DNA from: Tagaea sp.
GTDB taxonomy: Bacteria; Pseudomonadota; Alphaproteobacteria; CACIAM-22H2
Direction of reading: 5' to 3'
Length of the DNA: 64,000 bases
NCBI GenBank assembly: GCA_965228135.1
Contig: OZ245798.1
Coordinates: 1,469,220 to 1,533,219 of the forward strand
In this document: positions 1 through 64,000 of the stretch, in pieces
Position numbering within the stretch: the first letter of the stretch is position 1
How the letters are laid out: every line of letters begins with the position of its first letter
Notes under the pieces: model-generated
Told to the model about the DNA's origin: nothing
Databases searched by the model: none
The model's input: the letters and a program-made list of their open reading frames with translations, nothing else
Position numbers and translations under genes: made by a program

Positions 1-1419
1 GCTGCTCCAACTGGGGAAGCAACGCCAGAGCAAACATCTGCAAGTGCAAGATTAGAAGAAATTACTCAGGCAAGTGCGACTCTTGAGAACTCACAACGCG
101 CGAATACAGCAAGCCGAGAGCAGTTGGCTCGGCGAAATCGAGCCATCATAAACATTGGCGAAAGACTTTCCATTATTGAGCAGCAGTTTAAAGATTTCTC
201 CACCGCGATTGATAACGACCTCGCTTTGCTAGAAATAAAACGCGACGACCTCGCCAAGCTCACCATTAATCGAGCAAAGCTAGAGGCACAAGTCGCTGCA
301 ACGAAAACAGACGCTGAGAAGCTTAGCGCCGAAGCGACCACAATAGACGTCGCTATAAAAACTATTAAAGCTGAACAAGAAACACTTACGGTGAAGCTGA
401 ATGAGCCTCAGCAACGTTATCAAAAGTATCTTGCTGAAAGCAAAGCATGGCAAGTAGCACTAGAAAAGATCGAGGGATCAGCCACACAACCAGATAGCAA
501 AAAAGGGCTTGAAGCTCGACTTGAGCAGATCAGCGCGCTCCCCCAACGACTAGAGAAACAGGAGAAAGAACGCATCGATCTGGTAAAAAAAATTCATCAG
601 GTACTATCGGCCCAAAGAGACGCGCGCGCCGCTTTATTTTCTCCAGTGCAAGAGCTAATCCAGGGCAACGCACTTATTCGCGATGAATATAAGTTAAAAT
701 TTCAAGCAAATCTTCAGGGCTCGCCTGAGTTAATAGCTGACAAGTTATTTGATATGGTGAAACAGGCGGTCGGACCACTTCGGGGAGAAGAAGAGAGTTT
801 CTTAGCGGTAAGAAAGAGATTTGAGAAATATAGCTTCAAGAACGCAGATGACGCGTCTGCGTTTGTAAAGGAGCTTCATGAGCTGATCGTTGAAGCCGCC
901 CAAGCCTCCGGCAATGCCGTGCCCGGCATACGATCTGCGCTACGCAAAGATAGAGCTGCCGCCGACGTGTACGATTTTATTTTTGGGCTCGAGTATTTAG
1001 AGCCGAAATATACTCTCCTCTTTCAAGAAACCGAGATCGAGCAATTGTCACCTGGGCAACGTGGCGCACTGCTTCTAATCTTTTATCTGCTTGTAGATAA
1101 AGGACGGAATCCCATCGTACTCGATCAGCCCGAAGAAAATTTAGATAACGAAACGGTAGTGAGTTTGCTGGTGCCCGTGCTCAACGAAGCAAAAAAGTCG
1201 AGGCAGATTCTTATGGTGACGCATAATCCAAACTTGGCGGTGGTTTGTGACGCTGAGCAAGTAATTCATGCAGTTTTCGATCGGAAGAATGGTGCAAAAA
1301 TCTCGTATAACTGTGGCTCCATCGAAGATGGCGTTATAAATCGCGCGGTCGTTGATGTTCTAGAGGGGACGAAGGTCGCCTTCGATAGTCGAGGTAGGAC
1401 GTACCATACCCAAGGTTGA
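1..1419 (+). CDS. SMC/RecF/SbcC-like ABC-type ATPase with coiled-coil arm, C-terminal portion (5' end cut by window edge)
   Basis: Frame 1 is open from nt 1, with no stop before the listed M at 124. A long heptad-rich coiled-coil segment is followed by the ABC C-lobe: signature LSPGQRG, Walker B IVLDQPE, D-loop ENLD, H-loop MVTHNP. Low GC relative to the rest of the window. Confidence 0.6.
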   Translation, partial: AAPTGEATPEQTSASARLEEITQASATLENSQRANTASREQLARRNRAIINIGERLSIIEQQFKDFSTAIDNDLALLEIKRDDLAKLTINRAKLEAQVAATKTDAEKLSAEATTIDVAIKTIKAEQETLTVKLNEPQQRYQKYLAESKAWQVALEKIEGSATQPDSKKGLEARLEQISALPQRLEKQEKERIDLVKKIHQVLSAQRDARAALFSPVQELIQGNALIRDEYKLKFQANLQGSPELIADKLFDMVKQAVGPLRGEEESFLAVRKRFEKYSFKNADDASAFVKELHELIVEAAQASGNAVPGIRSALRKDRAAADVYDFIFGLEYLEPKYTLLFQETEIEQLSPGQRGALLLIFYLLVDKGRNPIVLDQPEENLDNETVVSLLVPVLNEAKKSRQILMVTHNPNLAVVCDAEQVIHAVFDRKNGAKISYNCGSIEDGVINRAVVDVLEGTKVAFDSRGRTYHTQG

Positions 1420-1590
1420 TCTGGCACATTCTTGTATGAACTTGCCTATTAACGGTCAGCGCTAATCGACGTTTTTTTGCGCAATTTGCTGACCTAAATT
1501 GCAATCCGAAGGAGTCTCACTTCTTCGAAGTCAAAGACATCCCCTCGGCCGGCGGTCGATTAAGCCAATCCGCTCGGAATTCGCGAGCGC

Positions 1591-2238
1591 TCAGCGCGCC
1601 ATAAACCCGTTGCGCATCATGCCGCGCATCGCCTCGAACAGTTTCGAGCGCTCCGACCACGCAAAGTCGGGATATGTGATGAGCAGCGAGACAAGCCCGT
1701 GGACGCTCGCCCAGATCGCCTCCGCCGTCGCGGCCGGATCGCCTTTGCGGAATATCCCCTCGTCCATCAGCCGCTTCACAAGAACCTCAAGCGCGCCGAA
1801 CGCTTGCTGGCCCTGATCGGCCGGATCGCGCGCCTTATCGGGGCGGTTGCGATGCCCCGGAACAAAAGCGGGCGCTTCGCTCATAAACAGCAAACGGTAC
1901 TCGCGCGGATGCGCGAAGCCGAATTGCATATAGACGTCGAAGAATCGCTCGAACGCATCGGACGGATTTTTGGCTTCGCGGCCCACGCGTGCGAAACCCT
2001 CGGCCAAAACGCGCATGGCGTCCTGGCAGATGGCGTGCATCAGCGTCTCTTTGTCCGCGAAATACAGATAGAGCGTCGTCGGCGTGATCCCAAGCTGCGT
2101 TGCGATACGACGCATCGTCGTGCGCGCATAGCCTTCCTTAAGGAATATGTCCTTGGCCGCGTCGAGGATCGTTTGGCGGCGTTCCGTTGCCGTCAAACGG
2201 GCGCGGCGGATCTTCTTCCTGGCGGGCTTGCGGGGCAT
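1591..2238 (-). CDS. TetR/AcrR family transcriptional regulator
   Basis: N-terminal HTH (TILDAAKDIFLKEGYARTTMRRIATQLGITPTTLYLYF) and TetR C-terminal ligand domain; divergent from an efflux operon. Confidence 0.85.
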   Translation of the reverse strand: MPRKPARKKIRRARLTATERRQTILDAAKDIFLKEGYARTTMRRIATQLGITPTTLYLYFADKETLMHAICQDAMRVLAEGFARVGREAKNPSDAFERFFDVYMQFGFAHPREYRLLFMSEAPAFVPGHRNRPDKARDPADQGQQAFGALEVLVKRLMDEGIFRKGDPAATAEAIWASVHGLVSLLITYPDFAWSERSKLFEAMRGMMRNGFMAR

Positions 2239-2288
2239 GCTTCCGGCTTACACTTTGCGGACGGGATTGGCGAGTGGCTTGACGCGAT

Positions 2289-2321
2289 ATAATAACATTG
2301 TTAACTTAACATCGTTATTAT
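2289..2321. promoter_or_regulatory. Palindromic candidate TetR operator in the TetR/efflux divergent intergenic region
   Basis: ATAATAAC-N17-GTTATTAT exact inverted arms with an internal GTTAAC palindrome, AT-rich, 18 nt upstream of the permease start. Confidence 0.4.
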
Positions 2322-2339
2322 TTTTCGACAAGGATCTTC

Positions 2340-3482
2340 ATGTCCATCTCTCCGGGCCTTCGCGACCTGCTCGCCTGGCGCAATCTTGCGCACGACAAGG
2401 TGCGGTTCCTCGTCACCTTGATCGGCATCGTCTTCTCCGTGACGCTGATGGCGGTCCAAACCGGCCTTCTCACCGGCTTCGTGACGACGATCTCGAAAAT
2501 CGTCGACAAGACCGACGCCGATTTATGGCTTGTGGGCCGCGGCGTGCGTTCGGTCGATCTGCCGGCGAACATTCCCGAACGGCGCCGCTTTCAGGTTCTC
2601 GGCGTCGACGGCGTCGCCGCCGCCGATCCTTTCATGCATGTCTTCGCGCAGATGAAGCGCCCGGATGGCGGCGCCGAAAGCGTCGCGGTCGTGGGCTTCG
2701 ATCTCGCCACCGGGCGCGGAGGCCCCTGGGGTCTGGTCGAGGGCGATATCGCCGATCTGGCCCTGCCCGACGCGGTGGTGATGGATCGGCTCTATAAGAA
2801 GAAGCTCGGTGTTGAACGTATCGGCCAAACGATCGAGGTGAACGGCCGGCGCGCGCGCGTCGTCGGTTTCACCGACGGCATTCGCACCTTCACCCAAAGC
2901 CCGCATCTGTTCGCCGACATCAAGACGGCGCGATATCTGACCGGCTACGGCGAGGATCGGCTGAACTACGTGCTGATCGAAACCGCCCGCGACGCCGATC
3001 CACAGGCCGTCGCCGCGCGCATACGCGCACTGCTGCCCGATATCGACGTCTATACCAAAGCCGAATTCTCGACGCGGTCGTCGATGTATTGGCTGGTGAC
3101 GACGGGGGCGGGCTTCTCGCTGGTCATCGCGTCGGCGCTCGGTCTTATCGTCGGCATGGTCGTGACCGCGCAAACGCTTTACGCGACGACGATGGACCGT
3201 CTGCCGGAATACGCGACGCTGCGCGCGATGGGGGCGCCGGGAAGCTATCTCTACGGCGTCATCCTGCGCCAAGCGGCGATCGCAGCGGTCTTCGGATTCG
3301 GCGCCGGTATATCCATCGCCGCGTTCATCGTCCATGGCGCGCGCGACGGATCGGCGGCTATCCTCTTGCCCTGGCAGCTCGCCGCGGGTCTGGGCTTGGC
3401 GACATTCGCGATGTGCGCGGCGGCGGCGGTGATCTCCATCCGGCGCGTCATGGCCATCGATCCCGTATCGGTGTTCAAATGA
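2340..3482 (+). CDS. ABC transporter permease, FtsX/MacB/DevC family
   Basis: N-terminal TM, large periplasmic domain, C-terminal 3-TM FtsX-like domain; stop overlaps the next start (ATGA). Confidence 0.8.
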   Translation: MSISPGLRDLLAWRNLAHDKVRFLVTLIGIVFSVTLMAVQTGLLTGFVTTISKIVDKTDADLWLVGRGVRSVDLPANIPERRRFQVLGVDGVAAADPFMHVFAQMKRPDGGAESVAVVGFDLATGRGGPWGLVEGDIADLALPDAVVMDRLYKKKLGVERIGQTIEVNGRRARVVGFTDGIRTFTQSPHLFADIKTARYLTGYGEDRLNYVLIETARDADPQAVAARIRALLPDIDVYTKAEFSTRSSMYWLVTTGAGFSLVIASALGLIVGMVVTAQTLYATTMDRLPEYATLRAMGAPGSYLYGVILRQAAIAAVFGFGAGISIAAFIVHGARDGSAAILLPWQLAAGLGLATFAMCAAAAVISIRRVMAIDPVSVFK

Positions 3483-4183
3483 CGGCACTGGTCGAAGTCG
3501 CGGACGCGCGCGTCGTCTACGGCGCGGGCGAAGCCTCAATCGAAGCGCTCAAGGGCGTCTCGCTGGAGGTGCGCAAGGGCGAGATTCTGATGCTGATGGG
3601 CCCGTCGGGCTCTGGCAAGACGACGCTGCTGCAGGTCGCGGGCGCGCTGCTGTCGCCGACCGCCGGCACCGTGCGCCTTGCCGGCGAACGGATCGACGGA
3701 ATGACGCAGGAAAATCTCGGCCGCCGGCGCCTGCGCCATTTCGGTTTCGTCTTCCAACATTACAATCTGTTCCCCGCGTTGACGGCGGCCGAGAATGTCG
3801 CGATCGCGCTCGATCTCAAAGGCGTGCCCGCCGCACGGCGCCGCGCGGCCGCCCACGAAGCGCTCGACCGCGTCGGCCTGGGCGATCGCGCGGCGCATTT
3901 CCCCTCGCAGCTCTCGGGCGGCCAAAAACAGCGCGTCGCGATCGCGCGCGCGCTGGCGGGCGAACCCGACGCGATTCTCGCCGACGAGCCGACCGCCGCA
4001 CTCGACAGCGCGTCGGGCAAGCGCGTCGTCGATCTGCTGCACGACCTCGCCAAAGCGCAAGGCCGAGCGGTGGTGCTCGTCACGCACGACCCGCGCATCG
4101 TCGAAGCTGCCGACCGCATCGTCCATATCGAAGACGGACGAATTCGCGACGCCGCCGAACAGCCCCTTCCAGCCGAGGCCTGA
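3479..4183 (+). CDS. ABC transporter ATP-binding protein (MacB/LolD-type)
   Basis: Walker A GPSGSGKTT, signature LSGGQKQR, Walker B ILADEPT, H-loop. The listed ORF 3089..4183 is an artefactual N-terminal extension; the true ATG at 3479 overlaps the upstream stop. Confidence 0.85.
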   Translation: MTALVEVADARVVYGAGEASIEALKGVSLEVRKGEILMLMGPSGSGKTTLLQVAGALLSPTAGTVRLAGERIDGMTQENLGRRRLRHFGFVFQHYNLFPALTAAENVAIALDLKGVPAARRRAAAHEALDRVGLGDRAAHFPSQLSGGQKQRVAIARALAGEPDAILADEPTAALDSASGKRVVDLLHDLAKAQGRAVVLVTHDPRIVEAADRIVHIEDGRIRDAAEQPLPAEA

Positions 4184-4184
4184 C

Positions 4185-5243
4185 ATGAACCGGAAACTCT
4201 CCCTCACTCTTGCCGTCCTCGCGATCGGTGCAGGTGCGGCGACGCTGCCGATGATCGGCGGTCCGTCGGCGCAAACGCCGTCCGCCCCGCAGACTTTCCG
4301 CGCCGCCCTTCCGGCGGGGGCGATCGCCGCGCCGGGGCGCGTCGAACCTGTGGGCGAGGAGCGCGACATCGCGGCGGAATTGCGCGGCCGGCTTGCCGCC
4401 GTTCTCGTCGACGAAGGCGACAAGGTCGAGGAAGGTCAGATCCTGGCCGAAATCGTCGACGGCGAATATCGCGCGCGCGTAATGGCGATGCGGGGATTGG
4501 TCGCTGTGCGCGAGGCCGAGCTCGCGCGCGCGTTGGCCGGTTCGCGCACGCAAGAACGCCGAGAAGCGGCCGCGATGGTACGCGAGGCGCAAGCCTCGCT
4601 CGATCAGGCCCGGATCGATCTCGCGCGGCGCGAGCCGCTCGCCGCTCAGGGGCATGTTTCCCGCGAGACGCTCGACAAAACGCGCTCCGACGTCACCGCC
4701 GCCGAGGCGCGCCTTCGCGCCAAGCGTGAGCGCGCCGATCTGCTCGATGCCGGCAGCCGCAGCGAAGATGTCGCCGTGGCGCGCGCCCTTCTCGACCAAG
4801 CGCGCGGGCAACTCGCCGAGGCCGAAGCCTTTCTTGAGAAAACGCGGGTGCGCAGCCCGATCGCGGGCGTGGTCCTGCATCGCTTCAAACGCTCGGGCGA
4901 AGGCGTTTCGGATCAGCCGCCGACGCCGATCGTCAAACTGGGGGATATCTCGGAGCTTCGGGTCCGTGTCGATGTCGACGAGACCGATGTCGGCCGTGTC
5001 GCGGTCGGTCAGCGGGCATTCGTCACCGCCGACGCTTGGTCGGGCCGACGGTTTCAGGGAACGGTCATCCGGGTGGGGCAACGCCTCGGCCGCAAGACGT
5101 TGCGCACCGACGATCCGACCGAACGGAACGATACCAAAGTCCTCGAGACCTTGGTGGCTCTGGATCCGGTCGAGATCGCCTTGCCGACCGGTCTTCGCGT
5201 CGACGCGTTCATCCTGACGGCGCCGCAGATCGCTTCCCGGTGA
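4185..5243 (+). CDS. HlyD-family periplasmic adaptor (membrane fusion protein)
   Basis: Signal/TM MNRKLSLTLAVLAIGAGAA, coiled-coil hairpin, beta-barrel and lipoyl motifs (PIAGVV...). The listed ORF 3795..5243 is an extension through the ATPase gene. Confidence 0.75.
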   Translation: MNRKLSLTLAVLAIGAGAATLPMIGGPSAQTPSAPQTFRAALPAGAIAAPGRVEPVGEERDIAAELRGRLAAVLVDEGDKVEEGQILAEIVDGEYRARVMAMRGLVAVREAELARALAGSRTQERREAAAMVREAQASLDQARIDLARREPLAAQGHVSRETLDKTRSDVTAAEARLRAKRERADLLDAGSRSEDVAVARALLDQARGQLAEAEAFLEKTRVRSPIAGVVLHRFKRSGEGVSDQPPTPIVKLGDISELRVRVDVDETDVGRVAVGQRAFVTADAWSGRRFQGTVIRVGQRLGRKTLRTDDPTERNDTKVLETLVALDPVEIALPTGLRVDAFILTAPQIASR

Positions 5244-5750
5244 GTCCGGCACGTCGAGTTTTTCGATTCGGATGTCGAAATTGCCGGACCACGTGGCCCA
5301 TCGTTACAGAATCGACATCGGGCCGCTTTCTTCCGCTTACCAAAGGAACCCGCAATTCGTTACATGATCGCGTTCCGCGAAACCGACGGACAGCTCAAGG
5401 ACCGCAACAACTTCCGGAACTCGTACGCTTATTGGGGGCTTGGGGCGCCTGCATCATTGCACTCCATGCGACGAGTCATCTCGTCAGCGGCGCCGGTCTG
5501 CAGCCGCGCTCCACCGCGACGACCGCCCGTATGCGTAACGACGAATTTATCGTTCGGGACGGCCCTTTCGACGATACCAAGGAACAGCGCACGGGATCCT
5601 TCGTGATGCCCCCCGATCCGGATGCGGCTCTTGGCCGGGCGGACTTCTCTGTCTCTCGCGTGACGGTCGGCGCGGCGGGATTCGAGTCCGAAGCGGCATC
5701 GTCATAACCGTAAAGCCGAGGCCAAGATGGAGCGCTTCGACGCCGTGACG

Positions 5751-6179
5751 TCACAACTTTGGCGGTGGAGGCGCCGACGTCGGGACCGACGCGATGTGCA
5801 TTCTATCCAGCATCGCCTGAAGGTGCGCGACGGCGGCATCCGACAGCACGAGATACGCGCGACGCCGGTCGCGCGTATCCGCCTCGCGCTGAATCACACC
5901 AAGTCGAATCAAATCATAGATACGCCTCAAAGACGTCGTCTGCGTCCCCCCCGAAGCCAGGCAAAGGCTCGACACCGAAATTCTACGCCCCCGCAGCATC
6001 GACAAATAGAGATCCAACATCATGAACCATGAGTGATCGCGAAATGCGCCGCTCGGCCAAGGTCCATTTTGAGTATCCCGCACGCTTAGCAACGCTTCGA
6101 GTTGCGAAACACGTCTAAAATTGTCCTCGACGCTCATGTCACAACCAGTTCGAATCGATCGTAAGAGATTTCCGCCCAC
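5751..6179 (-). CDS. Winged-helix (MarR-like) transcriptional regulator
   Basis: ISVSSLCLASGGTQTTSLRRIYDLIRLGVIQREADTRDRRRAYLVLSD is a typical MarR recognition-helix plus wing with DRRR. Low-GC region. Alternative start at M15 (nt 6137). Confidence 0.55.
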   Translation of the reverse strand: MGGNLLRSIRTGCDMSVEDNFRRVSQLEALLSVRDTQNGPWPSGAFRDHSWFMMLDLYLSMLRGRRISVSSLCLASGGTQTTSLRRIYDLIRLGVIQREADTRDRRRAYLVLSDAAVAHLQAMLDRMHIASVPTSAPPPPKL

Positions 6180-6188
6180 GCCTTCGAC

Positions 6189-6662
6189 TTATTGCGGGAG
6201 GGGAACGAAGATATCGGCCATCGAACTCCGTACGAGACGAACCGGGAATGATTTTTTCCCCAAGTCTTCGTCGAAGATGCGTTTGACGTCCGAAAGCGAG
6301 CGCGCTTCGACCGCGAAAATATAGAAGTCGTGAAACGCACCCCGCTCGATCTTCGGCGACTTCAAACCGTTTTCGTATGCGACATTCGCGCGATCGAAAT
6401 CCTCGAAGAACCCAAACTCGCGAGTACATATAGGAATCGAACGCATATCGCCGACATGTCCCACCGGTCTCGTCACCGTGAACTTGAAATCGCCGTCGAC
6501 AGCCTCATGCACGGCCCAGTTATCGAGATCGAAAAACCAGCCGCTCAATGAGAGGGGAATATTGGCGCCATGCCGATGCTCCAACACGTAGAACTCCCGT
6601 TTGCGGCGGAGGATCCGAACGTTAAAGCCGATCGCTTTTGTAAGCCTTACAAGAATACGCAT
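6189..6662 (-). CDS. Hypothetical protein (157 aa), no recognisable motifs
   Basis: Intact ORF in the low-GC island, 9 nt upstream of the MarR-like gene and 116 nt downstream of the FlaF-like gene (operon-like). Confidence 0.45.
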   Translation of the reverse strand: MRILVRLTKAIGFNVRILRRKREFYVLEHRHGANIPLSLSGWFFDLDNWAVHEAVDGDFKFTVTRPVGHVGDMRSIPICTREFGFFEDFDRANVAYENGLKSPKIERGAFHDFYIFAVEARSLSDVKRIFDEDLGKKSFPVRLVRSSMADIFVPLPQ

Positions 6663-6778
6663 ACGGCCCTTGCGCGGAACCCGGGGTCTTGCGGAGATGT
6701 TCTCGTGCCGCGGGATATTCGGATTGAGAACGTCGATCCGGCGATCATCGCATGACGACTTTTGGATAGATTAACGGG

Positions 6779-7162
6779 CTATCCGGATGGCGAGGCTTCC
6801 GGCTGCGGCTCCAAACTCAATCCCTCCATAACAATCCTGTTGATCGACGCCAGGAAGTCGACGTCCGTTTCCGAGTACTGCCGAATTGCGGCGTTCGATA
6901 TCCCATTGACGACGACGGCAAGCTCCGCGACCAGTTTCTTCGTCGCGGCGGGCAACCTGTTGTCCTGATGGGTCACATCCAAAGCGAACGCATTCCAAAC
7001 CTCGCGGTTGTGCTGAACCGCGTCTAAAAACGATGCGAGCGACTGCGGATCCGTGGCCCCGAACCCCTTCTTCGCCGCGATCAGCTTCTCATTCAGCCGA
7101 TCGAGAAGAAGGTATTCCCGCCTACGTGCCGGCATCGCCTCCCACTCCTCACGTCCGAACAT
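6779..7162 (-). CDS. flaF: FlaF-family protein (flagellin translation regulator homolog), orphan copy
   Basis: Matches the FlaF family pattern: RREYLLL near the N-terminus, NREVWNAFALDV...DNRLP...KKLVAELAVVV, and DVDFLASINRIVMEGL near the C-terminus. GGGAGG SD upstream of the Met at 7162; the listed ORF extends to 7222. Confidence 0.5.
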   Translation of the reverse strand: MFGREEWEAMPARRREYLLLDRLNEKLIAAKKGFGATDPQSLASFLDAVQHNREVWNAFALDVTHQDNRLPAATKKLVAELAVVVNGISNAAIRQYSETDVDFLASINRIVMEGLSLEPQPEASPSG

Positions 7163-7289
7163 CCATGTTCCTCCCGGTTTCCTTCCGAAGCTCGTTTGTA
7201 GGTGACGCCATCCGCGCCACACTTCTTCGACAACGATCGGTCTCAGCCGCGCACCAAAGCGGGGCGCATCGCCCGAAGGAGATCGACAC

Positions 7290-7560
7290 CGAAGCCAGCA
7301 ACACTTGGTTTATTATTATTTTTTCTTTACATCGTCATTTTTTTACCATCTTTTTTTAGACGACCTTCGACAGAGAGCATCGCCAAACCACTCCACCCCG
7401 CCTTATGTCAATCAACGCGGGACCGATACCATCGGTGTGCGCAAGCGAAACCAAGCCCGGATTCGTCTAAAAATTTTAAACATAATCCCGCAGACCAAAG
7501 AATACATATTCCACGCGCGAAAGAGCGTTTTCATGCAAGCGGTCCAATTCTGAGGGTCGT
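7290..7560 (-). promoter_or_regulatory. AT-rich putative promoter/5' leader region upstream of the FlaF-like operon
   Basis: Very AT-rich tract (tattattattttttctttacatcgtcatttttttaccatctttttttag) in otherwise GC-rich DNA, with no credible coding frame. Confidence 0.3.
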
Positions 7561-7698
7561 CTCGCTCGGGCGCGAAAGGCGATTCGCGATTTGGGAGCGA
7601 AAATGCATGCCAGTGATGGTGAAGCTCCAACGCACGAGATTTTTTCCGATCGATCGTCGGATCAAATCGACTGCGTGTCGGGAAGCGTTGCGCGCTCA

Positions 7699-7992
7699 TC
7701 AACGCATCTTCACCCATTCCATGTCGATCCGCGTTCGCACTGAAAGCTCTGTCCCGGTTGGCGCCGCGTGAAATCGCAAAATCTGAAAGGGCTTACGGAA
7801 AACCAATACCGCCGACGCGGAGCGAACCGCGACGATCCGACGCCAGCCGAGATACGACAACAGCTCGTCGAGTGTTCGCATGACATCCTCGACCTTGCCA
7901 TCGACCTCCAAGGTTCCGATCTCGTCCCTCCGCAGCAGGAACGACTCCAACCAGGCCGGCTGTCGGACAATCGCTTTGGAAGCTAAAGACAT
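7699..7992 (-). CDS. Hypothetical protein (97 aa)
   Basis: ORF whose start overlaps the 3' end of the 411-aa gene by 10 nt (coupled); low-GC island. Confidence 0.4.
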   Translation of the reverse strand: MSLASKAIVRQPAWLESFLLRRDEIGTLEVDGKVEDVMRTLDELLSYLGWRRIVAVRSASAVLVFRKPFQILRFHAAPTGTELSVRTRIDMEWVKMR

Positions 7993-9218
7993 TTTCCATC
8001 CGACTGGCTGTTCAAAGTCACGTTAATTCTGGTCAACATCTCTTCGAGCTCTTCAGTCGTCAAACGCTTTGCCACGGCGGCCCCCGTATAGCGCTGAAAG
8101 ATGCTTGAGCAGTGCCGTAACGCCATCGAGCAGTACCCAAGAACCCAGTAATACTTATCGACATTCCCGAGAAAATTCCGGAACGCAGCGGGCTTTCCCT
8201 CGGACATCAGCTGTCGATGGCTATCGTTGTACTTCTTGAACACTTCGATCATTTGCTGGGAAACGGTCCGTAGCTTTTCGCGGACGGAGGACTTGAACAT
8301 TCGTTGTTGCTCCAGGCGGGACCGGTCCGGCCGATCCTTGGGCTCCGATGCCGCCGAAACAAGCCAATCCAACAGCGCTTCGATGCCCGGCCGCGCTTTC
8401 TCGAAATTCACGCGATAGAAGGCAATTCCTTTCCATCCTTCGATCACCGATCTTGCGCTTGAGCTTGATATGCCCAGCGCGCCGAGAAACACCTCCGCGT
8501 CCGATTGCTCCGGATTCCAGAGCGAGTCGAGGAACGCTTCGGTTCTCTCGTTCACGAGATGGGGGGCCTCAAGCCGCAACGCTCTGGCGACGATCGGACG
8601 AAGCTTCTCCGAGATCACTTCGCGTACCGCCAATTCCTCGTCCTTAGAGATCAAGAAATACGAAGGATCGATTTCATCAAGACAGAATGACAGGGCGCCT
8701 TTCAGCAGGAATGGGTCAAGGGAAGGAATTCCATCGATCGCCTTCAATATGGCGACATCCCGCTCGTAGGCGACGCTGCTTTCCTGCAGATCGAGACCGA
8801 TATGTCGTTTCAACAGCGCCTCGAAATCGCGCTGACGCAGATAGATTCCGTATCCGCCAGAGAACAGATCGCTCGGATCGTGGGGAATATATATAGCCGT
8901 CTCTATCGGCCGCTTGGCCCCCGGTTTCTTCTGCACCGCCACCGCGGCGTTTACTTTCGAGGAACCGCGAGCTTCTTTCGCCGCATCCCAGCTGGCATCT
9001 GATATGTCTCGATCGAAATTCGGGTATTTGAATATCACCGTGTGATTGAGAAAGGTGCATCGGAATATCTTCGCGGCGGCGGGAACGTCGTTTGATTTGA
9101 TCAAATTCAACGCAACCGACGCGCCGCCGTTGCATATCTGATCGAGAAGCGGCGACACAAAACGTCTCGCCTTAGCGCCGCTTGCCCCCCCTGTCTGGCT
9201 CACTTCATTCGGCGACAT
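7983..9218 (-). CDS. Hypothetical protein (411 aa), no recognisable catalytic motifs
   Basis: Long uninterrupted ORF in the low-GC island with protein-like composition, downstream of the receiver-domain gene. Confidence 0.5.
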   Translation of the reverse strand: MSPNEVSQTGGASGAKARRFVSPLLDQICNGGASVALNLIKSNDVPAAAKIFRCTFLNHTVIFKYPNFDRDISDASWDAAKEARGSSKVNAAVAVQKKPGAKRPIETAIYIPHDPSDLFSGGYGIYLRQRDFEALLKRHIGLDLQESSVAYERDVAILKAIDGIPSLDPFLLKGALSFCLDEIDPSYFLISKDEELAVREVISEKLRPIVARALRLEAPHLVNERTEAFLDSLWNPEQSDAEVFLGALGISSSSARSVIEGWKGIAFYRVNFEKARPGIEALLDWLVSAASEPKDRPDRSRLEQQRMFKSSVREKLRTVSQQMIEVFKKYNDSHRQLMSEGKPAAFRNFLGNVDKYYWVLGYCSMALRHCSSIFQRYTGAAVAKRLTTEELEEMLTRINVTLNSQSDGKCL

Positions 9219-9334
9219 AATGGTGCGCTTCTCGTACTGGATTTTTATTAGTCACTGTATATTTACTATCGATACACTGGGGGCGAGTTGAATCGCAACT
9301 AGTCTGTTGGGCCCGGAACGGAAGGAAGCCAAAA

Positions 9335-9766
9335 TTATCGGACTGGCTGCGTTTCTTTTAGAATTGCGTTCAGCTGCTGCGCCGATGGCGGCTTCGCAAG
9401 CACGGACACTAGATCGACACCGGATAACCGTTTTTTTACGTCGTCCAGTTCTTTGGAAAGACAGAATACAAAAAATGGTGTGTTCTGAAGGCGCGGAACG
9501 AAGCGAGATAACGCAACGAGCTGGGCCCCCGTAAAGTATCGAAGTGCCTGATCCAATATTATTGCCGAGAACCGGCTCATGGTTATCAATTCGAATGCTT
9601 GGAAGCCATCTATTGCCAGTTCACAGTCATAACCCTGCTTAGCCAGAACTGATTCACACCTCGAACGCATCAAGTCGCATTTGGAACCGATCAAAAATCG
9701 GCGATCCACTTCAGTGTGAGTTGCGTCCGTTGTTTTTCCGAATCGCACTACCGCTTCTCCGTCCAT
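9335..9766 (-). CDS. Stand-alone receiver (REC/CheY-like) domain protein, atypical
   Basis: Beta-alpha pattern with phosphoacceptor Asp (AIILDQ), conserved Ser (VFCLSKE) and Lys-Pro (LAKPP). The N-terminal acidic pair is replaced (LIGSKCD). Has a 21-aa N-terminal extension. Confidence 0.5.
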   Translation of the reverse strand: MDGEAVVRFGKTTDATHTEVDRRFLIGSKCDLMRSRCESVLAKQGYDCELAIDGFQAFELITMSRFSAIILDQALRYFTGAQLVALSRFVPRLQNTPFFVFCLSKELDDVKKRLSGVDLVSVLAKPPSAQQLNAILKETQPVR

Positions 9767-10342
9767 CGCGTCGAAGCGGTTTGTACGCGCCGGCCTTCTG
9801 CCAGATCAGTTCAAATGTCGGAATTGCACCATCAGGGCAGATGATCTGCGGGATTCAGTATCAAAACTTAGTTCAATATCGACGAACAATTCGATCGCCT
9901 CGCAAATAACGTCGCATTTTTCAATTCATCGCCGGTCGTCGGAACGCGCGGCGCGATATGATTGTGTTGTTGTCGGACGTCTTGTCGGTCTGGCTTCGCG
10001 CCATCGGCATCGAGGGACCGCCGGCGATGAAGATACCAAAGTCTCCGGCAATTGCTTGCTCATCAAAGGACTGAAGACGATCGAACGATTGATCCAAGCC
10101 AAGTACTCCCCTGACGTCGCCATTCGGCCCTTCAGTTTGGATTGAATCTTTTTCATTCGAGACCGACGGCAGCTCATTCTTACGTTCGACGGCCTCGGCA
10201 ATCCGAGTAGCGGAGTAATAAGAGATCGTGCGCCTATTTGATGGATACAATTCTTCGCAGCGCTCATCAGTTACGCTTCAGCCAATTGGCATGAACTTAA
10301 AATGTTGCGATTTGGTAGGCTTCGTCTCTCGTGGAGAACAGA

Positions 10343-12604
10343 ATGTCTGGGCTGCTTTCGCGTCTACGTATTTCGCTCCAAGTATCGCTTATCGGTATCG
10401 TCGGAGTACTGGGTCTGGTCGCGGTCGGCGCGATCTATTTCGTGGGAAGCGCCAATCAGCAACGTACGCAAGCCTTCGCCGATCGGCAGGGCGCCCTCGA
10501 CGATCGGCTGAAAGCCCTCGACATCGACCTGTTGCAGACACGCCGCCACGAGAAGGACTTTTTGCTCCGGCGCGAGGAGACTTACGTCGCGCGTCACGCC
10601 GCCGCCCAGCAAGCGGCGGCCAAGAATCTCGCCGCGATCCTGTCGGGCGCAAGTGACGCCGAACTTCGCGCGGACGCCCAGAAGGTGCAAGCGGGCCTTG
10701 ATCTGTACCGCCAGCAATTCGCCACCGTCGTCGCCGAGCAGACGAAACTCGGCTTGAACGAGAGTTCCGGCCTGCAAGGCACGCTGCGCCGATCGGTGCA
10801 GGCGGTCGAAGCCGCACTCGCGCGCCACGACTTGCCGCGCCTGGCGGTCACGATGCTGATGATGCGCCGGCACGAGAAGGACTACATCCTCCGCGGCGCA
10901 GCAAGCTACGGCGAAGATATGAAGAAACGCGCGGCCGAGTTCGCGGCCGCCTTGCCCGCCGCCAATCTGCCAGCCGCCGAACGCGACCAAATCGTCCAGC
11001 TGATGGACGCCTACCACCGCGATTTCGCGGAATTCATGTCGACCGATCAGAAACTCCGTGCCGACATACGCAAATTGTCGGAGGCCTACGCGGCGCTCGA
11101 ACCCGAACTCGATCGGATGGCAAAGCGTATCGTTTCGGCGCAGGAAGTCGCGCTCGCCGAGCTCGCCGCAAATCGCGAAGCGACGGCAGCGACGCTCGGG
11201 ACGACGATCGCGATCGTGACGCTGCTCGTCGCACTGCTCGCCTTCGTCATCAGCCGCGGCATCGTCCGGCCGGTGACGTCGCTGACCGGCACGATGGCGC
11301 GCCTCGCCGCCGGCGATCTCGATGTCGCGATCGACGGTGCCGCGCGCAAGGACGAGTTGGGCGCTATGGCGCGCTCGGTCGAGGTCTTCAAGGAAAACGC
11401 GATGGAAGCGCGCCGACTGCGCGCCGAGCAAGCGCGCGCGGCCGAAGAAGCCGAACGGCAGAAGAAACAGGCGCTGATGGATATGGCCGACACGGTCGAA
11501 CGCGAGACCGCCAACGCGCTCGCCGCGATTGCGAAGAATACGCTCCAGGTCAATGGCGCAGCCGAAAGCATGTCGAGTCTGGCGCAAGAAGTGACGATGG
11601 ATTCGCAGGCCGTAGCCGCCGCCTCGGAAGAGGCGCTGGTGAACGTGCAAACAGTCTCTTCGGCGGCCGAGGAACTTTCCGCCTCTATTCGTGAAATTGC
11701 GACGCAAGTGGCGCGCGCCTCCAGCGTGACGAAGGGCGCCGTCGAAAGCGGCGAAAAAGCGCGCACGACGATCGGTTCGCTGTCCGAGGCGGTTGCGCGC
11801 ATCTCGGAGGTCGCTAAGTTGATCGGTCAGATCGCCGGACAAACGAATTTGCTGGCGCTCAACGCCACGATCGAAGCCGCACGTGCGGGCGAAGCCGGCA
11901 AGGGATTCGCGGTGGTCGCTTCGGAGGTGAAAAACCTCGCCACGCAGACGGGCCGCTCGACAGAAGATATCGACCGCCAAGTTGCGGAAATCCGCACCGC
12001 GACGGATGCCTCCGTGGCAGCCGTTAGCGAGATCGGCGATCGCATCCGCGAAATCGATTCCGTCGCTACGGCGATCGCCTCGGCGATGGAGGAGCAAGGT
12101 GCGGCGACACAGGAGATTGCGAGAAACGTGGGCCAGACGGCGGACGCTGCGCGCGAGGTCTCCTCGAAGATCCAGAATGTCAGCCGGGAGGCGGATAACG
12201 TAGGCGCACGCGCGAGCGAGGTACGCGGCGCGATCGGAGGCGTCGGCAGAAGCCTGGAAGAGTTGAAGCGTATTCTCGTGCGGGTCGTGCGCACCTCCAC
12301 CGCCGACGCCGACCGGCGCAAGCACGTACGCCATCCGGTCTCGGCGAAGATCGATGTCTCCGACGGCGCCGGCAAAAGAATCGATGCGGTGCTCGTCGAC
12401 GTATCGCTTGGCGGCGCCCATTTCCGCACAGCGTCGACGCTCAAGCGCGACGAGCGCGGCACGATCCGATTCGACGGATTGGCTTCGCCGATCGCCTTTG
12501 TCGTGCGCCTGCGCGAGGCCGACGGGGCGGTACATGTCGAGTTCCCGGCGGGTGCCGCGGGCGAGGATTTCGGCGCTTGGCTTAGCCAGCGCAGTGCGGC
12601 CTAG
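10343..12604 (+). CDS. Methyl-accepting chemotaxis protein with C-terminal PilZ (c-di-GMP-binding) domain, Tlp1-like
   Basis: TM1, periplasmic region with duplicated RRHEKD(F/Y)(L/I)LR motif, TM2, HAMP, MCP signalling domain, then C-terminal RRKHVR...DVSLGGA PilZ motifs. ATG at 10343 preceded by a GGAG SD; the listed GTG at 10331 is in frame. Confidence 0.85.
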
Positions 12605-13119
12605 CTGATAACGCGCTCTCTCGCGGTCAGGCATCCGCTTCGTGTCCGTCACATTGCGCGATGCTGACGGCCGCCCCGCCCGTTTCGACGATGCAAATCT
12701 CGACAGCCGTGAGGTCCTCTGCCGGAGTGGCAAGTGCAAGTGGCCGAGCCTACGTCTTCTCTAAATCATTACGTATTTGCAGTCCGGAACCTAAACGGCG
12801 TCGGCTTTGCTTCGATCGGCAAGCGATCCGAGGGGCCCTCAGTCCCCCAGACCGTAAAAAACTCTGCTATTTCAATATTGTTTTCCGCATTATCGAGGCA
12901 TTTCGAGGCCTTTTGTGGAAAATGAAAACGCCTGATTCTCTATACTTGTCGATCGACATCCAGACGCCTCTCTCGTATGCGCAAGGCGCAAACAACTAGG
13001 CAGGCATCAGTCCGCATGAGTCTCACTCCTCATTTTGTGAGTTCAAAGCCCCTACGGCACGCCAAAGGCAGCTGATCGAAGGTGGGTGCGCTCCTCGCAA
13101 CGCCGTTTCTCAGCTGGAT

Positions 13120-14094
13120 TTAGGCGCCTGTACGCAGAAAACACGCGGCTTGCGTGCCTGTTCTCGTATCTTCCAGTGATGGACGTGCGGCATCGCAGCG
13201 CGCCACCTTGATGGAGCAACGCGTGACGAACGGGCAGCCCGCCGGCGGCGACAAGGGGCTCGGCAAATCGCCGGTCAGAATGATCTTCGCGCGTTCGCGC
13301 TGCGCGCGCGGATCGGGCAATGGAATCGCCGAAAGCAGCGCTTGGCTATAAGGATGGACCGGCCGCTCGAACAGTGCGTCGATCGGCCCCCGTTCGGCGA
13401 CCGTACCGAGATAGAGCACCAGCGCTTCGTCGGCGATATGCCGCACGACCGAAAGATCATGCGAGATGAATAGGTAGGCGAGACCCAGATCGCGCTGAAG
13501 TTCGATCAAAAGATTCAGCACTTGCGAGCGGATCGAAACATCGAGGGCCGACACCGGTTCGTCGAGCACCAGTAATCGCGGCGATAACGCCAGGGCGCGC
13601 GCGATCACCACGCGCTGACGCTGTCCGCCCGATAGCGCACTTGGCAGACGATCGGCGAGAGTCGACGGCAACCCGACGCGATCGAGCAACTCCGAAACGC
13701 GTTTCTTGCGATCAGCGCGCGACCAGCCGGCGATGGCCAGCGGCTCGGCGATACTGTCGGCAATGCTCATCTTTGGATCGAGCGCCGCACTCGGGTCTTG
13801 GAAGACGATCTGGATATCGCGCGCCAACGCGGCACGGTCAGCGCCGTCGAGATGGGTGATGTCGCGCCCGTCGAATAGTATCGTGCCCGACGTCGCGCGT
13901 TCCAAGCCGATCACGGCATAGGCAGTCGTCGACTTGCCGCAGCCGGACTCGCCGACCAGCGCCAGCGTCTTTCCGGCCTCCAGATCGAACGAAATGCCAT
14001 CGACGGCCTTCACCACGCCGCCTTTCTCGCCCACGCCGCGCCGCAGCTTGAAATGGACTTTAAGATCGCGGACCTGGAGCAGCGGGCCGCTCAT
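13120..14094 (-). CDS. Oligopeptide/dipeptide ABC transporter ATP-binding protein (DppF/OppF-type)
   Basis: Walker A GESGCGKST, signature LSGGQRQR, C-terminal oligo_HPY region. The true start is MSGPLLQVRDL at 14094, overlapping the upstream stop (ATGA). Confidence 0.85.
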   Translation of the reverse strand: MSGPLLQVRDLKVHFKLRRGVGEKGGVVKAVDGISFDLEAGKTLALVGESGCGKSTTAYAVIGLERATSGTILFDGRDITHLDGADRAALARDIQIVFQDPSAALDPKMSIADSIAEPLAIAGWSRADRKKRVSELLDRVGLPSTLADRLPSALSGGQRQRVVIARALALSPRLLVLDEPVSALDVSIRSQVLNLLIELQRDLGLAYLFISHDLSVVRHIADEALVLYLGTVAERGPIDALFERPVHPYSQALLSAIPLPDPRAQRERAKIILTGDLPSPLSPPAGCPFVTRCSIKVARCDAARPSLEDTRTGTQAACFLRTGA

Positions 14095-15068
14095 GCGAGA
14101 CCACCCGCGCGATCGACATGCCAGCACGCCGCGTCGTGCCCCGGCGCAATCGAGGTCAGCGGCGGCACGCGCGCGCAGTCGCCGTCCGCCAACGGGCAGC
14201 GCGTGCGGAAGCGACAGCCTTCGGGCCAAGCGCCGGCACTCGGCACCATGCCTTCGATGGTCTTGAGCGCCGTCTTGCGTTCCCCCGCGAGTTTGGGGAT
14301 CGTCGCCAGCAGCAATCGCGTGTAGGGATGGCGCGGTGCCGCGAATATCGCGTCGACCGGCCCGCTCTCGACGATCCGGCCGCCATACATCACGCAAACG
14401 TCATCGGCGAGATCGGCGACAACACCCATATCGTGGGTGATGAGCACGATCGCGGCATCCACCTCGCGGCGCAAACTGCGCATCAAATCCAGGATCTGCG
14501 CTTGGATCGTCACGTCCAGCGCCGTCGTCGGCTCGTCCGCAATCAGCAACGACGGCCGGCAGATCAGCGCCGCGGCGATCATGATGCGCTGGCACATGCC
14601 ACCCGACAGTTCGAACGGGTACTGCATCGCGCGGCGCGCGGGATCGGGGATGCCCACACGCGCCATCATCTCGATCGCTTGTTCGCGCGCCGCCGGCATC
14701 GTCAAACCGCGATGCAGGACGAGCGCTTCGGCGACTTGCGCGCCTACCCGCATCAACGGATTGAGCGACGCGATCGGCTCCTGAAATATGATCGCCGCCT
14801 CGTTGCCGCGAACGCGCGCAAGGTCGGATTCGTCGAGGCCGGTCAGTTCGCGGGCATTCAAGCGGATGGAACCGCCCGCGATCTTCGCCGCACGCGGCAG
14901 CAAGCCCAATACCGACAACGCCGTGAGGCTCTTGCCGCAGCCGGATTCGCCCACGATCGCGCGGATGCGCCCCGCATCGACCGACAGCGAAACGCCGTCG
15001 ACAATGCGATTGCCGCCGATTTCGACGACGAGATCGTCGATTGCTAGAACGGGCGTATCCGCGCTCAT
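14091..15068 (-). CDS. Oligopeptide/dipeptide ABC transporter ATP-binding protein (DppD/OppD-type)
   Basis: Walker A GESGCGKSL, signature LSGGMCQR, Walker B LIADEPTT. The start at 15068 overlaps the GGT stop. Confidence 0.85.
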   Translation of the reverse strand: MSADTPVLAIDDLVVEIGGNRIVDGVSLSVDAGRIRAIVGESGCGKSLTALSVLGLLPRAAKIAGGSIRLNARELTGLDESDLARVRGNEAAIIFQEPIASLNPLMRVGAQVAEALVLHRGLTMPAAREQAIEMMARVGIPDPARRAMQYPFELSGGMCQRIMIAAALICRPSLLIADEPTTALDVTIQAQILDLMRSLRREVDAAIVLITHDMGVVADLADDVCVMYGGRIVESGPVDAIFAAPRHPYTRLLLATIPKLAGERKTALKTIEGMVPSAGAWPEGCRFRTRCPLADGDCARVPPLTSIAPGHDAACWHVDRAGGLA

Positions 15069-16609
15069 GCGCTCGCCACCGCCACGGCGGCCCACGCACT
15101 GGTCGGGTGCGCCATGCCGACGAAGCCACCTTCGGCGCTGCGCATCACCGCGGACGGGATCGAGAAATTCACGGGATAGAGCGTGTCTTCGACCAACTCG
15201 ATCGGGAACATACTGGCGATCCGCGCCGCCACGTCGCTCTCGGCACGCAGATCGATCTTGATACGCGGCGTCGATGCGTCGATGCGAGGGCGATGGAACG
15301 CCTCCTCCAGCGATAAGCCGTAATCGGCCAGATAGGAGATCAACTGCAGCAAGGTCGGGAAGATCGTCCGCCCGCCCGCCGCACCGATGGAAAGATCAAT
15401 GCGCCCGTTCCGCCCCAGCAGTAGCGGGCACATATTGGCAAGCGGCTTGGCGCCGGGCGCGATCGAGTTCGGCTGACCGGGACGCGGATCGAACCACATC
15501 ATGCCGTTGTTCATGATGATGCCCGCGTTGGGCAGCGCCACGCGCGCACCGAACCGCGACAACAGCGTATTGGTCAGCGACACAAAATTGCCGTCGCGAT
15601 CGACGACGCTGACATGCGAGGTGCAGCCCGCCTGCGGCGTGGCGGCATGGCCCATCGTCGTCAAGCGATGCTCATAGGCTTCGCGGATTGCGCGGGCATA
15701 GATCAACCCCGCTTCGGCCGGTGGCGTCGCCCGCGTAAGCCCAGCGCGTTCGACGCGAGCAGCGGCATCAAAGAAGCTCGGGCCCCCGCTCAAACCCGGA
15801 ATCGCCGCGACATCGTAATCGCGATACTTGCCCATCAGCGGTGCGAGCCACGCGACGCGATAGGACGCCAAATCCGTTCCGCGAATGGGCGACCCGCCCG
15901 CCGCGAGATCGGCGGCGACGATCCGCGCCGCCTCGCCGCCGTAGAAATCCTGCGCACCGGCCTGCGCCAGACGCTTCAGCAGCTTCGCTTTCGCCGTCAT
16001 CGGCTTGAAGCGGCGGGTGTCGGCGCCCGCCTTCGGCGCTTGGCCGTTGTCGAGCAACAAGGCCGAGATCGCAGGATCGCGCGACAAGCCCGCGACCTCG
16101 ATGGCGATGCAAAGCGCGGCGAACCAATCGATTTCCAGCCCACGCTCGGCATGCTCGATCGCCGGCTGCAACGCGTCGTGCCAGGAAATCGTCCCGTATT
16201 TCGCCAGCGCTTCGGCGAAACCCGCGATCGCACCGGGCACGCAAATGGCGCCGTAGCCCGCGACGTTGCGATCGCCGACGACCGACGGCCACGCGAACCA
16301 ATTTCCGGCCTGCGCATCCGCCAAAGGATAATCGGCCGGATCGAGCCCGGATGCCGCGCGCACGTTGAAATCGAGCGCGTTGATCTTGCCGGTCTTGCCA
16401 TCGGCATGCAGAAGGAAGCCGCCGCCGCCGACACCCGACAGCCACGGCTCGACGATGCTGAGCACCAGCGCCGTGACGATCGCCGCATCCATCGCGTTGC
16501 CGCCGCGCGACAAGACCGCCGCCCCCGCCTCCGCCGCGTGGCGGTTTTGGGCGGCGACAAGCCCGTAATTCGAACGGATTGCGGCGCGGCGAACGGTGAA
16601 GGTCTGCAT
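15065..16609 (-). CDS. ggt: Gamma-glutamyltransferase family protein
   Basis: GGT fold with the catalytic Thr region TSHVSVVDRDGNFVSLTNTL. Start trimmed to MQTFTVRR (TGATG junction with the upstream gene). Confidence 0.85.
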   Translation of the reverse strand: MQTFTVRRAAIRSNYGLVAAQNRHAAEAGAAVLSRGGNAMDAAIVTALVLSIVEPWLSGVGGGGFLLHADGKTGKINALDFNVRAASGLDPADYPLADAQAGNWFAWPSVVGDRNVAGYGAICVPGAIAGFAEALAKYGTISWHDALQPAIEHAERGLEIDWFAALCIAIEVAGLSRDPAISALLLDNGQAPKAGADTRRFKPMTAKAKLLKRLAQAGAQDFYGGEAARIVAADLAAGGSPIRGTDLASYRVAWLAPLMGKYRDYDVAAIPGLSGGPSFFDAAARVERAGLTRATPPAEAGLIYARAIREAYEHRLTTMGHAATPQAGCTSHVSVVDRDGNFVSLTNTLLSRFGARVALPNAGIIMNNGMMWFDPRPGQPNSIAPGAKPLANMCPLLLGRNGRIDLSIGAAGGRTIFPTLLQLISYLADYGLSLEEAFHRPRIDASTPRIKIDLRAESDVAARIASMFPIELVEDTLYPVNFSIPSAVMRSAEGGFVGMAHPTSAWAAVAVASA

Positions 16610-17496
16610 CAGGTCTTGGTCCGGAAACGTAACGGCGCGCTCGGCTGCGGCAAACGCATCGGCACGGCGAAACGTTGCGCGTTGACGCTGGTCGCGTGAT
16701 GGGCGGCGACCTCGCCTACCGTGGCGATCCACACGTCCTTCGATGCGGTGACGACGTCGAGCAATTTTTCAAGCATGCGCACGCGCCCCGCACGGCCCGA
16801 AATCCAATCATGGACCGTCAGCATCATGAAGCGGCCTTCGCGATGCAGGACGTGCCATTCGTCGAGCCACGCGTCGAGAATGCCGCCCTGCGGCGAGGGC
16901 GGTGCGCGATCCGTGCCGCTGCCGGTGAAGCGGAAATAGACCGCGTCGTCGATCGCCCAAAGTACGGGCACTTGGGTCACGCCGTCGATCGTGTAGGGAT
17001 GGTCGAATCCCATCAGCGAGGAATCGTAGAGTCCGCGCCGCTTGACCTCGGCCAGCATGAAGGGCGTCATCTCCCACGCGGGCGAGCGGAAACCCTTTGG
17101 CGTCACACCGGTTTGGCTTTTGAACAGTGCGATCGATTCATCGAGCGCGCGGGAAAATTCCTCGGGCCCCGCCTCGGTCGCGAGTTCATGGAAATAGCCG
17201 TGCAAGCCGATCTCGTGCCCGCGTTCCACGAAAGCGGGCAGCAGATCGGGGTGGTTCTTGGCGATCAGGCCGGGCACGAAGAACGAGCCCTTGATCTTAT
17301 AGCGGTCGAGCAGATCGAGTATCCGCCAGATGCCAATGCGCGGCCCGAACAGGCGCTGCTCGATCTGGCTCAACGCAACCGGCGCCGTCTCGGACAGGTT
17401 CCATTGATAAGGCGATTCCGCATCGACATCGACGGTGAAGCAAAAGGCGCTGCCCTTGCCCGCCGGCCATTCATAGGCGCCGTTGATTTGGGTCAT
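16609..17496 (-). CDS. Polysaccharide deacetylase (CE4) family protein
   Basis: NodB-homology motifs FFVPGLIAKNHPDLLPAFVERGHEIGLHGYFHE. Confidence 0.75.
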   Translation of the reverse strand: MTQINGAYEWPAGKGSAFCFTVDVDAESPYQWNLSETAPVALSQIEQRLFGPRIGIWRILDLLDRYKIKGSFFVPGLIAKNHPDLLPAFVERGHEIGLHGYFHELATEAGPEEFSRALDESIALFKSQTGVTPKGFRSPAWEMTPFMLAEVKRRGLYDSSLMGFDHPYTIDGVTQVPVLWAIDDAVYFRFTGSGTDRAPPSPQGGILDAWLDEWHVLHREGRFMMLTVHDWISGRAGRVRMLEKLLDVVTASKDVWIATVGEVAAHHATSVNAQRFAVPMRLPQPSAPLRFRTKT

Positions 17497-18287
17497 TACA
17501 GCGCCTTCTTCTTCGCTTGGTGGACCGCCAGCGCACCGATCGAGTTGCCGCCATCGATCGTCAACGTGGCGCCAGTCACGTAGGACGACGCGTCGCTGGC
17601 GAGATAGAGCAAGCCATTGCCGACATCTTCGCGCGACGATGCGCGGCCCATCGGGATCTGCGACACCGTCGCCTGGATATGCGCCTCGGTCAGTTCGCTG
17701 ACCTTGCTACCGGCGGCGAAGCCCGGCTCCAGCGCGTTGACGCGAATACCGTATTCGGCGAGCTCGACGCCGAAGCCTTTGGTCAGGCGATCGAGCGCTG
17801 TCTTCGACGTGCAATAGGCGACGACCGTGCGACGCATCTTGCGCGAAGCGCCCGACGAGATATTGATGATCGAGCCTTTCACGCCCTTGCGCACCATTTG
17901 CGTGGCGATCTCGCGCGTCAAAATGAAGGGGGCGCGCAGATTGATGCCGAAGATGCGGTCGAACTCGGCGGTCGAAGTATCCAGCAGGAAGGCGCTGGGA
18001 TAGATGCCCGCGTTGTTGACCAGAATATCGGCGGCCCCCCAACGCTTGCCCACTTCCGCCGCGAGCGCCACGATCGAGGCCTCATCGGTCAAATCAGCGG
18101 TCTTGGCGAAGCTGTCGCCGCCAAGCCTGAGTTCCTTGGCGAAGGCGTCGAGCTCGTTCTGCTTCGCGTCGGTCAGGCACAAAGTGGCACCCGCCGCGTG
18201 CAGTGTTTCCGCCAGCCAGCGCCCGATCACGCCGCACGCCCCGGTGACGATCGCGCGCTTGCCCTTGATATCGTCGAACTTGACCAT
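17496..18287 (-). CDS. SDR family oxidoreductase
   Basis: Rossmann TGACGVIG, NNAG, catalytic YCTSK. Confidence 0.8.
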   Translation of the reverse strand: MVKFDDIKGKRAIVTGACGVIGRWLAETLHAAGATLCLTDAKQNELDAFAKELRLGGDSFAKTADLTDEASIVALAAEVGKRWGAADILVNNAGIYPSAFLLDTSTAEFDRIFGINLRAPFILTREIATQMVRKGVKGSIINISSGASRKMRRTVVAYCTSKTALDRLTKGFGVELAEYGIRVNALEPGFAAGSKVSELTEAHIQATVSQIPMGRASSREDVGNGLLYLASDASSYVTGATLTIDGGNSIGALAVHQAKKKAL

Positions 18288-18299
18288 CGCTCTGTTTCC

Positions 18300-19121
18300 T
18301 TATCGCAAACGGGGATCGAGACGGTCGCGCACCGCATCGCCGGTGAGGTTCACGGCGAGCACGAGCACGAAAAGGCAGAAGCCGGGCAAAGTCGCCACCC
18401 ACCAGGCGGTCGCGACATAATTACGCCCGGTCGACAGCATGGCGCCCCAGCTCGCCGTCGGCGGCTGCACGCCGAGGCCCAGGAACGACAGCCCCGCTTC
18501 GAACAGGATCATCAATCCGAATTCGAGCGTGGCGACAACGCTGACGGCGCCGACGATATTGGGCAGGATATGGCGCAACAGAATGCGCCATGCCCCTGCC
18601 CCCATCAACGCGGCGAGCTTCACGTAGGGCATGTTGACGACCGACAAGGTTTGGCCGTAGGCGACGCGCGCGTAACGCGGCCAGCGCGTCAACGCGAGCA
18701 CCATGATGACGTTGAACAGGCTCGGCCCCAGAACCGCGACGGTGATGATCGCCAGCAGCACCGCCGGGATCGACAGGAACACATCGACCACGCGCATGAC
18801 GATCGTTTCGATCCAGCCGCGCCGATAGGCGGCGATCATCCCCAGCACCGTGCCGAGCGTGCCCGACAACACGACCGAAGCGAAAGCGACAATCAGCGAC
18901 ACGCGCGCGCCATGGATCGCGCGGCTGAGCAAATCGCGGCCGAGCTCGTCCGAGCCCAGCAGATAATGGAAACTGCGCGAAACGGTACCCGGCGGGCGCA
19001 ATCGCCCCAGCAGATTCTGCTGGTTGGGATCGTAGGGCGCGATCCAGGGTGCAAAGATCGCGACCATCACGGCAAGCACAAGGATCGCCACCGGCCACCA
19101 GCGCAATGCGAGCTTCATCAT
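18300..19121 (-). CDS. Peptide ABC transporter permease (DppC/OppC-type)
   Basis: BPD_transp_1 permease. Start trimmed to MMKLALRWWP; ATGATGA junction with the upstream gene. Confidence 0.8.
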   Translation of the reverse strand: MMKLALRWWPVAILVLAVMVAIFAPWIAPYDPNQQNLLGRLRPPGTVSRSFHYLLGSDELGRDLLSRAIHGARVSLIVAFASVVLSGTLGTVLGMIAAYRRGWIETIVMRVVDVFLSIPAVLLAIITVAVLGPSLFNVIMVLALTRWPRYARVAYGQTLSVVNMPYVKLAALMGAGAWRILLRHILPNIVGAVSVVATLEFGLMILFEAGLSFLGLGVQPPTASWGAMLSTGRNYVATAWWVATLPGFCLFVLVLAVNLTGDAVRDRLDPRLR

Positions 19122-20044
19122 CGCGCCTTCTCCAGCACGATGCGCGGATCGACGACGCTGTAGAGAATATCGGACAGCAGATTGAGGAACACCGTGACGA
19201 ACGCGCCGAGCAGCACCACGCCCTGGACGATCATAAAGTCGCGGGCCAGGATTGCCTGCACCGTCACTTGGCCAAGACCGGGCCACGCGAACACCGTCTC
19301 GACGATGACCGCCCCCGCGAGCAGGTTCGAGATCTCGAGTGCCGCCACCGTAATCACCGGGATCGACGCGTTGCGCGCGAGATGTCGGAACAGCAACCGG
19401 CCCATGCCCACGCCGCGCGAGCGCGCCGTGCGCGCATAATCCTTCGAGAGTTCGTCGAGCAACGCGGCGCGCGCGATGCGCGCGAAGGTCGCCATGCTGA
19501 GCAGACCCAGCGCCACCGACGGCATGATCAGATGCGAGAAACCGCCGGTCGAAGATGGCGGCAGCCAGCCGAGCAGCACCGAGAAAACGAGGATCATCAA
19601 GATCCCGCTCCAGAAAGTCGGCATGCTTTGCGCCGACAGCACCAGCCCGGCGGCGAATTTGGCGAACAATGTCTCGCGATAAAGGGCGAGCAGAATGCCG
19701 ATCGGAATGCCGATCCCGCAGGCTACGACAAGCGCGCCTGCCGCCAGCATCAGCGTATAGGGCATGCGCGAGGCGATGATCGTGGTTACGGGCACGCGCT
19801 GCACGACCGATTGGCCCAAATCGAAGCGCAGCAACTCGGCCAGGAAATCAAGATACTGAACGAAAAGCGGCCGATCGAATCCCAGCGCCGTGCGCAAAGC
19901 GTCGATATCCGCCTTGGTCGCCGTTTCCGGCACCAGCAGATATGTGGGGTCGCCGGTCAGCCGCTGGACGAAAAAGATGAGCGTCACCACCCCGAGGATG
20001 GTGACGCCCGCCTGTCCCAGACGCCGGAGCAGAAAGCCCGGCAT
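19118..20044 (-). CDS. Peptide ABC transporter permease (DppB/OppB-type)
   Basis: N-terminal MPGFLLRRLGQAGVTILGVVTLIFFVQRL, typical of DppB. Confidence 0.8.
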   Translation of the reverse strand: MPGFLLRRLGQAGVTILGVVTLIFFVQRLTGDPTYLLVPETATKADIDALRTALGFDRPLFVQYLDFLAELLRFDLGQSVVQRVPVTTIIASRMPYTLMLAAGALVVACGIGIPIGILLALYRETLFAKFAAGLVLSAQSMPTFWSGILMILVFSVLLGWLPPSSTGGFSHLIMPSVALGLLSMATFARIARAALLDELSKDYARTARSRGVGMGRLLFRHLARNASIPVITVAALEISNLLAGAVIVETVFAWPGLGQVTVQAILARDFMIVQGVVLLGAFVTVFLNLLSDILYSVVDPRIVLEKAR

Positions 20045-20049
20045 CCGTA

Positions 20050-21558
20050 TCAGTCTTTCCAGCTCATGCGGTTGATGAACATGCTCTCGTTCGGCGTCGG
20101 CGTGAACTCCAGGTTCTTCGCGGCACCGTAGATCACGACCGCCTGATAGAGCGGCACGACGGGCACGTCCGTCGCGACGATCTCATGCACCTGCTTATAC
20201 GCGGCGAGGCGCTTGTTGGTATCGAGCGTGGCGCGCGCTTCCTCGAGCAACGCATCGACTTTCGGATTGCGATAGGCCGACCAGCCGCTCGATTTATGCA
20301 GCAGCGGGAACAGCACGCCATCCGCGTCCTGGCAGGCGCAAGACCAGCGCCCGAAGCTGAGCAGCGACGTCGTCTCGGGACCCGCCTGGGCGCGACGCAG
20401 ATAGGACGCCATGTCCGACATCGCGATCTTCACGTTGAAGCCGGCGTCGGTCATCATCTGCTGGATCGCCTGCACGATACGCTGGTCGAAAACCGGCGCC
20501 GTGGAGAGATCGATTTCCGCCTTCGCCGCCGGCCCGATTTCGGCCAGCAACGCCTTCGCCTTGGCGAGGTCGAAGGAAGGCGCTTGAATGCCGTCGACCC
20601 AGCCGAAAATCGCCGGCGTCAGCAATTCGGGGACCGGCTTGTCGTGGCCGCCCAGAATGCCTTCGATCATCCCCGCCTTGTCGATCGCGTGCGCGGCCGC
20701 CAGACGCGCCTTGGGATTGTCGAACGGCGGCTTGGTGGTGTTGAGGCGCATATAGGCGACGCGCTCGGTCAAGCCGATCAGCGCCTTGGCGCGCGGCGCA
20801 TTCTTCAACTGTGCCGCTTGGTCGGCGTCGATCGTGACGATCAAATCGCTCGACCCCGCCTGAAGATTGGCAAGGCGCGTGGCGCCATCCGGCACCGCGC
20901 GGAATACTACGCTGGGGAACGGACCCTTGGTGCCCCAATAGGCATCGTTGCGCGACAGCGTCACTTGTACGCCGCGCTGCCACGCCTCGAACTTGTAGGG
21001 GCCCGAGCCGATCGGTTTCAGATTGAATGCATCCTTACCCGCCGCCTCGACGGCCGCCTTGGGCACAATCGACAATTTGACGAGCTGGGCGAGCAACGCA
21101 GGGTACGGCCCATCGGTGACGAGCTTCACCTTGGTCGGCGACAGCACGCTTGCACCGACGATCTTGTCGAACTGGCCGAGCTGCGGGCTTGCGAAGGCGC
21201 GATCGGTGATGCGTTTCACGCTGAACACGACGTCGTCGGCGGTCAGCTTCGAGCCATCGTGGAAGACGATGTCGCTGCGCAGATCGAACTCGATCTCGGT
21301 ATCGGAGACCTGACGCCAAGCGGTCGCGACTTGCGGGATGATCGCACCCTTGTCGTCGCGCGTGACCAGATTGTCGAAGATGTTGCGATAGACGTAGTAG
21401 CTGTCCGGATTCCACTGGACCTGCGGATCCAGCGAGGACGGCTCGTTGACCAGATCGACGACGAGCCGGTCTTTCGCGGCGTGGGCTTGCGGCAAGCCCA
21501 AACCGATGAACGCCGCCGCGGCGAATGCCAGGCGGACGGATCGCATTCTTCCGATCAT
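20050..21558 (-). CDS. Peptide/nickel ABC transporter substrate-binding protein (SBP family 5)
   Basis: Signal peptide, then an SBP_bac_5 domain (DRLVVDLVNEPSSLDPQ...). Confidence 0.85.
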   Translation of the reverse strand: MIGRMRSVRLAFAAAAFIGLGLPQAHAAKDRLVVDLVNEPSSLDPQVQWNPDSYYVYRNIFDNLVTRDDKGAIIPQVATAWRQVSDTEIEFDLRSDIVFHDGSKLTADDVVFSVKRITDRAFASPQLGQFDKIVGASVLSPTKVKLVTDGPYPALLAQLVKLSIVPKAAVEAAGKDAFNLKPIGSGPYKFEAWQRGVQVTLSRNDAYWGTKGPFPSVVFRAVPDGATRLANLQAGSSDLIVTIDADQAAQLKNAPRAKALIGLTERVAYMRLNTTKPPFDNPKARLAAAHAIDKAGMIEGILGGHDKPVPELLTPAIFGWVDGIQAPSFDLAKAKALLAEIGPAAKAEIDLSTAPVFDQRIVQAIQQMMTDAGFNVKIAMSDMASYLRRAQAGPETTSLLSFGRWSCACQDADGVLFPLLHKSSGWSAYRNPKVDALLEEARATLDTNKRLAAYKQVHEIVATDVPVVPLYQAVVIYGAAKNLEFTPTPNESMFINRMSWKD

Positions 21559-22343
21559 CGCTTTTGATCCTTCGTGAGAGGTTGGGACGATGTCTTAACG
21601 GTGGGTGCTGAAAGCGGTTTCCGGCGGCGCGCCGAACGTGCGCTATCGGACGAGAGAAGCTCGGCCTTGGCGAGGAAGCCGCGCGCAAGTGCGTCGGCGA
21701 AGCGCGATTGATCCTTGCGCAGCGCGCGTGCGGCGGCGACGCGATCTCCGTCGCGCAACGCTTGAACGCATTCGCGCGGGTCGGCGACCGGGACGCTATA
21801 TCCGGCGATTTCCAGCCGGCGCACAATGCGATCGGCATGATCCCAGGCGCAAACCAGCCAATCGCGCAGGAACCCACCCGTACCGGCAGCAAGCAATTCG
21901 CGGATGCGGCGCGCCGACGCGCGCGCCATCGCCAAAGCCTGGGGCTCGTCGCGGCCGATCACGGTTTCGAGAATACCGGCCGCCTCCGCCAACGCCGCTT
22001 TCGTCGCGGCGTTGATCGACGCCTCGATCAAAGCGGGCTCGAGGCGCACCAGCGCCGCCAGCACGTCGTGCGATAACTCGCCGTTCACCGGTGCGACGCG
22101 CCAGCCTTGGCGAGCATGGCGCGACACGAATTTCGCGGCGGCCAACTCGGTCAACGCGACGCGCACGGCCGCACGGCCCAACGCGAAGCGTGCCGCCAAT
22201 TCGGCTTCCCCGAAAAACGCGCCGGGCGCCAATTCGCAAGCCACGATCGCCCGGCGCAAGCGCCGCACGGCGATCATATGGCCTGCTTCGGTGGCACCGA
22301 GCGGCAAGGAAGACGATATGAACGGCGAAGATTTATCGAGCAT
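21555..22343 (-). CDS. GntR family transcriptional regulator (FCD type)
   Basis: N-terminal wHTH (RLRRAIVACELAPGAFFGEAELAARFALGRAAVRVALTELA). Stop overlaps the SBP start (ATGA). Alternative start at M23 (22277). Confidence 0.65.
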   Translation of the reverse strand: MLDKSSPFISSSLPLGATEAGHMIAVRRLRRAIVACELAPGAFFGEAELAARFALGRAAVRVALTELAAAKFVSRHARQGWRVAPVNGELSHDVLAALVRLEPALIEASINAATKAALAEAAGILETVIGRDEPQALAMARASARRIRELLAAGTGGFLRDWLVCAWDHADRIVRRLEIAGYSVPVADPRECVQALRDGDRVAAARALRKDQSRFADALARGFLAKAELLSSDSARSARRRKPLSAPTVKTSSQPLTKDQKR

Positions 22344-22363
22344 CGAGGAAAACGTAGCTTATC

Positions 22364-22398
22364 TGTAAGATTTCACAAGCTGTTTGTAAAATCTCACA
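22364..22398. promoter_or_regulatory. Two tandem GntR-type operator-like motifs (TGTAAGATTTCACA / TGTAAAATCTCACA)
   Basis: Direct repeats with the T.GT-N8-AC.A signature typical of GntR/FadR operators, 21-55 nt upstream of the GntR gene start. Confidence 0.35.
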
Positions 22399-22477
22399 AA
22401 ATAGGATGTGCCGCGACCGTGATCAGACTTGTCCGATCCCGGCTGCGGCAACAAACGAGATTTACTGAGCCGATGCG

Positions 22478-22518
22478 CAAAATTTCGAAGCCCGCCGCTG
22501 GCTTCCAGGGCGGGCTTC
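22478..22518 (-). terminator. Putative intrinsic terminator after the RraA-like operon
   Basis: Perfect 10-bp GC stem (GAAGCCCGCC...GGCGGGCTTC) with a 12-nt loop, followed on the minus strand by GAAATTTTG. Confidence 0.35.
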
Positions 22519-22546
22519 GTCAAAATCCTCGCGATATCCGCGGCGC

Positions 22547-23236
22547 TTACATCACGCCGAAGGTACGGAACGCCTCGCAAGCGCTCATGCCGCCGCGAAT
22601 GGCGATGGCGACTTTGTTCTCAGTGTTGGACTTTTCCAACGCACGTTCGATTGCCTCTTTCTCGGCCGTGCGCGGAATAATCAGAACACCTTCACGATCG
22701 CCGAAGATCAGATCGCCGGGTGCCACGCGAATGCCTTCGATCTCGATCGGGCAGCCGTAATCCATCACCTTGCCGCGCGGACCCTGATCCTGCGCATAGA
22801 GCCCACGCGCGAACACCGGGAAGCCGAGCTTCTCGATCTCGCTCGCGTCGCGCACATAGCCATTCAACACCGCGCCCGCCGCTTTCAGCTTCTGCGCGCG
22901 GGTCGACATCAACCCGCCCCACAGCGCGTAGCGTAAGGACGAGCCGCTAGCGATATAGACCTCGTTCGCCTGCAAGCTATCGAGCGCTTCCATCATCAAG
23001 CCGAACGGCTTGTTGGCGAGAGGGTCTTTCGCGTCCGTGCCGCCGTCGGAGAACACGTCGGCTTCGAGCACGGGCATCGCGCGGCCGACGATCTTCATAT
23101 CGCCACGCAACGGTGCGATACCGGCCGGCAGAAACTGACGGCGATGGCCCATCACGTCCAGTACATCGCCGACGACTGCGGTGAAAAGCTCCTGGCGGAT
23201 CGTGTCGAACAGCGCCTTGTCGGTCTCGATCGTCAT
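22547..23236 (-). CDS. RraA-family / 4-hydroxy-4-methyl-2-oxoglutarate aldolase-like protein
   Basis: RraA/MenG-like fold. Start trimmed to MTIETDKALF. Confidence 0.7.
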   Translation of the reverse strand: MTIETDKALFDTIRQELFTAVVGDVLDVMGHRRQFLPAGIAPLRGDMKIVGRAMPVLEADVFSDGGTDAKDPLANKPFGLMMEALDSLQANEVYIASGSSLRYALWGGLMSTRAQKLKAAGAVLNGYVRDASEIEKLGFPVFARGLYAQDQGPRGKVMDYGCPIEIEGIRVAPGDLIFGDREGVLIIPRTAEKEAIERALEKSNTENKVAIAIRGGMSACEAFRTFGVM

Positions 23237-23261
23237 CGTCGTGCTTCCTTCGTGTGTTGAA

Positions 23262-24023
23262 CTAGAACGCGTGCAATGCGCCGCCATCGACGACCAGAAT
23301 ATGACCGGTGACATAAGCGGCCGCGTGCGAGGCGAGATAGGTCATTGCCCAGCCGATATCTTCGCCTTGGCCGAAACGGCCCATCGGGATGCGGGCGTTG
23401 ATCTTTTGCGCGCGTGCGGGATCGGTCGCCACCGCTTGGCGCATCAACGCCGTGTCGATCCAGCCCGGCGCCACGCCGTTGACCCGGATACCGGCCGGCG
23501 CAAGTTCGGTCGCGAGTGCTCGGACCATGCCCACATAGGCGGCTTTCGCGGCCGAATAGCCGATCACATCGGGCACGCCCAGAAACGAGGCCATCGATGC
23601 GGTAAACAGGATGCTGCCTTTGGCGCTTTCGAGCTGCGGCAGGAAGGCGCGCGACATCGCGAAGGCGCCACCGACATGGACCTTCATCACCGCGTCGAAC
23701 GCCTCGACGCTCATCTCGGCGAGCTTCTTCTTGATCGTATTGCCCGCGTTGTTAACTAGGATCGATACGCGGCCCTGATCGCGCTCGACCTGGCGGGCGA
23801 AATCATTCGCGGCATCCGCCTGCGTCACGTCGAACACCGCATAGGCCGCGTCGCCGCACAGCGTCTCGCGCGCCTTGGCGAGCTTGTCGGCGTTCGTGCC
23901 GACGATCGTGACCTTGGCACCCGCCGCCGCAAAGCATGTCGCGATCGAGAGGCCGATCCCGCTGCCCCCGCCGGTGACGAGGGCATGCTCGCCCTTCAGG
24001 CCAAAAACGTCCTGAAGACTCAT
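23262..24023 (-). CDS. SDR family oxidoreductase (KduD/gluconate 5-dehydrogenase-like)
   Basis: TGGGSGIG, NNAG, YSAAK. True start MSLQDVF at 24023 overlaps the upstream stop (ATGA). Confidence 0.8.
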   Translation of the reverse strand: MSLQDVFGLKGEHALVTGGGSGIGLSIATCFAAAGAKVTIVGTNADKLAKARETLCGDAAYAVFDVTQADAANDFARQVERDQGRVSILVNNAGNTIKKKLAEMSVEAFDAVMKVHVGGAFAMSRAFLPQLESAKGSILFTASMASFLGVPDVIGYSAAKAAYVGMVRALATELAPAGIRVNGVAPGWIDTALMRQAVATDPARAQKINARIPMGRFGQGEDIGWAMTYLASHAAAYVTGHILVVDGGALHAF

Positions 24024-25051
24024 GCGCCTTCGTCCGCGCCGATGCGCACGACGATTTTGGTGAAGGCGCCCGGATCGCGGTCCCAATCGCGCATCGCTTG
24101 GCCCGCATCGTCGAGCGAGACGATCCGCGACACGATGCGCCCGCCCGCCTCCGGCCGCGTTTTGAGATAGGCGATCACGTCTTCGAAATCCCGCATCGTG
24201 GCGCCGCGCGAGCCGCGAATATCGAGCTCCTTCAGCAGAAAATGTTTGGTCTCGTAGGCGACGGGATTTTTGGCATAGCCGATATAGACGACCCGCCCGC
24301 AGGACGAGGCGAGGTCGATCGCCTGTTTGAATGTTGCCTCCGCGCCGACCGCTTCGACCACGACTTGCGGGCCGTCGCCGCCGGTCAACTCGGCCACGCG
24401 CGCAGCCACGTCTTCGCGCGAAGCGTCGATCGTTTCGGCCGCCCCCAATGCCTTCGCGACCGCGAGTTTCTCGGCGCTGAGATCGACGCAAATCGCACGC
24501 GCCCCGCGTCGTAACGCGCCCAGCAGCGTGCCGAGGCCGATCACGCCGCAGCCCAGGATCACGATCGTTTCGTCGGCCTGCAATTGCGATCGGCCAACGG
24601 CATGAAAACCGATAGCGATCGGCTCAATCAGCGCCAAATCGATCTTCCGCAGTCCTTCGACGGGAATCACTTTGCGTGCGGGCACGACGACAATCGACGT
24701 CAACGCGCCCTCGCGCTGAACGCCCATCGTCTGGTTGTTCTTGCACGCGTTCGGCCGGCCGATGCGGCAGGAATAGCATTGGCCGCAATTGAAATAAGGC
24801 AGCAGCGTCACCGACTGACCCACCGTGAGATCGTCTACGCCCGCCCCCAGCCCAGCAACCGTGCCGGAAATTTCATGGCCGGGCACGCGCGGATAGCCGA
24901 CCAGCGGATTGAGTCCGCGGAACGACGTAAGATCCGAACCGCAATAGCCGACATAGTCGATACGAATGGCGACTTCGCCCGGCCCTGGCGCGGGTTCGGG
25001 GATATCGACCATCGAAAGAACGCCGGGCTTGTCGATGCTGAGCGCCTTCAT
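24020..25051 (-). CDS. Zinc-dependent alcohol dehydrogenase (idonate/sorbitol/threonine dehydrogenase family)
   Basis: GHE catalytic zinc motif, structural Zn cysteines (CGQCYSC), GCGVIG Rossmann. Confidence 0.8.
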   Translation of the reverse strand: MKALSIDKPGVLSMVDIPEPAPGPGEVAIRIDYVGYCGSDLTSFRGLNPLVGYPRVPGHEISGTVAGLGAGVDDLTVGQSVTLLPYFNCGQCYSCRIGRPNACKNNQTMGVQREGALTSIVVVPARKVIPVEGLRKIDLALIEPIAIGFHAVGRSQLQADETIVILGCGVIGLGTLLGALRRGARAICVDLSAEKLAVAKALGAAETIDASREDVAARVAELTGGDGPQVVVEAVGAEATFKQAIDLASSCGRVVYIGYAKNPVAYETKHFLLKELDIRGSRGATMRDFEDVIAYLKTRPEAGGRIVSRIVSLDDAGQAMRDWDRDPGAFTKIVVRIGADEGA

Positions 25052-25057
25052 GATCGG

Positions 25058-26167
25058 TCAGGCCTCCTGGATCGTGCAGTTGTCGACCACGTCCCAATCA
25101 ATATCGGCGCCCAAACCGGGACCAGATGGCGGCGTCGCCATCCCGTCCTTGATCGGCAAGGGTTGCTTCAAGCCGAAGGCGAAATTCTCGATCGGGTAAA
25201 GCAGCTCGAAGAAATCGCAGTTCTTGACCGCCGCCGCGCAATGGAGATTGACCAGCTCCATCGGATGGAAGATCGCGGTGTGAATCTCGCAATTCACGCC
25301 GAAAGCTTCGGCCAAGCGCGCGGTCTTCATCACGCCGGTGACGCCGCCAGTCCACGACACGTCCGCGCGCACGCGGTCGACGACGCGCGTCGAAATGCAC
25401 TCGGCAACGCTGTAGGGATGCTTGGCGATGACTTCGGTGCCGACGATCGGAATTTCCAGCGTGCGCGTCAATTCGCGCAAGGCGTGGACGTCCTCGTCGT
25501 AAAGCGGTTCCTCCAGCCAATAGAAGCCGAGGCGCTCCAATTCGCGGCCCAGCCGGATCGATTGCTCGAGATTGAACATCGACACGGGATCCGACATCAA
25601 CGTGAAGCCGGGGCCGACGGCGGCGCGCACCTGGCGATGCACTTCGATGTCGTAGTCCAGATCGTGGCCGGGCGTATGCAGCTTATAGGCTTTGAGCCCT
25701 TCGGCCTTGGCGCGCAACGCCTCGTTCACGTAATCCTGCGGGTTCGACAGGATCATCGAGCTGCCATAGACCGGCACGCTCTCGCGATAGGCGCCGAGAT
25801 ATTTATAGAGCGGCTGGCCGGCGGCGGCAGCCGACAACAGCCACAGGCACGTATCGAACGGGCCATAGGCGTAGATCGGCAGATGACCCCACCAGCGGTC
25901 GGCCACGCGGAAATCGTGCCACGCCTTTTCACGGTCCAGTGGATTGCGACCCAGGAAAAACGGGCGCAGCGTGTCAGCGATCAAACGGCCGGCGCCCGGC
26001 GCCGAGCGGCCCGCGAAGCCAAAGGCGGTCGCCTCCAGGCCGTTATCGGTTTTCATCGTGACGGTCAGGAATTCGAACTTCGCGAAGTCGCCGGTACGGA
26101 AGGCGCCGGCGGCGAAGTCACCCGGCTTGCGCTGGCAGCAGCGCAGTTTCACGTCCACGATTTTCAT
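25058..26167 (-). CDS. Enolase-superfamily dehydratase (mandelate racemase/muconate lactonizing enzyme family)
   Basis: MR/MLE N- and C-terminal domains. Start trimmed to MKIVDVKL. Confidence 0.8.
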   Translation of the reverse strand: MKIVDVKLRCCQRKPGDFAAGAFRTGDFAKFEFLTVTMKTDNGLEATAFGFAGRSAPGAGRLIADTLRPFFLGRNPLDREKAWHDFRVADRWWGHLPIYAYGPFDTCLWLLSAAAAGQPLYKYLGAYRESVPVYGSSMILSNPQDYVNEALRAKAEGLKAYKLHTPGHDLDYDIEVHRQVRAAVGPGFTLMSDPVSMFNLEQSIRLGRELERLGFYWLEEPLYDEDVHALRELTRTLEIPIVGTEVIAKHPYSVAECISTRVVDRVRADVSWTGGVTGVMKTARLAEAFGVNCEIHTAIFHPMELVNLHCAAAVKNCDFFELLYPIENFAFGLKQPLPIKDGMATPPSGPGLGADIDWDVVDNCTIQEA

Positions 26168-26241
26168 GATTCGGCCTTCGTTGTACCGGTCGCGTCGAAA
26201 GTAAGGGGGACCGGCGGATATGCCACCGGTCCCCGTCGTTG

Positions 26242-27018
26242 TTAGAAGCGCGGCAGTTCGACTTCCACGCCCATCCACTTGCGCTGCAACGCCTGCAACT
26301 CGCCGGTCGATTGCAGCATGAACAACGCGGTGTTCAGCCAGTGCAGGAAGTCCGGATCGTCGCGACGCAAGCCGATGCCCATCGGCGCCTGCGCGACGAC
26401 GAAGTGCTTCTTGAGCTTGTTGTTGCGTTCCTCGACCGCCTTGGCGAGCGCGCCGCTGGTCACGATGCCTTCGACCTGGCCCGCGAACAGAGCTTGCGAG
26501 GTCGACGCATCGTCGTCGTAGCGCTGGATCTGCACGTTCGGCAGATTGGCGCGCGTCATCACGATGTCGTTCGTGCTGGCACGGGTTACACCGATCTTCT
26601 TGCCACTCATCTCGTCCATCTTGGCGATCGGCTTATCGACCGGCCCGACATAGACCTGCTGATCGACATAGTAGGTGCTGGTGAAGGCGATCGCCTTCGC
26701 GCGCTCCGCCGTGATCGAGAACGAGTAGATCACGATGTCGAGCTTGCCCGAAGTCAGGTTCGGGATGCGGTTGGCCGCCGTCGTGTCGACCAAGTTGACC
26801 TTGACGCCCAGATCGCGGGCGATCAGGCGCGCGACCGACACGTCGTAGCCGTCAGGCTGCATGTTGCTGTCCATCAAGCCATAGGGCGGCGTGCCCAGGC
26901 CCACGCCCACATTGATGGTGCCGCGCTTGATGATGGCGTCGAGCGTGCTTTCCGCCGCCGCCGGTGCCGCGACCGCCAACAAGGCGGCCAAGCCGAACGC
27001 GAGTTTCTTTAGGAACAT
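26242..27018 (-). CDS. Amino-acid ABC transporter substrate-binding protein (SBP family 3)
   Basis: Signal peptide MFLKKLAFGLAALLAVAAPAAA, SBP_bac_3 motifs. GGAGG SD 7 nt upstream. Confidence 0.8.
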   Translation of the reverse strand: MFLKKLAFGLAALLAVAAPAAAESTLDAIIKRGTINVGVGLGTPPYGLMDSNMQPDGYDVSVARLIARDLGVKVNLVDTTAANRIPNLTSGKLDIVIYSFSITAERAKAIAFTSTYYVDQQVYVGPVDKPIAKMDEMSGKKIGVTRASTNDIVMTRANLPNVQIQRYDDDASTSQALFAGQVEGIVTSGALAKAVEERNNKLKKHFVVAQAPMGIGLRRDDPDFLHWLNTALFMLQSTGELQALQRKWMGVEVELPRF

Positions 27019-27049
27019 AGTCTTTCCTCCCAAGTAGAGACGTGGTTTT

Positions 27050-27703
27050 TCAGTTGGCGGTCCGGTGCAGCCGGCTTTCCAAACGCCGGCTCGCATAAGA
27101 CAGGGTCGAACAGACGACGAAGTAGATCGCCGCCACGGTCAGATAGACCTTCAAAGGCTGGAACGTGACGCTGGAGACGATCTGGCCCGCGCGCGTCAAT
27201 TCGACGAAGCCGACGATCGACGCGAGTGCCGTGTTCTTCACGACCTGCACGCTGAATCCGACGGTCGGCGGCACGGCAACGCGCAAGGCCTGGGGCAAAA
27301 TCACGACCAACATCGTCTGGCGCCAGCTGAGTGCAAGCGCTTTCGCCGCTTCCCACTGACCCTTGGCGACGGATTCGATGGCACCGCGCCAGATTTCGCC
27401 AAGGAAGGCGCTGGTGTAGATCGTGAAACCGATGCCGGCCGCGTAGATCGCTGGCAGGTCGTAGCCCAGCGCCGCTACGCCGAAATAGGCGATGAACAGG
27501 ATGACCAGCAGCGGCGTACCCTGGACGACATAGATATAAGCCTGCGCGATCCAGCGCAGCCAAGCGCGATGCGACAGGCGCAACAACGCCACGACCGCCC
27601 CGCCGATGCCGCCACCGACCAGCGCGATCAACGCCAGCACGACCGTCCAGGTCGTGCATTGCAGCAGGAAGCCGACGTGATTGATGTTGTAGGTCTGGAA
27701 CAT
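27050..27703 (-). CDS. Amino-acid ABC transporter permease (HisM/HisQ-type)
   Basis: BPD_transp_1 domain with the EAA-like loop. Confidence 0.8.
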   Translation of the reverse strand: MFQTYNINHVGFLLQCTTWTVVLALIALVGGGIGGAVVALLRLSHRAWLRWIAQAYIYVVQGTPLLVILFIAYFGVAALGYDLPAIYAAGIGFTIYTSAFLGEIWRGAIESVAKGQWEAAKALALSWRQTMLVVILPQALRVAVPPTVGFSVQVVKNTALASIVGFVELTRAGQIVSSVTFQPLKVYLTVAAIYFVVCSTLSYASRRLESRLHRTAN

Positions 27704-27706
27704 CGA

Positions 27707-28378
27707 TCAGCGCCCCGCGTGCTGGAACGAGAACAGCGCGCGATTGATCAGCGCGAACACGCCTTTAAACGCCGCCGTCAGCACGAGGTAGAGAGCGGCG
27801 ACGAGCAGATAGGCTTCCAAGCTGCGGAAAGTCAGCCCCTGCACGTCGTTGGTAACGCCCGTGAGCTCGGGCACGGAGATGACCGACACGACGCTCGAGG
27901 CCAGCAGGATCAAAATAAATTGGCTGGTCAGCGCCGGGAAAATCGCCGCGATTGCCGGCGGCAGGACGACATAGCGAAACGTAAGGTACGGCGACATGCC
28001 CAGCGTGCGCGCCGCTTCGCGCTGACCCTTGCCGATCGTCTCGATGCCTGCGCGCACGATCTCGGTGATATAGGCGCCGGCGTAAAGCGTGAGCGACAGC
28101 ACCGCCGCCGTAATCTCGGAGATGCGTATCCCCACCGACGGCAGACCGAAATAGACGATGTAGATCTGCACCAGGAATGGCGTGTTGCGGATGATCTCGA
28201 CATAAGCGGCCGAGATCGCGGACAGCACGCGAGAGCCCGACAAGCGCATCACCGCGCCGAGGATGCCGACCATCGTGCCGAGGATTAGCGCCGTCGCCGA
28301 CAGCACGACGGTCAGAATAATGCCGTCGACGAACAGCTCGCCGCGCGCGAACGTGCCGGAGAAATCGAGATAACCCAT
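27707..28378 (-). CDS. Amino-acid ABC transporter permease (HisM/HisQ-type)
   Basis: Paralog of the adjacent permease. Confidence 0.8.
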   Translation of the reverse strand: MGYLDFSGTFARGELFVDGIILTVVLSATALILGTMVGILGAVMRLSGSRVLSAISAAYVEIIRNTPFLVQIYIVYFGLPSVGIRISEITAAVLSLTLYAGAYITEIVRAGIETIGKGQREAARTLGMSPYLTFRYVVLPPAIAAIFPALTSQFILILLASSVVSVISVPELTGVTNDVQGLTFRSLEAYLLVAALYLVLTAAFKGVFALINRALFSFQHAGR

Positions 28379-28394
28379 GTTCTCTACCGGGACG

Positions 28395-29078
28395 TTAGAG
28401 GGCGGCCGATTCCAGCGCGCGCGCCATGACGTTCACCTGGCGCAGCGTATTCTGGCGGCTGCGCTCGAGGTGATGGCGCATCGCCGCGACGATCTGATCG
28501 CGTTTGCCGGCGAGGACGGCGTCGAGCACGTCTTGGTGCTCGTCGACCGAACGGCTGTAATCGCCGGGGATCGAGACGAACACCGTATGCGTCTGGCTGA
28601 CGATCCGACTGTGCATGTCGAGCATCATCGGAATGCGCGCCGCACCGACCAGGGCGCTATGGAACGCACGGTCGTGGACCAGCGCTTGCGACAGATCGTC
28701 GAGCGATGTGCCATTCGCGAAGTGGCGATGCAGCTCGAGACTCTTCTTAAGACGCTCGGCCAACGCCTCGTCGATCCATCCGGAATCGAACGCGAGCTCG
28801 ATCGCCCCCTTCTCGATCATCATCCGGGCGGCGTAGAGCTCCTCGACGTCTTCCTCGGTAAAGCTGCGCACCATCATACCGCGACGCGCGGAATTGACGA
28901 GCAACCCATCGGCCTCGAGGCGCAGACAGGCTTCCTTCACCGGCGTTGGGCTGATTCCCAAATCAGCCGCTAACTCATTGGGAAACAAGCGCTGCCCGGC
29001 GGCCAGCTTGCCGGTCACGATGCGCGAGCGGAGCTCCTGATAGGCCTGCTCGGCGAGCGTCGTTTTGATCATGCTCAT
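28395..29078 (-). CDS. GntR family transcriptional regulator (FCD type)
   Basis: HTH (LFPNELAADLGISPTPVKEACLRLEADGLLV) plus FCD domain. Divergent from the ATPase gene across an AT-rich intergenic region. Confidence 0.75.
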   Translation of the reverse strand: MSMIKTTLAEQAYQELRSRIVTGKLAAGQRLFPNELAADLGISPTPVKEACLRLEADGLLVNSARRGMMVRSFTEEDVEELYAARMMIEKGAIELAFDSGWIDEALAERLKKSLELHRHFANGTSLDDLSQALVHDRAFHSALVGAARIPMMLDMHSRIVSQTHTVFVSIPGDYSRSVDEHQDVLDAVLAGKRDQIVAAMRHHLERSRQNTLRQVNVMARALESAAL

Positions 29079-29199
29079 GCCGACAACATCCAAGAACCGC
29101 CCGTTCTGCGCAACAAAAAAATTTAAAATGAAAAATCTTTTATTTTCTGTGGAGGCCTTTTCTGGGGTAAAAGCCGATCGGGTCGGTGAGGAGAGTTCG

Positions 29200-29937
29200 A
29201 TGCAGAGGAACGACGGCGCCTTCGTGAGGGTCCGGGACGCGGTGAAGATGTTCGGGATGTTCCAGGCGCTAGATCACGTGAATCTCGACGTGCGCAAGGG
29301 CGAGAAAATCGTGATCTGCGGCCCTTCGGGCTCGGGCAAGTCGACGCTGATCCGCTGCATCAACGGCCTGGAGGACATCCAGAAAGGCAGCGTCGAGATC
29401 GACGGCAAGCCGTTGAACGACGGCGCGCACGCCCCGCGCCGTGACATCGGCATGGTATTCCAGCAGTTCAATTTGTTTCCGCATCTGACGGTCGCGGAGA
29501 ACTGCTCCCTCGCCCCGATCCGCGTGCTCGGCCTTTCGAAAGCCGAAGCGACCGAGCGCGCGATGGCGATGCTACAGAAAGTGCGTATCGCCGATCAGGC
29601 CGCGAAATTCCCCGCCCAGCTTTCCGGCGGCCAGCAGCAACGCGTGGCAATCGCGCGGGCACTATGCATGCGCCCCAACATCATGCTGTTCGACGAACCG
29701 ACATCGTCGCTCGACCCCGAAATGGTCAAAGAAGTCCTCGACACGATGGTAACGCTCGCCGCCGATGGCATGACCATGATCTGCGTGACCCACGAGATGG
29801 GCTTCGCAAGCCAAGTCGCCGACCGCGTCGTGTTTATGGATCACGGCCGGATCGTCGAAGAGGCGCCGCCGCGCGAATTCTTCGCCGCCCCCAAGCATCC
29901 GCGCTTGCAGGAATTCCTATCCCAAATTCTCCACTGA
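29200..29937 (+). CDS. Amino-acid ABC transporter ATP-binding protein
   Basis: Walker [10 protein letters not shown], signature [15 protein letters not shown], Walker B LFDEPTS. The true ATG at 29200 has a GAGGAG SD; the listed upstream extension is spurious. Confidence 0.85.
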
Positions 29938-29965
29938 CCCGCCGCCAACGCCCCGAGAGACGAAC

Positions 29966-31084
29966 ATGAAAATCGTCGCCATCCATCCCTTCATCCTGCA
30001 TCTGCCGCTTACTTCGGATTCGATTTCCGATTCGACGCATTCGATCACCCATTGGGGCGTGGTCGGCGCCAAGATCGTCACGACCGACGGGCTGGAAGGC
30101 TACGGCTTCACCGGTACGCATGCCCATTTGGCGTCGGACCGGCTGATCACGGCTTGCATCAAGGAATGCTACGCGCCGCTGCTGATCGGCGAGGACGCCA
30201 ACGACCATCAACGCCTGTGGACGAAGCTCGCGCGCAATCCCGCACTTCAATGGGTCGGGCGTGCCGGCATCACGCATCTGGCGCTGGCCGCGATCGACGT
30301 CGCGATCTGGGATTTGAAGTCGAAAAAGGCCGGCGTGCCGCTCTGGAGCTATCTCGGCGGTGCGCGGACCAAGGCGCTGGAAGCCTACAACACCGATATC
30401 GGCTGGCTATCCTTCGATCTCGACACACTGTTACGCCTCTCGGCCAAGGCGGTCGAGGAGGACGGCTTCACGCGCCTGAAAATCAAGGTCGGTCACGACG
30501 ATCCGAATGTCGATATCGCGCGCCTGACGGCCGCGCGCAAACGCGTGGGCACGAAAACGCGCATCGCGATCGACGGCAACGGGAAATGGGATTTGCCGAC
30601 CTGCCAACGCTTCTGCGCCGCGGCGCGCGATCTCGACATCTATTGGTTCGAGGAACCGCTCTGGTACGACGACGTCGCCAGCCACGCCAAGCTCACACGC
30701 AATACGTCGATCCCGATCGCGCTGGGCGAACAGCTTTATACGCTCGACGCGTTCCGTAGCTTCATCGATGCGGGCGCCGTCGCCTATGTGCAGCCGGACG
30801 TCACGCGCCTGGGCGGCATCACTGAATATATCCAGGTCGCCGATCTCGCCCTCGCCCATCGCCTGCCGGTCGTGCCGCATGCCGGCGAGATGAGTCAGGT
30901 GCACGTGCATCTCAGCTACTGGCATCCGGCCTCGACGATCCTAGAATATATCCCCTGGATCAAAGACCATTTCGCCGAGCCCGCGAATGTCGTCGGCGGC
31001 GTCTATAAGCGCCCCGAACAACCGGGGGCGAGCACCACGCCGCTTCCCGCCAGCATCGAACGCTACGGCAAAAGTTTGAGTTGA
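29966..31084 (+). CDS. Enolase-superfamily enzyme (MR/MLE family racemase/dehydratase)
   Basis: MR_MLE domains, KxK and metal-binding D/E/D pattern. Confidence 0.8.
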
Positions 31085-31151
31085 AATGCCGACAAAGGAT
31101 CGCCGCCTCGATGCGGGGGGCATCAGCGCGCCCTGAACACGAACCGTAAAG

Positions 31152-31187
31152 AAAAAAGGCCTCGGTCGGAAACCGGGGCCTTCTGTT
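31152..31187. terminator. Bidirectional intrinsic terminator hairpin
   Basis: GGCCTCGG-tcggaaa-CCGGGGCC stem-loop, flanked by AAAAAA on the left (U-tract for the minus strand) and TTCTGTT on the right. Confidence 0.5.
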
Positions 31188-31196
31188 CGGACGCGC

Positions 31197-31345
31197 CGAT
31201 GGTGGGCGAAGTCGGGCTCGAACCGACGACCTACTGATTAAGAGATGTCAAGCGGCATTGATATTCCTAGGGATTCCGCCGTCCAAACCTCACAGGCCCC
31301 CATTGACCGCCAAGGGAGATTCGCGAGACGACGGAAAGCGAACGG
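31197..31345. repeat. Repeat copy A (~150 nt; tRNA-3'-fragment plus adjacent arm)
   Basis: Aligns colinearly at ~70% identity, with a 10-nt indel in the T-arm, to 56040-56165. Shared blocks: cgaaccgacg, ctgat.aaga..tgtca, ttgat.ttcctaggg, ccaagg.agattc.cg...cgacggaaa. Confidence 0.55.
31200..31244 (-). other. tRNA 3'-terminal fragment (anticodon-loop region through CCA); no matching 5' half
   Basis: The minus-strand reading ...CTCTTAATCAGTAGGTC-GTCGG-TTCGAGC-CCGAC-TTCGCCC-A-CCA has a perfect T-arm, the acceptor 3' strand, a discriminator and CCA. The upstream sequence cannot form the acceptor 5' strand, the D-arm or the anticodon stem. Confidence 0.55.
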
Positions 31346-31463
31346 CCACGTTACGCGATGAACGTCTCTTGAAGATGGCGCCAAATGGGCGAACATCGGC
31401 ATTGGGTCACATGACCGCGTTGCTGCGCGCGAAGTTGCGCCGCCCGATGATGATTCGCAGCGC

Positions 31464-32474
31464 CTAAAGAACGTAAATTCCGCGCCGGAGTGCGACGGCA
31501 TTGCGCGCGGCCGTCGCGGCCGGCGGCAACGCCTCCGGCGCGCGGCGCGCATTTTCCGACAGATCGCGCATCGCCTCGGCCAGAAGATCCTGCATCCAAA
31601 GTATGCCGGAATCATTGCGCAGCTTCGCGTGCACATGCAGCGCGATATCGATCGAAGGAATCTCGAACGGAATTTCGAGCAAACTGAAATCGCCGTTCGC
31701 GTTGACGCGGCAGGCGATCGAATACGGAAACAGCGCCGCGAATTGGGAGCTGCGCACGAGTTCGGGGATCGTAGTAAAATTCTCGATCCGCGCTGAGCTA
31801 CGCCGCACGGCGCCGCATTGGTTGAGCCGGGCATCGACCATCTGAAACCCGGTCGCGCGGATGGTTACTTCGACGAAATTGAGTTGTGAAAATTCGGCGA
31901 TCGTCAGCTTGTGGCCCGCCATCGGATGGCCCGATTGAACGAGGCAAACGAAGCGATCTTTGAGCAGCAATCTGCTGGCGAATTCGGCATCGTCGAGATC
32001 GGGAAGAAATCCCATCGCGATATCGACCTGCCCATTGCGCAAGGCAGCGGCGATGCTCGTTGCCTCGAGTTGAACGGTGCGAACACGCACCGACGGCGCA
32101 ACATCCTGCAATCGCTGTAGGATCTGCGGCAGGCAGTAGAACTCCGACACATCCGACATGGCGATGTTGAACGTCCGGTTCGACGTCTCGGGCACGAAGA
32201 CGCCGTAATTGAGCAGCGTCGTGCTGGCGATGCGCATCGCCGTGCTGAACGGCTCGTAGAGTTCCTTGGCCGCCTCGGTCGGCTCCATCTTGTTGCCGAC
32301 ACGCAGAAAAAGCGGGTCCATGAAATGGTCGCGCAGCCGTTTCAGCGAATGGCTGACCGCCGGCTGAGTCAGGCCCAAGCGCGAACCGGCCCCCGAAATG
32401 CTGCGCTCGTCCCAAATGGCGACGAACACCTTCATCAGGTTCAGATCGAAGTGATTGATGTTGCTTCGATTCAT
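31464..32474 (-). CDS. LysR family transcriptional regulator
   Basis: HTH_1 (GLTQPAVSHSLKRLRDHF) plus a LysR substrate-binding domain. Start trimmed to MNRSNINHFDL. Confidence 0.8.
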   Translation of the reverse strand: MNRSNINHFDLNLMKVFVAIWDERSISGAGSRLGLTQPAVSHSLKRLRDHFMDPLFLRVGNKMEPTEAAKELYEPFSTAMRIASTTLLNYGVFVPETSNRTFNIAMSDVSEFYCLPQILQRLQDVAPSVRVRTVQLEATSIAAALRNGQVDIAMGFLPDLDDAEFASRLLLKDRFVCLVQSGHPMAGHKLTIAEFSQLNFVEVTIRATGFQMVDARLNQCGAVRRSSARIENFTTIPELVRSSQFAALFPYSIACRVNANGDFSLLEIPFEIPSIDIALHVHAKLRNDSGILWMQDLLAEAMRDLSENARRAPEALPPAATAARNAVALRRGIYVL

Positions 32475-32618
32475 ACGACCGCGCCCCCCGCTCGAAACCC
32501 TGTTATTGGGCGAACGGACGGCACCGGATCGGCGGCACCCGTTCAAGCGGACGCCCGGTACTTAACAATTACCGTGCCAACCCTTTGTCGCCCGTGCGAC
32601 GGGTGCGATTGTAGTCGA

Positions 32619-33908
32619 TTAGGTCCGCCCTGCAAAACGGCAAGCGATAGCGCACACCAGTTCGTCGCCGCCTTTCGGCCCGACGATCTGGAGCGAAACC
32701 GGACCGTCGGCGATCGGCATCAGGGGCATCGCCAGGGCCGGATGCCCGGAAAGATTGAACGGCCGAACGAGACGCGTGAGCGGCACGGCCGTGCGGTTTT
32801 CCCGCCCCTGTTCGAGTGTGGGCACGGGAACCGGCAAGGTCGGCAGCACCAGCGCATCGACCGAAGCGAAAAGCGCATCAAGCTCGTCCGAGAACGCTTT
32901 GCGCGCCGCCTCGGCCGTGTCGATCATCGCCGCCGTCACTTCGGCGCCGCCCTTCATCCGCTCGCCGACATCCGCGCCAACCAGACCCGACGCCAGCAAA
33001 TGACCTGCCGCCCGCCAGGTCTCGACATTGATCATCGTCAAACCGGCGGCGAAGGCGGAATCCATATGCGCGAATGTCGCCTCGATCGTCTCCAACCCCG
33101 ACGCGGCGATCGCCGAATTCACACGCGCTTCGATCTCGGGCGTCGCGACGCCCTTCAGCACTCCGATCCGGCCTTTGCCCGGCGTCACCGGCCCGAAACC
33201 GGGGCAGAGAATTTCCATCGCGCGCACGATATGCGCGAGATCGCGCGCGAACGGCCCCACGCAATCGAGCGTGGATTCGCGCGGCAGCACGCCGCGCCGC
33301 GACACGCGCCCGAAAGTCGGCTTCATCCCCCAGACGCCGCAACACGCCGCGGGGATGCGGATCGAACCGCCCGTATCCGTCCCGATGCCAATCTCCGCCG
33401 AACCTTCGGCGACGGCGGCGGCACTGCCGCTCGACGAGCCGCCGGGAACGCGGTCTGGAAAATTGGGATTGCGCGGCGTGCCCGCATAATCGTTGATCCC
33501 GGTGACGCCGAAAGCCAGCTCGTGCAGCACCGTCTTGCCGACGATGCGGCACCCCGCCTTCAGCAGAAGATCGACGACCGCCGCGTTCGCCGCCGCGGGC
33601 GGCGCATCGGCAAGCGCCCGGCTGCCCGCGCGCGTGGGATAGCCCGCGATATCGATCGTATCCTTCACCGCGACGCGAACGCCGCTCGCGGAACCCAACT
33701 CCAACCGTTCGACGAAAGCCGTCACTCGCGCGCCCCTTCCACGATCTCCGGTCCTTGTGCGGCGAGGAAGACCGCCTCGGCCAAGAACGCCGTTTCCATC
33801 AACCCCGCCGCCAGCGTCTTGGCGCCGTCCTTCGCCGCGACGCGCAGCATCGGCCGGCCGAAGGAATCGCGCCATTGCGACACGATCGTCACGTCGAGAT
33901 CGCGCCAC
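32619..33908 (-). CDS. Amidase signature (AS) family enzyme; N-terminus uncertain
   Basis: GGSSSGSAAAVA signature, Ser-cisSer-Lys region (GVRVAVKDTIDIAGYPT). The first ~58 codons after the ATG at 33908 are R/G-rich and unlike amidase N-termini. A GTG at 33725 overlaps the stop of a small upstream ORF (GTGA). Confidence 0.7.
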   Translation of the reverse strand: MARSRRDDRVAMARFLRPADAARRGEGRRQDAGGGVDGNGVLGRGGLPRRTRTGDRGRGARVTAFVERLELGSASGVRVAVKDTIDIAGYPTRAGSRALADAPPAAANAAVVDLLLKAGCRIVGKTVLHELAFGVTGINDYAGTPRNPNFPDRVPGGSSSGSAAAVAEGSAEIGIGTDTGGSIRIPAACCGVWGMKPTFGRVSRRGVLPRESTLDCVGPFARDLAHIVRAMEILCPGFGPVTPGKGRIGVLKGVATPEIEARVNSAIAASGLETIEATFAHMDSAFAAGLTMINVETWRAAGHLLASGLVGADVGERMKGGAEVTAAMIDTAEAARKAFSDELDALFASVDALVLPTLPVPVPTLEQGRENRTAVPLTRLVRPFNLSGHPALAMPLMPIADGPVSLQIVGPKGGDELVCAIACRFAGRT

Positions 33909-33943
33909 CGATAGACTTGGCCCATGACGGTCTTGTGGGCCAT
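33722..33943 (-). CDS. Possible small ORF (74 aa) or displaced amidase N-terminal frame
   Basis: MAHKTVMGQVYRW...GPEIVEGARE has non-repetitive composition. Its ATG shares a base with the SnoaL-like stop (TGATG) and its TGA overlaps the amidase GTG (GTGA). Confidence 0.25.
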   Translation of the reverse strand: MAHKTVMGQVYRWRDLDVTIVSQWRDSFGRPMLRVAAKDGAKTLAAGLMETAFLAEAVFLAAQGPEIVEGARE

Positions 33944-34500
33944 CAAGGCTTCATCAACACGGACGCCGACGGAAAATCGAACGCCCAACCCGCCGGCAGC
34001 GGCGCGACGAACACGTTCTCGGTGCGCGTGCGCGTGATCTTCCATTGCCCGTCCGGCTCCTTGCGGAACGTGTTGTTGAGACGCGAGGAGCGCAGCAGCG
34101 CCTTGCCGTCGGAGAAGATCCAAGGCTGCATATGCACCCACTGCCCGTCGGCCGTGTCGCCATGCACATGGATTTGCTCGGACGTCAGGTAGTGACAGTT
34201 CAACAACAAGGCCGGATCGCGCTTCTGGCCCCAGAACGCCTCGAAATGCTTGCGCAAAGCCGCTTTGCCGACGGCCCGGCCGAACTGGTTGTTATAGTAC
34301 TCGCCGACCCCTTCCCAGACCGCGTCTTCGGTATAGAGCGCGAGGATGAGTTCGACCCGCCGCGCGTCGTCGGTCACGCCGTATTCGGGATTGGGCGTGT
34401 CGCACAAGAACATATAGCGCGCCTGGATGCGGCGGATATCGGCTTCCGCTTCCAATATCTCGATGCGTTTGACGAGCGATTCGAGCGTGGGGGTCGTCAT
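33943..34500 (-). CDS. NTF2/SnoaL-like fold protein (ring-hydroxylating dioxygenase beta-subunit-like)
   Basis: SnoaL_4-like pattern. ~60% identical paralog at 54790..55353. Confidence 0.6.
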   Translation of the reverse strand: MTTPTLESLVKRIEILEAEADIRRIQARYMFLCDTPNPEYGVTDDARRVELILALYTEDAVWEGVGEYYNNQFGRAVGKAALRKHFEAFWGQKRDPALLLNCHYLTSEQIHVHGDTADGQWVHMQPWIFSDGKALLRSSRLNNTFRKEPDGQWKITRTRTENVFVAPLPAGWAFDFPSASVLMKP

Positions 34501-34517
34501 AGTCGTTGGGCTCCTGT

Positions 34518-35027
34518 TCAGGCGCTGCGCGCGTGCAGCGTGTGGAAGTCGCGGTCGAAATAGATGAGGCCGCGCCGCGATTCGCCGGTCGATATCGCAA
34601 GCACTTGCGCGAAGATCACGCTATGCGTGCCGACCTCGCGCAGATCGGCGACGCGGCAATCGAACGCGACCGTGGCGCTTTCCAGAATCGGCGCGCCGGT
34701 CGCGAGCTTGCGCCAAACGGCGCCCGCGAACCGTTCCTCGGGCGCTATTCCCGGCTTGCCGAAACGCATCGCCAGCGCTTCGTGATCGCCGCCTAGAACG
34801 CTCACCGACAACACGCCGTTCGCAAGAATCACGTCGTGGACGCTGGAACTGCGGTTGACGCAAACGAGCAGCGTGGGCGGCGTGTCGGTGACGCTGCAAA
34901 CGGCGGAAGCGGTGATGCCGTGCGTCCCCGACGGCCCGTCGGTCGCGACGATGTTGACGGCCGCCCCCAGGCGCGACATCGCCTGACGGAAGTCGCGCGT
35001 ATCGACCGGGTTTGGCGGCATCGTCAT
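34518..35027 (-). CDS. Flavin reductase (HpaC-like, FMN-binding split barrel)
   Basis: Flavin_Reduct domain (FRQAMSRLGAAVNIVAT...GITASAVCSVTDTPP). Confidence 0.8.
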   Translation of the reverse strand: MTMPPNPVDTRDFRQAMSRLGAAVNIVATDGPSGTHGITASAVCSVTDTPPTLLVCVNRSSSVHDVILANGVLSVSVLGGDHEALAMRFGKPGIAPEERFAGAVWRKLATGAPILESATVAFDCRVADLREVGTHSVIFAQVLAISTGESRRGLIYFDRDFHTLHARSA

Positions 35028-35028
35028 C

Positions 35029-35976
35029 CTAGAGATCGAGGACGAGATTGGCGGATTTGGCGCGCGAGCAGCACAGGACGATCTGATCGTTCGCCGCCTT
35101 CTCGTCGTCGGTCAGGAAGGAGTCGCGATGCTCGGGCTCGCCTTCCAGCACGTTGCACAAGCATGTGCCGCAAATGCCCTGCTCGCACGACACCGTCACC
35201 TTCACGCCGATCTTGGCGAGTGCCGCGACGATCGTCTCGTCCGCGCCCACCGTCACGCGGCGGCCGGATCGTGACAGCGTCACGTCGAACGGCGCGCCGC
35301 CGGCGGCTTCGGCGGGCGTGAAGAACTCCTGATGGAACGACGAATCCGGCAGCCCGGCGCCCGTCGCCGCGTCGCGCACCCACGCCATGAAGCCGTTGGG
35401 GCCGCAGACATACACATGCGCGCCGGGCGCCAAGGCGGCGAAGCTTCGGGCCGGATCGAAGCGCTGCTCGGCCGCTTCGTCGTCGAAATGCAGATGGACG
35501 CCGGCCGCGAACGGGACCGCCGCCAATTCGTCGAGGAAAGCGGCGCGCGCGCGCGACCGCGCGCAGTAATGCAGCTCGAAGGCCTGGCCCGCCGCGTGAA
35601 GCGCATGCGCCATCGCGATCATCGGTGTGACGCCGATTCCGCCGCCCACGAGAATGCTGTACGACGCCTTGGGATCGAGGGGGAACAGATTGCGCGGCGC
35701 GCCGATCCGCGTACGCGTGCCGGCCGCGAAAGTCGCGTGCAAAGCCGCCGAGCCGCCGCGCGAGTTGGGATCGCGCAACACGCCGATCCGGTAATCGCCG
35801 CCGCGCGCGGGATCGCCGCAGAGCGAATACTGGCGCACGAGGCCCGGCGCCACTTCCACGTCGATATGCGCGCCGGCCGCGAACGGCGGCAGCTTGGCCC
35901 CGTTCGCAGCGGCAAGTTCCAGGACGACGACGTCGCCGCCCTGGCGTTCGCATTTGGTGACGATCGCCTCGATCAT
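35029..35976 (-). CDS. Phthalate-dioxygenase-reductase-type oxidoreductase (FNR-like FAD/NAD domain plus C-terminal plant-type 2Fe-2S ferredoxin)
   Basis: RQYSL flavin motif, GGIGVTP NAD motif, C-terminal CEQGICGTC...C cluster. Confidence 0.8.
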   Translation of the reverse strand: MIEAIVTKCERQGGDVVVLELAAANGAKLPPFAAGAHIDVEVAPGLVRQYSLCGDPARGGDYRIGVLRDPNSRGGSAALHATFAAGTRTRIGAPRNLFPLDPKASYSILVGGGIGVTPMIAMAHALHAAGQAFELHYCARSRARAAFLDELAAVPFAAGVHLHFDDEAAEQRFDPARSFAALAPGAHVYVCGPNGFMAWVRDAATGAGLPDSSFHQEFFTPAEAAGGAPFDVTLSRSGRRVTVGADETIVAALAKIGVKVTVSCEQGICGTCLCNVLEGEPEHRDSFLTDDEKAANDQIVLCCSRAKSANLVLDL

Positions 35977-35980
35977 CGCG

Positions 35981-36475
35981 TCACAGGATATAGCTGATGC
36001 CGCCGAGCATGCCGTCGGAATTGATCAGACGGATGACCTTGCGCTCGATCTTCAGACCGTCCGGCGTGCGGCGCAGCAGATACTCGAGATTCGCCGTGTA
36101 GCAGCGTTCACGCTCGCGGCGATACTCGGTCAGGCGCTGCATCGCGCGCAGCGAAATGATCGTGCCGTCGTCGGTCAGGATGCGGAAGCGCGAGACCGAA
36201 CGGATCGTGCGCGGAAACGGCGACGCGGCGATCGACGCGCCGCTCATCAGACGCTGCACACGCTTGGCGCGCATCGATTTGTCGTCGTAGGCGTAATTGA
36301 GACCCTTTTCGAAATCGACCACCCCGGGCTCGATCGGCACGATATAGCGCGCGTCGTCGGTCCACATCGTCAGCCATTCGTCGAACTCGCCGTGGTCGAG
36401 GCGATCGGCCTCGAGCCACACGAATTCCATCACCTCGGTCAGCGCGGCGGTCCGCGAAAGCGTTTCGACCGTCAT
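35981..36475 (-). CDS. Aromatic-ring-hydroxylating dioxygenase beta (small) subunit
   Basis: Ring_hydroxyl_B fold; 4-nt gap to the alpha-subunit gene. Confidence 0.8.
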   Translation of the reverse strand: MTVETLSRTAALTEVMEFVWLEADRLDHGEFDEWLTMWTDDARYIVPIEPGVVDFEKGLNYAYDDKSMRAKRVQRLMSGASIAASPFPRTIRSVSRFRILTDDGTIISLRAMQRLTEYRRERERCYTANLEYLLRRTPDGLKIERKVIRLINSDGMLGGISYIL

Positions 36476-36478
36476 CTC

Positions 36479-37753
36479 TCAGACCTCCATCATCTTTTTC
36501 CATTGCCCGTAGGCGGCGCGCATGCCCGCCTCGGAACTCGCATCATCGCTGCGCCGCCCGTCGGGCGTGGCGTATTCGTCGTCGAGCGAGCGATTGACCA
36601 TCAGCCAGGTCAGCGCCGCCGGGCCCTTCGCGCCGCGCTGCACGCGTTCCCACACTTCCGCGTCGTCGGGACTGCCGAAACCCATTGCACCCTGGAAGAA
36701 CTCGTGGATGCGCCGACGCATGCGGTTGGCGGCTTCCGGCCCGCCCGCCATTCCCAGCGCCACGTGGCGGACTTCCGTCTGGCCGACCGAGATCGGCCGC
36801 AGGACGCGAAAGAACGCGGCCGAACAGCCGAGATTGGGGAAAAGGTTCAGATTGAAACCGGCCCCGCCGACCGCGCGCACGATGCGGCGAATCTTCAGAT
36901 CGTCGTGACCTTCGGCGCGCAGCTCGGCCGCCAACGCGGCGAATTTCTCGGGGATCGGCGCCTCGAGATTTTCCTCCAGATCGACGAGCTCGGGCATCAT
37001 GATCATGACGCTATGCCCGTTGCCGAGATCCTCGACCCAGCCGCCCTTGTTCAGGATGTCGAACAGCTTCTCGGTCTCGGGATCGGTCACCTCCAGGAAG
37101 GCGCGATGCACGAACGGGAAGTGATAGGCGTCCGTCGTGTTCTCGAGCTGGATCTTCCAGTTGCCGTCGAAAATGAAGCGATGCTCGCCCTGCGTCGACA
37201 TCGGGTAGCCGGCGCTCTGCTTCATGAACAGGTCGATCCATTTCTTCGCCGGCCCAAGGAAGGAGTCGAGCGATTGGATCGTGTCGTCGAGCGTCGCGAA
37301 GATCAGGCCGTTGTATTCCTCGACGCGCAACGATTTGAGCCCGAGTTCGCCCTTCTCGAGCTTGCCGGCGTAGCTCGTCTCGTACGGCACGCCGCGCAGC
37401 GCGCCGTCGAGCGAATAGGCCCAGCCGTGATACGGGCAGACGAAGCTATTGGTCTTTCCCGAATGCACTTCGCACACCGTGGCGCCGCGATGGCGGCAGC
37501 GGTTGAGCAGGACATGGACCTTGTTCTTCCGATCGCGCGTGACGATCACCGATTCGAGACCGACATGCGCGCGCTTGAAGTCGCCGGCATTCGGGATTTC
37601 CGACGCGTGGGCGACCCAAACCCAAGTCTTGCCGAAGACCTTCTTCATCTCCTCGTCGAAAAGCGCGGGGTCGGTATAGAGCGTGCTGAGCACGCGATCC
37701 GACTTGACCAGTTCCGAGATCCGCGACGGCGCGGTCTTTTCGAGCGTGTCCAT
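36479..37753 (-). CDS. Rieske non-heme iron oxygenase alpha subunit
   Basis: Rieske CRHRG...CPYHGW motif and catalytic domain. True start MDTLEKT at 37753 with an AGGAG SD; the listed ORF is over-extended. Confidence 0.85.
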   Translation of the reverse strand: MDTLEKTAPSRISELVKSDRVLSTLYTDPALFDEEMKKVFGKTWVWVAHASEIPNAGDFKRAHVGLESVIVTRDRKNKVHVLLNRCRHRGATVCEVHSGKTNSFVCPYHGWAYSLDGALRGVPYETSYAGKLEKGELGLKSLRVEEYNGLIFATLDDTIQSLDSFLGPAKKWIDLFMKQSAGYPMSTQGEHRFIFDGNWKIQLENTTDAYHFPFVHRAFLEVTDPETEKLFDILNKGGWVEDLGNGHSVMIMMPELVDLEENLEAPIPEKFAALAAELRAEGHDDLKIRRIVRAVGGAGFNLNLFPNLGCSAAFFRVLRPISVGQTEVRHVALGMAGGPEAANRMRRRIHEFFQGAMGFGSPDDAEVWERVQRGAKGPAALTWLMVNRSLDDEYATPDGRRSDDASSEAGMRAAYGQWKKMMEV

Positions 37754-37763
37754 GACGAACTCC

Positions 37764-38573
37764 TTAGAGATAACGGCTGAGAAGCTTGGCGGTGGCGTAG
37801 CGCAGCGCGCGATCGAACAGATAGCCGAGGATGCCGAGGCAGATGATCCCGACGAACACCCAGTCGGTCCGGCCGAAATTGCGCGCCATCCAGATCGTCG
37901 CCCCAAGCCCGGTTTGCGCCGCGACGATTTCCGCCGAAACGACGGTCAGGAACGAATTGCCCATCGCGATGCGCGCACCCGTGACCATGTAGGGAACCGA
38001 AGACGGCACGATCACCGTCAGCATTTCCGCAATCGCGCCCGCCCCCAAGCTGCGTGCGGCGCGCAAGCGCAACGGACTGACCGCCGTCACGCCCGCGATC
38101 GTGTTCAGCGTGACGATGAAGATCGTCGTGTAGAAGATCAGCGCGACTTTCGAGATTTCCCCCGGCCCCAGCCAAATCACCGCCAGCGTGACGAAGGCGA
38201 TCGGCGGGATGAAGCGGAAGAACTCGATATAGGGGTCCATCACCAAACGGACGATCGCGAAGCGGCCCATGAACAGGCCGAGCGGCACGCCGCACGCGAC
38301 CCCCAAAATCCATCCGGCGGCGATGCGGGCACCCGACGCGGCGATCGATTCGAAGAGCGAACCGTCCTGCGCCATCTCCACCATCGTCCACCACACCGTG
38401 ATCGGCGACGGCAGGAACAACGGCGAGGTGTAGATCGAGGCGATCTGCCAGAGGACGATGCCCGCAAGGACGCCGGCACCGCCGATGGCGGTTTTCTTGG
38501 CGGCGGCGGAAATCTGGGCTTTCATGCCGTCGGCGCGCGGTGCCGCGATCTGGACCGGGTTGGAAACGCTCAT
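37764..38573 (-). CDS. ABC transporter permease (nitrate/sulfonate/bicarbonate, SsuC/TauC-type)
   Basis: BPD_transp_1 domain. Start trimmed to MSVSNPVQ (ATGA overlap with the upstream ATPase gene). Confidence 0.75.
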   Translation of the reverse strand: MSVSNPVQIAAPRADGMKAQISAAAKKTAIGGAGVLAGIVLWQIASIYTSPLFLPSPITVWWTMVEMAQDGSLFESIAASGARIAAGWILGVACGVPLGLFMGRFAIVRLVMDPYIEFFRFIPPIAFVTLAVIWLGPGEISKVALIFYTTIFIVTLNTIAGVTAVSPLRLRAARSLGAGAIAEMLTVIVPSSVPYMVTGARIAMGNSFLTVVSAEIVAAQTGLGATIWMARNFGRTDWVFVGIICLGILGYLFDRALRYATAKLLSRYL

Positions 38574-39367
38574 GCGGCTTCTCCCGGCATTTCGATCTGG
38601 CGCAGCGCGCGTTTGACTTCGGCGCCGATGTCGTCGCGCAAGCGGCGGAACAGCGCGAGGCATTCCGCGCTGCCTTGATCGCGCGGATGCGGCAGGTTGA
38701 TGGTTTCGATCGTCTTGATCGAAGCGCGCGGCCCCGCGGTCATCACGACGACGCGGTCGGCGAGCAAAAGCGCCTCCCAGATGTCGTGCGTGACGAACAC
38801 GATCGTGCAGCCGGTCTCGCGCCAGATGCGGTCGAGCTCGCCTTGCAGAACCTCGCGCGTCTGCGCGTCGAGCGCGCCGAACGGCTCGTCCATCAGCAGG
38901 ATCGACGGCTCGTTGATCAGCACGCGCGCGATCTGCGCGCGCTGCATCATGCCGCCCGAAACCTGCGCCGGGAACAGATCGCCGGCATGGCCGAGCCCGA
39001 CCATCGCGAGATAGCGATCGGCCTTGGCGCGGCGCTCGGCCGCCGGAACGCCGCGCAGGCGCAAGCCGTACTCGACGTTCTGGCGGATCGTGAGCCAGGG
39101 GAAGAGCGCCTCCGAGGATTGGAACACGACGCCGCGTTCCAAACCCGGCGCGGTCACTTTCGCGCCATTCGCCTCCAGCGTGCCGGAAACCTCGACGAAC
39201 CCGGCGATCGCGTTGAGTACCGTCGACTTGCCGCAGCCCGAGGGGCCGAGCAGGCAGACGAACTCGCCGGGTTTGATCTCGAGATTGAGATTGGCGACGA
39301 TCTGCGACGTGCCGAGCGTGATGCCGACATGCCGCAGCGCGATGGAAGCGCCCTTCGCCATGGCCAT
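38570..39367 (-). CDS. ABC transporter ATP-binding protein (SsuB/TauB-type)
   Basis: Walker A GPSGCGKST, signature VSGGMMQR, Walker B LLMDEPF. True start MAMAKG at 39367. Confidence 0.8.
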   Translation of the reverse strand: MAMAKGASIALRHVGITLGTSQIVANLNLEIKPGEFVCLLGPSGCGKSTVLNAIAGFVEVSGTLEANGAKVTAPGLERGVVFQSSEALFPWLTIRQNVEYGLRLRGVPAAERRAKADRYLAMVGLGHAGDLFPAQVSGGMMQRAQIARVLINEPSILLMDEPFGALDAQTREVLQGELDRIWRETGCTIVFVTHDIWEALLLADRVVVMTAGPRASIKTIETINLPHPRDQGSAECLALFRRLRDDIGAEVKRALRQIEMPGEAA

Positions 39368-40314
39368 CAGCCTTTGTAGAAGCCGACTTGCATCACGTCG
39401 CGGAACGGCACGACGCCTTCGGTCACTTTCTTGTCGGCCAGGAACTGGGCGATCGCGTCGTAGCTCTTGATATCCTCCGGCGCGAAGTCGCGCACGACGG
39501 GATTCATGTCGGTGAGCGCCTTCAGCGTCGTTTCCTCGGGGATACGCGTGATCGCGCGCACCGCTTCGGCGGCGCGCTTGGGATTGGCGTGGACGATCGC
39601 GCTGGCCTTGGCGAGCGCGCGCAGCGTGGCGCGCAGGCCTTCGGGATTCTTCTGCAACGCGCCGGCGGTCGCGGTCAGCCACAGCGTATCGACGTAACCG
39701 ACGGCCGAGCTGTTCATCACGATGCGCCCGCCCTGCTGCACGCCCATCGACGGCCAAGGCTCCCACACGAAGAACGCGTCGATATCGCCGCGCGCGAGCA
39801 GTGCGGGCAGTTCGGGCGGGCCGGACGTGACCATGCGGATTTCGCCGGCATTGAGGCCGAGGGATTGAATCGCCAGGCCCGTGCAGTATTCCGACACGGT
39901 GCCGGGCACGACGCCGAAGCGCTTGATCTGCTTGGGATCGGCGATGCCCTTGCCGAGTACCAGCTTGATGTACTTGCCCGACTGATGGACGATCGCCAGC
40001 GGACGGATTTCCGCGCGCTTCATCCGCACGAGATTGGTCGGCTCCGACGCGCTGGCGACATCGACCTGGCCCGCGACCAGCGCGTTCATGCCGGCCCCGC
40101 CGTCCTGGAACAGCTGCAGCACGGCGCCGGACTTCTCGGCCTCGAAAATCTTTTCATGCGCGGCGACGAAGAACGACGAGAACACGGGATCCGATCCCAC
40201 GCCGATCGTGATGGGCGCGGCTTGCGCGACGGCGGGAACGCCAATTGCGCCGGCGGCGAGCGTACCGGCGGAAACGGTCAGAAAGCTTCGACGCGATGTT
40301 TTCTTGGCGAACAT
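39367..40314 (-). CDS. ABC transporter substrate-binding protein (NMT1/THI5-like), Tat signal
   Basis: RRSFLTVSAGTLAAGA twin-arginine leader, followed by an NMT1-like fold. Confidence 0.75.
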   Translation of the reverse strand: MFAKKTSRRSFLTVSAGTLAAGAIGVPAVAQAAPITIGVGSDPVFSSFFVAAHEKIFEAEKSGAVLQLFQDGGAGMNALVAGQVDVASASEPTNLVRMKRAEIRPLAIVHQSGKYIKLVLGKGIADPKQIKRFGVVPGTVSEYCTGLAIQSLGLNAGEIRMVTSGPPELPALLARGDIDAFFVWEPWPSMGVQQGGRIVMNSSAVGYVDTLWLTATAGALQKNPEGLRATLRALAKASAIVHANPKRAAEAVRAITRIPEETTLKALTDMNPVVRDFAPEDIKSYDAIAQFLADKKVTEGVVPFRDVMQVGFYKG

Positions 40315-40362
40315 TGGGGGCCTCTCCTGCTTTGGGACGTTGGGGTTTCGGGGGACGGGGGA

Positions 40363-40884
40363 TCAGGCGGCGGCGCGCAACTCGAAACGGCAGATATCGT
40401 CGTTATGCGATGCGGCGCAGCGCGTTTCGCGCGCGACGGCGCCGGGACCGATCAGATGCGGGGCGATCGCGGTCAAGATGCCGACGATCGGCGCGCAAGC
40501 CATCGCCGTTTGGCCGCGCAACGCTTGGGCGAAGGGCGAATTGCGGACGGTCACGGCGATGGCGCCGTCCGGCAGATCGGCGAATTCGAACACGCCCCAG
40601 CCGAGCTGGGCGGACGTTTCCACGATCACGCGGCGCAAGGCGTCGCCCATCGCGGCGCCGCTCGCGCGATAGGCGGCGATCGACTTGCCGCCATGTTCGG
40701 CGACCGAAGCGGCGAGTGCCGCGAAGGCCTGCGCGCGCGCCGCTTCGGGCAGACGCGCGAATAGGCCCATCAGCGCGTCGGGCCGCAGGGTGAGATAGCG
40801 GATCGCGCCGTCGCGCAACTCGCCGTTCGCCGCATCGTGGACCAGACGCTCGCGGAAGCTTTTGCCGAGATCGACCGCGCTCAC
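40363..40884 (-). CDS. V4R (4-vinyl-reductase/XylR-N-like) domain protein, GTG start
   Basis: The C-terminal 135 aa match the V4R ligand-binding fold. The only start compatible with the upstream gene is the GTG at 40884, which overlaps the monooxygenase stop (GTGA). The listed ORF 40363..41526 is an antisense extension. Confidence 0.55.
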   Translation of the reverse strand: MSAVDLGKSFRERLVHDAANGELRDGAIRYLTLRPDALMGLFARLPEAARAQAFAALAASVAEHGGKSIAAYRASGAAMGDALRRVIVETSAQLGWGVFEFADLPDGAIAVTVRNSPFAQALRGQTAMACAPIVGILTAIAPHLIGPGAVARETRCAASHNDDICRFELRAAA

Positions 40885-42086
40885 GGGAACCCCGCCGGCG
40901 CCGGAAGCCCCGCGAGCACCGCGCCCGCGTTCTCGAACGTCGCGTCGTTCAACGCCGCGTGCTGCGTCACCACCATCGCGTCGCGCAGGATGTGCTGCAA
41001 GCGGTTCGACGATTCCGCCGCCGCCATGCCCGCCGCCCGGTAGCAGGATTCGACCGTTTCCAGCGACGCGCGCGCCGCATGGCTCGCCGCGATGCGCATC
41101 AGGTTGACGAATTCGACGGGCAGCGCCGGCCGGTCGCGCAAGCGATCCCACGCTTCCTCGGCCGTTTCGTAGAAGAAGGCCCGCGCCGCACGCAGCTTGC
41201 CTTCGCCTTGCGCCAAGGCCGTGCGGAAATACGCGCGATCGGCGAGACGCGCGGCCCCCGGCATGATCTTCTTGGCGCCGGACATATCGGCGGCGAGATC
41301 GAGCGCCGCGCGCGCGAGGCCAAGATTGCAGACCGCATGGACCTGCGCTTGATAGGCGAGCGTCGGATAGCGGTAGAGCTGATCGTCGAAGATGCCTTGC
41401 GTGCCGCGATCGCAGGTCCACATATCGGCGTAGAACTTGTCGACCACGCGCGTATCGTGGCTGCCGGTGGCGCGCATGCCGACCACATCCCAGACTTCGA
41501 GGATCTCCACCTCGCGCGCGGCGCATACCGCCATTTTGACCTGCGGCGGACCGGCCTTGACCGCCGCGGGGTCCTTGCGCGGCATGATGCCCACACCGAT
41601 CCAGTCGGCCCCCATGCAGCCGGACGCGAAGCGCCAGCGTCCGCTGACCTTCCAGCCGCCCTCGACGCGATCGGCTTCGTGCAACGGATAAAGCCCGCCG
41701 GCGAAGACCTGATCCGGTCCGCCGGCGTAGATCGCTTCCTGCGCTTCCAGCGGCAGAGCGGCGATGTAGGTGTTGGCCGACCCGAACGCCGCGACCCAGC
41801 CGGTCGAGCCATCGACTTCGGCGATCGCTTCGACCATTTTGAGGAAGTGATGCGGCGCCATCGCATCGCCGCCGAAGCGCGTGGGCGTCGCCGCCCGGAA
41901 GACCCGCGCCGCCTTCATCAACGCGATCACATCGCGCGGCACATGACGCTTGACGTCGAACTCGCCGCGCCGCTCGCGGACCGCTTCCAGCAAACGCAGA
42001 AAGTCCGGCGTTTTCGTCAGTGAGGCGAAATCGACGGGCGCGCGGCGCGCGGCGGCAGGGGCGAGAATCTGGGCTTCGTTCTGCAT
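40881..42086 (-). CDS. Acyl-CoA-dehydrogenase-fold FADH2-dependent monooxygenase (TcpA/TftD/NpcA-like, group D)
   Basis: ACAD N-, middle and C-terminal domains without the acyl-CoA catalytic base context. Sits next to flavin reductase and hydroxyquinol-pathway genes. Start trimmed to MQNEAQIL. Confidence 0.75.
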   Translation of the reverse strand: MQNEAQILAPAAARRAPVDFASLTKTPDFLRLLEAVRERRGEFDVKRHVPRDVIALMKAARVFRAATPTRFGGDAMAPHHFLKMVEAIAEVDGSTGWVAAFGSANTYIAALPLEAQEAIYAGGPDQVFAGGLYPLHEADRVEGGWKVSGRWRFASGCMGADWIGVGIMPRKDPAAVKAGPPQVKMAVCAAREVEILEVWDVVGMRATGSHDTRVVDKFYADMWTCDRGTQGIFDDQLYRYPTLAYQAQVHAVCNLGLARAALDLAADMSGAKKIMPGAARLADRAYFRTALAQGEGKLRAARAFFYETAEEAWDRLRDRPALPVEFVNLMRIAASHAARASLETVESCYRAAGMAAAESSNRLQHILRDAMVVTQHAALNDATFENAGAVLAGLPAPAGFP

Positions 42087-42352
42087 CGGGGGGATCGAGC
42101 CTTCGAAAAACTTCGCGGAGCTAACGTCCCGATGAGACGGGCGCGCGGCCTTAGGGTCAAATGCGATGTTGTCATTGGCCGAATTATCGATGCGAATAAT
42201 GGGCGCGAACGCCGATCCATGGCGCGCATATGCTCGCCGATGCGGCAAAGCCGGATTCATTCGCGTGCAGTTCCAATAAAAAATAAGCAAAGGCGTGTCT
42301 CGACATTCGCGTCGATCGGAAAGATTATGCGCGCCCCTCGAGGAGTGCCGAC

Positions 42353-43219
42353 ATGCCCCACACCGCGAAACAGCCATTTGCGCACGCCGTCAGCGAAGCG
42401 ACGCGCGACGACGCGCCCGAGCGATTGATCGAGGCGCGTTATCGCGCCGCACTCGACGGCAATCCGCGATGGAATGCGACGATCGCCGGATTGCTCGCGC
42501 ATCGTTCGGTGCGCGGCTACGCGAACGCGCCTTTGCCCGAGGACACGCTGGAGACGCTGATCGCGGCGGCGCAATCGGCGCCGACATCCTCCAATCTGCA
42601 AGTCTGGAGCGTCGTCGCCGTGGCCGATCCGGCGCGCAAGGCGCGTTTGTCGATGTTCGCGGGCAACCAGAAGCATATCGTCGACGCGCCGTTGTTCCTG
42701 GTCTGGCTCGCCGATCTCAGCCGTTTGCGCGCGTTGGGCGATGCGCGCGGCGTCACGACCGAAGCCCTCGATCATCTGGAGATGTTTCTGACCGGCGCGA
42801 TCGACGCCGCACTCGCCGCGCAGAACGCCGTCGTGGCGGCCGAAAGCCTTGGGCTCGGCACGGTCTATATCGGCGGCATGCGCAACAAGCCCGAGGACGT
42901 CGCGGCGGAGTTGAAGCTGCCGGCGAATGTGTTCGCGGTGTTCGGGCTTTGCGTGGGCGTGCCCGATCCCGCGATCGTCACCGGGATCAAACCGCGCCTG
43001 CCGCAGCGCGCGGTCATGCATCGCGAAACCTACGATGCCGCGGCCAGCGCCGATATCGGCGCCTACGACGCGGCGATGCAGGCATTCCAAGGCGAGCAGA
43101 AGGTCAGGCAAGTGCCGTGGAGCGACCAAGCGCTGCGCCGCGTCGCAGGGCCGCAATCGCTGTCCGGTCGCGATCGGTTGCGCGCGGCGCTGCATAATCT
43201 CGGCTTCCTTTTGCGTTAG
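42353..43219 (+). CDS. Nitroreductase-family oxidoreductase (TcpB/NfsA-like)
   Basis: Nitroreductase fold (RRSVRGY...PTSSNLQ...); divergent from the monooxygenase gene. Confidence 0.8.
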   Translation: MPHTAKQPFAHAVSEATRDDAPERLIEARYRAALDGNPRWNATIAGLLAHRSVRGYANAPLPEDTLETLIAAAQSAPTSSNLQVWSVVAVADPARKARLSMFAGNQKHIVDAPLFLVWLADLSRLRALGDARGVTTEALDHLEMFLTGAIDAALAAQNAVVAAESLGLGTVYIGGMRNKPEDVAAELKLPANVFAVFGLCVGVPDPAIVTGIKPRLPQRAVMHRETYDAAASADIGAYDAAMQAFQGEQKVRQVPWSDQALRRVAGPQSLSGRDRLRAALHNLGFLLR

Positions 43220-43220
43220 G

Positions 43221-43895
43221 TCAGAGGGCCGGCACCTTCAACTCGCCGACGGTGCCGTCGATATGGAGCTTGGCGCCGGTGAGCGCTTGGAGTTCGTCGA
43301 GCGTCATGCCGCCAAGCTTCTCGCGCAGCACGAATTTGCCGCCGACGATGTCGATCACGGCAAGGCTCGTATAGACCCGCGTGACGCAGCCCACACCGGT
43401 CAACGGCAAGGTGCAGCGCTCGACCAGTTTGGGCTTACCGTCCTTGGTCACATGCTCGGTGATCACCGCCACGCGCTTGGCGCCGTGCACGAGATCCATC
43501 GCCCCGCCGACGGCCGGCACGCCTTTGGGGCCGGTGCTCCAATTCGCCAGATCGCCGCTTTGCGCGACTTGATAGGCGCCGAGGATCGCGACATCCAAAT
43601 GCCCGCCGCGCACCATCGCGAAGCTGGTCGCGTGGTCGAAAAAGGCCGAGCCCGGCTTCAACGTCACGGCTTTTTTGCCGGCATTGATCAGATCCCAGTC
43701 TTCTTCGCCCGCTTTGGGTGCCGGCCCGAAATCCAAGATGCCGTTCTCGGTGTGGAAGATCGCTTGGCGCCCCGGCGGCTGATATTGCGCCACCATCTCC
43801 GGGAAGCCGATCCCGAGATTGACGTAAGCGCCGTCGTCGATGTCCTGCGCCGCGCGCCAGGCGATCTGGGCGTTGGAAAGTTTTTCGGCGGTCAT
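43221..43895 (-). CDS. 3-oxoacid/3-oxoadipate CoA-transferase subunit B
   Basis: CoA_trans family, active-site Glu region (FHTENG). Start MTAEKL at 43895 overlaps the subunit A stop (ATGA); the listed ORF fuses both subunits. Confidence 0.8.
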   Translation of the reverse strand: MTAEKLSNAQIAWRAAQDIDDGAYVNLGIGFPEMVAQYQPPGRQAIFHTENGILDFGPAPKAGEEDWDLINAGKKAVTLKPGSAFFDHATSFAMVRGGHLDVAILGAYQVAQSGDLANWSTGPKGVPAVGGAMDLVHGAKRVAVITEHVTKDGKPKLVERCTLPLTGVGCVTRVYTSLAVIDIVGGKFVLREKLGGMTLDELQALTGAKLHIDGTVGELKVPAL

Positions 43896-44599
43896 GGGTA
43901 GCGCGCCCCCGCGCGGTTCAAATCTTCTTCCTGCGCCGGGTTCGGCACTTCGACGATCTTCTGGACGAAGATGCCGGGCGTGACGACGCTTTCGGGCGCG
44001 ATCCCGCCGGGCTCGACGAGCTTCGAGACCTGCACGATTGCCGTGGCCGACGCCATACACATCAGCGGGCCGAAGTTCCGAGCGGCCGCGCGATAGGTGA
44101 GATTGCCATGCGTGTCGCCGATCTCCGCCTTTACCAGGGCGAAATCCGCTTTCAGCCAGCGTTCCTGCACGTAAGGCCGGCCGTCGAACTCGGCGACCGG
44201 CTTGCCCTTGGCGAGATCGGTGCCGTAGCTCGTGGGCGTATAGAACGCCGGGATGCCCGCCCCGCCCGCGCGAATACGTTCGGCGAGCGTGCCTTGCGGG
44301 ACGAGTTCCAACTCGATCTTGCCGGCAAGGTAACGCTCGGTGAACACGACCGGATCGGCCGAGCGCGGAAAGGAGCAGATGAGTTTCGCCACGCATCCCG
44401 CTTCGATCAGCGCGGCGAGGCCGACATGGCCGTTCCCCGCGTTGTTGTTGACGACGGTGAGGCCCTTGGGCCCCTTGTCGATCAGCGCATGGATCAGCTC
44501 GATCGGCGAGCCGGACCCGCCGAACCCGCCGATCATCACCGATGCGCCATCGCCGATCACCGAGACGGCGGCGGCGGCGGATTTCGATATTTTGTCCAT
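43892..44599 (-). CDS. 3-oxoacid/3-oxoadipate CoA-transferase subunit A
   Basis: CoA_trans family N-terminal subunit (GGFGGSGSP). Confidence 0.8.
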   Translation of the reverse strand: MDKISKSAAAAVSVIGDGASVMIGGFGGSGSPIELIHALIDKGPKGLTVVNNNAGNGHVGLAALIEAGCVAKLICSFPRSADPVVFTERYLAGKIELELVPQGTLAERIRAGGAGIPAFYTPTSYGTDLAKGKPVAEFDGRPYVQERWLKADFALVKAEIGDTHGNLTYRAAARNFGPLMCMASATAIVQVSKLVEPGGIAPESVVTPGIFVQKIVEVPNPAQEEDLNRAGARYP

Positions 44600-44642
44600 A
44601 TCGTCTCGTTAGGCGAAACGCGGCGATCGGCGCAGACACGAG

Positions 44643-44659
44643 ATATCCATTTTGGATAT
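44643..44659. promoter_or_regulatory. Perfect inverted repeat ATATCCA-N3-TGGATAT (candidate operator) in a divergent promoter region
   Basis: 7-bp arms with a 3-nt spacer, then an 8-bp GC hairpin (GGAGGCGG-agcc-CCGCCTCC) at 44669-44688, between the CoA-transferase and maleylacetate reductase genes. Confidence 0.3.
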
Positions 44660-44727
44660 GATTCGGCGGGAGGCGGAGCCCCGCCTCCGCTAGGCTCGGG
44701 TCGCTTCGGCCAAGAGCGATTGCCGCC

Positions 44728-45804
44728 ATGACATCGGGGAGCGACGTGAAGGAATTCGTCTACGAAGCGCTGCCGTCGCGCGTGATCTTCGGCTGGGGCG
44801 CCACCGCGCGCCTAACGGCCGAAGTCGAGCGACTGAATCTGAAACATATTCTCGTCCTATCGACGCCCGCGCAAACCGGCACCGCGCGCACGGTCGCCGC
44901 CGCGTTGGGCAACCGCGTCGCGGCGACCTTCGACGGCGCGGCGATGCACACGCCCGTCGACGTGACGAATCGCGCGATGGAGATCGTGCGCGCGAACGGC
45001 ATCGACGCCACGCTCGCCATCGGCGGCGGATCGACGATCGGCCTCGGCAAGGCCATCGCCTTGCGCACCGATCTGCCGCAGATCACGCTGCCCACGACCT
45101 ATGCCGGGTCGGAGATGACGCCGATTCTCGGTCAAACCGAAAACGGCGTGAAAACGACGATCCGCGACCCGCGCGTGCTGCCGGAAATCGTTATCTACGA
45201 TCCGGCCCATACGCTGTCGCTGCCCGTGGCCCTTTCCTCGACCAGCGGGCTCAATGCGATCGCGCATGCCGTCGAAGGTCTTTACGCCAAGGACGGCAAT
45301 CCGATCGTGTCGCTGATGGCGCAGGACGGCATTCGCGCCCTTGCGTCCGCGTTGCCGGTGCTGATCGAACGCCCCGCCAATCGCGACGCGCGCGAGAAGG
45401 CGCTGTATGGGGCCTGGCTTTGCGGCGCCACGCTCGGCGCGGTCGGCATGGCGCTGCATCACAAGCTATGCCACGTGCTCGGCGGCACGTTCGATCTGCC
45501 GCACGCCGAAACCCATAGCGTCATCCTGCCATATGCCGTCGCATACAACGCCGGTGCGGCACCCGATGCGATGCACGCGATCGAACGCGCGTTGGGTGCG
45601 GGTCCCGCCGCATCCGCGTTGCAAACGCTCGCCAAGCGGATCGGCGCGCCGCTCTCCCTCGCGGCGATCGGCATGCCCAAGGACGGCATCGACAAAGCCG
45701 CCGATCTCGCCGTCGCCAATCCCTATTGGAACCCGCGCCCCATCGACCGCGCGTCGATCGCCGCTTTGATCGCCGACGCCTTCGCCGGAAAGAGCCTCCC
45801 ATGA
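44728..45804 (+). CDS. Maleylacetate reductase (iron-containing alcohol dehydrogenase family)
   Basis: Fe-ADH fold, GGGS(T/V)IG NAD motif. Stop overlaps the next start (ATGA). Confidence 0.8.
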   Translation: MTSGSDVKEFVYEALPSRVIFGWGATARLTAEVERLNLKHILVLSTPAQTGTARTVAAALGNRVAATFDGAAMHTPVDVTNRAMEIVRANGIDATLAIGGGSTIGLGKAIALRTDLPQITLPTTYAGSEMTPILGQTENGVKTTIRDPRVLPEIVIYDPAHTLSLPVALSSTSGLNAIAHAVEGLYAKDGNPIVSLMAQDGIRALASALPVLIERPANRDAREKALYGAWLCGATLGAVGMALHHKLCHVLGGTFDLPHAETHSVILPYAVAYNAGAAPDAMHAIERALGAGPAASALQTLAKRIGAPLSLAAIGMPKDGIDKAADLAVANPYWNPRPIDRASIAALIADAFAGKSLP

Positions 45805-46679
45805 CCGCCAACGGATATTTCACGCGTGAAAACTCCGCCGAAACCGTGATCGCGCGGATGAAGGATTGTCCCGACGCGCGTCTGGTGCAAGTGATGTCGG
45901 CGCTGATCCGTCATCTGCATGCCGCCGTCGACGAGGTCGGGTTGACGATGAAGGAATGGGAAGCGGCGATCGCCTTCCTGACCAAGACCGGCCACACCTG
46001 CACCGAATGGCGGCAGGAATTCATCCTGCTTTCCGACATCCTGGGCGCTTCGATGTTGGTCGACGCGATCAATCACGATCGCGGCGGCGGCACCACGGAA
46101 TCGACCGTGCTGGGCCCGTTCCATGTCGCCCAGGCGCCGATGCGCGCGATGGGTGACGATATTTGTCTCGACCATGTCGGCAGCCCCATCGTCGTCCACG
46201 GCAAAGTCCTCGATCCCGACGGCAAACCGATCGCGGGCGCGCTGCTGGACGTATGGCAGGCGAACGGCGACGGATTCTACGACGTGCAGCAAGCGGGCAT
46301 CCAGCCGCCGATGAATCTGCGCGGCCGCTTCACGACCGGCGCCGACGGGCGCTTTTGGTTCAAGACGATCGAGCCGCGCTTCTACCCGATCCCCGATGAC
46401 GGGCCGGTCGGCAAGCTGTTGCGCGCGATGGGCCGCCACCCCTTCCGTCCTGCGCATATCCATTTCATCGTCGAAGCGCCGGGCTTCGAGAAGCTGACGA
46501 CGCATCTTTTCCCGCGTGGCGCCGAGTATCTCGATTCGGACGCGGTGTTCGGCGTGAAGGATAGCCTGATCGCCGATCTGGCCCCGGCCGACGATCCGAC
46601 GCTCGCCGCCGCGTGCCGCATCGCCAACCCGTTCACGGCGATGGAATGGGAATTCCGCTTGAGCCGCGAAGCGCGCTGA
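45801..46679 (+). CDS. Intradiol ring-cleavage dioxygenase (hydroxyquinol 1,2-dioxygenase-like)
   Basis: Catechol-dioxygenase N-terminal domain plus intradiol catalytic domain (Fe ligands in ...FRPAHIHF...). Start MTANGY at 45801. Confidence 0.8.
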   Translation: MTANGYFTRENSAETVIARMKDCPDARLVQVMSALIRHLHAAVDEVGLTMKEWEAAIAFLTKTGHTCTEWRQEFILLSDILGASMLVDAINHDRGGGTTESTVLGPFHVAQAPMRAMGDDICLDHVGSPIVVHGKVLDPDGKPIAGALLDVWQANGDGFYDVQQAGIQPPMNLRGRFTTGADGRFWFKTIEPRFYPIPDDGPVGKLLRAMGRHPFRPAHIHFIVEAPGFEKLTTHLFPRGAEYLDSDAVFGVKDSLIADLAPADDPTLAAACRIANPFTAMEWEFRLSREAR

Positions 46680-46688
46680 GGGACGAAA

Positions 46689-46976
46689 ATGCTCTACGCC
46701 ATCCATTGTCTCGACAAGCCCGGCGCGCTGGCGCTGCGTCTTGCCAATTACGACGCGCATAAAGCCTATCTCGGCGCGGCACCGCTCAAGACGCTGGTGT
46801 CCGGACCGCTGGTCGCGGCCGATGGCGAAACAATGATCGGCAGTCTGCTGATCGTCGAAGCCGCGAGCCGGACGGATGTCGAGGCCTTCAACCGCAACGA
46901 CCCGTTCGCCAAGGCCGGCGTATGGGAACGCGTCAGCATCGAAGCGTTTTTGAAGCGCGTCGACAACCGCATCTAA
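46689..46976 (+). CDS. YciI-like protein
   Basis: 95 aa, YciI/Dabb-like fold. Confidence 0.7.
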   Translation: MLYAIHCLDKPGALALRLANYDAHKAYLGAAPLKTLVSGPLVAADGETMIGSLLIVEAASRTDVEAFNRNDPFAKAGVWERVSIEAFLKRVDNRI

Positions 46977-46995
46977 GGCCGTAAGGAAGAATCGA

Positions 46996-47880
46996 ATGAC
47001 GACGCACGAGAACGTCGGCTGGGTCGGCGTCGGCAAAATGGGGCAGCCCATGACCCGCCATCTGATGGCGGCGGGCCATCCTGTGTTCGTCGTCGAGCCC
47101 GACGCCGGCAACCGCGCCGCCGCCGCCAAGGCCGGTGCGACGATCTGCGCCGATCTCGGCGCGCTCGCCGGCACGGCGCGGATCGTGTTCACGATGATCC
47201 CCAACGACGCCACGCTCGACGCGATCGTCACGGGAAAGGACGGTCTCGCCGGCGCGATGCGCGACGGCGATATCCTGATCGATATGAGCACCGTATCGCC
47301 GCGCGCCTCCGCACGCGCGGCAAACGCTTGCGCCGCGCGCGGCATCGCCTTTCTGCGGGCGCCCGTCTCGGGCAGCACGGCGACCGCCGAACAGGCCGCC
47401 TTGTCGGTCCTCGTTTCCGGACCGCGCGCGGCGTTCGATCGCGTCGAACCGTTGCTCGCCGCGTTCTCCAGAACGCGGCTCTATCTGGGCGACGGCGAGC
47501 AAGCGCGGTACCTGAAGATCGTGTTGAACACGCTGGTCGGCGGCACGGCCGCGATCACGGCGGAAGCGCTGGCGCTAGGCCGCGAAGGCGGGCTCGACGA
47601 CGCGACGATGATGGACACCATCGCCAAAAGCGCCGTCGCCTCGCCGTTGCTCGGCTATAAGCGCGACATGATCGTTTCGGGCGACTACGCGCCGGCCTTT
47701 TCGGTCCTGCAGATGATCAAGGATCTCGACATCATCCTGTCCACCGCGGAAGCGGACGGCGTCGCGATGCCGGTGGCGCAGGACGCGCGCCGCCTTTACG
47801 CCGACGCCGTCCAAGCGGGGCTTGGCGAGCGCGATTTTTTCGTGCTCGCCGATAGGGGCAGGCGCGGCGCCGCCGGATGA
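46996..47880 (+). CDS. NAD(P)-dependent oxidoreductase, 3-hydroxyisobutyrate dehydrogenase family
   Basis: N-terminal GWVGVGKMG Rossmann motif, followed by the 6-PGDH-like C-terminal domain. Confidence 0.75.
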   Translation: MTTHENVGWVGVGKMGQPMTRHLMAAGHPVFVVEPDAGNRAAAAKAGATICADLGALAGTARIVFTMIPNDATLDAIVTGKDGLAGAMRDGDILIDMSTVSPRASARAANACAARGIAFLRAPVSGSTATAEQAALSVLVSGPRAAFDRVEPLLAAFSRTRLYLGDGEQARYLKIVLNTLVGGTAAITAEALALGREGGLDDATMMDTIAKSAVASPLLGYKRDMIVSGDYAPAFSVLQMIKDLDIILSTAEADGVAMPVAQDARRLYADAVQAGLGERDFFVLADRGRRGAAG

Positions 47881-47901
47881 ACGACGCCGCGCCGCCGCCG
47901 C

Positions 47902-48204
47902 TCAGACGTGCGGGCTGTGCATCGTAAAGAAGGTGATGTCGACGTCCTTGCGCAGATACTTCATGCGCGTCGCCCAGAACTTGCGCAGATGCGGCGTCTT
48001 CAGATGCGCCTCGAAGATCTTCCGGTTCTTCCAGGTCTCGTAGAACATGAAGTGCAGCGGGTCGTCGTTCGAGATGTGAAAATGGTAGTCGAGGCAGCCC
48101 GCCTCGGCGCGCGTGGGCGCCACGAAGCCTTCGCAGATCTTCTTGAGCTGCTTCACCTTCTCGGGCTTCACGTGCAAATGCGCGATCAGCGTCAGCGTGG
48201 TCAT
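47902..48204 (-). CDS. Antibiotic-biosynthesis-monooxygenase (ABM) domain protein
   Basis: ~100-aa ferredoxin-like ABM fold. Paralog at 55389..55682. The listed ORF is heavily over-extended. Confidence 0.65.
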   Translation of the reverse strand: MTTLTLIAHLHVKPEKVKQLKKICEGFVAPTRAEAGCLDYHFHISNDDPLHFMFYETWKNRKIFEAHLKTPHLRKFWATRMKYLRKDVDITFFTMHSPHV

Positions 48205-48315
48205 CGGCGTTCTCCCTTTTCGGCCGTGGTTCGCGCCAGATTGCCGATCCGGCGCCGGATGGCGGCGGCGAAAAATGTCCAATTTGGACATGCGCCGGGT
48301 TAGACTGGGCGCGCG

Positions 48316-50001
48316 ATGAACGACTACGAAATCAAACGCGTCATCGATCTGATCGGACGGATGCGGGCCCCCTATCTCACGCGCCTGCCCTTCGCCGAGC
48401 CCGACCACAATTGGAACATCGTCAGCCAGCTGATCCAATCGACTTTGGCCGGCGATCCGGTGACCATCACCGCGCTGATCCAAGCGTCGGGGGCGAGCTA
48501 CGGCACGGCCTCGCGCGCCGTGCATCGCCTGATCGACGCGGGCCATATCGTCGAAGTGACGCGCCCCAAACGGCGGGGCGTGACGCTGCGGCCCAGCGCG
48601 GATCTGTTGAAGCGCTTCAGCGACTACGCGACCGACGTGAAGATGGAGCTCGCGCGCATTCTGGGCCAAGACGGGTTCGTGCACGAGGACGAGTATTTTT
48701 TCGGCGGCGAGCATCAGCGCCAGGCGCTCCAGGAGCGCCACATCATCCATCTGAAGGCGATCGCTGACGTGGAGAAGCTCCGCTTCCTGCTTCACCACGA
48801 CTATTTCTTTCTGTCGATCAAGCATCTGTGGAGCGACTTTCGCCGCCCGATCGGGCCCGCGACGCATTTCGACACGGCCGAGCGCACGCAGCTTTACGCG
48901 CGCATCGTCGAGAACGGCAAGGCACGGGTTTCGGCCTACGACGTCGTATCGGTCAGCGCCACGGCATTGGCCGATCTCGCCGCGCGCGGCTTGCTGCTGC
49001 CGCTTGATGACTTGATCGGCCGCGACAAGATCGAGCCCGGTCGCTTCGACGCGCAAGTCTGGCGCGGCGGCGAATGGTCGGGCCGGCAATGGGCCGTGCC
49101 CGCCTATTCCAGCGTGGAATTGCTCGCGGCGCGGCGCGATCTTTTGGCGGATAAGGGCTTACCCATGCCCGATCGATTCGACGCGGTCGTCGCCGCCGCG
49201 CGCCGTTTGCACGATCCCGCGCGCGACATCTACGGCATCGCCTGGGCCGGGGCGCGCGGCATGCCGATCGCGCGCAGTTTCATATCGCTGATGGCCCATT
49301 GCGGCACGCCGATCTTCGATGCCGGCGGCGGCCGGGGCGGTGTACCGCCGGAGATTTTCGATCGCGATCGCGTCGCCGCCGCACTCGACACCGCCGCCGC
49401 GCAGCAAGCGTTGGGCTTCCTGCGCCGCTTGCTGCCATATTCCACGCGCGACGCGCTGACTGCCGCCCCCGGCGATGTGCTGCAGAACTTCATGCATGGC
49501 CGCGCGGCCTTCGCCTATCTGCAATCGGTGGAGGCGACGCGCCTCGAAATCGATATCCGCTCCGTCGTGAAACGCAAAGTCGCCTATCTGCCGCCGCCCA
49601 CGCGGCGGGGTGCCCCGATGCCCTTGCCGCTCGACGGGTTCCTGTTCGCCATTCCGGCGAATATCGACCGCGAGCGGATCGATGCCGCGCGGCGGTTGAT
49701 GGTGTGGATATCCTCCCCCGCCGCGGTCGATGCCCGCGCGCGCGAAGGCCTGCCGATCTCGCCCTTGTTCAGCCTGCAAGGCGATCCGGAATCGCGCCGC
49801 TTGTCGCCGATCTATGCCTCGATCCAGCGTCTTGCGCGGCGCGACTTGCTGCGCATGAGCCGCCGTCCGCCGCATCCCGCCAGCCGCCAAGCCCAAACCA
49901 TCTTGGGCGAAGCGATCCACGACGCATTATCCGGCGCCAAAAGCGATTCCGCCGCTTTCGCCGATGCGAAAGCCAGGATCGGCGCGTTGCCCGTCCGCTG
50001 A
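48316..50001 (+). CDS. Transcriptional regulator: N-terminal wHTH fused to a type-2 periplasmic-binding-protein-like (SBP_bac_1-like) domain, no signal peptide
   Basis: N-terminal ~100 aa form a winged helix (ITALIQASGASYGTASRAVHRLIDAGHIVEV). The remaining ~450 aa resemble sugar-ABC solute-binding proteins. Divergent from a sugar ABC/GMC operon. Confidence 0.6.
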   Translation: MNDYEIKRVIDLIGRMRAPYLTRLPFAEPDHNWNIVSQLIQSTLAGDPVTITALIQASGASYGTASRAVHRLIDAGHIVEVTRPKRRGVTLRPSADLLKRFSDYATDVKMELARILGQDGFVHEDEYFFGGEHQRQALQERHIIHLKAIADVEKLRFLLHHDYFFLSIKHLWSDFRRPIGPATHFDTAERTQLYARIVENGKARVSAYDVVSVSATALADLAARGLLLPLDDLIGRDKIEPGRFDAQVWRGGEWSGRQWAVPAYSSVELLAARRDLLADKGLPMPDRFDAVVAAARRLHDPARDIYGIAWAGARGMPIARSFISLMAHCGTPIFDAGGGRGGVPPEIFDRDRVAAALDTAAAQQALGFLRRLLPYSTRDALTAAPGDVLQNFMHGRAAFAYLQSVEATRLEIDIRSVVKRKVAYLPPPTRRGAPMPLPLDGFLFAIPANIDRERIDAARRLMVWISSPAAVDARAREGLPISPLFSLQGDPESRRLSPIYASIQRLARRDLLRMSRRPPHPASRQAQTILGEAIHDALSGAKSDSAAFADAKARIGALPVR

Positions 50002-50007
50002 TCGCCG

Positions 50008-51621
50008 TCAGCGCGTGTCGGCAAGGATCATATCGGCGGCCTTCTCGCCGATCGCCACGCAAGTCGCGTTCGTATTGCCATCCGGGATCATGGGCATGAT
50101 CGAGCCGTCGGCGATGCGCAACCCGTCGATCCCCTTCAGGCGCAAGCGCGCATCGACCGGATCGGCCGCGTCCGGCCCCATCCGGCACGACCCGACCGCG
50201 TGATGATTGGCGCGGCCGAAGCGGCGCGCATAGTCGAGCAATTCGCCATCGTCGCCGAAATCCGGCCCCGGCCGTTCCTCGCCCGCGAAGTAGCGCGCGA
50301 GTGCCGGCGCCGCCGAGATGAGCCGCGCGAGCTTCAATCCCTCGACGATCGCCGTACGATCGCGGTCGCTCGACAGGAAATCGATCTCGATACGCGGCAG
50401 ATCGGCCGGGTCGGGCGAGCGTAGCGAAATCGTGCCGCGCGCTTCGGGCGCTAGATCGACAACCGTCAATCGGAACGCCGAGAACGGATCGAGCAACGGC
50501 GCATCCTTGACCGTGCCGTCACGTTGCGTCGACCACAGGCCGAGATTGATCTGCAGGTCGCGCAACGGCCCGCCGGCGCGGTTCAACAGCGCGCCGCCGA
50601 AGACGCCGGTGGCCGCCATCGGGCCTTTACGCACGAGGATGTATTGCAGCCCCATCGCCAAACGTCCCCACCACGTCGCGAAGCGGTCGTTGAGCGTCAC
50701 CGGCTCGCGGCAGCGATTGACGACCCCGACATCGAAATGATCGCGATAGCCGCGCCCCACGCCGGGCAGATCGCGGATCGGCGATATCCCCTGCGCCGTG
50801 AGCATTGCGGCGGGTCCAAGCCCTGAATGCATCAGAAGATGCGGCGTATTGAAACTCCCCGCACTCAGCACGACCATGCGCCGCGCGCGCAAATGCCGGA
50901 TCTGCCCCTCTTCGCGCACGACGATGCCGGCGGCGCGGCCTTCCTCGATCGCCACGCGCTCGACGCGCGCCTGAAGCCGCAGATCAAGCGTCTTCGGGCG
51001 TGGACGAAGATATGCCGCCGGGGTGCTGCGCCGCCCGGCGGCGGCGGCGAACTGGAAATAGCCCGCCCCTTGCGCGACCGCGCCATTGAAATCGCCGGTC
51101 GGCGGAATGCCGGTCTCGGCCGCCGCCGCGACGAACGCGTCGACCAATTCGTGGCGCGGACCGTCGGCGACACGGATCGGCCCGTCGCCGCCGTGATACG
51201 GATCGGCGCCCCGCGCATTCGCCTCCGACTTGCGGAAATAGGGCAGCAGATCCGCATAGCTCCAGCCCGGATTTCCCGACGCCGCCCAGCGATCGTAGAG
51301 CGCCGGGGAGCCGCGCATATAGGTCATGCCGTTGATCGCGCCCGTACCGCCGAGCACGCGCCCGCGCGGCTGGTGAAGCCAGCGCCCCTTGAGCGCATTC
51401 GATGGCTCGATGCGATGGCCCCAGATCAGCGCCGGGTTCTCAAACAGCTTGCCGTAACCGAGCGGCACGTGGATCCACGGATTGCGATCCGCACCGCCCG
51501 CCTCGACCAATGCGACGCGCCACCCCGCCTGCGCCAGCCGTGCGGCGACGGCGCAGCCCGACGAGCCCGCGCCCACGACGATCGCGTCGTAGCTTGCGTC
51601 CCACACGATCCCCGGCGGCAT
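50008..51621 (-). CDS. GMC family oxidoreductase (choline/alcohol dehydrogenase-like)
   Basis: GxGxxG FAD motif (VVGAGSSGCAVAARLA), GMC N- and C-terminal domains. Start MPPGIVWD at 51621; the listed ORF 50008..52545 is a fusion artefact. Confidence 0.8.
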   Translation of the reverse strand: MPPGIVWDASYDAIVVGAGSSGCAVAARLAQAGWRVALVEAGGADRNPWIHVPLGYGKLFENPALIWGHRIEPSNALKGRWLHQPRGRVLGGTGAINGMTYMRGSPALYDRWAASGNPGWSYADLLPYFRKSEANARGADPYHGGDGPIRVADGPRHELVDAFVAAAAETGIPPTGDFNGAVAQGAGYFQFAAAAGRRSTPAAYLRPRPKTLDLRLQARVERVAIEEGRAAGIVVREEGQIRHLRARRMVVLSAGSFNTPHLLMHSGLGPAAMLTAQGISPIRDLPGVGRGYRDHFDVGVVNRCREPVTLNDRFATWWGRLAMGLQYILVRKGPMAATGVFGGALLNRAGGPLRDLQINLGLWSTQRDGTVKDAPLLDPFSAFRLTVVDLAPEARGTISLRSPDPADLPRIEIDFLSSDRDRTAIVEGLKLARLISAAPALARYFAGEERPGPDFGDDGELLDYARRFGRANHHAVGSCRMGPDAADPVDARLRLKGIDGLRIADGSIMPMIPDGNTNATCVAIGEKAADMILADTR

Positions 51622-51632
51622 GGCGCGCCCGT

Positions 51633-52469
51633 TCAGCCCTTGACCGCGCCCGATCCGAGACCGGCGACGAAGTAGCGCTGCACGCACAAGAACAGGATCA
51701 CCGGCGGAATGGTGAACAGCATCGCCGCCGCCATGATTTCGTTCCACGGCGTCACGTATTCGCCCATCATCGACGACAGGCCGATCGTCGCGACCCAATT
51801 GTCGGCGCTGCGCAACAAAGTGCGCGCCAGCATGTATTCGTCCCACGCGTTGAGGAACGCGAAGATAACGCAAGCGACGATGCCGGGCAGCGACAGCGGC
51901 ACGATCAGCCGCGACAGGATATAGAGCCACGAGGCGCCGTCGACGCGCGCGGCCTCGTCGATCTCGAACGGCACCGTGTCGAAGATCGACTTCATCATCC
52001 ACACCGTGACCGGCAGTGCGAACGCCGTGTTGGCGACGATCACGCTGAACAGCGTGTCGGCCAGGCCGAAACCAATGAACGCCGAATAGAGCGGAATGAT
52101 CAGCACGATCGGCGGCATCATCTGCGTCGCCAGGATCGTCAGATTCAAACCGCCGCGCCCGCGGAAGGGAAAGCGCGACAGCGCATAGGCGGCCGGCATG
52201 CCGATCAGCAGCGCCACGATCGCCGACACGCCCGAGACCACCAGCGAATTCGCCATCCAGCGCAGCAATTGGGTTTCGCGCAGGACTTTCGCGATGACCT
52301 CGACGCCCGACGTATCGGGCAGGAAGGCCGGCGGGAAATGCGTTAGTTGTTCGGGCGATTCCAGCGCCGTCTTCGCCATCCACAAAAAGGGAAACGCGAA
52401 GATCAAACCGACCGCGAGACTGCCGAGGCCGATCGCGGTCTTGCGCAAGGGCGAGGCTTCGATACTCAC
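51633..52469 (-). CDS. Carbohydrate ABC transporter permease (MalG-type), GTG start
   Basis: BPD_transp_1 domain. GTG at 52469 overlaps the MalF-type stop (GTGA); no in-frame ATG is available there. Confidence 0.75.
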   Translation of the reverse strand: MSIEASPLRKTAIGLGSLAVGLIFAFPFLWMAKTALESPEQLTHFPPAFLPDTSGVEVIAKVLRETQLLRWMANSLVVSGVSAIVALLIGMPAAYALSRFPFRGRGGLNLTILATQMMPPIVLIIPLYSAFIGFGLADTLFSVIVANTAFALPVTVWMMKSIFDTVPFEIDEAARVDGASWLYILSRLIVPLSLPGIVACVIFAFLNAWDEYMLARTLLRSADNWVATIGLSSMMGEYVTPWNEIMAAAMLFTIPPVILFLCVQRYFVAGLGSGAVKG

Positions 52470-53437
52470 CGGCGCGCCTCCATCGAGCGCACGAACCACA
52501 GATACGCGGCGGCGCAAACGAAGGAGATAACGAGAACGCCCACACCCAGCGCCGAGGCCGTGCCGGGGCGGAAACCTTGAAACATCTCGGTATAGGAGCG
52601 TAGCACGATCGTCTCGCTGCAACCGGCGGGGCCGCCGCCCGTCAGCAGATAGATCGCGGTGAACGATCGCCCGAAGCACCAGATCATCATCAGCAGCGTC
52701 AGCGTGATCGAGGTCGAGCGGATGCCCGGCAGCGTCACATAGCGGAAGCACTGCCAAGAACTGGCGCCGTCGACGCGCGCCGCCTCGTAATGGCTTTCGG
52801 GGATGGTTTGCAAAGCCGACAGCATCATGACGGTTCCCAGCGGGAACAGCTTCCAGATCGAAATGCCGGTCAGCGTGACCAGCGCGTCGGGGCACGCGGT
52901 CAGGAATTCCGCCTCCAGCAAGCCGCCCGAAAGGGTCCGCAGCATGTAATTGAGGATTCCGGTATCGAAGCCGAGCATCCAGGCGAAGATCAGGCTCGCC
53001 GCAACATAGGGCATCGCCCAGGGGATGATGAACAAGGCGCGCACGATACTGCGCCCGCGGAAGCTTTCGTTGAGCAGTAGCGCGGTCCCCAGGCCGATCG
53101 CCCAAACGGCGGCAACATTGCCCACGGTGTAGATGACCGACGTCGTCAGCAGCCGCGGCAGCGTCGGATCGGCGAAGATGCGCGCGTAGTTCGACAGGCC
53201 CACGAAGGTGGGGCTGCGGCCCATCGCGTCGGACATCACGCTCATCTGGAATGTGCGCAGCGTGGGATAGAGATAGACGAGCGCCAGCGCGATCAGGCAC
53301 GGCGCCAAAAAGAACGCGGCCGGAAGGCCGGTGCCAAGGCCGCGCCAGAAGGGCGGTTTCGGTGCGCGAGAGGGGGTGCCGCTTACGGCACCCCCCTTGG
53401 CCGCGCCGCCGGGGGAAGCGGGCGCGATCGCGTTCAT
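52466..53437 (-). CDS. Carbohydrate ABC transporter permease (MalF-type)
   Basis: BPD_transp_1 domain. Start overlaps the SBP stop. Confidence 0.75.
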   Translation of the reverse strand: MNAIAPASPGGAAKGGAVSGTPSRAPKPPFWRGLGTGLPAAFFLAPCLIALALVYLYPTLRTFQMSVMSDAMGRSPTFVGLSNYARIFADPTLPRLLTTSVIYTVGNVAAVWAIGLGTALLLNESFRGRSIVRALFIIPWAMPYVAASLIFAWMLGFDTGILNYMLRTLSGGLLEAEFLTACPDALVTLTGISIWKLFPLGTVMMLSALQTIPESHYEAARVDGASSWQCFRYVTLPGIRSTSITLTLLMMIWCFGRSFTAIYLLTGGGPAGCSETIVLRSYTEMFQGFRPGTASALGVGVLVISFVCAAAYLWFVRSMEARR

Positions 53438-54726
53438 TTCTTCGCTTTGTCGGCGATGAACTTCACGAGATCGGCCTGCATCGCGTCCGCCGTGGCCTGC
53501 GGCGCCTGCCCGCGGAACAGCAGCGCTTCCACATGGCCGCCGACGATCTTGATGATGTCGCTGCCGTATTGCTCGACGCCTTCCGGCGCATACGAGACCG
53601 CGACGGCGGCGAGGTCGCTGACCGTCTTGAACCAGGGATTTTCGGCCAGAAAGCTCGACGGAATCATGTTCTTGCGCGCCGGGATCGCCTTGATCAATTC
53701 GACCGCGCGCTGCTGATACTTCTCTTGCAGGATCGAAACGATCAGCTTCGCGGCCAGATCCTTCTGCTTAGCACCCTTCGGCACGCCCAGGAAGTTCGTG
53801 ACCGTGACCGGCGCGCCGGGACCGAACGGCAGCGGCGCCGTGATCAGGTTGGCATAGGTGTCCTTGTTGCCCGCCGCCGTGACGCCGCCCATGAACGGGC
53901 CGGCGACATAGCTCGCCACCTTCGCGTTGACGAACATCGGCCGGTAGACCTCGAAACGCACGCCCTTCGGGATCAGGTTCTGATCGAAGATGCGCTTGTA
54001 GAAGGTCAGCGCCGCGACCATTGCGGGCGAGTTCGCCGTCGGCTTGCCGGCGGTGAAGACCTTGGCGCCGAAGCTCGCCAACATCGGCGAGTATTCCAGG
54101 AATTGCTGATCGGGCGACCCCGACGACGCAGCGGTCGCGTAGCCGAATTGCTGCTTGGCCGGGTCGCGCAGCTTGGTCAGCATCTGCGAGAACGCGTCGA
54201 GATTGGCGGGCACGGACAACCCGGCACCGTCCAGCATCGCCTTGTTGAGGAACAGCACACGCGGATTGGTGACGAACACGATGCCGTAGATCTTGCCGTC
54301 CTTCATGGCGAGATTGGCCGGCCCGATGAATTCCTCGAGCTTGATCCCCGCCGCCGCGATGTAGGAATCGAGCGGCTCCAACAGACCGGCGTCGACATAT
54401 CGCTTGAAGTCGGGATCGAGCGCCGTCAGCACGTCGGGCGGATTGCCGGACGTGATGTCGATATACATCTGGTCGTTGAAGGCGCCGAAGGGAATGAAGC
54501 TGTCCTTCACCTTCGCGTCGGGGTTCGCCTTCTCGAAGTCGGCCTTCAACTCCTTCAGGAAGGCGCCATAGGTCGGCTCCGTCCAGTGGTAGCTCGGATA
54601 GTTGATATCGGCCGCGATCGCGCCGCCCATGCCGATGCCGGCGACGAGCGCCGACGTCAGCAAGGCGGTGCGCAGAAACCGGCCGGCGGCCGCTTTACGC
54701 GCGTTGTTCCAGATCGGTGAAAGCAT
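53434..54726 (-). CDS. Sugar ABC transporter substrate-binding protein (SBP family 1)
   Basis: Signal peptide plus an SBP_bac_1 domain. Confidence 0.8.
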   Translation of the reverse strand: MLSPIWNNARKAAAGRFLRTALLTSALVAGIGMGGAIAADINYPSYHWTEPTYGAFLKELKADFEKANPDAKVKDSFIPFGAFNDQMYIDITSGNPPDVLTALDPDFKRYVDAGLLEPLDSYIAAAGIKLEEFIGPANLAMKDGKIYGIVFVTNPRVLFLNKAMLDGAGLSVPANLDAFSQMLTKLRDPAKQQFGYATAASSGSPDQQFLEYSPMLASFGAKVFTAGKPTANSPAMVAALTFYKRIFDQNLIPKGVRFEVYRPMFVNAKVASYVAGPFMGGVTAAGNKDTYANLITAPLPFGPGAPVTVTNFLGVPKGAKQKDLAAKLIVSILQEKYQQRAVELIKAIPARKNMIPSSFLAENPWFKTVSDLAAVAVSYAPEGVEQYGSDIIKIVGGHVEALLFRGQAPQATADAMQADLVKFIADKAKK

Positions 54727-54789
54727 GTCCTGTTCCTTTTGAATGAAGGCGGCCTCTTGCCGGGCGCCGTCGGGATCGCAAGTCTCGCG

Positions 54790-55353
54790 TTACTCCTGCA
54801 TCAGGATCGAATCCTTGGGGATGTTCTCGGCCCAGCCATTGGGCAGCGGCGCCACGAAGACGTTCTCCGTGCGATAGCGCGACATCTTCCACACGCCATC
54901 GACCTTGCGGAATTTGTTGTTGAGGCGGCTGGAGCGCAGCACCGAGCTGCCGTCGCTGAAGATCCAGGGCTGGAAATGCACCCACTGTCCCGTCGCCTCG
55001 TCGCCGCGCACATGGATTTGCTCGGAAGTGAGATAGTGGCAGTTGAGCAGCATCGCGGGTTCGCGCGGCTCGAAGAAGCCGGAGAAATGCTTGAGGAGCC
55101 CCGCACGGCCCACGCTGCGGCCGAACTGGTTCGTGTAATACGGGCCGACACCTTCCCAGATCGCGTCGTCGGTATAGAGCGACAGGATCGCGTCGATGCG
55201 CTCCTTGACGCCTTGGCTGCCCGGTTCGGGCATCGGCACGTCGCACAGGAACATATAACGCGCGACGATCCGGCGGATGTCGCCTTCGGCGGAAAGATCG
55301 GCGACCTGCTTTTGGAGCGCGACGATCGCGGCGGCCATTTCTTGGGTGTTCAT
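54790..55353 (-). CDS. NTF2/SnoaL-like fold protein (paralog of 33943..34500)
   Basis: ~60% identical to the first copy (shared ARYMFLCD, LLNCHYLTSEQIHV, TENVFVAPLP). Confidence 0.6.
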   Translation of the reverse strand: MNTQEMAAAIVALQKQVADLSAEGDIRRIVARYMFLCDVPMPEPGSQGVKERIDAILSLYTDDAIWEGVGPYYTNQFGRSVGRAGLLKHFSGFFEPREPAMLLNCHYLTSEQIHVRGDEATGQWVHFQPWIFSDGSSVLRSSRLNNKFRKVDGVWKMSRYRTENVFVAPLPNGWAENIPKDSILMQE

Positions 55354-55388
55354 CGGACGACCTCGGGTAATACTGGTGGAAGCCGCGA

Positions 55389-55682
55389 TCAAACGGCGTC
55401 GACGAAAGTGATCTTCACGTCTTCGGCCAGGAAGCCGTCCTTCAGGCGCAGAAACTCCTGAAAGGCGGGTGTGGCGCCATGTGCTTCGAGTGCGGCCTGA
55501 TCGCGCCAACGCTCGTAGAACACGATCGTCGCGGCGTCGCCCGCGTCGCGATAAACCTTGTATTCGATGCAGCCCGCCTCGGCCCGCGACGACTTCGCGA
55601 GCCCGGCGACGAGATCAAGGAACCCTTGCGTCGACGCGGGCTTGGTGCGCGCGAAGGCGATCAGCGTTTTCTCTGACGACAT
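55389..55682 (-). CDS. ABM domain monooxygenase-like protein (paralog of 47902..48204)
   Basis: 97-aa ABM fold. The listed ORF 55389..56825 is over-extended. Confidence 0.65.
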   Translation of the reverse strand: MSSEKTLIAFARTKPASTQGFLDLVAGLAKSSRAEAGCIEYKVYRDAGDAATIVFYERWRDQAALEAHGATPAFQEFLRLKDGFLAEDVKITFVDAV

Positions 55683-56039
55683 TTGTATGCGATCTCCCCG
55701 ATCGAAGTTGCGTTTCGACGATATCAAAACGCTTTCGGCGCGCTGATCGAAGATATCCAGAATGGATGTTTCGTCCGATCGAGCGCCAGGCGACGCAAGC
55801 AACAACGTCAAGTTCGGTTTCCGGCCACAACGACGGGCGCAGCGATCCGGCTTCGACGAAGCAAAGCCCGAAGAGCGCGAGCCGGGCCCTAACGGGATCG
55901 CCGGAATGATTCGGGCGAACGCGGTATGTCGCCCGCGCGATCGACGAGATATCCGCGGCGGGCCAAGCCGCTCGAACGACCACAAAGGAAAAAGCCCCGG
56001 TTGGTAACCAGGACCTTTTGTTCGTCGGGGCAGATAGTG

Positions 56040-56165
56040 TGCGATGCTGGGCGCGAACCGACGGCAAGCTGATGAAGATCTGTCAGATAACGTTGATTTT
56101 CCTAGGGTTTTCCGTCGCACGAGCCCCATCGAACCCCAAGGAAGATTCACGGCGCGACGGAAAAT
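56040..56165. repeat. Repeat copy B (degenerate homolog of 31197-31345, same orientation)
   Basis: Retains gatg.tgggcg|cgaaccgacg, ctgatgaaga, ttgattttcctaggg and ccaaggaagattc...cgacggaaa. The T-arm segment is deleted. Confidence 0.5.
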
Positions 56166-56276
56166 TCCACCTTGAGGCAGCACAGTCAAAGACCGCGTGG
56201 CCGACCACAAACGATCCCAATATCGCTGCCAAGCCGCTCTTGTTAGACTCCCTCGAACACAGAGTTTGGAGTTCGG

Positions 56277-57179
56277 ATGAGGCAAAAGCGAACGGCGATC
56301 GACGGCGCGCTGCCGGCGTCGCTGGAAGGGCGCATCTACGCGGTCTACGCGACGCTGACGCCATCGGAACGCAAACTCGCGGATGTGCTGCTGCGCCATC
56401 AAATGGAGCTTTCGGACCTGACCGCCGGCGCGCTCGCCGACAAAGCCGGCGTGTCGAAAGCGACCGCCGCACGGCTGATCCGGGCGCTGGGCTACACCTC
56501 CTTTCCGGCGGCGAAGCACCAGATCCGTAGCGACCGCCATTGGGGCTCGCCCCGCGCGGGCTTGGCCGACCCCGATCGCGCGCCCTCGGGCGACGTGTCG
56601 CTCGCGCAAAGCGTCGCGGCCGAGCTCGACAATATCCGCGCCACCGCCGCGGGCCTGTCGGAGGACGGGCTTGCCAAAATCAGCCAATCGATCGCCGAGG
56701 CGCGCCGGCTTTGGATCATGGGCTTGCGCAGCGGCTACGGCCTTGCGCATCACGCCGCGCATTACTTCACGCTGGTGAAGGACGACGTTCAGGTGCTGCC
56801 CGCCGGCGGCGCCAGCTATTCGCACGAGATCGCGTCGATCGCCCCGGGCGACGTGTTCTTCGTCATCGCCTTCCGCCGCCGTCCGCGTCTCTTACCTTTG
56901 ATCCTGACCGAAGCGCGCGCGGCCGGCGCCGTCACCGTGCTGGTGACCGATCTGAGCGTCGACCAAAATTCGGCCGTCGCGGATCACATTCTGCGCTGCC
57001 GCTGCCAATCGCCCTCGCCGTTCAATTCCTTCGTCGCGGCGGTGCCGATCATCAATTTCCTCGCCTGGAGCGTGGCGACGAAAATGGGCGATGCGAGCCT
57101 GACGCGCTTCCAAAAGGTCGACCGGCTGGTCGGCCTGCTCGACGACGTCGCCACACCCAAGCCGACGCGGCGGCGCTAA
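56277..57179 (+). CDS. MurR/RpiR family transcriptional regulator (HTH_6 + SIS)
   Basis: N-terminal HTH (LTAGALADKAGVSKATAARLIRALG) and a C-terminal SIS domain. Confidence 0.8.
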   Translation: MRQKRTAIDGALPASLEGRIYAVYATLTPSERKLADVLLRHQMELSDLTAGALADKAGVSKATAARLIRALGYTSFPAAKHQIRSDRHWGSPRAGLADPDRAPSGDVSLAQSVAAELDNIRATAAGLSEDGLAKISQSIAEARRLWIMGLRSGYGLAHHAAHYFTLVKDDVQVLPAGGASYSHEIASIAPGDVFFVIAFRRRPRLLPLILTEARAAGAVTVLVTDLSVDQNSAVADHILRCRCQSPSPFNSFVAAVPIINFLAWSVATKMGDASLTRFQKVDRLVGLLDDVATPKPTRRR

Positions 57180-58087
57180 GCCGCGAATTGCGCCGTCGGC
57201 CGGCGGTCGATCAACGTGGCGTAGGGAATGGGTGCCGCGACCAAATGTCCGTCGGCGATGCCGCGCTGCCAGCGATCATAGGCGGCAACGTCCACGCGCG
57301 GGGTCGTCCACATCCCGCAGCTGCGATACTCGTTCGTCAGCCGCACCAGCAGGTCGGGGGCGAGGCGCGGAAAGGTCTTCGCGAGGAAATCCACGAACGT
57401 CGCCGCGTCGTTCGCGTTGATCCAATCCATGCCGCGCCCCAGCGCGCGCGCGAAACGCGTCTGCGTCTCGAGGCGCGTGGCATCGCTCTCGCCCTCGACG
57501 TAATAGACGCTCCACGGCACGTTACCGCCAGTCAACGCCAGCGGTGCGACGATATTGCCCCCGCCCGCTTTCTCCAGCATTGCGGCGTTGGGATAATCGA
57601 TGACCAGATAGTCGGCCATGCCGCCCGCGAACAGCGTCGACAGCATCGCGCCGTCGAGATCCTGGATGAAGCCCACGTCGCGCGGGTCCACACCGTTTTC
57701 GCGCAGCAGAAGTTTCAGGAACAAACCCACGCTCGCACCATTGCTGCCCTTCATCGCGACGACCTTGCCGCGCATGTCGCGCCAATCGAACGCGGCGCGC
57801 GGCCCCCGCCCCAACACGGCCAGCGGGGCCCGCGCGGCGATCTGCGCGAAGGGCGTGTAGCGCTTGGCGCGGCCCAAATACATCGACGGCACCCACACGC
57901 CGCCGAGTACGGCTTGCGCGTCGCCCGATGCGAGTTCGTCGAGCACGAGATCCCAGGGCTTGGGCACGGTCGCGAATATCTCCAGCCCTTCGGCGGCGAA
58001 GAATCCCTGCCACTTCGCGACGTATTCGGGCAGGTAGTTGAGGCTGTGGCCGGTCGCCGAAATATGGAAGCGCTGCATCGTTTTCAT
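57176..58087 (-). CDS. NMT1/THI5-like (sulfonate/nitrate SBP fold) protein without signal peptide
   Basis: SsuA/NMT1-like fold. The N-terminus MKTMQRFHISATGHS is not a leader peptide. ATGA overlap with the upstream ATPase gene. Confidence 0.65.
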   Translation of the reverse strand: MKTMQRFHISATGHSLNYLPEYVAKWQGFFAAEGLEIFATVPKPWDLVLDELASGDAQAVLGGVWVPSMYLGRAKRYTPFAQIAARAPLAVLGRGPRAAFDWRDMRGKVVAMKGSNGASVGLFLKLLLRENGVDPRDVGFIQDLDGAMLSTLFAGGMADYLVIDYPNAAMLEKAGGGNIVAPLALTGGNVPWSVYYVEGESDATRLETQTRFARALGRGMDWINANDAATFVDFLAKTFPRLAPDLLVRLTNEYRSCGMWTTPRVDVAAYDRWQRGIADGHLVAAPIPYATLIDRRPTAQFAA

Positions 58088-59235
58088 CCCCGAATATCGT
58101 GGCGCCGGCCGCTGGTCGCGTCGAACCACATCACGTCGGCCGGGTCGTAGCCCAGCGTCAAACGCGTGCCGATCCTCATCCGCGCCACGCCGGGCACCCG
58201 CACGAAGACGAGATCGTGATCGAGCAGATGATCGTCCGCAGTACCTGACGCGAGGCGGCAGCCGACGACCATTTCGGCCCCCAGGCTTTCGACCACCGCG
58301 ACTTCCGCCGGGATCGGACCTTGCCCTTCGCCCATCAAGCGCAGCTTTTCGGCCCGCACGCCGAAAATCCATTTCCCCGTTCCGGGCACGGCGCCCGCAT
58401 GCGCGAAACTCAACGCGGGCGAAACGGTCAAGCGCCCGTCCCCGACATTCACCGGAATCAGGTTCATCGCGGGCGAACCGACGAAACGCGCGACGAAGGT
58501 ATTCGCGGGCGATCCGTAGATCTCGTCGGGCGTGCCGATCTGCTGCACGTCGCCGCGATCGAGCACGACGATGCGCGTGGCCATCGTCATCGCTTCGACC
58601 TGATCGTGCGTCACGTAGACGAAGGTCTTGCCGACCTTGTGATGCAGCGAGGAAATCTCCGAGCGCATCTGCATGCGCAGCTTCGCATCGAGATTGGAGA
58701 GCGGCTCGTCCAGCAGATAAAGCGAGGGATCGCGCACCAAGGCGCGGGCGAGCGCCACGCGCTGACGCTGGCCGCCCGACAGACCCGCCGGGCGGCGGTC
58801 GAGCAGCGTGTCGAGTTCGAGCTGGCGCGCGATCTCCGCCGTACGGCCAGCGATTTCGGGCTTGCGCATCGCGCGCCGGCGCATGAGCCCGTTGATCCCG
58901 GGAATGTGATGCCACATCCGGAACTGGTCCATCACCAGCGGGAAGCCGATATTGTCGCGCACCGTCATATGCGGATAAAGCGCGTAGGATTGGAACACGA
59001 AGGCGACACCGCGCTGCTTGGGCGACCATTCGTTGGCCTTGGCGCCGTCGAAATAGAGATCGCCCGACGTGATATCGCTGAGGCCCGCGATCATCCGCAG
59101 CAGCGTGGACTTGCCGCAGCCCGACGGCCCCAGCAATACCAGAAATTCCCCGTCCGGGATCGTCGCCGACAGCGACCGGATGACGGTCGAATCGCCGAAT
59201 TTCTTGGAAAGTCCGTCGAGAACGAGTTCCGGCAT
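58084..59235 (-). CDS. Sugar ABC transporter ATP-binding protein (MalK/UgpC-type)
   Basis: Walker A GPSGCGKST, signature LSGGQRQR, Walker B LLDEPLS, C-terminal TOBE-like domain. Start trimmed to MPELVLDGL. Confidence 0.85.
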   Translation of the reverse strand: MPELVLDGLSKKFGDSTVIRSLSATIPDGEFLVLLGPSGCGKSTLLRMIAGLSDITSGDLYFDGAKANEWSPKQRGVAFVFQSYALYPHMTVRDNIGFPLVMDQFRMWHHIPGINGLMRRRAMRKPEIAGRTAEIARQLELDTLLDRRPAGLSGGQRQRVALARALVRDPSLYLLDEPLSNLDAKLRMQMRSEISSLHHKVGKTFVYVTHDQVEAMTMATRIVVLDRGDVQQIGTPDEIYGSPANTFVARFVGSPAMNLIPVNVGDGRLTVSPALSFAHAGAVPGTGKWIFGVRAEKLRLMGEGQGPIPAEVAVVESLGAEMVVGCRLASGTADDHLLDHDLVFVRVPGVARMRIGTRLTLGYDPADVMWFDATSGRRHDIRG

Positions 59236-59237
59236 GG

Positions 59238-60062
59238 CTATCCCTTGACCGATCCGGCGGTAAGGCCCGCGACGATCCGGCGCTGGATGATGAGGAAGAA
59301 GGTGATCGCGGGCAGGCTGAACAGCAGCGCCGTGCCCATCACGACCGACAACGGCGTTTCGTATTGGCCGATGAACGAGGCGAGGCCCACGCTCGCCGGC
59401 CATAGTGTGCGATCCATCAGGAACGTCGCCGCGAACAGATATTCGTTCCAGCCCGCGAAGAACGCGATCACCGCCGCGGCGGCGAGGCTGGGGGCGATCA
59501 GCGGCAGCACGATCATCGTCAGCACGCCGAAGCGCGGGCAATTGTCGATCAGCGCCGACTCCTCGATCTCGTAGGGGATCGCGTCGACGGCGCCCTTGAT
59601 GATGAAGGCGGCAACCGGCAGCGAGAACGCGGCATTGGCCAGCGCCAGACCCGCGAGGTTGTTGAGCAGCCCCAGCGTGATGAACATCGCGTAGAGCGGC
59701 ACCAGGATCAGCGCTTCGGGCACGACTTGGGTCATAAACAGCAGAAAGCCGACGATACCCTTGCCCTTGAAGCGGAAACGGCTAAGCGCGTAGCCCGCCA
59801 ACGCTCCCAGCAAAAGGCTGACGATCGTCGTGCCCGTGGCGATCAGCAGCGAGTTCAGCATCCAGCGCTCCGCCGGCACGCCGTCGATCGCCGCCATCAG
59901 CGGACCGATATTGCCGAATTGCGGCCACGCGACCTGGGCGTTCATATAAAGCTGGCTTTCGTCGGACAGCGCCGTCGTCGCCATCCAATAGACGGGGAAG
60001 CCCGCGACCACGGCCAGGATCGCGATCAGCAGGTAGCGCGATGCGGCAACGAAGAATTTCAT
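59238..60062 (-). CDS. Carbohydrate ABC transporter permease (MalG-type)
   Basis: BPD_transp_1 domain. Confidence 0.8.
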   Translation of the reverse strand: MKFFVAASRYLLIAILAVVAGFPVYWMATTALSDESQLYMNAQVAWPQFGNIGPLMAAIDGVPAERWMLNSLLIATGTTIVSLLLGALAGYALSRFRFKGKGIVGFLLFMTQVVPEALILVPLYAMFITLGLLNNLAGLALANAAFSLPVAAFIIKGAVDAIPYEIEESALIDNCPRFGVLTMIVLPLIAPSLAAAAVIAFFAGWNEYLFAATFLMDRTLWPASVGLASFIGQYETPLSVVMGTALLFSLPAITFFLIIQRRIVAGLTAGSVKG

Positions 60063-60970
60063 CGGTCGGCCACCCAGCGCTGGCGGCGTCGATCGACCAT
60101 CTGGTGCAGGGCGGCGACCAGCAACGCGAGCACGAGCCCGATCGCGCCATAGGCGCTGGCCATGCCCAGCTCATGCGCTTCGAACGCCGTCTGGCGGATA
60201 CGTACGACGAGGGTCGACGTGCTGCCGATCGGCCCGCCGCCGGTCAATAGATAGATGATGTCAAAACGGCGGATCGACCACACGGCGACCAGCAATCCGG
60301 CGAGTTGGACGGCGGGCAGGATATGCGGCCACGTGACCGCGCGATAAACGTTGAGCTTGTCGGCGCCATCGACGCGCGCGGCTTCGCGCACCTCCTCCGG
60401 CACCGACTGCAACGCGGCAAGCACCACCAGCATGACGAAGGGGGCGACCTGCCACACCGTAACGATCAGAATCGACGGCAGCGCCCAATCGATGCTGGTG
60501 AGCCAGCGGATGCGGCCGAACCCCGTCTCCAACAACATGCGGTTCAGCACGCCCGAGCGGTCGTTGAACATCCACAGCCAAATCAGCGCCGCCGCGACGT
60601 TCGGCACGGCCCAGCCGAACAGCAGCACCGCGCGCACGATCGCTCGGCCGCGGAACGGCCAATCGATGGCGAGTGCCGAAATCACGCCCAGCGTCACGCC
60701 GAAGATCACGGCGAGCGTGGCGTAGATCAGCGTGATCTTCAGCGAACCGTAGAAGGCCGGCGTTTCGATCAGCCGCCAATAATTGGCGAGACCGACGAAA
60801 TTGCCGTCGTTGGGATTGGCGAGCTTGGTGTCGGTCAGGCTCATCCACATCTGGCGCGCGAGCGGCCAGAACATGAAAAGCCCAAGATAAAGGACCGGCG
60901 GAACGATGAAGGCGTAGGGCAAGGCTCTCTCGCCCCATCGCCGCCATCCCGTTGCCATACCCGCCGTCAT
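60059..60970 (-). CDS. Carbohydrate ABC transporter permease (MalF-type)
   Basis: BPD_transp_1 domain. ATGA overlap with the downstream gene. Confidence 0.8.
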   Translation of the reverse strand: MTAGMATGWRRWGERALPYAFIVPPVLYLGLFMFWPLARQMWMSLTDTKLANPNDGNFVGLANYWRLIETPAFYGSLKITLIYATLAVIFGVTLGVISALAIDWPFRGRAIVRAVLLFGWAVPNVAAALIWLWMFNDRSGVLNRMLLETGFGRIRWLTSIDWALPSILIVTVWQVAPFVMLVVLAALQSVPEEVREAARVDGADKLNVYRAVTWPHILPAVQLAGLLVAVWSIRRFDIIYLLTGGGPIGSTSTLVVRIRQTAFEAHELGMASAYGAIGLVLALLVAALHQMVDRRRQRWVADR

Positions 60971-60990
60971 TCCGCCGGTCCTTCCCTTGC

Positions 60991-62229
60991 CTAGAAGCGC
61001 GCGAGCGCTTGCTTCTGCGCTTCGTCCAGCGCCGCCTTGGGATTGGCGTTAGCTACGATCACCTTCTCGAGCGCCTCCATCACCAGCCGCATGATCGGCG
61101 ACGTCTTCACTTCATAACCCGGGATCAATGTGCTGCGCGAGTTGACCGCGAGTTCCGCGAAGACGTCGGCCCAGGGATTGGTCGCGCGGAACTCCGCTGT
61201 CACCGGCACGTCGGTCGCCAGCGCATCGGGACCCGAGGCGTCGCGCAACGCCTGCTGACCGGCGGGCGAGATAAGCCAGGCGAGGAAAGAGATCGATTCC
61301 TCCTGCACCTTCGAATGGCGCGACACGCCCAGGAAGATCTGCTGGTGCGCGCCGGGCGCCTTGAACGGCAACGCGGCGGCGTAGAGATCGGTAGAGGCGA
61401 GCGGGCCGCCGGAGGAGATATTCAACGTGCCGCCCGAATTATCGATGCTGAAGCCGACTTGGCGCTGCTTGAAGCGCATGCGTTGGGTCGGCATGTCGTC
61501 GCCGATCGGCATGATGCCGGAATCGTAGGCCGTCTTGAACGCCGCAGCGGCGGCGACGGCTTCCGGTGTGTTGAGCGTCAGCTTGCCCGCACCGTCGACC
61601 CAGTTGACGCCGTAGCCATAGGCCCAGTTCTGGAAATCCATGAACCAGCCCGAGAAATCGGCGATCTGGTGGCGCGAAGAAAAGCCGATGGCGCCGGTTT
61701 TGTCCTGGATCGCCTTGGCCGAAGCGATCAACGTGTCGATATCGGTCGGCACTTTTGCGCCCGCCGCATCGAGCAGCTTCTTGTTGTAGATAAGCGCATA
61801 GACGGCGCGTTGCCAAGCGATGCCCACGCGCTTGCCTTTGACGATGCCCTTCTCGTTCGTGCCGTTGAGCTTGACGCCCGCGACCGCCTTCTCCAGATCC
61901 ACCAGGAACCCGGCATCGGCCATCGTATAGAACAGGCCTTCCTGCATCATCGCGATGTCGGGCCCTTGGCCCGCCCCCATCGCGGTCGTGATTTTGTCGT
62001 TGAAGTCGGCGGACGGAATCGCTTCCTGCTTCAACGTCACGTGCGGTGCGACGGCTTGGTACTTGACCAGTGCCGCCCAAAGATTCTTGCCGCGCAACGC
62101 GTCGAGCCATTGCGAATTGGCGACGACGAGCGTCACCGGCGCCTTGCCTTGCGCGCGCACGGCGGGTGCCGCCAGGGCCATCGACGCGAAACCGACGGCG
62201 GAAACGAATTTTCTACGCGTAAGCGTCAT
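60991..62229 (-). CDS. Sugar ABC transporter substrate-binding protein (SBP family 1)
   Basis: Signal peptide MTLTRRKFVSAVGFASMALAAPAVRAQG, then SBP_bac_1. Confidence 0.8.
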   Translation of the reverse strand: MTLTRRKFVSAVGFASMALAAPAVRAQGKAPVTLVVANSQWLDALRGKNLWAALVKYQAVAPHVTLKQEAIPSADFNDKITTAMGAGQGPDIAMMQEGLFYTMADAGFLVDLEKAVAGVKLNGTNEKGIVKGKRVGIAWQRAVYALIYNKKLLDAAGAKVPTDIDTLIASAKAIQDKTGAIGFSSRHQIADFSGWFMDFQNWAYGYGVNWVDGAGKLTLNTPEAVAAAAAFKTAYDSGIMPIGDDMPTQRMRFKQRQVGFSIDNSGGTLNISSGGPLASTDLYAAALPFKAPGAHQQIFLGVSRHSKVQEESISFLAWLISPAGQQALRDASGPDALATDVPVTAEFRATNPWADVFAELAVNSRSTLIPGYEVKTSPIMRLVMEALEKVIVANANPKAALDEAQKQALARF

Positions 62230-62251
62230 GGGATTTCCTTTCGATCAGCGG

Positions 62252-63685
62252 TCAAACTTTGACCCGGTACGGGTCGAGCGGCGTGTGGCAGGAAAGATTT
62301 TCCGCACCGTCGGCGGTGACGAGATAGCAATCGCCGACATTTGCGCCCGCAACCATCGGCTCCAGCCACTGGGCGTGCAGCACGAAGGTCATGCCGGGCT
62401 CGAGCATGTCGTGATTGTTGGATTGGATGTTGTAGTGCGGGAATTTGGACATCGAGACTTGATGCCCGACATTCGGATTATGCGGCCCCAGCGTCGCCGG
62501 ATAGACATGCATCAGCTTGCGGCCTTGCGCTTCCCAATCGGTGTCGGGCACGTAACGGCGCGGCACAAGGCGCGGCGAGCCGTCCTCGTTGGCGTTCCAG
62601 TTGTAGGGCATGATGCGGCTGTCGTCGGATTTGAGATAGCCGCGCCGGAGATACGGCTCGAACGATGCATTCGCGACTTCCGACACCAGCGTGCCGGGCT
62701 TGACGCGCGCGGCGGCTGCGCGCACGCCCTCGACGCACATCGCCAACACTTCTTCCTGCTTCGCGGTGACATTGCCCACCGCGATCATGCGCGCGATCTG
62801 CGCGTTGTAGCCGCGATAGGTGGTGTTGGAGATGTAGAGATTGATGAGATCGCCCGGCCGTACCACGTGGCCATAGGGCTTGCCGCAATGCGTGCCCCAT
62901 TCGTTGATGCCGATCTGATACCCGTCGCCGGTTTCGCCGCCGCGCGCGAGCTGGGCGTAGGTGAACGCCGCGTAGATTTCGTGATCGGTGACGCCGGGCT
63001 TGGTCACGTGATAGGCGGCTTGGATGCCGATATCGGCAAGCTGCGCCGCCGCGCGCACCAGCGCTTGTTCGGCGGGGCTGCGCACGCGCTGCATGCGTTC
63101 GAGCACGCCGTCGAACGCCATCATATGCGCCTTGGGAAGCTCGGCCTTGATGCCGGCCCAGTATTTCGCCGACGACGCGTCGCCCATCGTGCCGATCTGC
63201 GCCGACGCGAAACCCTGCGCTTTCAGGAAGTCGGAAACCGCCGCGACGACCTTGTCGACCGTGCGGCCCGGACGGTTATAGGTCTCGCGCCCCCACGTGC
63301 CGATCTGCCAGATGTCTTCGACCAGCAACGGCTCGCCCGCCGGTGGCAGCACGACCGACGACGAGAAGAACGAGAACATCGTCAGCGGTTTGTCGTCGTC
63401 GGTCGGGATGACCAGTACGCCTTCGCGCGCCCAGTCGCAGATATAACGCAGGTAGGAGTTGGAAACGTGATACCAGCCGATCCCATCGGCATGGACCAAT
63501 GTCACGTCGTGCCCGGCGACGACCGCCTCGCGCCGGATGCGGCGCAACCGATCGCGATACTCGCTCTCGGGCAGCGGATTGACCGGCTTGAACTCGAAGC
63601 TTGGCGTGAAGCCGTCGAGCAAACGTTCCATGCGCTTGGGATCGACGGACGGCATTGCGGACAGGGCGGCGGCGGACGGGCTCAT
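62252..63685 (-). CDS. M24 family metallopeptidase (creatinase/prolidase-like N-domain plus pita-bread catalytic domain)
   Basis: Creatinase_N-like domain followed by M24 metal-ligand spacing (D...D...H...E...E). Confidence 0.8.
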   Translation of the reverse strand: MSPSAAALSAMPSVDPKRMERLLDGFTPSFEFKPVNPLPESEYRDRLRRIRREAVVAGHDVTLVHADGIGWYHVSNSYLRYICDWAREGVLVIPTDDDKPLTMFSFFSSSVVLPPAGEPLLVEDIWQIGTWGRETYNRPGRTVDKVVAAVSDFLKAQGFASAQIGTMGDASSAKYWAGIKAELPKAHMMAFDGVLERMQRVRSPAEQALVRAAAQLADIGIQAAYHVTKPGVTDHEIYAAFTYAQLARGGETGDGYQIGINEWGTHCGKPYGHVVRPGDLINLYISNTTYRGYNAQIARMIAVGNVTAKQEEVLAMCVEGVRAAAARVKPGTLVSEVANASFEPYLRRGYLKSDDSRIMPYNWNANEDGSPRLVPRRYVPDTDWEAQGRKLMHVYPATLGPHNPNVGHQVSMSKFPHYNIQSNNHDMLEPGMTFVLHAQWLEPMVAGANVGDCYLVTADGAENLSCHTPLDPYRVKV

Positions 63686-64000
63686 GTGATTCGCTTTCGG
63701 CGCGGCGTTTGTAGGCGCGAAAAGTCTAGGCGGCGTCCGCCGCGCGGCGAAGCGGCAAACCTGCCCGTTGCGCCGTCAACCTGCCCATCGCCGCGTCATT
63801 TGAAAAAAAACGGCGCCGCCATTCCGAATTGAGAGTCACGCGCGCCTTCGTCCGATATCGGTAAATTCGGGTAAAATCAGCACTCGCGGACGATTGCCGG
63901 GCCGGGCCGGCTGAAAAATCTGACGGTCCTTTTGAAAAAAATAGCTCAGTACGAGACGTTAAACATCGACGAAAGCCGCCTGATTTATGGGCGGATAATT

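Follow-up and report, generated by a model that had tools for sequence, protein, structure and literature searches.

The question raised by this locus was whether an island of six regulatory-looking genes, several with products that resist assignment, forms a single unit, how it came to its present position, and what it might do. Within the window, that is, the entire 64-kb stretch of DNA analyzed, six minus-strand ORFs were found at the places given in the original prediction, encoding an atypical receiver (REC), a 411-aa protein (u411), a 97-aa protein (u97), a FlaF-like protein, a 157-aa protein (u157), and a MarR-like winged-helix (wHTH) protein. Comparison with three relatives returned dN/dS values of 0.06–0.31 for the six genes and 0.4–1.2 for ORFs in the spacers, and because of this difference all six are real genes under purifying selection. 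The starts of the FlaF-like and wHTH genes were reset using Met positions conserved among relatives. Searches of Pfam, NCBIfam, PADLOC, and PHROGs returned no match for the 157-, 97-, and 411-aa proteins. Domain searches also bore out the predicted absence of enzyme, transporter, phage, and transposition genes from the cassette, and no signatures of defense, phage, or transposition were present there.

The GC content of the island (0.535 over the 4.5 kb at 5851–10350) was below that elsewhere in the window (0.644 ± 0.015 across the 64 kb in 505 non-overlapping windows of 4.5 kb, minimum 0.588), with sharp steps at ~5.85–6.0 kb and ~10.35 kb, so that both the low GC and the abrupt composition shifts that had been described were recovered. 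GC3 was 0.50–0.71 in the six island genes versus 0.75–0.81 in flanking genes. The suggestion of foreign composition held for the low GC itself, but not as proof of foreign origin, because u411-family loci had a GC content below that of their flanks in 90 of 90 cases examined, including vertically inherited Azospirillum copies. The evidence for horizontal movement is phylogenetic discordance, not GC. The low-GC DNA also includes a divergent AT-rich intergenic region (9767..10330; GC 0.48–0.54) between the receiver operon on the minus strand and a chemoreceptor gene on the plus strand, which presumably contains the promoter of the receiver operon. It carries no conserved ORF, and orf109 and orf113 had no match in L089 or L092. 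At 9.8–10.33 kb this region was 94–97% identical to relative L090, as were the flanks, versus 78% for the cassette (53–88% in 200-nt bins), and, judging from these identities, it is evolutionarily flank rather than cassette.

The six genes recurred in the same order in eight other assemblies (L089, L090/L091, L092, L094, L095, L096, and L097), at two chromosomal positions: between an MCP gene and MacAB-TetR genes, and between a sugar operon with a GH gene and RTX/LysR genes. The proposed check of cross-genome co-occurrence thus revealed a shared order across five haplotypes, which had a mutual identity of only 74–78%, and the conservation of this order at two positions fits an accessory unit, not housekeeping, as the phrase "rather than metabolism" had implied. 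Comparison of the window with L090 in 200-nt bins gave identities of 0.93–0.99 outside and 0.53–0.88 inside a hyper-divergent block, and this drop delimits the evolutionary unit at 5820..9780 (± 100 nt, minus strand). The cassette was 77.8% identical while the adjacent MCP gene was 97.4–98.1% identical (flanks 97–98%), and the identity breakpoints fell inside the first and last cassette genes, at about codon 12 of the receiver gene on the right and within the last ~25 codons of the wHTH gene on the left. Because a 78%-identical block lies between 97–98%-identical flanks with breakpoints in the terminal genes, the cassette was exchanged by recombination. Moreover, the L096 and L090 cassettes shared 95% identity, against only 88% for their MCP genes. 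It is highly probable that we are dealing with a one-block cassette of one genus-level, Azospirillales-like alphaproteobacterial group, with the composition pseudo-receiver, u411 paralog, and u97 followed by FlaF paralog, u157, and MarR-type regulator, in which divergent alleles are swapped by homologous recombination with crossovers in the terminal genes, and which has a variable chromosomal neighborhood and, in some haplotypes, an RTX-repeat gene after it.

Regarding the surroundings, no integrase, tRNA, or bounding repeats were detected in the window. The chemoreceptor that adjoins the cassette in one of its two contexts has a C-terminal PilZ domain. A defense-type ABC ATPase (PADLOC Ppl, E = 6.5e-20; mad3; AriA) is located at 124–1419, 4 kb off.

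The RTX gene encodes a calcium-binding repeat protein (PF00353, E = 6e-23) whose length ranges from 252 to 1322 aa and whose C-terminal domain is conserved. It was located on the same strand after the wHTH gene in L092, L096 (where it is frameshifted), and L097. This placement, alongside the HlyD-family/ABC/FtsX exporter operon that abuts the cassette in the other context, would fit a model in which the cassette regulated or chaperoned a secreted RTX surface protein involved in adhesion or surface behavior, with the window copy having lost its RTX gene. We regard this as quite improbable. The gene was absent from the window copy, L090, and L095, and there was no RTX homolog in the 64-kb window, yet all six genes remain under purifying selection there. 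Furthermore, the adjacent exporter is of the MacB type (FtsX and MacB_PCD), not an HlyB-type type I secretion ABC protein, and belongs to the conserved flank, and cytoplasmic chaperones are not known to be required for RTX secretion.

The u411 gene (7983..9218, minus strand) is a paralog within a large unannotated family of 852 clusters at 50% identity. Hence, while three of the six proteins remained unassignable after profile and structure searches, as had been predicted, the 411-aa protein is not a lone orphan. The family had no Pfam match, and neither PDB nor BFVD yielded a protein related to u411 in fold; the u411 model comprised a sheet domain of four strands at the N terminus and a C-terminal domain of long helices, and F52, K64, G121, D154, and D168 (PSLDPFLL motif) were invariant. 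Family members mostly occur as single genes, the main line being in ordinary housekeeping synteny, with an SDR gene upstream and aroC, ftsH, or secA adjacent. The gene for u97 (7699..7992, minus strand) starts 10 nt before the end of the u411 stop codon, an overlap that the prediction had noted and whose arrangement suggests translational coupling. Among haplotypes u97 was the best-conserved cassette protein (81–93% amino acid identity, dN/dS 0.07–0.16). It is rare, with seven clusters among 5.8 billion proteins and four loci in a metagenome scan, had no sequence match in PDB, and, like u157, was confined to the cassette and a few close relatives. In L006 and L105, a u97 homolog with 51–60% identity again overlapped the end of a u411 paralog, behind a TetR gene. 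In a related lineage, represented by L007 and the metagenome/MAG contigs L101 and L102, a 63%-identical u411 paralog adjoined, in divergent orientation, the series fliG, flaF-like gene (127 aa), and lipoprotein gene. As these paralogous loci pair u411 with either fliG-flaF or u97, the cassette unites partners that u411 paralogs have elsewhere.

Another u411 paralog, on plasmid p5 of Azospirillum argentinense, was located amid VapC, MazF, HicA, BrnT, Fic, and IS3 genes. This brings up the idea of a conflict role, in anti-phage or anti-plasmid defense, addiction, or toxin immunity, with u411 as effector, the small overlapping u97 as neutralizer, the MarR-type protein and receiver as regulators, and alleles kept by frequency-dependent selection. 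The five deep, roughly equidistant haplotypes and allele replacement between near-identical genomes would suit such a role, as would the low-GC DNA, the variable neighborhood with its defense-type ATPase (missing from L090), and the overlap between a large gene and a small one, an architecture typical of such pairs; the invariant K, D, and D of u411 could be catalytic. We nevertheless consider it unlikely, as neither PADLOC nor PHROG models matched the six proteins or the partners of u411 at other loci, nuclease, NTPase, protease, methylase, and membrane-effector domains were not found, and no relative was present among 2.9 million viral contigs or in BFVD. Likewise, a family made up mostly of single genes lacking u97 and in housekeeping synteny would be odd for a toxin, dN/dS was low throughout with no diversifying selection seen, and the FlaF paralog would go unexplained.

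The receiver (9335..9766, minus strand; 143 aa) stands alone and matched PF00072 (E = 2e-7, 31.5 bits versus a cut-off of 30.2). It aligned with CheY and other receivers in PDB and is of the single-domain CheY type. Its description as atypical proved apt in that the acceptor Asp (ILD) and conserved Lys (AKP) are kept while Ser-Lys stands in place of the acidic pair; a GS(K/N/S)CD motif is kept among relatives. Its dN/dS of 0.31, the maximum in the cassette, marks this gene as the least constrained of the six, and in L097 it has decayed to a remnant. Of the proposed "undescribed signaling or accessory module," the accessory part stood, given the order kept in eight other assemblies and the block exchange, but the signaling part was not borne out, given a receiver without the Mg-binding acidic pair and the lack of a kinase gene in the cassette.

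The FlaF-family paralog (6779..7162, minus strand; 127 aa) could be assigned with confidence, as predicted, by PF07309 (E = 1e-15, 58 bits versus a cut-off of 23.6, model positions 12–113 of 113). The ORF is open to 7222, but the conserved start is at 7162, with a GGGAGG ribosome-binding site, and relatives' genes were also called at 127 aa. It scored 58.9 and 31.7 bits against the NCBIfam FlaF equivalogs, under their cut-offs of 91 and 99, was 36% identical over 81 aa to canonical Azospirillum FlaF (E = 9e-13) and 38% identical to the FlaF adjoining fliG in L007, and had a dN/dS of 0.11. The u157 gene (6189..6662, minus strand) lies 116 nt downstream, as had been reported, in the place that flbT takes in canonical flaF loci. 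This orphan (six clusters among 5.8 billion proteins; dN/dS 0.10–0.16) had no match in Pfam, NCBIfam, PADLOC, PHROG, or PDB, and its AF2 model was unsuccessful (pLDDT 37). No relationship of u157 to FlbT could be detected (hhalign probability of 0.1% against Azospirillum FlbT), and u411 showed no similarity to flagellin. The MarR-type gene (5751..6131, minus strand; 126 aa) has an ORF open to 6179, but its conserved Met start is at 6131, so the spacer behind u157 is ~57 nt rather than the 9 nt originally given. Its MarR-like character was upheld, though weakly, by HTH_27 (E = 5e-3; 17.4 bits, short of the 22.2-bit cut-off) and MarR-family chains in PDB (2fbk and others; E = 2e-4, residues 29–114), in addition to weak NCBIfam matches to MprA and MsvR. 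Its dN/dS was 0.12–0.24 and, from its position, it is presumed to autoregulate this operon.

Between the two operons is an AT-rich spacer, or leader, of 536 nt (7163..7698, minus strand), in which three non-coding blocks (~7457–7609) were invariant in the five haplotypes while the remainder was ~55% identical. ORFs inside it had dN/dS values of 0.4–1.1, and no covariation supporting RNA structure was observed. Part of these blocks is a pseudo-palindrome at 7459–7488, with the arms GGATTATGTTTAAAA/TTTTAGACGAATCC. Its arm pattern occurred once in the 64-kb window versus 0.08 expected, and L089, L094, and L097 had it at the corresponding position, as did L092 in part. These blocks and the pseudo-palindrome are candidates for the operator and promoter of the FlaF-like operon.

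The 536 nt separating the operons, each with its own upstream elements, could alternatively mean that there is no joint function, and that two small operons with no relation to each other, made up of paralogs and orphans that evolve fast and are weakly expressed, are neighbors by chance and hitch-hike together, their low GC reflecting family composition and relaxed codon usage. Low GC is indeed intrinsic to the u411 family (90/90 loci), the receiver is decaying in L097, and u411-u97 and FlaF-like genes were found apart in another lineage. This reading appears improbable in light of the operons staying side by side, with order and orientation unchanged, in five haplotypes ~25% apart and at two positions, the independent placement of u411 paralogs beside a FlaF-like gene in another arrangement, and the purifying selection on all genes.

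The reading we tentatively favor, as a possibility, is an accessory module of the chaperone/regulator type that acts post-transcriptionally and is connected with motility or the flagellum. In Caulobacter, FlaF serves as the chaperone for flagellin secretion, in concert with FlbT, a translational repressor (PMC7591256). The FlaF paralog may act in a like manner, as a cytoplasmic chaperone binding a helical client and controlling its fate, and u157, in the flbT position, would be its dedicated partner or client. The MarR-type protein would repress its own operon via the conserved pseudo-palindrome ~300 nt upstream; for this step speak the uniqueness of the palindrome in the window, its conservation across haplotypes, and the MarR-like protein encoded in the operon. 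u411 and u97, with their overlapping stop and start, may form a complex that is a specialized duplicate of the single-copy core u411 protein, and the CheY-like pseudo-receiver could be a dispensable adaptor. For the flagellar link are the significant FlaF homology, the placement of u157 where flbT stands in canonical Azospirillum loci, the fliG and flaF-like genes beside a u411 paralog, the union in the cassette of partners that u411 paralogs have elsewhere, the CheY-type receiver, and the chemoreceptor in one context. Against it, core u411 orthologs reside in non-flagellar housekeeping contexts (SDR, aroC, ftsH, secA), the FlaF-like protein falls under both equivalog cut-offs, u157 is unlike FlbT, and u411 is unlike flagellin. 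u411 is tied to the flagellar apparatus only by association, the FliG/FlaF association occurs in one other arrangement only among ~100 loci, and the chemoreceptor adjacency is not kept in the second chromosomal context. No flagellin, FlbT, hook, export, or motor genes were present in the cassette or the 64-kb window. The hyper-divergent alleles, the plasmid paralog amid toxin–antitoxin and IS genes, and the nearby defense-type ATPase fit a conflict role about as well.

Among known systems, anti-phage and toxin–antitoxin systems share with the cassette small size, a variable neighborhood, the overlap of a small gene with a large one, and a linked HTH regulator, but the cassette matched none of 5027 PADLOC models or PHROGs and has no recognizable effector domain or viral relatives. 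Single-domain CheY-like receivers and pseudo-receivers resemble the cassette receiver in their stand-alone ~120-residue fold, acceptor Asp, and conserved Lys, and CheY and Spo0F are among its best relatives of solved structure. It departs from them in its Ser-Lys (Ala-Asn in one haplotype) at the Mg-binding acidic pair, the absence from the cassette of any gene for a partner kinase or Hpt protein, a 20-residue N-terminal extension, and weak constraint, with loss in one haplotype. As in MarR-family autoregulated operons, the wHTH protein, weakly but consistently similar to solved MarR proteins, is encoded in its putative target operon with a conserved AT-rich pseudo-palindrome upstream; unlike them, it is only 126 aa and under the Pfam cut-off, and the candidate palindrome is ~300 nt from the first start codon.

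In comparison with the alphaproteobacterial FlaF-FlbT module for flagellin control, as in Caulobacter crescentus and Azospirillum, where the canonical Azospirillum locus reads flagellin-flaF-flbT and flbT encodes 151 aa (u157 in the matching place, 157 aa), the cassette likewise has a FlaF-like protein of the usual size, matched over the whole Pfam model, with a ~155-aa protein encoded next in the same direction, and in a related lineage a FlaF-like gene of equal size adjoins fliG. It differs in lacking a flagellin gene, in a downstream protein that is not FlbT, in the low identity of its FlaF-like protein to the canonical one, in its additional MarR-type gene and receiver-u411-u97 operon, and in being low in GC and horizontally exchanged. 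Finally, in replacement-type flexible genomic islets, such as O-antigen and flagellin-glycosylation loci, one locus holds divergent gene versions that are swapped through recombination within the conserved flanks. The cassette differs from these in that each gene of one allele has its homolog in the others, instead of the gene sets being different, and in having no surface-structure or glycosylation genes, but resembles them in its 78%-identical block with sharp breakpoints between flanks of 97–98% identity, its several deep haplotypes, its flank-discordant phylogeny, and its GC content under the genome average.

The six minus-strand genes at ~5.82-9.78 kb recurred in the same order in eight other assemblies (L089, L090/L091, L092, L094, L095, L096 and L097). 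Specifically, a receiver (REC, 9335-9766), a 411-aa protein (u411) and a 97-aa protein (u97) were encoded in one operon and, beyond a 536-nt spacer, a FlaF-like protein, a 157-aa protein (u157) and a MarR-type winged-helix protein (wHTH) in the other. Two positions were occupied by this cassette: that seen in the window, between a chemoreceptor (MCP) gene and a MacB/HlyD-type exporter operon, and a second, ~10-15 kb off in the same broad region, after a sugar-uptake operon with its glycoside hydrolase gene. The receiver gene was present only as a remnant in L097.

Comparison with L090 and L095 delimited the cassette cleanly. The flanks of the window were 93-99% identical to those of both relatives, and the adjacent MCP gene 97-98% identical, whereas the ~5.82-9.78 kb block had an overall identity of ~78% (77.8%) and of 53-88% per 200 nt, with breakpoints that cut into the wHTH gene in its last ~25 codons and into the receiver gene in its first ~12. 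Five cassette haplotypes were recovered, pairwise 74-78% identical. Moreover, L096 and L090 had cassettes that were 95% identical, while their chemoreceptor genes were merely 88% identical. This discordance between flank and cassette shows that the two have had different histories. Whole cassette alleles are swapped by homologous recombination, and the six genes form one evolutionary unit. Scans of the window for tRNAs and Rfam families, and domain searches with Pfam and NCBIfam, returned no tRNA, tmRNA, Rfam family or recombinase, nor were there terminal direct or inverted repeats around the island that would mark an integrative element. Phage or transposon genes were likewise not recognised: PHROGs gave weak receiver-type matches only, and no viral contig encoded a u411 relative. 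Regardless of function, a whole multi-gene module has here undergone allele replacement, of which the locus is a clean natural example.

The original prediction placed these genes in a low-GC island with sharp edges, and the composition bore this out. The GC content of 5851-10350 was 0.535, against 0.644 ± 0.015 (minimum 0.588) in 505 same-sized non-overlapping windows, that is, ~7 standard deviations under their mean (the whole window averages 63% GC), and at both edges (~5.9 kb and ~10.35 kb) it changed over no more than a few hundred bases. The low-GC intergenic region at 9.8-10.33 kb was as conserved as the flank and is simply the AT-rich, presumed promoter region that the chemoreceptor gene has in common with the receiver operon. 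The further claim that the island is DNA of foreign composition survived only in part. In 90 of 90 scorable loci, the GC content of the u411-family gene was below that of its flanks (mean difference -5.9 points), including vertically inherited Azospirillum copies, and the low GC persisted where such genes were inherited vertically beside aroC, ftsH or secA. The whole cassette was ~11 points low in the window, a deficit above the family norm. Low GC characterises the u411 family and cannot on its own be read as recent foreign origin; it is the flank-cassette discordance on which exchange rests. The low GC of u411 genes could come from their amino-acid composition, from weak expression or from selection for AT-rich DNA, and the pattern is a caution for composition-based island calling.

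All six open reading frames were found where they had been placed. Their dN/dS values against three relatives were 0.06-0.31, unlike those of spacer ORFs (0.4-1.2), and they are therefore real genes. Start positions conserved in relatives put the FlaF-like start at 7162 (127 aa) and the wHTH start at 6131 (126 aa), so that the spacer upstream of wHTH, previously given as 9 nt, was corrected to ~57 nt. Small ORFs at 9921-10250, 9926-10267, 7412-7717 and 7305-7553 were dismissed as genes by dN/dS and absent conservation.

The domain calls made for three of the proteins from sequence inspection drew profile matches of differing strength. The FlaF-like protein matched PF07309 at 58.1 bits (cut-off 23.6, E 1e-15) over model positions 12-113 of 113 and was 36% identical to an annotated Azospirillum FlaF (E 9e-13). 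It was placed under both NCBIfam equivalog cut-offs, at which the same function would be expected (PRK12794, 58.9 versus 91 bits; PRK12793, 31.7 versus 99 bits), and is a member of the FlaF family but no equivalog. The receiver matched PF00072 marginally (31.5 bits, cut-off 30.2, E 2e-7) and solved receivers in the PDB with E 6e-6 to 9e-4. Its IILDQ motif aligned with the acceptor Asp of solved receivers and its AKPP with (V)KPF, both being kept in four haplotypes. The acidic pair that holds Mg2+ (CheY D12/D13) was replaced by S and K, as seen in a manual alignment of the receiver segment FLIGSKCDLMR to what we take to be the corresponding E. coli CheY segment, FLVVDDFSTMR, with its D12/D13. 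Other haplotypes had S-S, S-N or A-N at these positions, and no cognate kinase or Hpt gene was present in the cassette or its immediate flanks. The wHTH matches were weak: 17.4 bits to HTH_27 (cut-off 22.2), E 2e-4 over 86 residues to solved MarR proteins, and 20 bits to NCBIfam MprA (cut-off 157).

The three remaining proteins, listed as unknown in the original prediction, indeed matched nothing in Pfam, NCBIfam, PADLOC or PHROGs, and profile searches found no match for them among PDB sequences. Two were rare: in a search of 5.8 billion proteins, u97 returned 7 clusters and u157 6 clusters, all limited to the cassette and its closest relatives, with four metagenome loci. Of the six cassette proteins, u97 was the most conserved (81-93% identity), and its start overlapped the u411 stop both in the window and in loci where a TetR gene precedes the pair. 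The AF2 model of u157 was of low confidence (pLDDT 37). Comparisons by hhalign dismissed u157 as a hidden FlbT (probability 0.1%) and u411 as a hidden flagellin (2.5%).

The u411 family, by contrast with these two, was large: a word-indexed search gave 55 clusters and an exhaustive HMMER search 852 (clustered at 50% identity), and there were more than 578 genomic loci. Nearly all members were single-domain proteins of 365-410 aa, from Azospirillum, Tagaea, Nisaea, Ferrovibrio, Oceanibaculum and related MAGs, with remoter copies on Asticcacaulis plasmids, and none of 40 diverse members had a Pfam match. Residues F52, K64, G121, D154 and D168 (the last within PSLDPFLL) were invariant. The confident AF2 model of u411 (pLDDT 81) had a small sheet domain at its N terminus, followed by a C-terminal domain of long helices, and searches of solved and viral structures returned no relative (best BFVD E 0.35). 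The main line of the family, with an SDR gene directly upstream in Tagaea-type and Azospirillum loci and aroC, ftsH or secA next door, is, as this synteny shows, a vertically inherited single gene. The u411 of the window instead fell within a group of paralogues (60-85% identity) that occurs in three settings: the cassette; a TetR gene followed by u411-u97 (L006 and L105); and u411 divergent from fliG, a flaF-like gene (127 aa) and a lipoprotein gene (L007, L101 and L102). One MAG, JADCGK01, had a core u411 copy together with the TetR-type and fliG-flaF-like arrangements. Profile searches of the collected u411 loci gave no further, remote copies of u97, u157, REC, wHTH or the FlaF-like protein, and hmmsearch across ~90 loci dismissed the 370-490-aa neighbours of u411 as its paralogues.

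Several additional features of u411 loci were observed. The fliG groups were located at 5607-7811 of L007, 1196-3328 of L101 and 202-2334 of L102, where a complete FliG (three Pfam domains, E 1e-27 to 1e-38) accompanied the FlaF-like gene and a 186-aa predicted lipoprotein, apart from any other flagellar gene in the sequence examined; that of L007 was partly inside a low-GC dip, and its lipoprotein was dismissed by comparison as a u157 or wHTH homologue. Nisaea/Thalassobaculaceae loci (L001, 9051-13833; L016, L018-L020, L022, L033, L072 and L083) had a conserved same-strand cluster of a small ORF, an HD/YfbR-like phosphohydrolase, u411, and 372-aa and 465-aa proteins of unknown type, in which only the HD protein had a Pfam match and none matched PADLOC. 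The OY829383.1 genome had three u411 copies.

The cassette, which we show to be a conserved, selected and exchangeable set of regulators, chaperone-type parts and three unannotated proteins, may tentatively be read as a motility-linked post-transcriptional module. A FlaF-type chaperone would act with a dedicated partner, u157, the MarR-type protein would autoregulate the FlaF-like operon, and this operon would be linked to a complex of u411 with u97 and to a CheY-like adaptor that is optional. This reading is drawn from the FlaF homology, the role of FlaF as a flagellin secretion chaperone working with FlbT (PMC7591256), and the independent fliG-flaF-like/u411 arrangement, with slight extra support from the CheY-type receiver and the PilZ-chemoreceptor neighbour. 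Against it stand the absence of flagellin and flagellar structural genes from the cassette and the rest of the window, the non-flagellar contexts of the core u411 family, and a FliG/FlaF association in just one other arrangement. Were it true, FlaF-type chaperones would have been recruited beyond flagellin control, and a family of at least 852 clusters, which lacks a Pfam model, annotation and any solved structural relative, would gain its first functional handle. A more specific and highly speculative version would make u411 and u97 the accessory form of a new, widespread cytoplasmic family (Azospirillales, Rhodospirillales and some Caulobacterales) with an unrecognised fold and a K64/D154/D168 catalytic or ligand centre, acting on the flagellar rotor/export gate (FliG) and coupled in the cassette to a FlaF-type chaperone pair, its five deeply divergent alleles being under balancing selection, e.g., by flagellotropic phages or partner specificity. 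If so, exchangeable motility-control modules of this kind would form a new class.

Within the 536-nt inter-operon spacer, which was ~55% identical between haplotypes yet retained three invariant blocks at ~7457-7609, a pseudo-palindrome at 7459-7488 occurred once in the window (0.08 expected) and was retained in most haplotypes; it is a plausible candidate operator of the operon with the MarR-type gene. Covariation support for RNA structure in the spacer was absent. A sigma-70 scan gave 0 sites, terminator-like sites were at chance level, and nothing conserved was found for CtrA, sigma-54, sigma-28 or EcfG patterns. An 11-mer common to both upstream regions (AATCCCGCAGA) was dismissed as a motif, being at chance level and unconserved.

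The surroundings point to a highly rearranged, flexible neighbourhood, as judged from synteny. Only a ~11.3-kb block (1600-12900) was common to the window and the otherwise near-identical L090 and L095 genomes. Left of ~1600 there was no alignment with either, a LacI sugar operon following the TetR gene in both. Sequence outside the block was unrelated, with oligopeptide-type ABC ATPases and a gamma-glutamyltranspeptidase to the right in the window, and sugar-ABC permeases in L090. A second low-GC islet (GC ~0.46) at 124-1419 (+) encoded a 431-aa ABC/SMC-type ATPase with AAA_21 and SMC_N domains, matching Ppl (E 6.5e-20), mad3 and AriA in PADLOC, and is probably part of a defence system extending past the window start. 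That the cassette is itself a conflict module would fit this variable neighbourhood with its defence-type ATPase, the allele pattern, and a further u411 paralogue that an Azospirillum argentinense plasmid carries amid toxin-antitoxin and IS genes. Yet none of the six proteins matched PADLOC-DB 2.0 significantly (best E 0.0017-0.05, to unrelated long models), nor did u411 partner genes in other loci, and we regard this reading as unlikely.

The chemoreceptor adjoining the cassette, 10331-12604 (+), had HAMP, MCPsignal and C-terminal PilZ domains (PilZ E 1.5e-8), an architecture resembling that of the c-di-GMP-binding Tlp1 of Azospirillum brasilense. Just 3′ of its gene was a ~190-bp conserved non-coding element (12840-13030), the only copy in the window, at which synteny with L090 stops. 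Copies were found in L092 (6360-6553 and 12143-12333, in direct orientation and flanking the cassette and an RTX gene) and L096 (6684-6879, running into a tRNA-like 3′ end, GGGTTCGAATCCCGCCGCTCCGACCA, and then a hairpin terminator), with partial copies in L090 (6295-6421) and L095 (4007-4173) and none in L097. ARAGORN and Rfam gathering thresholds returned nothing, a tmRNA match was sub-threshold (13.9 bits, E 0.0015) and RNAalifold support was weak; it may be a remnant of att-like type, a small mobile repeat or some unrecognised RNA.

An RTX calcium-binding repeat gene followed the wHTH gene in L092 (11212-11970), L096 (5821-6518, frameshifted) and L097 (11366-15334) and was absent from the window; the encoded proteins had a C-terminal domain in common and ranged from 252 to 1322 aa. 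That the cassette serves as an accessory to such an RTX protein is a reading to which we give very little credence, and that its six genes have no joint function we consider improbable. The probability left over from the readings discussed here belongs to something else.

Real, rare and cleanly delimited, the cassette points to a large, wholly unannotated protein family, while no function is established for the cassette itself. There is no described system with its composition, the recognisable parts being ordinary families in unusual company. The canonical Azospirillum layout is flagellin-flaF-flbT, whereas the cassette has no flagellin gene, and the ~155-aa protein downstream of its FlaF-like gene (u157) is not FlbT, which sets it apart from the FlaF-FlbT module. 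It shares with replacement-type islets the same, already known mode of evolution.

Follow-up and report, generated by a model that had tools for sequence, protein, structure and literature searches.

The 64,000-nucleotide stretch of DNA analysed here (the window) contains a six-gene cassette, in which genes encoding a degenerate receiver-domain protein, a 411-aa protein and a 97-aa protein are followed, after a gap of about 530 nt, by those encoding a FlaF-like protein, a 157-aa ORFan and a MarR-like regulator (Table 1). The preliminary description of this DNA held that the flaF-like gene sits alone, but it is the fourth gene of this arrangement, which was found in at least 12 other contigs. 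Close homologues are rare, numbering no more than a handful among 5.8 billion proteins, and their contigs all have this gene order; searches of species-representative genomes with motifs of this FlaF subclade gave no match. The operon formerly proposed for the flaF-like gene, an unknown protein and a MarR-like regulator stands insofar as the three genes are co-linear on the same strand, while the MarR match is weak and co-transcription itself is a prediction.

Table 1. Features of the locus and, where available, amino acid identity to the allele on contig JAESFZ010000033.1 (L104)
Feature	Position	Strand	Description	Identity to L104
HlyD				97%
MacB				99.5%
TetR				98%
Degenerate receiver-domain protein, 143 aa	9335..9766	minus	Optional first gene; Response_reg match, 31.5 bits	65%
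411-aa protein	7983..9218	minus	First gene of the conserved core; no family match; dN/dS 0.05-0.07	84%
97-aa protein	7699..7992	minus	No family match; shares 10 nt with the 3' end of the 411-aa gene	89%
Non-coding gap, 536 nt	7163..7698	minus	Upstream of the flaF-like gene; presumed promoter/operator and 5' UTR	
Most conserved gap block, CGGGATTAT-GTTTAAAATTTTTAGAC-GAATCCG	7458..7490	minus	Candidate operator	
A-rich tract (coding strand), GC 0.22	7313..7362	minus	150-200 nt upstream of the ATG	
FlaF-like protein, 127 aa, pI 5.2	6779..7162	minus	Divergent FlaF-family member; predicted FliS-like four-helix bundle	90%
Basic ORFan, 157 aa, pI 9.2	6189..6662	minus	Found only beside this FlaF-like subclade	73%
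MarR-like winged-helix regulator, 142 aa (GTG start) or 128 aa (ATG at 6137)	5751..6179	minus	Begins 9 nt past the end of the 157-aa gene	78%
Divergent-allele segment	5751..9750		59-86% nucleotide identity to L104	

The conserved core of the cassette begins with the 411-aa gene: nucleotide homology between the window and the L094 allele extends exactly from 9218 to 5737. L001, L004 and L104-L106 have the receiver gene; L094 and L103 lack it. Its product has the equivalents of D57, the phospho-acceptor, and K109, but neither the acidic pair nor T87. Across the five core genes (411-aa to MarR-like, the receiver gene being left out), dN/dS is 0.05-0.18 at a dS of about 0.7-2. These low ratios (0.09-0.18 for the 97-aa gene, whose product is 80-93% identical across alleles, 0.06-0.12 for the 157-aa gene and 0.07-0.18 for the MarR-like gene) indicate that all five core genes are real and are under purifying selection.

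The 411-aa, 97-aa and 157-aa proteins have no family match in Pfam, NCBIfam, PADLOC or PHROG. In an exhaustive phmmer search of 1.84 billion representative proteins, the 157-aa protein formed one 50%-identity cluster, its own, and its AlphaFold2 (AF2) model was unusable (pLDDT 37). The 411-aa family was considered as a disguised flagellin and rejected, having no similarity to flagellin; the 157-aa and 97-aa families were likewise rejected as disguised FlbT, with no profile similarity and an hhalign probability of at most 0.2%. The MarR-like protein matches HTH_27 below the cutoff (E=0.005, 17.4 bits; cutoff 22.2) and the MarR-family protein HucR in the PDB (E=3e-4), and scores far under the cutoffs of the MprA and MsvR equivalogs. 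In most alleles the MarR-like gene is followed by a gene for an RTX calcium-binding repeat protein; the window and L104 lack it.

Family assignment and predicted fold

The ATG of the FlaF-like ORF is preceded, 7 nt upstream, by a GGGAGG Shine-Dalgarno sequence. The protein matches the Pfam FlaF profile PF07309 with E=6.6e-16 and 58.8 bits (gathering cutoff 23.6), residues 9-115 aligning to profile positions 12-113 of 113, in agreement with the placement of this product in the FlaF family on first reading. Its scores against the NCBIfam FlaF equivalogs NF009435 and NF009434 are below the cutoffs (59.5 bits versus 91, and 32.4 versus 99, respectively); the passing of the Pfam cutoff together with the failure to reach the equivalog cutoffs therefore marks a true but divergent member of the family. 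In a 47-sequence alignment of the FlaF family that includes the window protein, all eight invariant positions (R13, E16, N52, W56, N68, V85, N108 and L115) are kept, as are the eight near-invariant positions conserved in at least 90% of the sequences. Residues 5-83 also show a weak likeness to the C-terminal region of PglX/DUF7008 (E 0.002-0.08), with scores far under the cutoffs, which was judged to be helical-bundle noise.

With the canonical FlaF proteins of Caulobacter, Brucella, Azospirillum and other Alphaproteobacteria, the window protein shares a near-full-length Pfam match, a similar size and acidity, a predicted four-helix bundle, and residues R13, E16, the N52/W56 'NRE-W' motif, the N68-L-P motif, N108 and L115. 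It differs in an N-terminus about 11 residues shorter and in two small clade-specific insertions. Canonical flaF genes follow flagellin genes, as do those of the sister subclade of the window protein described below, whereas the window copy has no adjacent flbT or flagellin gene and is embedded among genes for proteins without a family match. Judged by its sequence, the window gene is a genuine, very divergent member of the FlaF family.

Few flagellar proteins are as poorly understood as FlaF, which used to be described as a 'regulator' and is now described as a 'secretion chaperone'; we know of no solved FlaF structure. The AF2 model of the FlaF-like protein (pLDDT 89.9) is a four-helix bundle, that is, the helical-bundle chaperone fold in predicted form, and resembles the fold of FliS (PDB 5xef, 3iqc, 1orj and 6ch3), which is the flagellin export chaperone in most other flagellated bacteria. 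The likeness is confined to the fold: identity in the structural alignment is 7-12%, there is no detectable sequence similarity to FliS, and a sequence-profile search of the PDB with the FlaF-like protein gave no match. The fold result is a family-level prediction, and four-helix bundles are common. In the current Caulobacter model FlaF is a flagellin-binding secretion chaperone that promotes flagellin secretion or synthesis (PMC7591256), and the predicted four-helix fold of the window protein agrees with this model.

The upstream intergenic region

The gap between the 97-aa and flaF-like genes had been taken for an extremely AT-rich leader of more than 250 nt. It measures 536 nt with a mean GC content of 0.52, and only two AT-rich patches of about 50 nt each are present, at 7313-7362 (GC 0.22) and 7463-7512 (GC 0.32); the composition of the former, the A-rich tract, is kept between alleles, its sequence is not. 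Ten aligned alleles have conserved sequence blocks in common within the gap despite a dS of about 1, at which synonymous sites are near saturation. The best conserved of these (7458..7490) is nearly invariant among all alleles covering that part of the gap and contains, at 7465-7481, about 300 nt upstream of the ATG, a 17-bp near-palindrome that can be read from the sequence. This palindrome resembles the operator of a dimeric winged-helix regulator and is thus a candidate binding site for the MarR-like protein. It was not found near the flaF-like gene of the more distant locus L009, which has a different palindrome, GTTCATTTTGAAC. A possible recurrence of the leader motif in front of the receiver gene (inverted repeat, 7474-7497 and 9842-9865) was rejected: it is not conserved in other alleles and so is probably due to chance. 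A search of the gap for the sigma-70 consensus found none, and inspection by eye showed a spacing wrong for sigma-54, no full CtrA box and no FliA motif.

The gap also bears on the proposal of the preliminary description that the FlaF-like protein binds RNA and regulates its own AT-rich leader, or another mRNA, post-transcriptionally. This proposal draws on older genetics, which ties FlaF together with FlbT to the translational control of flagellin (cited in PMC7591256 and PMC2446400), and on the long gap in front of the flaF-like gene, which contains conserved blocks and an A-rich tract. However, 5' UTR and RNA binding are assigned to FlbT and not to FlaF (PMC7591256), no FlbT or FlbT-like protein was found at the locus, and the predicted fold is FliS-like. 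Nor does the gap behave as a structured cis-regulatory RNA leader of known family or with a covarying fold: an Rfam search gave no match at E<=1, RNAalifold across alleles yielded no consensus structure (-7.6 kcal/mol, of which covariation contributes -0.14), and the single-sequence minimum free energy is no better than that of shuffled sequences (z-score 0.29), while the best conserved block is a palindrome of DNA type far upstream of the ATG. The FlaF-like protein is thus unlikely to be an RNA-binding regulator, and we regard this as the least probable of the readings considered.

Genomic setting and alleles of the cassette

As first noted for the flaF-like gene, the cassette lies in DNA of foreign composition, namely a low-GC stretch at about 5.7-10.3 kb, where the GC content is 0.50-0.55; the window as a whole has 0.63, and the part from 11 to 64 kb has 0.64. 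The absence of FlbT, flagellin and other flagellar genes from the 64 kb was also borne out. A Pfam scan of about 55 ORFs across the window found none of the flagellin, FlbT, Fli, Flg or Mot families, the ORFs encoding transporters, catabolic enzymes, regulators and one MCP-HAMP-PilZ chemoreceptor; a tblastn search of the window with flagellin, FlbT, FliG, MotA, MotB and DUF1217 proteins from canonical loci matched only the FlaF-like ORF. The locus therefore has neither of the marks of a canonical flaF-flbT locus, an adjacent flbT (PF07378) and an adjacent flagellin gene or flagellar cluster. The MCP-PilZ chemoreceptor gene adjoins the cassette, and from this the host is likely to be motile. 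Among species-representative genomes the best match to this chemoreceptor, at 57% identity, was in a Tagaea sp. MAG of the Rhodospirillales.

The contig L104 (JAESFZ010000033.1, 620 kb) carries a cassette identical in gene content and order to that of the window. The flanks at 1751-4500 and 9751-12750 are 96-99% identical in nucleotide sequence between the two, whereas the segment between them is strongly divergent (Table 1). Overall, the cassette is about 25% divergent against a background that is 98-99% identical. Because dN/dS is low, this divergence is attributed to old alleles recombining at a fixed site and not to rapid adaptive change; the sequence comparison thus points to old alleles of the cassette exchanged by recombination at one site. 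In a lineage of freshwater alphaproteobacteria the cassette is found at one place in the chromosome, where close relatives exchange it as a unit. Such a divergent yet constrained pattern is seen at loci where old alleles persist, including surface antigens and recognition or immunity systems. Strong divergence combined with strong purifying selection, the pattern of alleles that are kept and exchanged, raises the possibility that the cassette has an ecological role beyond motility.

Relatives of the FlaF-like protein and its possible roles

In a neighbour-joining tree of 123 sequences (200 bootstraps), the outgroup of which is biased to Azospirillum-like sequences by the search method, the window protein groups with ten relatives in a clade (bootstrap support 200/200). 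The stem of this clade is the longest internal branch (0.79, versus a median of 0.03), and no canonical FlaF retrieved exceeds 39% identity to a member of the clade, or 35% identity to the window protein. The cassette-type copies are sister (support 196/200) to a subclade at 60-65% identity (L006-L008, L013 and L107), the genes of which lie directly downstream of ORFs matching Flagellin_C (PF00700, E~2e-9). In these loci no FlbT follows FlaF, the next conserved genes being PhyH-PdxA-PdxJ. In a third subclade (L009), at 52% identity, the FlaF-like operon is divergent from the genes for a histidine kinase and a REC-MarR_2 response regulator; the C-terminal DNA-binding domain of this regulator is 60% identical to the MarR-like protein of the window, and the L009 homologue scores 23.2 bits against MarR_2 (cutoff 27). 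Since the link with a winged-helix domain is kept at 52% identity, the pairing of this type of FlaF with this domain is older than that with the 157-aa ORFan.

The seven canonical FlaF loci examined are all flagellar, six having flagellin and FlbT genes adjacent and one lying beside motAB; FlbT adjoins FlaF in L012, L100, L102, L108, L109 and L110. The last of these has a second FlaF in a flagellin-FlaF unit; like the window gene, this copy has no FlbT next to it. The flagellin-FlaF units of the sister subclade, likewise without FlbT, belong to the same subfamily as the window gene at the identity given above and have the clade-specific insertions in common with it. They keep flagellin directly upstream, whereas the window copy has the 97-aa gene and the 536-nt gap in that place, and, unlike them, it has gained the 157-aa and MarR-like partners. 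The window gene is best classified as a member of a distinct FlaF subfamily within a conserved, recombining accessory cassette. The locus defines a well-supported, long-branch subfamily of FlaF comprising flagellin-linked copies and cassette-borne orphans, a natural experiment in which a flagellin chaperone diverges once uncoupled from its substrate gene.

The sister locus L006 adjoins genes for RES-Xre, Mrr_cat and NTP_transf_8 proteins, an association that would suit a toxin-antitoxin-like or anti-phage module with the FlaF-like protein as acidic neutraliser and the 157-aa protein as effector. Small adjacent genes encoding products of opposite charge together with a regulator, the position of the cassette in a low-GC island, and whole-cassette divergence between near-identical strains, as seen at loci under frequency-dependent selection, would all fit such a module. 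However, the defence-type neighbours of L006 form a variable insert between FlaF and PhyH-PdxAJ that is absent from L013 and L107. A PADLOC search with the six cassette proteins gave nothing significant, the best hit (E=0.0019, 13.9 bits, to PglX) being at chance level, and no toxin-antitoxin Pfam families are represented among them. The PHROG search with the same six proteins returned only weak matches to unnamed families and hence no significant phage link; no relatives were found in viral contigs, on plasmids only canonical FlaFs were found, on chromids, and no integrase, tRNA or other mobility gene was found. A defence function is accordingly very improbable.

The location of the closest outside relatives directly downstream of flagellin genes argues for a retained flagellin-related role of the window protein. 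The explanation that we prefer, tentatively and with slightly less than even confidence, makes the FlaF-like protein a chaperone paralog that binds protein and has kept its recognition of a flagellin-type client, the gene for which would lie elsewhere in the genome. It would act as a small acidic chaperone or adaptor gripping a helical C-terminal segment of this client, and RNA binding would play no part in its action. The flaF-like, 157-aa and MarR-like genes would be co-transcribed from a promoter in the 536-nt gap, and the MarR-like protein would autoregulate that promoter through the conserved 17-bp palindrome. We infer the client, the operon structure, the operator and the action in trans from the arrangement and relationships described above. 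Action in trans would be atypical, since all seven canonical loci are flagellar and no flagellin or other flagellar gene lies within the 64 kb. Two further observations weigh against the preferred explanation: the scores below the NCBIfam equivalog cutoffs together with the longest internal branch are compatible with a changed function, and the tight association with an ORFan and two other proteins without family matches hints at a self-contained function. Identification of the client would be needed before the finding has more than limited practical consequence.

In view of the cassette context, co-option for another target is possible. A FliS-fold protein may have left flagellin and bind a partner from the cassette, either the 157-aa protein as a substrate, perhaps of flagellar type III export, or the MarR-like regulator; we consider this unlikely, though well worth weighing. 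A small acidic chaperone encoded beside a basic protein is the usual layout of type III chaperone-substrate pairs, and the acidic FlaF-like protein adjoins the basic 157-aa protein in just this way, while FliT, which acts on FlhDC as an anti-regulator, offers a model for a chaperone acting on the MarR-like regulator. The trio of FlaF-like, 157-aa and MarR-like genes is invariant across every allele of the subclade, the 157-aa protein occurs only with this FlaF subclade, and the link between FlaF-like proteins and the winged-helix domain persists into the third subclade. The long stem branch, the scores under the equivalog cutoffs, and the evolution and exchange of the whole cassette as a unit also favour co-option. 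On the other hand, all family-invariant residues are kept, the nearest subclade is tied to flagellin, and the sister subclades have no 157-aa partner; moreover, the flaF-like and 157-aa genes are separated by 116 nt, and the modelling of the 157-aa protein failed. A more specific version, in which the captured chaperone pilots the 157-aa ORFan through the flagellar export gate or titrates the MarR-like regulator and no longer serves flagellin, is more doubtful still. If this is true, a new module for secretion or regulation, specific to strains and kept as deeply divergent alleles at one site, would have formed around a flagellar chaperone.

Cassette allele and its boundaries

Between positions 5751 and 9750, the minus-strand cassette that carries the FlaF-like gene shares 59–86% nucleotide identity with its counterpart on L104 (JAESFZ010000033.1), and the flanks on either side (1751–4500 and 9751–12750) share 96–99%. 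Gene order is unchanged between the two cassettes and dN/dS is low, which makes this a replacement of one allele by another at a fixed site. Identity to L104 forms a gradient of 88–96% over positions 4500–5750, which marks the 3'-terminal part of the HlyD-like gene as a probable recombination breakpoint zone. At the other side, synteny with L104 is lost at 12967, within a conserved non-coding element of about 190 nt, the end of which reads ACGGTCTGGGGGACTGGG. Further copies occur on other contigs (Table), and in L001, another cassette-bearing contig, two direct copies flank the cassette together with its RTX gene. The element matched no Rfam family and gave no tRNA or tmRNA calls; it could be a dispersed repeat peculiar to the lineage, or else a site of recombination.

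Low GC (0.47–0.54) recurs at positions 1–1600, in a second segment that encodes a truncated SMC_N/AAA_21 (AbiEii-like) ATPase. Because the homology to L104 ends at 1597, this segment is a separate strain-specific insertion beside the TetR-MacB-HlyD genes.

Coordinates of features in the window and on related contigs
Feature	Location	Coordinates	Strand
Single-domain receiver protein	Window	9335–9766	-
Chemoreceptor (HAMP, MCP-signalling and C-terminal PilZ domains)	Window	10331–12604	+
Conserved non-coding element, ~190 nt	Window	12836–13030	-
Same element	L001	6859–7052; 12642–12832	
Same element	L003	7742–7904	
Same element	L105	6684–6879	
Same element	L107	~6732–6757	
Large RTX (HemolysinCabind) repeat protein	L094	11544–15512	
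Same	L003	4255–7536	
Same	L001	11711–12469	
Same	L105	~5700–6515	
Two FlaF genes, canonical flagellar locus	L110	5001–5351; 6597–6941	

Receiver and neighbouring genes

The receiver retains the equivalents of CheY D57 and K109, but neither the D12/D13 acidic pair nor T87 survives in it, and the protein is probably a pseudo-receiver. Its gene is found in only some cassette alleles, being absent from L094 and L103. The chemoreceptor gene, transcribed divergently from that of the receiver, encodes a putative c-di-GMP-binding MCP, whose nearest relative found is from a Tagaea sp. MAG (57% identity). In most other cassette alleles the MarR-like gene is followed by an RTX gene in the same orientation; the window and L104 lack it, and an HlyD/ABC/MacB efflux operon adjoins the cassette there instead.

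A 24-nt inverted repeat (79% complementary) pairs 7474–7497, in the conserved leader block upstream of the FlaF-like gene, with 9842–9865, upstream of the receiver gene. As the repeat is not conserved in the other alleles, it is probably due to chance. Residues 5–83 of the FlaF-like protein (6779–7162) weakly match the C-terminal part (DUF7008) of PglX, a BREX methyltransferase, in related models of Pfam (E=0.011), PADLOC (E=0.0019) and NCBIfam (E=0.077); all scores are far under the cutoffs, and the match probably reflects generic helical similarity.

Flagellin-linked FlaF genes

In all five contigs of the sister FlaF subclade (L006–L008, L013 and L107), the 5' contig end falls within the flagellin gene directly upstream of the FlaF-like gene, which suggests that tandem or repeated flagellin genes break the assemblies. 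A variable segment separates FlaF from PhyH-PdxA-PdxJ in this subclade, containing RES-Xre toxin–antitoxin genes in L006, a 158-aa ORF in L013, and HD and protoglobin genes in L107. The order in the canonical locus L110, flagellin-FlbT-FlaF followed by flagellin-FlaF-FlaG, shows that ordinary flagellar clusters can hold flagellin-FlaF units without FlbT.

Follow-up and report, generated by a model that had tools for sequence, protein, structure and literature searches.

By the tests applied here, the two overlapping genes at positions 7699-9218 of the window (the whole 64,000-nucleotide stretch of Tagaea sp. DNA that was analysed) encode proteins of 411 and 97 aa that fit no known family or system. 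The 411-aa protein represents a sizeable "dark" family of at least 870 clusters, for which neither Pfam nor NCBIfam has a model and no relative is seen among solved structures, and its 97-aa partner is confined to one clade. We tentatively suggest that the two proteins may form a stoichiometric regulatory or adaptor complex, which would belong to a clade-specific cassette, perhaps one connected with the control of flagella or motility. The importance of the finding is moderate, because by itself it answers no long-standing question and gives no sign of an unusual mechanism.

The overlapping gene pair and its coding signature

Both open reading frames (ORFs) begin with ATG on the minus strand, the larger occupying positions 7983-9218 and the smaller 7699-7992, so that 10 nt are common to the two genes (ATGTCTTTAG, 7983-7992, minus strand). 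The ATG of the 97-aa gene stands 7 nt before the TAG of the 411-aa gene, inside the last codons of the latter. The junction, read directly from the DNA, is ggatggaaaATGTCTTTAGct, and a longer read across it gives ...tcggatggaaaATGTCTTTAGct. A purine tract, GGATGG in the window and GGA(T/C)GG when the related loci are included, lies immediately 5' of the overlap. The overlap itself, ATGNNNNTAG, is kept in all loci that carry the 97-aa gene (14/14, the relatives of the window), including L017, the 14th and most distant of them, where the small protein is only 51% identical and the junction reads ATGTCTCTAG. This conserved geometry is consistent with translational coupling of the two genes, as the earlier reading, made from the sequence of the window alone, had proposed from the 10-nt overlap.

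Selection on the pair was measured as pairwise dN/dS (NG86) between the window genes and four related loci. The larger gene gave a ratio of 0.05-0.08 and the smaller one 0.08-0.30, while the DNA of the latter in its two other frames, taken as a control, gave 0.9-6.7. Since these ratios are low relative to the off-frame controls, the 411-aa and 97-aa ORFs are real genes under purifying selection. The sequence-only reading had described both as intact ORFs and had named dN/dS across relatives as a check; the coding signature was found, and the two are conserved genes. Taking the 97-aa ORF for an accidental reading frame within the 3' part of the larger gene would agree with its shortness, its narrow distribution and the lack of a family match, but this explanation is effectively refuted by the contrast between dN/dS of 0.08-0.30 in the coding frame and about 1-6 in the others, by the preservation of the start and length down to 51% identity, and by a confident AlphaFold2 fold (pLDDT 80.6).

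Neither protein has a match in Pfam, NCBIfam, PADLOC or PHROGs, and hydrophobic or transmembrane segments are absent from both (the maximal Kyte-Doolittle mean over 19 residues is 1.1). The profile searches revealed no catalytic, defence or membrane signature, in agreement with the earlier statement that no nucleotide-binding, nuclease, HEPN, CD-NTase, peptidase or membrane motif could be recognised.

A widespread family and its narrowly distributed partner

Homologues of the 411-aa protein form 55 clusters in a word-indexed search, and a profile search over 1.84 billion representatives enlarged the family to 871 proteins (50%-identity clusters) at E<=1e-3 and 420 at E<=1e-30. Among the best 150 of the 871 matches, nearly all are 340-415 aa long and each aligns as one stretch. 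At least 592 loci were located when one genome per species was scanned. The hosts comprise Azospirillum (many species), Tagaea, Nisaea, Oceanibaculum, Telmatospirillum, Aestuariispira and Thalassobaculaceae, and weak relatives occur on Asticcacaulis plasmids; every Azospirillum species representative among the loci listed carries a gene of the family. The sequence-only reading had implied that homologues would not be annotated in a known pathway, and all source annotations indeed read "hypothetical protein". None of 44 aligned members matches Pfam or NCBIfam, single-sequence and profile searches of PDB sequences returned only noise (HasAp, E=0.2; protein A, E=0.04), and across Pfam-A, NCBIfam, PHROGs, PADLOC, PDB sequences and PDB folds the 411-aa protein fell into no curated family. 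Large unannotated families confined to one lineage are common.

The alignment of the 44 members, whose identity falls to 20%, contains 18 invariant and 28 nearly invariant columns. The invariant columns are F52, K64, T107, P112, G121, D154, L158, the PSLDP-L loop (165-171; the conserved PSLDPFLL loop of the family), W262, G264, F349, L350 and G361. Polar residues among them are K64, T107, D154, S166 and D168; those that are polar and nearly invariant are N58, R103, Q129, R347 and H369. AlphaFold2, supplied with the family alignment, modelled the 411-aa protein with good confidence, at a pLDDT of 80.7 and a pTM of 0.80. In the model, the N-terminal alpha/beta domain has four strands and a disordered insert (78-100), and the rest is an all-helical C-terminal bundle with helices of 36 and 42 residues. 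Compared with PDB folds, the model yielded no meaningful match among solved structures, and no recognisable catalytic fold was seen in what is mostly a long helical bundle. Structure prediction had been named as a check in the earlier reading; it left the large protein without a meaningful solved-structure match and placed the small one tentatively in a generic fold class.

Outside the clade of the window, a gene of the family usually stands singly amid unrelated metabolic, transport and regulatory genes (in Nisaea, Tagaea, Aestuariispira, Thalassobaculaceae and several metagenomic lineages), and no operon partner conserved across the family was found in about 100 loci examined. The protein appears normally to work as a single gene product in alphaproteobacteria of the Rhodospirillales/Azospirillales type. 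In 11 Azospirillum species the gene lies exactly between fabI and aroC, a position that speaks for stable inheritance of the gene on the chromosome. Since Azospirillum, which is agronomically important, is also genetically tractable, the conserved fabI-X-aroC gene is directly testable there. An SDR gene that seemed to recur upstream of the family (39 loci) was discarded as a partner, since FabI of Azospirillum had been wrongly merged with an unrelated classical SDR of Tagaea (27% identity). The family is often represented by more than one paralogue in a genome, e.g., five in one Thalassobaculaceae chromosome and three in the metagenome-assembled genome JADCGK. Only six plasmid or chromid records contain the family, all annotated as hypothetical, and the copy on plasmid p5 of A. 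argentinense lies amid IS3, VapBC, MazEF, Fic, BrnT and HicB genes; none of the viral contigs searched contains a member. Genes for methyl-accepting chemotaxis proteins (MCPs) and receiver (REC) domains are plentiful in these bacteria, and outside the window clade flagellar or signalling neighbours of the family are no more frequent than expected by chance in such MCP- and REC-rich genomes.

Homologues of the 97-aa protein, in turn, were found exclusively in one narrow clade, each immediately downstream of a gene of the 411 family. The protein search gave seven clusters (six of exactly 97 aa and one of 91 aa), four further loci came from a metagenome scan, and nine were detected with an HMM in the six-frame translations of 96 loci. 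All of these fall within this clade; beyond it, neither the HMM nor the metagenome scan detected a relative. Hence the earlier description of a gene pair stands for the narrow clade, where the overlapping pair is real, but not for the family in general, since hundreds of 411-family members lack the 97-aa gene, which is absent from about 90 of the 103 loci with a family member. In a neighbour-joining tree, the copies with a partner comprise the window clade together with L017/P0010, whereas the sister copies L005 and L018/P0009 have no partner, which indicates that origin or retention of the partner was limited to the vicinity of this node. The window's pair would be a useful case of small-partner birth, in which a single-gene family gains a small, putatively coupled subunit and regulatory neighbours.

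The 97-aa protein is basic (pI 10.1), and its core GWRRIVAVRSASAVLVFRKPFQILR is invariant in eight close homologues and largely kept in the distant L017. The model (pLDDT 80.6) has the topology alpha-beta-alpha-beta4, and its structural neighbours include KA1, SRPBCC, START, CoxG, DUF3568, BamC and DUF1795 Eag-type chaperones. Because DUF3568, SRPBCC and BamC match as well as KA1, the predicted fold is provisionally described as a basic alpha+beta domain of a generic KA1/SRPBCC/Eag-chaperone class. In Pfam, NCBIfam and PDB sequences, no sequence-profile membership in KA1, SRPBCC or DUF1795 was found.

The six-gene cassette and its neighbours

In the window the pair is part of a co-directional cassette with the order REC-like gene, 411-aa gene, 97-aa gene, a spacer of approximately 0.5 kb, FlaF-like gene, 157-aa gene and a gene for a MarR-like winged-helix protein. 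The cassette is kept in all close relatives (76-87% identity of the large protein) and in the same chromosomal neighbourhood, whereas the flanking genes differ between relatives. The GC content of the cassette genes in the window is 0.49-0.59, compared with 0.62-0.69 for their neighbours. An ORF for a Ppl/AriA-like ATPase is situated about 4.3 kb from the cassette end.

The first gene of the cassette (9335-9766, minus strand), 116 nt upstream of the 411-aa gene, encodes a REC-like protein of 143 aa that passes the Pfam Response_reg profile (PF00072) marginally, with 31.5 bits against a cut-off of 30.2. The CheY positions D12/D13 are replaced by S/A and K/N in all four homologues, and the position of T87 is occupied by Phe in three of them and by Leu in the fourth (L008); the equivalents of D57 and K109 are kept, D72 and K125-P126 being invariant. 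The gene is conserved in close relatives, decays to a remnant of about 90 aa in L010-12 and L103, where the pair is retained, and was not detected near the 411-family genes of L017, L018 or more distant loci, so that it accompanies the family only in close relatives with the cassette. The receiver-like gene reported upstream is present, but its product is best read as a degenerate pseudo-receiver, reduced to a remnant in one sub-lineage and not linked to the family outside the clade. Since the acidic Mg-binding pair and Thr87 have been lost, control of the pair by phosphorylation, which the sequence-only reading had suggested, is unlikely. In its full form, with a histidine kinase phosphorylating the REC domain and thereby setting the output of the 411/97 pair, this model is in our view extremely improbable: it would account for the position of the REC-like gene directly upstream on the same strand in most close relatives and for the retained Asp57 and Lys109 equivalents, but not for the altered residues in all four homologues, the threshold-level Pfam score, the decay of the gene in the L010 lineage, the restriction of the gene to cassette-bearing close relatives, or a cassette without a histidine kinase gene.

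The earlier reading passed over the conserved downstream genes of the cassette, i.e., those for the FlaF-like, 157-aa and MarR-like proteins. The FlaF-like gene (6779-7162, minus strand) encodes 127 aa if read from its ATG, or 147 aa if the GTG upstream at 7222 is the start. Its product matches Pfam PF07309 well above the cut-off (E=1e-15; 58.1 bits vs 23.6), but stays below that of the NCBIfam FlaF equivalog PRK12794 (58.9 bits vs 91). All close relatives retain the gene; with only nine clusters of homologues in the word-indexed search, it is a paralogue confined to the same narrow clade as the 97-aa gene. FlaF of Caulobacter is a flagellin secretion chaperone, which binds and escorts flagellins (PMC7591256). 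Searches of the cassette proteins against Pfam and NCBIfam identified neither FlbT nor flagellin. A second, differently arranged adjacency of the 411 family to a FlaF-type gene was observed in JADCGK, where the sister paralogue (L018), which has no 97-aa gene, is transcribed divergently from a lone fliG, behind which lies a FlaF-like gene. The cassette of the window is, in addition, flanked by a gene for a chemoreceptor, an MCP with a C-terminal PilZ domain.

The 157-aa protein (6189-6662, minus strand) is conserved in relatives, with 74-79% identity in seven related loci (tblastn) and presence in 10 loci (jackhmmer), and has no match in Pfam, NCBIfam, PADLOC, PHROGs or PDB. The last cassette gene (5751-6179, minus strand) encodes a putative DNA-binding protein of 142 aa, assigned as MarR-like winged helix from weak profile matches (HTH_27, E=0.005; MprA, E=4e-4), with relatives at 72-78% identity. 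The non-coding spacer between the 97-aa and FlaF-like genes (7223-7698, minus strand) contains three conserved nucleotide blocks, recognised by alignment with L008, L010, L013 and L014, among them a near-palindrome CGGGATT-N20-AATCCGG that is unique in the window. A 101-aa ORF following the 97-aa gene (7412-7717) was rejected as a gene because stop codons break its frame in relatives, and AATCC(C/G)G repeats, considered as a shared operator, are not consistently conserved in relatives. Rfam gave no match in the spacer, and Rfam, promoter and terminator scans over 5.0-10.5 kb of the window gave nothing above background.

Proposed role and comparison with known systems

We infer, as a tentative model, that the 411/97 pair forms a complex with a regulatory rather than enzymatic role and a link to motility. 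The 411-aa gene would be one paralogue of a soluble cytoplasmic family that normally acts alone; in the lineage of the window, this paralogue would have acquired a coupled basic subunit of 97 aa with a binding fold of the KA1/SRPBCC/Eag-chaperone-like type. Made in fixed proportion, the two proteins could assemble into a complex serving as a non-catalytic regulatory or adaptor unit inside the low-GC six-gene cassette, with a plausible connection to flagellar or motility control. This model is favoured by purifying selection on both genes together with the overlap in all 14 loci, by the occurrence of the partner solely beside 411-family genes of one clade, and by the conservation of the cassette while its flanks vary. 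The predominantly helical model of the 411-aa protein and its lack of transmembrane segments agree with such a role, as does the predicted fold class of the 97-aa protein, which is typical of binding, regulatory or chaperone modules and not of enzymes. The invariant polar residues, on the other hand, fit an active site equally well. The flagellar and motility hints, namely the adjacency of fliG and a FlaF-like gene in JADCGK, the role of FlaF in Caulobacter and the MCP-PilZ gene beside the cassette, are the only functional lead, and a weak one; against them stand the chance-level frequency of flagellar and signalling neighbours elsewhere in the family, the cassette's lack of flagellin and FlbT genes, and a FlaF-like protein that scores below the NCBIfam equivalog cut-off.

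The main rival to a regulatory complex, itself unlikely, is that the family consists of enzymes with a new fold, whose site would be built from K64, T107, D154, S166 and D168 of the N-terminal domain and the PSLDPFLL loop, the helix-grip-like 97-aa protein being an accessory subunit that binds small molecules or lipids. Such an enzyme would explain why so many columns, many of them polar, are invariant or nearly so at identities down to 20%, the constant core location of the gene between fabI and aroC across 11 species of Azospirillum, and the presence of the ligand-binding SRPBCC, START and CoxG proteins among the structural neighbours of the small protein. It is countered by the failure to find a known catalytic motif or fold, by a 97-aa model that is too small for the closed cavity of SRPBCC proteins and matches KA1 at least as well, and by the SDR upstream of the Tagaea gene, which is not FabI and leaves no metabolic neighbour in common. 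A more far-reaching and rather improbable proposal would give the family both a new fold and a function specific to bacteria of the Rhodospirillales type, as an enzyme or signalling hub; in the lineage of the window it would have been drawn, along with the pseudo-receiver, a FlaF-type chaperone and a 97-aa subunit that had newly arisen, into a novel kind of regulatory cassette, post-transcriptional or linked to secretion, that would serve the flagellar or motility apparatus.

We also considered the pair as a toxin-antitoxin or anti-phage module, i.e., a large effector and a small coupled neutraliser on a low-GC island, and regard this as very improbable. The overlap of a large and a small gene, the reduced GC content of the cassette, the toxin-antitoxin-rich surroundings of the A. 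argentinense plasmid copy, the several paralogues per genome in some taxa and the Ppl/AriA-like ORF would all be expected of such a module. PADLOC, however, placed no cassette protein above noise (in PADLOC-DB v2 the 411-aa, 97-aa, 157-aa and 142-aa proteins had no match, and the REC-like and FlaF-like proteins had noise-level matches only), and viral contigs hold no relatives. The great majority of the family has no small partner, and many members occupy conserved housekeeping positions such as that between fabI and aroC. The constant chromosomal neighbourhood of the cassette in relatives likewise argues against defence, and selection on the genes is strongly purifying, with no sign of fast turnover such as defence genes typically show.

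Several known systems resemble parts of the cassette. The first gene product shares with known pseudo-receiver domains the retained equivalents of D57 and K109 and the loss of the acidic pair and T87, and differs from them in its marginal Pfam score and its dispensability in one sub-lineage. The FlaF-like protein has the Pfam domain of FlaF (PF07309) in common with the chaperone, but neither flbT nor a flagellin gene adjoins it. KA1 domains occur at the C-terminus of eukaryotic kinases rather than as free-standing bacterial proteins, and the 97-aa protein is only 11-14% identical to KA1 domains and the C-terminal regulatory domain of AMPK-alpha, with no Pfam match. Its identity to the DUF1795 Eag-type chaperones of type VI secretion systems (T6SS; SciW, PA0094/EagT6) and to helix-grip proteins of the SRPBCC/Bet v 1/CoxG type is only 4-15%; the matched Eag- and SRPBCC-type proteins, at 120-150 aa, are larger than the 97-aa model, and in comparison with the Eag-type chaperones there are no T6SS genes nearby and no common sequence family. 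Type II toxin-antitoxin systems are likewise pairs of overlapping co-directional genes, one of them small, with atypical GC content; neither protein matches a toxin or antitoxin family, the pair is not co-inherited family-wide, and here the small gene lies downstream of that for the 411-aa protein, which is normally encoded by a single core gene.

Conserved Elements of the 97-aa/FlaF-Like Spacer

The minus-strand intergenic spacer that separates the 97-aa gene of the cassette from the FlaF-like one (7223-7698) contains three nucleotide blocks that are kept in relatives. One of these blocks is the near-palindrome CGGGATT-N20-AATCCGG with an AT-rich core, the stretch 7452-7497 being singled out; the element, TTATGTTTAAAATTTTTAGAC, occurs only once in the window. 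A 101-aa ORF overlapping the near-palindrome (7412..7717) was rejected as a gene, its frame being interrupted by stops in relatives, and the spacer had no match in Rfam. The spacer could serve the FlaF-like operon as a promoter or operator, or it could be a small RNA.

Members of the 411-aa Family in Other Genomes

The 411-aa family is prone to paralogous expansion: five scattered paralogs (L029, L032, L033, L070, and L097) were found on the Thalassobaculaceae chromosome OY829383.1, and in L097, the one of these five loci examined, an MCP gene is located 2 kb away. A sister paralog in the metagenome-assembled genome JADCGK010000010.1 (L018, 6172-9164) is divergent to a solitary fliG gene (Pfam FliG_N, FliG_M, and FliG_C), which is followed by a FlaF-like gene; the surroundings comprise LysR, LysE, and ABC-transporter genes, and a flagellar cluster is absent from them. 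Another family member is plasmid-borne (L104, 5980-7134; plasmid p5 of A. argentinense, NZ_CP032326.1), where PGAP labels it a hypothetical protein; the region is dense in genes for IS3 transposase, VapBC, PrlF/MazF, Fic, BrnT, and HicB.

Genomic Surroundings of the Cassette

In the window, the cassette neighbors an efflux operon (1591-5243), in which a minus-strand TetR regulator is divergent to genes for a MacB-type permease, an ABC ATPase, and an HlyD-family adaptor; in the related loci L010 and L011, the cassette is bordered by these TetR and MacB genes as well. A low-GC ORF with AAA_21/SMC_N ATPase motifs on the plus strand (124-1419; GC 0.47, GC3 0.46) looks foreign in this 64% GC genome. 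Among the PADLOC models, it matched the C-terminal end of Ppl (E=6.5e-20) and, weakly, AriA, mad3, and LmuB, and it may represent a defense-type ABC ATPase, either whole or fragmentary.

Only a remnant of approximately 90 aa is left of the REC-like gene in L010 (8277-8546), L011, L012, and L103, and yet the 411/97 pair and the remaining cassette are intact in this sub-lineage. Two ORFs of 109 and 113 aa between the REC-like and MCP genes of the window (9767-10330) have a counterpart in no related locus and are probably non-coding. The MCP gene itself (10331-12604, plus strand) encodes a methyl-accepting chemotaxis protein of 757 aa that carries HAMP, MCPsignal, and C-terminal PilZ domains, and the same gene adjoins the cassette in the related loci L008 and L013. 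This protein resembles Tlp1, the c-di-GMP-binding receptor of Azospirillum.

Follow-up and report, generated by a model that had tools for sequence, protein, structure and literature searches.

What is a piece of tRNA sequence that begins in an anticodon loop and ends at CCA, and how did it come to lie beside an aromatic-catabolic gene cluster? The 45 nucleotides in question, CTCTTAATCAGTAGGTCGTCGGTTCGAGCCCGACTTCGCCCACCA, are read on the minus strand from position 31244 to position 31200 of the 64-kb stretch of DNA analyzed here (the window). They correspond to nucleotides 32–76 of tRNA-Lys(CUU) and comprise the anticodon loop, the 3′ strand of the anticodon stem, the variable loop, a complete T-arm, the acceptor 3′ strand, the discriminator A, and CCA. 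The anticodon loop, C32 to A38, reads CUCUUAA (31244–31238) and contains the anticodon CUU. It is followed by the anticodon-stem strand TCAGT, the variable loop AGGTC, a T-stem of GTCGG/CCGAC in which five of five pairs are Watson-Crick, a T-loop with the consensus sequence TTCGAGC, and the acceptor strand TTCGCCC ahead of the discriminator and CCA. When the fragment alone is aligned to the Rfam tRNA model, it matches positions 31–71 of 71 as a 5′-truncated hit (25.8 bits, E = 3e-4), with the top posterior probability at every column. The 45-mer occurs once in the window and is matched in 0 of 100 shuffles, and its T-loop is the sole instance of GGTTCRANYCC in the 64 kb.

The identity of the parent tRNA had been offered tentatively as Lys(CUU) in the first-pass annotation, and alignments bear this out. 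The fragment, which is also aligned with the attP of a phage discussed below, was aligned with a tRNA-Lys(ctt) gene called by ARAGORN in Shinella, and over positions 32–65 it is identical at 34 of 34 nucleotides to a deltaproteobacterial tRNA-Lys(ctt). That 31200–31244 is the 3′ part of a tRNA-Lys(CUU), from anticodon loop to CCA, is confirmed. The sequence, the Rfam match, and a terminator scan likewise agree with the T-arm, acceptor 3′ strand, discriminator A, CCA, following terminator, and missing 5′ half that the annotation had described.

The missing 5′ half bears directly on what the fragment is. ARAGORN, run over the whole 64-kb window, found neither a tRNA nor a tmRNA, so that no complete, foldable tRNA is present, and the window is without Rfam matches at gathering scores. 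Forcing a full-length alignment to the Rfam tRNA model yields 14.4 bits (the gathering score being 29), requires a 37-nt insertion, and is good only from the anticodon loop onward. This forced alignment offers GGGCCUG at ~31299 as an acceptor 5′ strand separated from the fragment by a long intron. The candidate was rejected, as it forms only four Watson-Crick pairs and one wobble, has no D-arm, and is negative with ARAGORN. A D-arm consensus is found nowhere in the window, and permissive thresholds disclose no other tRNA remnants in it. A functional tRNA gene was therefore rejected, since no complete cloverleaf with acceptor 5′ strand, D-arm, and anticodon stem is formed, and so was a gene in two pieces, as no 5′ half turned up in any other part of the 64 kb. 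The acceptor piece of a two-piece (permuted) alphaproteobacterial tmRNA was also considered and rejected; ARAGORN (which includes tmRNAs) and Rfam were negative, a terminator directly follows CCA, and the fragment has a Lys anticodon loop. The local fold at the fragment lacks a cloverleaf and, at z = −0.87, is not more stable than that of shuffles. On the preferred reading given below, the fragment is not a gene, and it would have no function of its own except as half an excision site.

What remains of the tRNA is well preserved. Since both the T-loop and the pairing of the T-stem are intact, the source of the fragment was a working tRNA, and decay is not evident. Its T-stem stands one compensated pair apart from the GTAGG/CCTAC of the commonest alphaproteobacterial-type phage copies, which speaks for evolution as part of a working tRNA. 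As a sequence variant (TA at positions 43–44, T-stem GTCGG/CCGAC, and acceptor GGGCGAA/TTCGCCC), it is matched by no sampled gene or phage. The exact 45-mer had 0 matches in 185,579 species genomes and 0 in JGI metagenomes, and its 3′-terminal 25-mer (T-loop to CCA) had 0 in IMG/VR; hence, no parent gene has been seen in these collections.

The immediate surroundings are simple. An intrinsic-terminator-like element on the minus strand (31148–31182), consisting of a hairpin (31156–31182) and the T-run TTTTTTCTTT, was recognized by terminator scan, fold, and sequence, and its hairpin begins 17 nt past the CCA of the fragment. The simplest view is that it terminated the tRNA gene originally; it would also halt read-through from the neighboring LysR gene. 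Beyond it, the presumed chromosomal side starts with an enolase-superfamily (mandelate racemase/muconate lactonizing) gene at 29966–31084 on the plus strand, with homologues carrying PF13378/PF02746; it is convergent with the fragment. On the other side, a non-coding spacer of 219 nt on the minus strand (31245–31463) runs from the stop codon of the LysR gene to C32, would represent junction DNA on the presumed element side, and has no database homologue. It is followed by the first gene on that side, an intact LysR-family regulator on the minus strand (31464–32474; Pfam HTH_1 and LysR_substrate, with full-length alignment to homologues). The gene is co-directional with the fragment and does not encode an integrase. 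Its C-terminal tail was entertained as a breakpoint and rejected, as tails are variable in the homologues too.

The DNA upstream of the fragment also contains short repeats. The minus-strand 8-mer CAATGCCG, present in only eight copies on that strand in the 64 kb, occurs three times in 250 nt (31253–31260, 31397–31404, and 31496–31503), with two copies inside the 219-nt spacer and the third within the LysR gene. Three nucleotides beyond the middle copy comes TTCGCCCA (31386–31393), which equals the acceptor strand plus discriminator of the fragment. No extended similarity exists among the three segments, and for want of it the stretch CAATGCCG-ATG-TTCGCCCA (31404–31386) was rejected as another att copy with an internal deletion. 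The repeats are possibly arm-type recombinase binding sites of an element end, or else a chance occurrence.

Central to the reading of the fragment is its 5′ edge. C32 is exactly the nucleotide at which the att core of known copies begins. BLAST searches against annotated plasmids and chromids, and against phages, returned matches that are confined to the 45–47 nt of the fragment, never enter its flanks, and show 82–86% identity. The matches include the Shinella tRNA-Lys(ctt), confirmed by ARAGORN, a 5′-less copy on a Blastomonas plasmid, and a copy in Brucella phage BiPBO1 that likewise has no 5′ half and is separated by 74 nt from the integrase gene upstream of it. Aligned with one another, the window, BiPBO1, and Blastomonas fragments have a common start at the C of CTCTTAATCAG. 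The attB and attP of BiPBO1 have been mapped experimentally to a 46-bp identity core in a lysine tRNA gene (PMC4729917). The window fragment is like this site in the tRNA concerned (Lys, CUU), in the first nucleotide of the identity block (CTCTTAATCAG...), and in its CCA end. It differs in sequence, with 84.8% identity over the BLAST match, and in context, since the BiPBO1 copy adjoins an integrase gene at 74 nt whereas the window is without one.

Viral contigs present the same boundary repeatedly. A pattern scan of IMG/VR for the block recovered 57 copies, on contigs of 47–73% GC (mostly 55–73%). Forty-nine of the 57 are 5′-less and start exactly at C32, as does the window fragment, and eight are intact genes. 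In contrast to the TA of the fragment, CG is found at positions 43–44 in 57 of 57; none of the 57 has the T-stem GTCGG/CCGAC or the acceptor TTCGCCC, and none matches the fragment exactly. In 23 viral loci, an integrase related to BiPBO1 Int is located within ~1 kb of the block, the commonest layout being a tRNA or fragment with an adjacent, convergent integrase gene. Three IMG/VR contigs contain an intact tRNA-Lys(CUU) together with a same-strand fragment copy, and so preserve both ends of a prophage. Fragments with the C32 boundary are demonstrably made by integrase-bearing elements.

Non-viral collections extend this picture. Of eight metagenomic matches, six are independent tRNA-Lys(CUU) fragments that start at C32 and are followed by a hairpin/T-run terminator, with no homology between the window terminator plus downstream DNA and these metagenomic fragments. 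Genome contigs were scanned with a relaxed T-arm pattern, and the matches listed were mostly actinobacterial tRNA-Lys(UUU)/tRNA-Met. At least ~29 of the 119 genomic matches listed are 5′-less fragments with the same boundary (tRNA-Lys(UUU)/tRNA-Met, mostly actinobacterial), and an acceptor strand with TTCG is found in none of the relaxed-pattern matches listed.

Some of these loci have features of their own. The same-boundary genomic fragments (at least ~29) come from Actinomycetota and other phyla, and several have common upstream sequence families (e.g., ...gggtccgccCTTTTAATCCG), a pattern of shared sequence which suggests related elements spread across genera. Directly downstream of two metagenomic tRNA-Lys(CUU) fragments are IS256/Mutator-family transposase genes (L128:2779–4047 and L129:955–2148); these scar loci therefore appear to attract further insertions.

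A recurrent boundary of this kind is well documented. In the Islander collection, a 3′ tDNA fragment was left by 3760 of 3919 mapped islands, and the integration site was anticodon-centred in 2083 (PMC4383910). It is also routine for a partial tRNA gene to be an attR site (PMC9897764), and the attR-type fragments of tyrosine-integrase islands and prophages include an anticodon-centred class (Williams 2002, as cited in PMC4383910).

The exactness of the boundary also weighs on a simpler account, in which the 5′ half of a tRNA-Lys gene was lost by deletion, inversion, or an IS event whose endpoint fell at position 32 by chance. In favor of this account, the window contains neither an integrase nor a 5′ half. 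However, the endpoint equals the att-core boundary to the nucleotide, is common to more than 80 independent fragments, and would be hit by a random endpoint roughly once in 76 cases; moreover, no IS or transposase lies beside the fragment. Truncation of this sort is quite unlikely.

A second alternative holds that the fragment is not a chromosomal end at all, being either the attP copy of an element that spans both sides or a transcribed RNA, small or tRNA-like, that has a terminator of its own. In isolation, the attP copies of the block in BiPBO1 and the Blastomonas plasmid do look identical in kind to the window fragment, and the terminator that follows makes a transcript ending there conceivable. 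Yet attP copies have an integrase within ~1 kb, as BiPBO1 and the 23 viral loci illustrate, whereas the neighbors here are a LysR gene and an enolase-family gene. With regard to an RNA, the minus strand has no promoter-like site ahead of the fragment, the Rfam matches are to a truncated tRNA only, and the fold does not rise above shuffles or show any structure besides the T-arm and terminator. For both variants, the flanks are conserved nowhere. This alternative is very improbable.

Because its 5′ edge agrees with a mapped att core, with phage copies, and with other fragments, the fragment is best read as a displaced end of the attR type, and the integrase-type scar proposed in the first-pass annotation gains from sharing its start nucleotide with 49 of 57 phage or prophage copies and the BiPBO1 core. 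Both intrinsic marks of an attR are found, namely a 3′ tRNA part unable to encode a tRNA and a boundary at a known crossover sublocation. Further support comes from the terminator after CCA, as expected for a native gene end displaced intact, and from synteny with Mesorhizobium on the low-coordinate side, which stops at the gene adjoining the fragment. In all likelihood, then, the fragment is the original 3′ end of a chromosomal tRNA-Lys(CUU) gene.

The events that would have produced it can be outlined as follows. A mobile element, either a temperate phage or an integrative island, would have carried an attP holding its own copy of tRNA nucleotides 32–76. Strand exchange by a tyrosine integrase, inside the anticodon loop, would have recombined this attP with the chromosomal tRNA-Lys(CUU) gene. 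The copy supplied by the element would then make the tRNA gene whole again at one end of the insert, and the last 45 nt of the gene itself, with its terminator and the downstream chromosome still attached, would be pushed to the other end, where they may now be seen at 31200–31244. Under this scheme, the high-coordinate DNA (LysR, amidase, Rieske dioxygenase, etc.) would be the far end of the insert or whatever has replaced it, and the low-coordinate side would be the old chromosomal neighbor.

The side on which the insert would lie follows from geometry. Complete prophage examples read as intact tRNA, element, and then same-strand fragment; the insert is situated upstream of the displaced fragment, in the direction of the tRNA, wherever the integrase sits, and this corresponds to higher coordinates here. 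We infer that an insertion occurred at this locus, with the insert on the high-coordinate side. The same side had been named in the first-pass annotation, which also pointed to an aromatic-catabolic cluster there. The direction probably holds, by analogy with prophages, and gene content upholds the cluster, but neither element nor mobility genes are seen in the 32.8 kb, and there is no compositional break at the fragment; an element still in place, with the cluster as its cargo, is a candidate only.

The interval from 31.3 to 64 kb is an aromatic-catabolic neighborhood. It encodes LysR, an amidase, SnoaL-like proteins, a flavin reductase, a phthalate-dioxygenase-reductase-type protein, the beta and alpha subunits of a Rieske dioxygenase, several ABC transporters, an acyl-CoA-dehydrogenase-like protein, a nitroreductase, CoA transferases, a maleylacetate-reductase-like Fe-ADH, an intradiol dioxygenase, a GMC oxidoreductase, an RpiR regulator, and an M24 peptidase.

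Two details of this neighborhood are worth recording. The segment at 43200–46700 contains 3-oxoacid CoA-transferase subunits, the maleylacetate-reductase-like Fe-ADH (44728–45804), and the intradiol dioxygenase (~45800–46676), and by its predicted gene products it is a lower pathway of the hydroxyquinol/beta-ketoadipate type, downstream of the amidase and Rieske dioxygenase genes. In addition, the SnoaL_4-family genes at 33943–34500 and 54790–55509 share 75–79% DNA identity over ~300 nt (34059–34360 and 54903–55201). From this identity, they appear to be paralogous copies belonging to two different catabolic/transport clusters ~21 kb apart.

A search of the same interval for the element itself was negative throughout. 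A Pfam scan of about 50 genes of the window identified no integrase, transposase, phage, or conjugation gene, and none is present from 31.3 to 64 kb. An integrase profile built from 24 att-linked integrases, which recovers 31 ORFs in viral loci, was run against all 543 stop-to-stop frames of the window and picked out neither an integrase nor the remains of one (best E = 0.13). No cognate intact tRNA-Lys is present in the 32.8 kb of the expected side or anywhere else in the window; in the commonest viral layout, the integrase sits beside the intact tRNA, a position that would fall outside the window here. Nor is the interval foreign in composition: tetranucleotide signatures of the two sides of the fragment correlate at r = 0.979, as against 0.954 and 0.972 between the halves of either side, so there is no break, and this uniformity is accompanied by a lack of mobility genes. 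As a check on plasmid origin, PLSDB was consulted and contained no record that covers the window.

Relatives of the two flanks add further detail. On the low side, the operon is syntenic with Mesorhizobium up to the gene adjoining the fragment, and the enolase-family protein is 87% identical. At the loci in Mesorhizobium and Agrobacterium that carry the enolase-family gene, there is no tRNA at that position, and therefore the low side is not demonstrably the ancestral neighbor of the tRNA; the relatives compared are too distant for an empty-site test. On the high side, the nearest homologues of the adjoining LysR are at most 60% identical and have neither a tRNA nor an integrase nearby. The nearest relatives of LysR adjoin a similar SnoaL/flavin-reductase cluster in a different orientation. 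No conservation of the fragment flanks was found anywhere. The orientation can be described more exactly. In Pinisolibacter and a Logan contig (L192:10001–11530 and L193:4954–6463), LysR is convergent with the SnoaL/flavin-reductase genes, whereas at 31464–34500 of the window it is co-directional with them, with the amidase gene between. Since the orientation differs from that of relatives, the block beside the fragment has been rearranged.

Within an origin as an integration scar, these results can be read in two ways. The fragment may be the distal end of an intact, still excisable element of more than 33 kb, with the aromatic-catabolic cluster as cargo and with the rebuilt tRNA-Lys(CUU) and integrase beyond coordinate 64000. 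This is a serious possibility, though clearly short of an even one. Its geometry fits the complete prophage examples, the genes on the high side are all of accessory type (catabolic, regulator, and ABC-transporter) with no housekeeping genes among them, the 60% identity of the nearest LysR homologue indicates a rare block, homologues of the Rieske dioxygenase gene occur on plasmids and chromids, and the fragment itself is undecayed, with a T-stem of 5/5 pairs and a consensus T-loop. Weighing against it are the complete lack of mobility genes in 32.8 kb, the uniform composition, the partner tRNA that is unseen in the window, and the failure to find the exact 45-mer in the genome collection, which, were the source genome part of that collection with the window alone masked, would mean that its intact copy differs in sequence.

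Alternatively, the insertion may be a former one, its integrase and most of its genes having later been lost or replaced by deletion or rearrangement, such that the fragment is now inert DNA flanked by a convergent gene pair, and the catabolic cluster could have a history separate from that of the element. A fossil of this kind is close to an even prospect. It would account for a window without integrase, remnant, or mobility genes, for the identical genome signature on either side, for the orientation of LysR relative to the SnoaL/flavin-reductase cluster, which points to local rearrangement, and for the TA at positions 43–44 where 57 of 57 phage-borne copies have CG. Against it, decay would be expected over a long time without selection, yet the T-stem and T-loop are unbroken, and TA at 43–44 also occurs in real tRNA-Lys(CUU) genes (locus L015), so it need not be a product of decay. 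Given the scar origin, the intact and fossil forms are nearly equal in probability.

Should the first form apply, a more specific proposal, advanced tentatively and with less confidence than the form itself, is that an intact island of more than 33 kb, inserted in the tRNA-Lys(CUU) gene of a poorly sampled Hyphomicrobiales lineage, has its distal end at the fragment and represents a new catabolic ICE-like element. It is equally tentative that the cargo of such an element would be the amidase, Rieske dioxygenase, and intradiol (hydroxyquinol/beta-ketoadipate-type) aromatic cluster. Of the same doubtful standing is the suggestion that its att core (GTCGG/CCGAC, TTCGCCC) would be one that is present in no current genome, metagenome, or viral collection.

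Several consequences follow for how the locus is described. The fragment should not be annotated as a tRNA gene or as a pseudogene of unknown origin. The junction at 31244/31245 provides a nucleotide-precise candidate boundary of horizontally acquired DNA beside an aromatic-catabolic cluster, and if the partner tRNA and integrase exist in the full genome, the extent of the island and its cargo follow at once.

Other parts of the window contain features of separate interest. At its edge, a 431-aa ORF on the plus strand (124–1419) has ~50% GC against a window average of ~63% and weak matches to AAA_21 and SMC_N ATPases; it could be a horizontally acquired defence-type ATPase. A second low-GC patch (53–55%) on the minus strand at 5750–9220 includes FlaF (6779–7222) and ORFs without Pfam matches, among them one of 411 aa (7983–9218). 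This patch at 5–10 kb was considered as a site for an integrase and rejected, in view of its flagellar content (FlaF) and the lack of a Pfam match for the 411-aa ORF; it is probably a flagellin/flagellar-regulation cluster and not a mobile element. Finally, a methyl-accepting chemotaxis protein encoded at 10331–12604 on the plus strand combines a HAMP domain with a C-terminal PilZ domain, an uncommon fusion whose domain content suggests c-di-GMP input to the receptor.

In its general nature, the fragment belongs to a kind of feature that is already known, produced by a routine mechanism documented thousands of times, and what is specific to it is its sequence variant only. Its resemblance to the displaced 3′ tDNA of Islander-type islands is close, extending from the anticodon loop to the 3′ end with the same orientation logic and with native downstream DNA following, and a length of 45 nt is typical of the class (PMC4383910). 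The difference is one of context, in that the 32.8 kb provided by the window show neither a cognate intact tDNA nor an integrase inside the interval.

The gene content of the neighborhood invites comparison with larger elements as well. Catabolic and other accessory functions are carried by integrative elements in tRNA genes, as exemplified by ICEclc in tRNA-Gly and the symbiosis islands of Mesorhizobium in tRNA-Phe. No transfer or integration module is seen in the window, and membership in this group cannot be claimed for the locus. Elements of the ICEclc type show that a live element may include 33 kb devoid of mobility genes, and the locus may be like them in its general plan, which is that of a large catabolic or accessory cargo with a tRNA gene at one end and a short 3′ repeat at the other.
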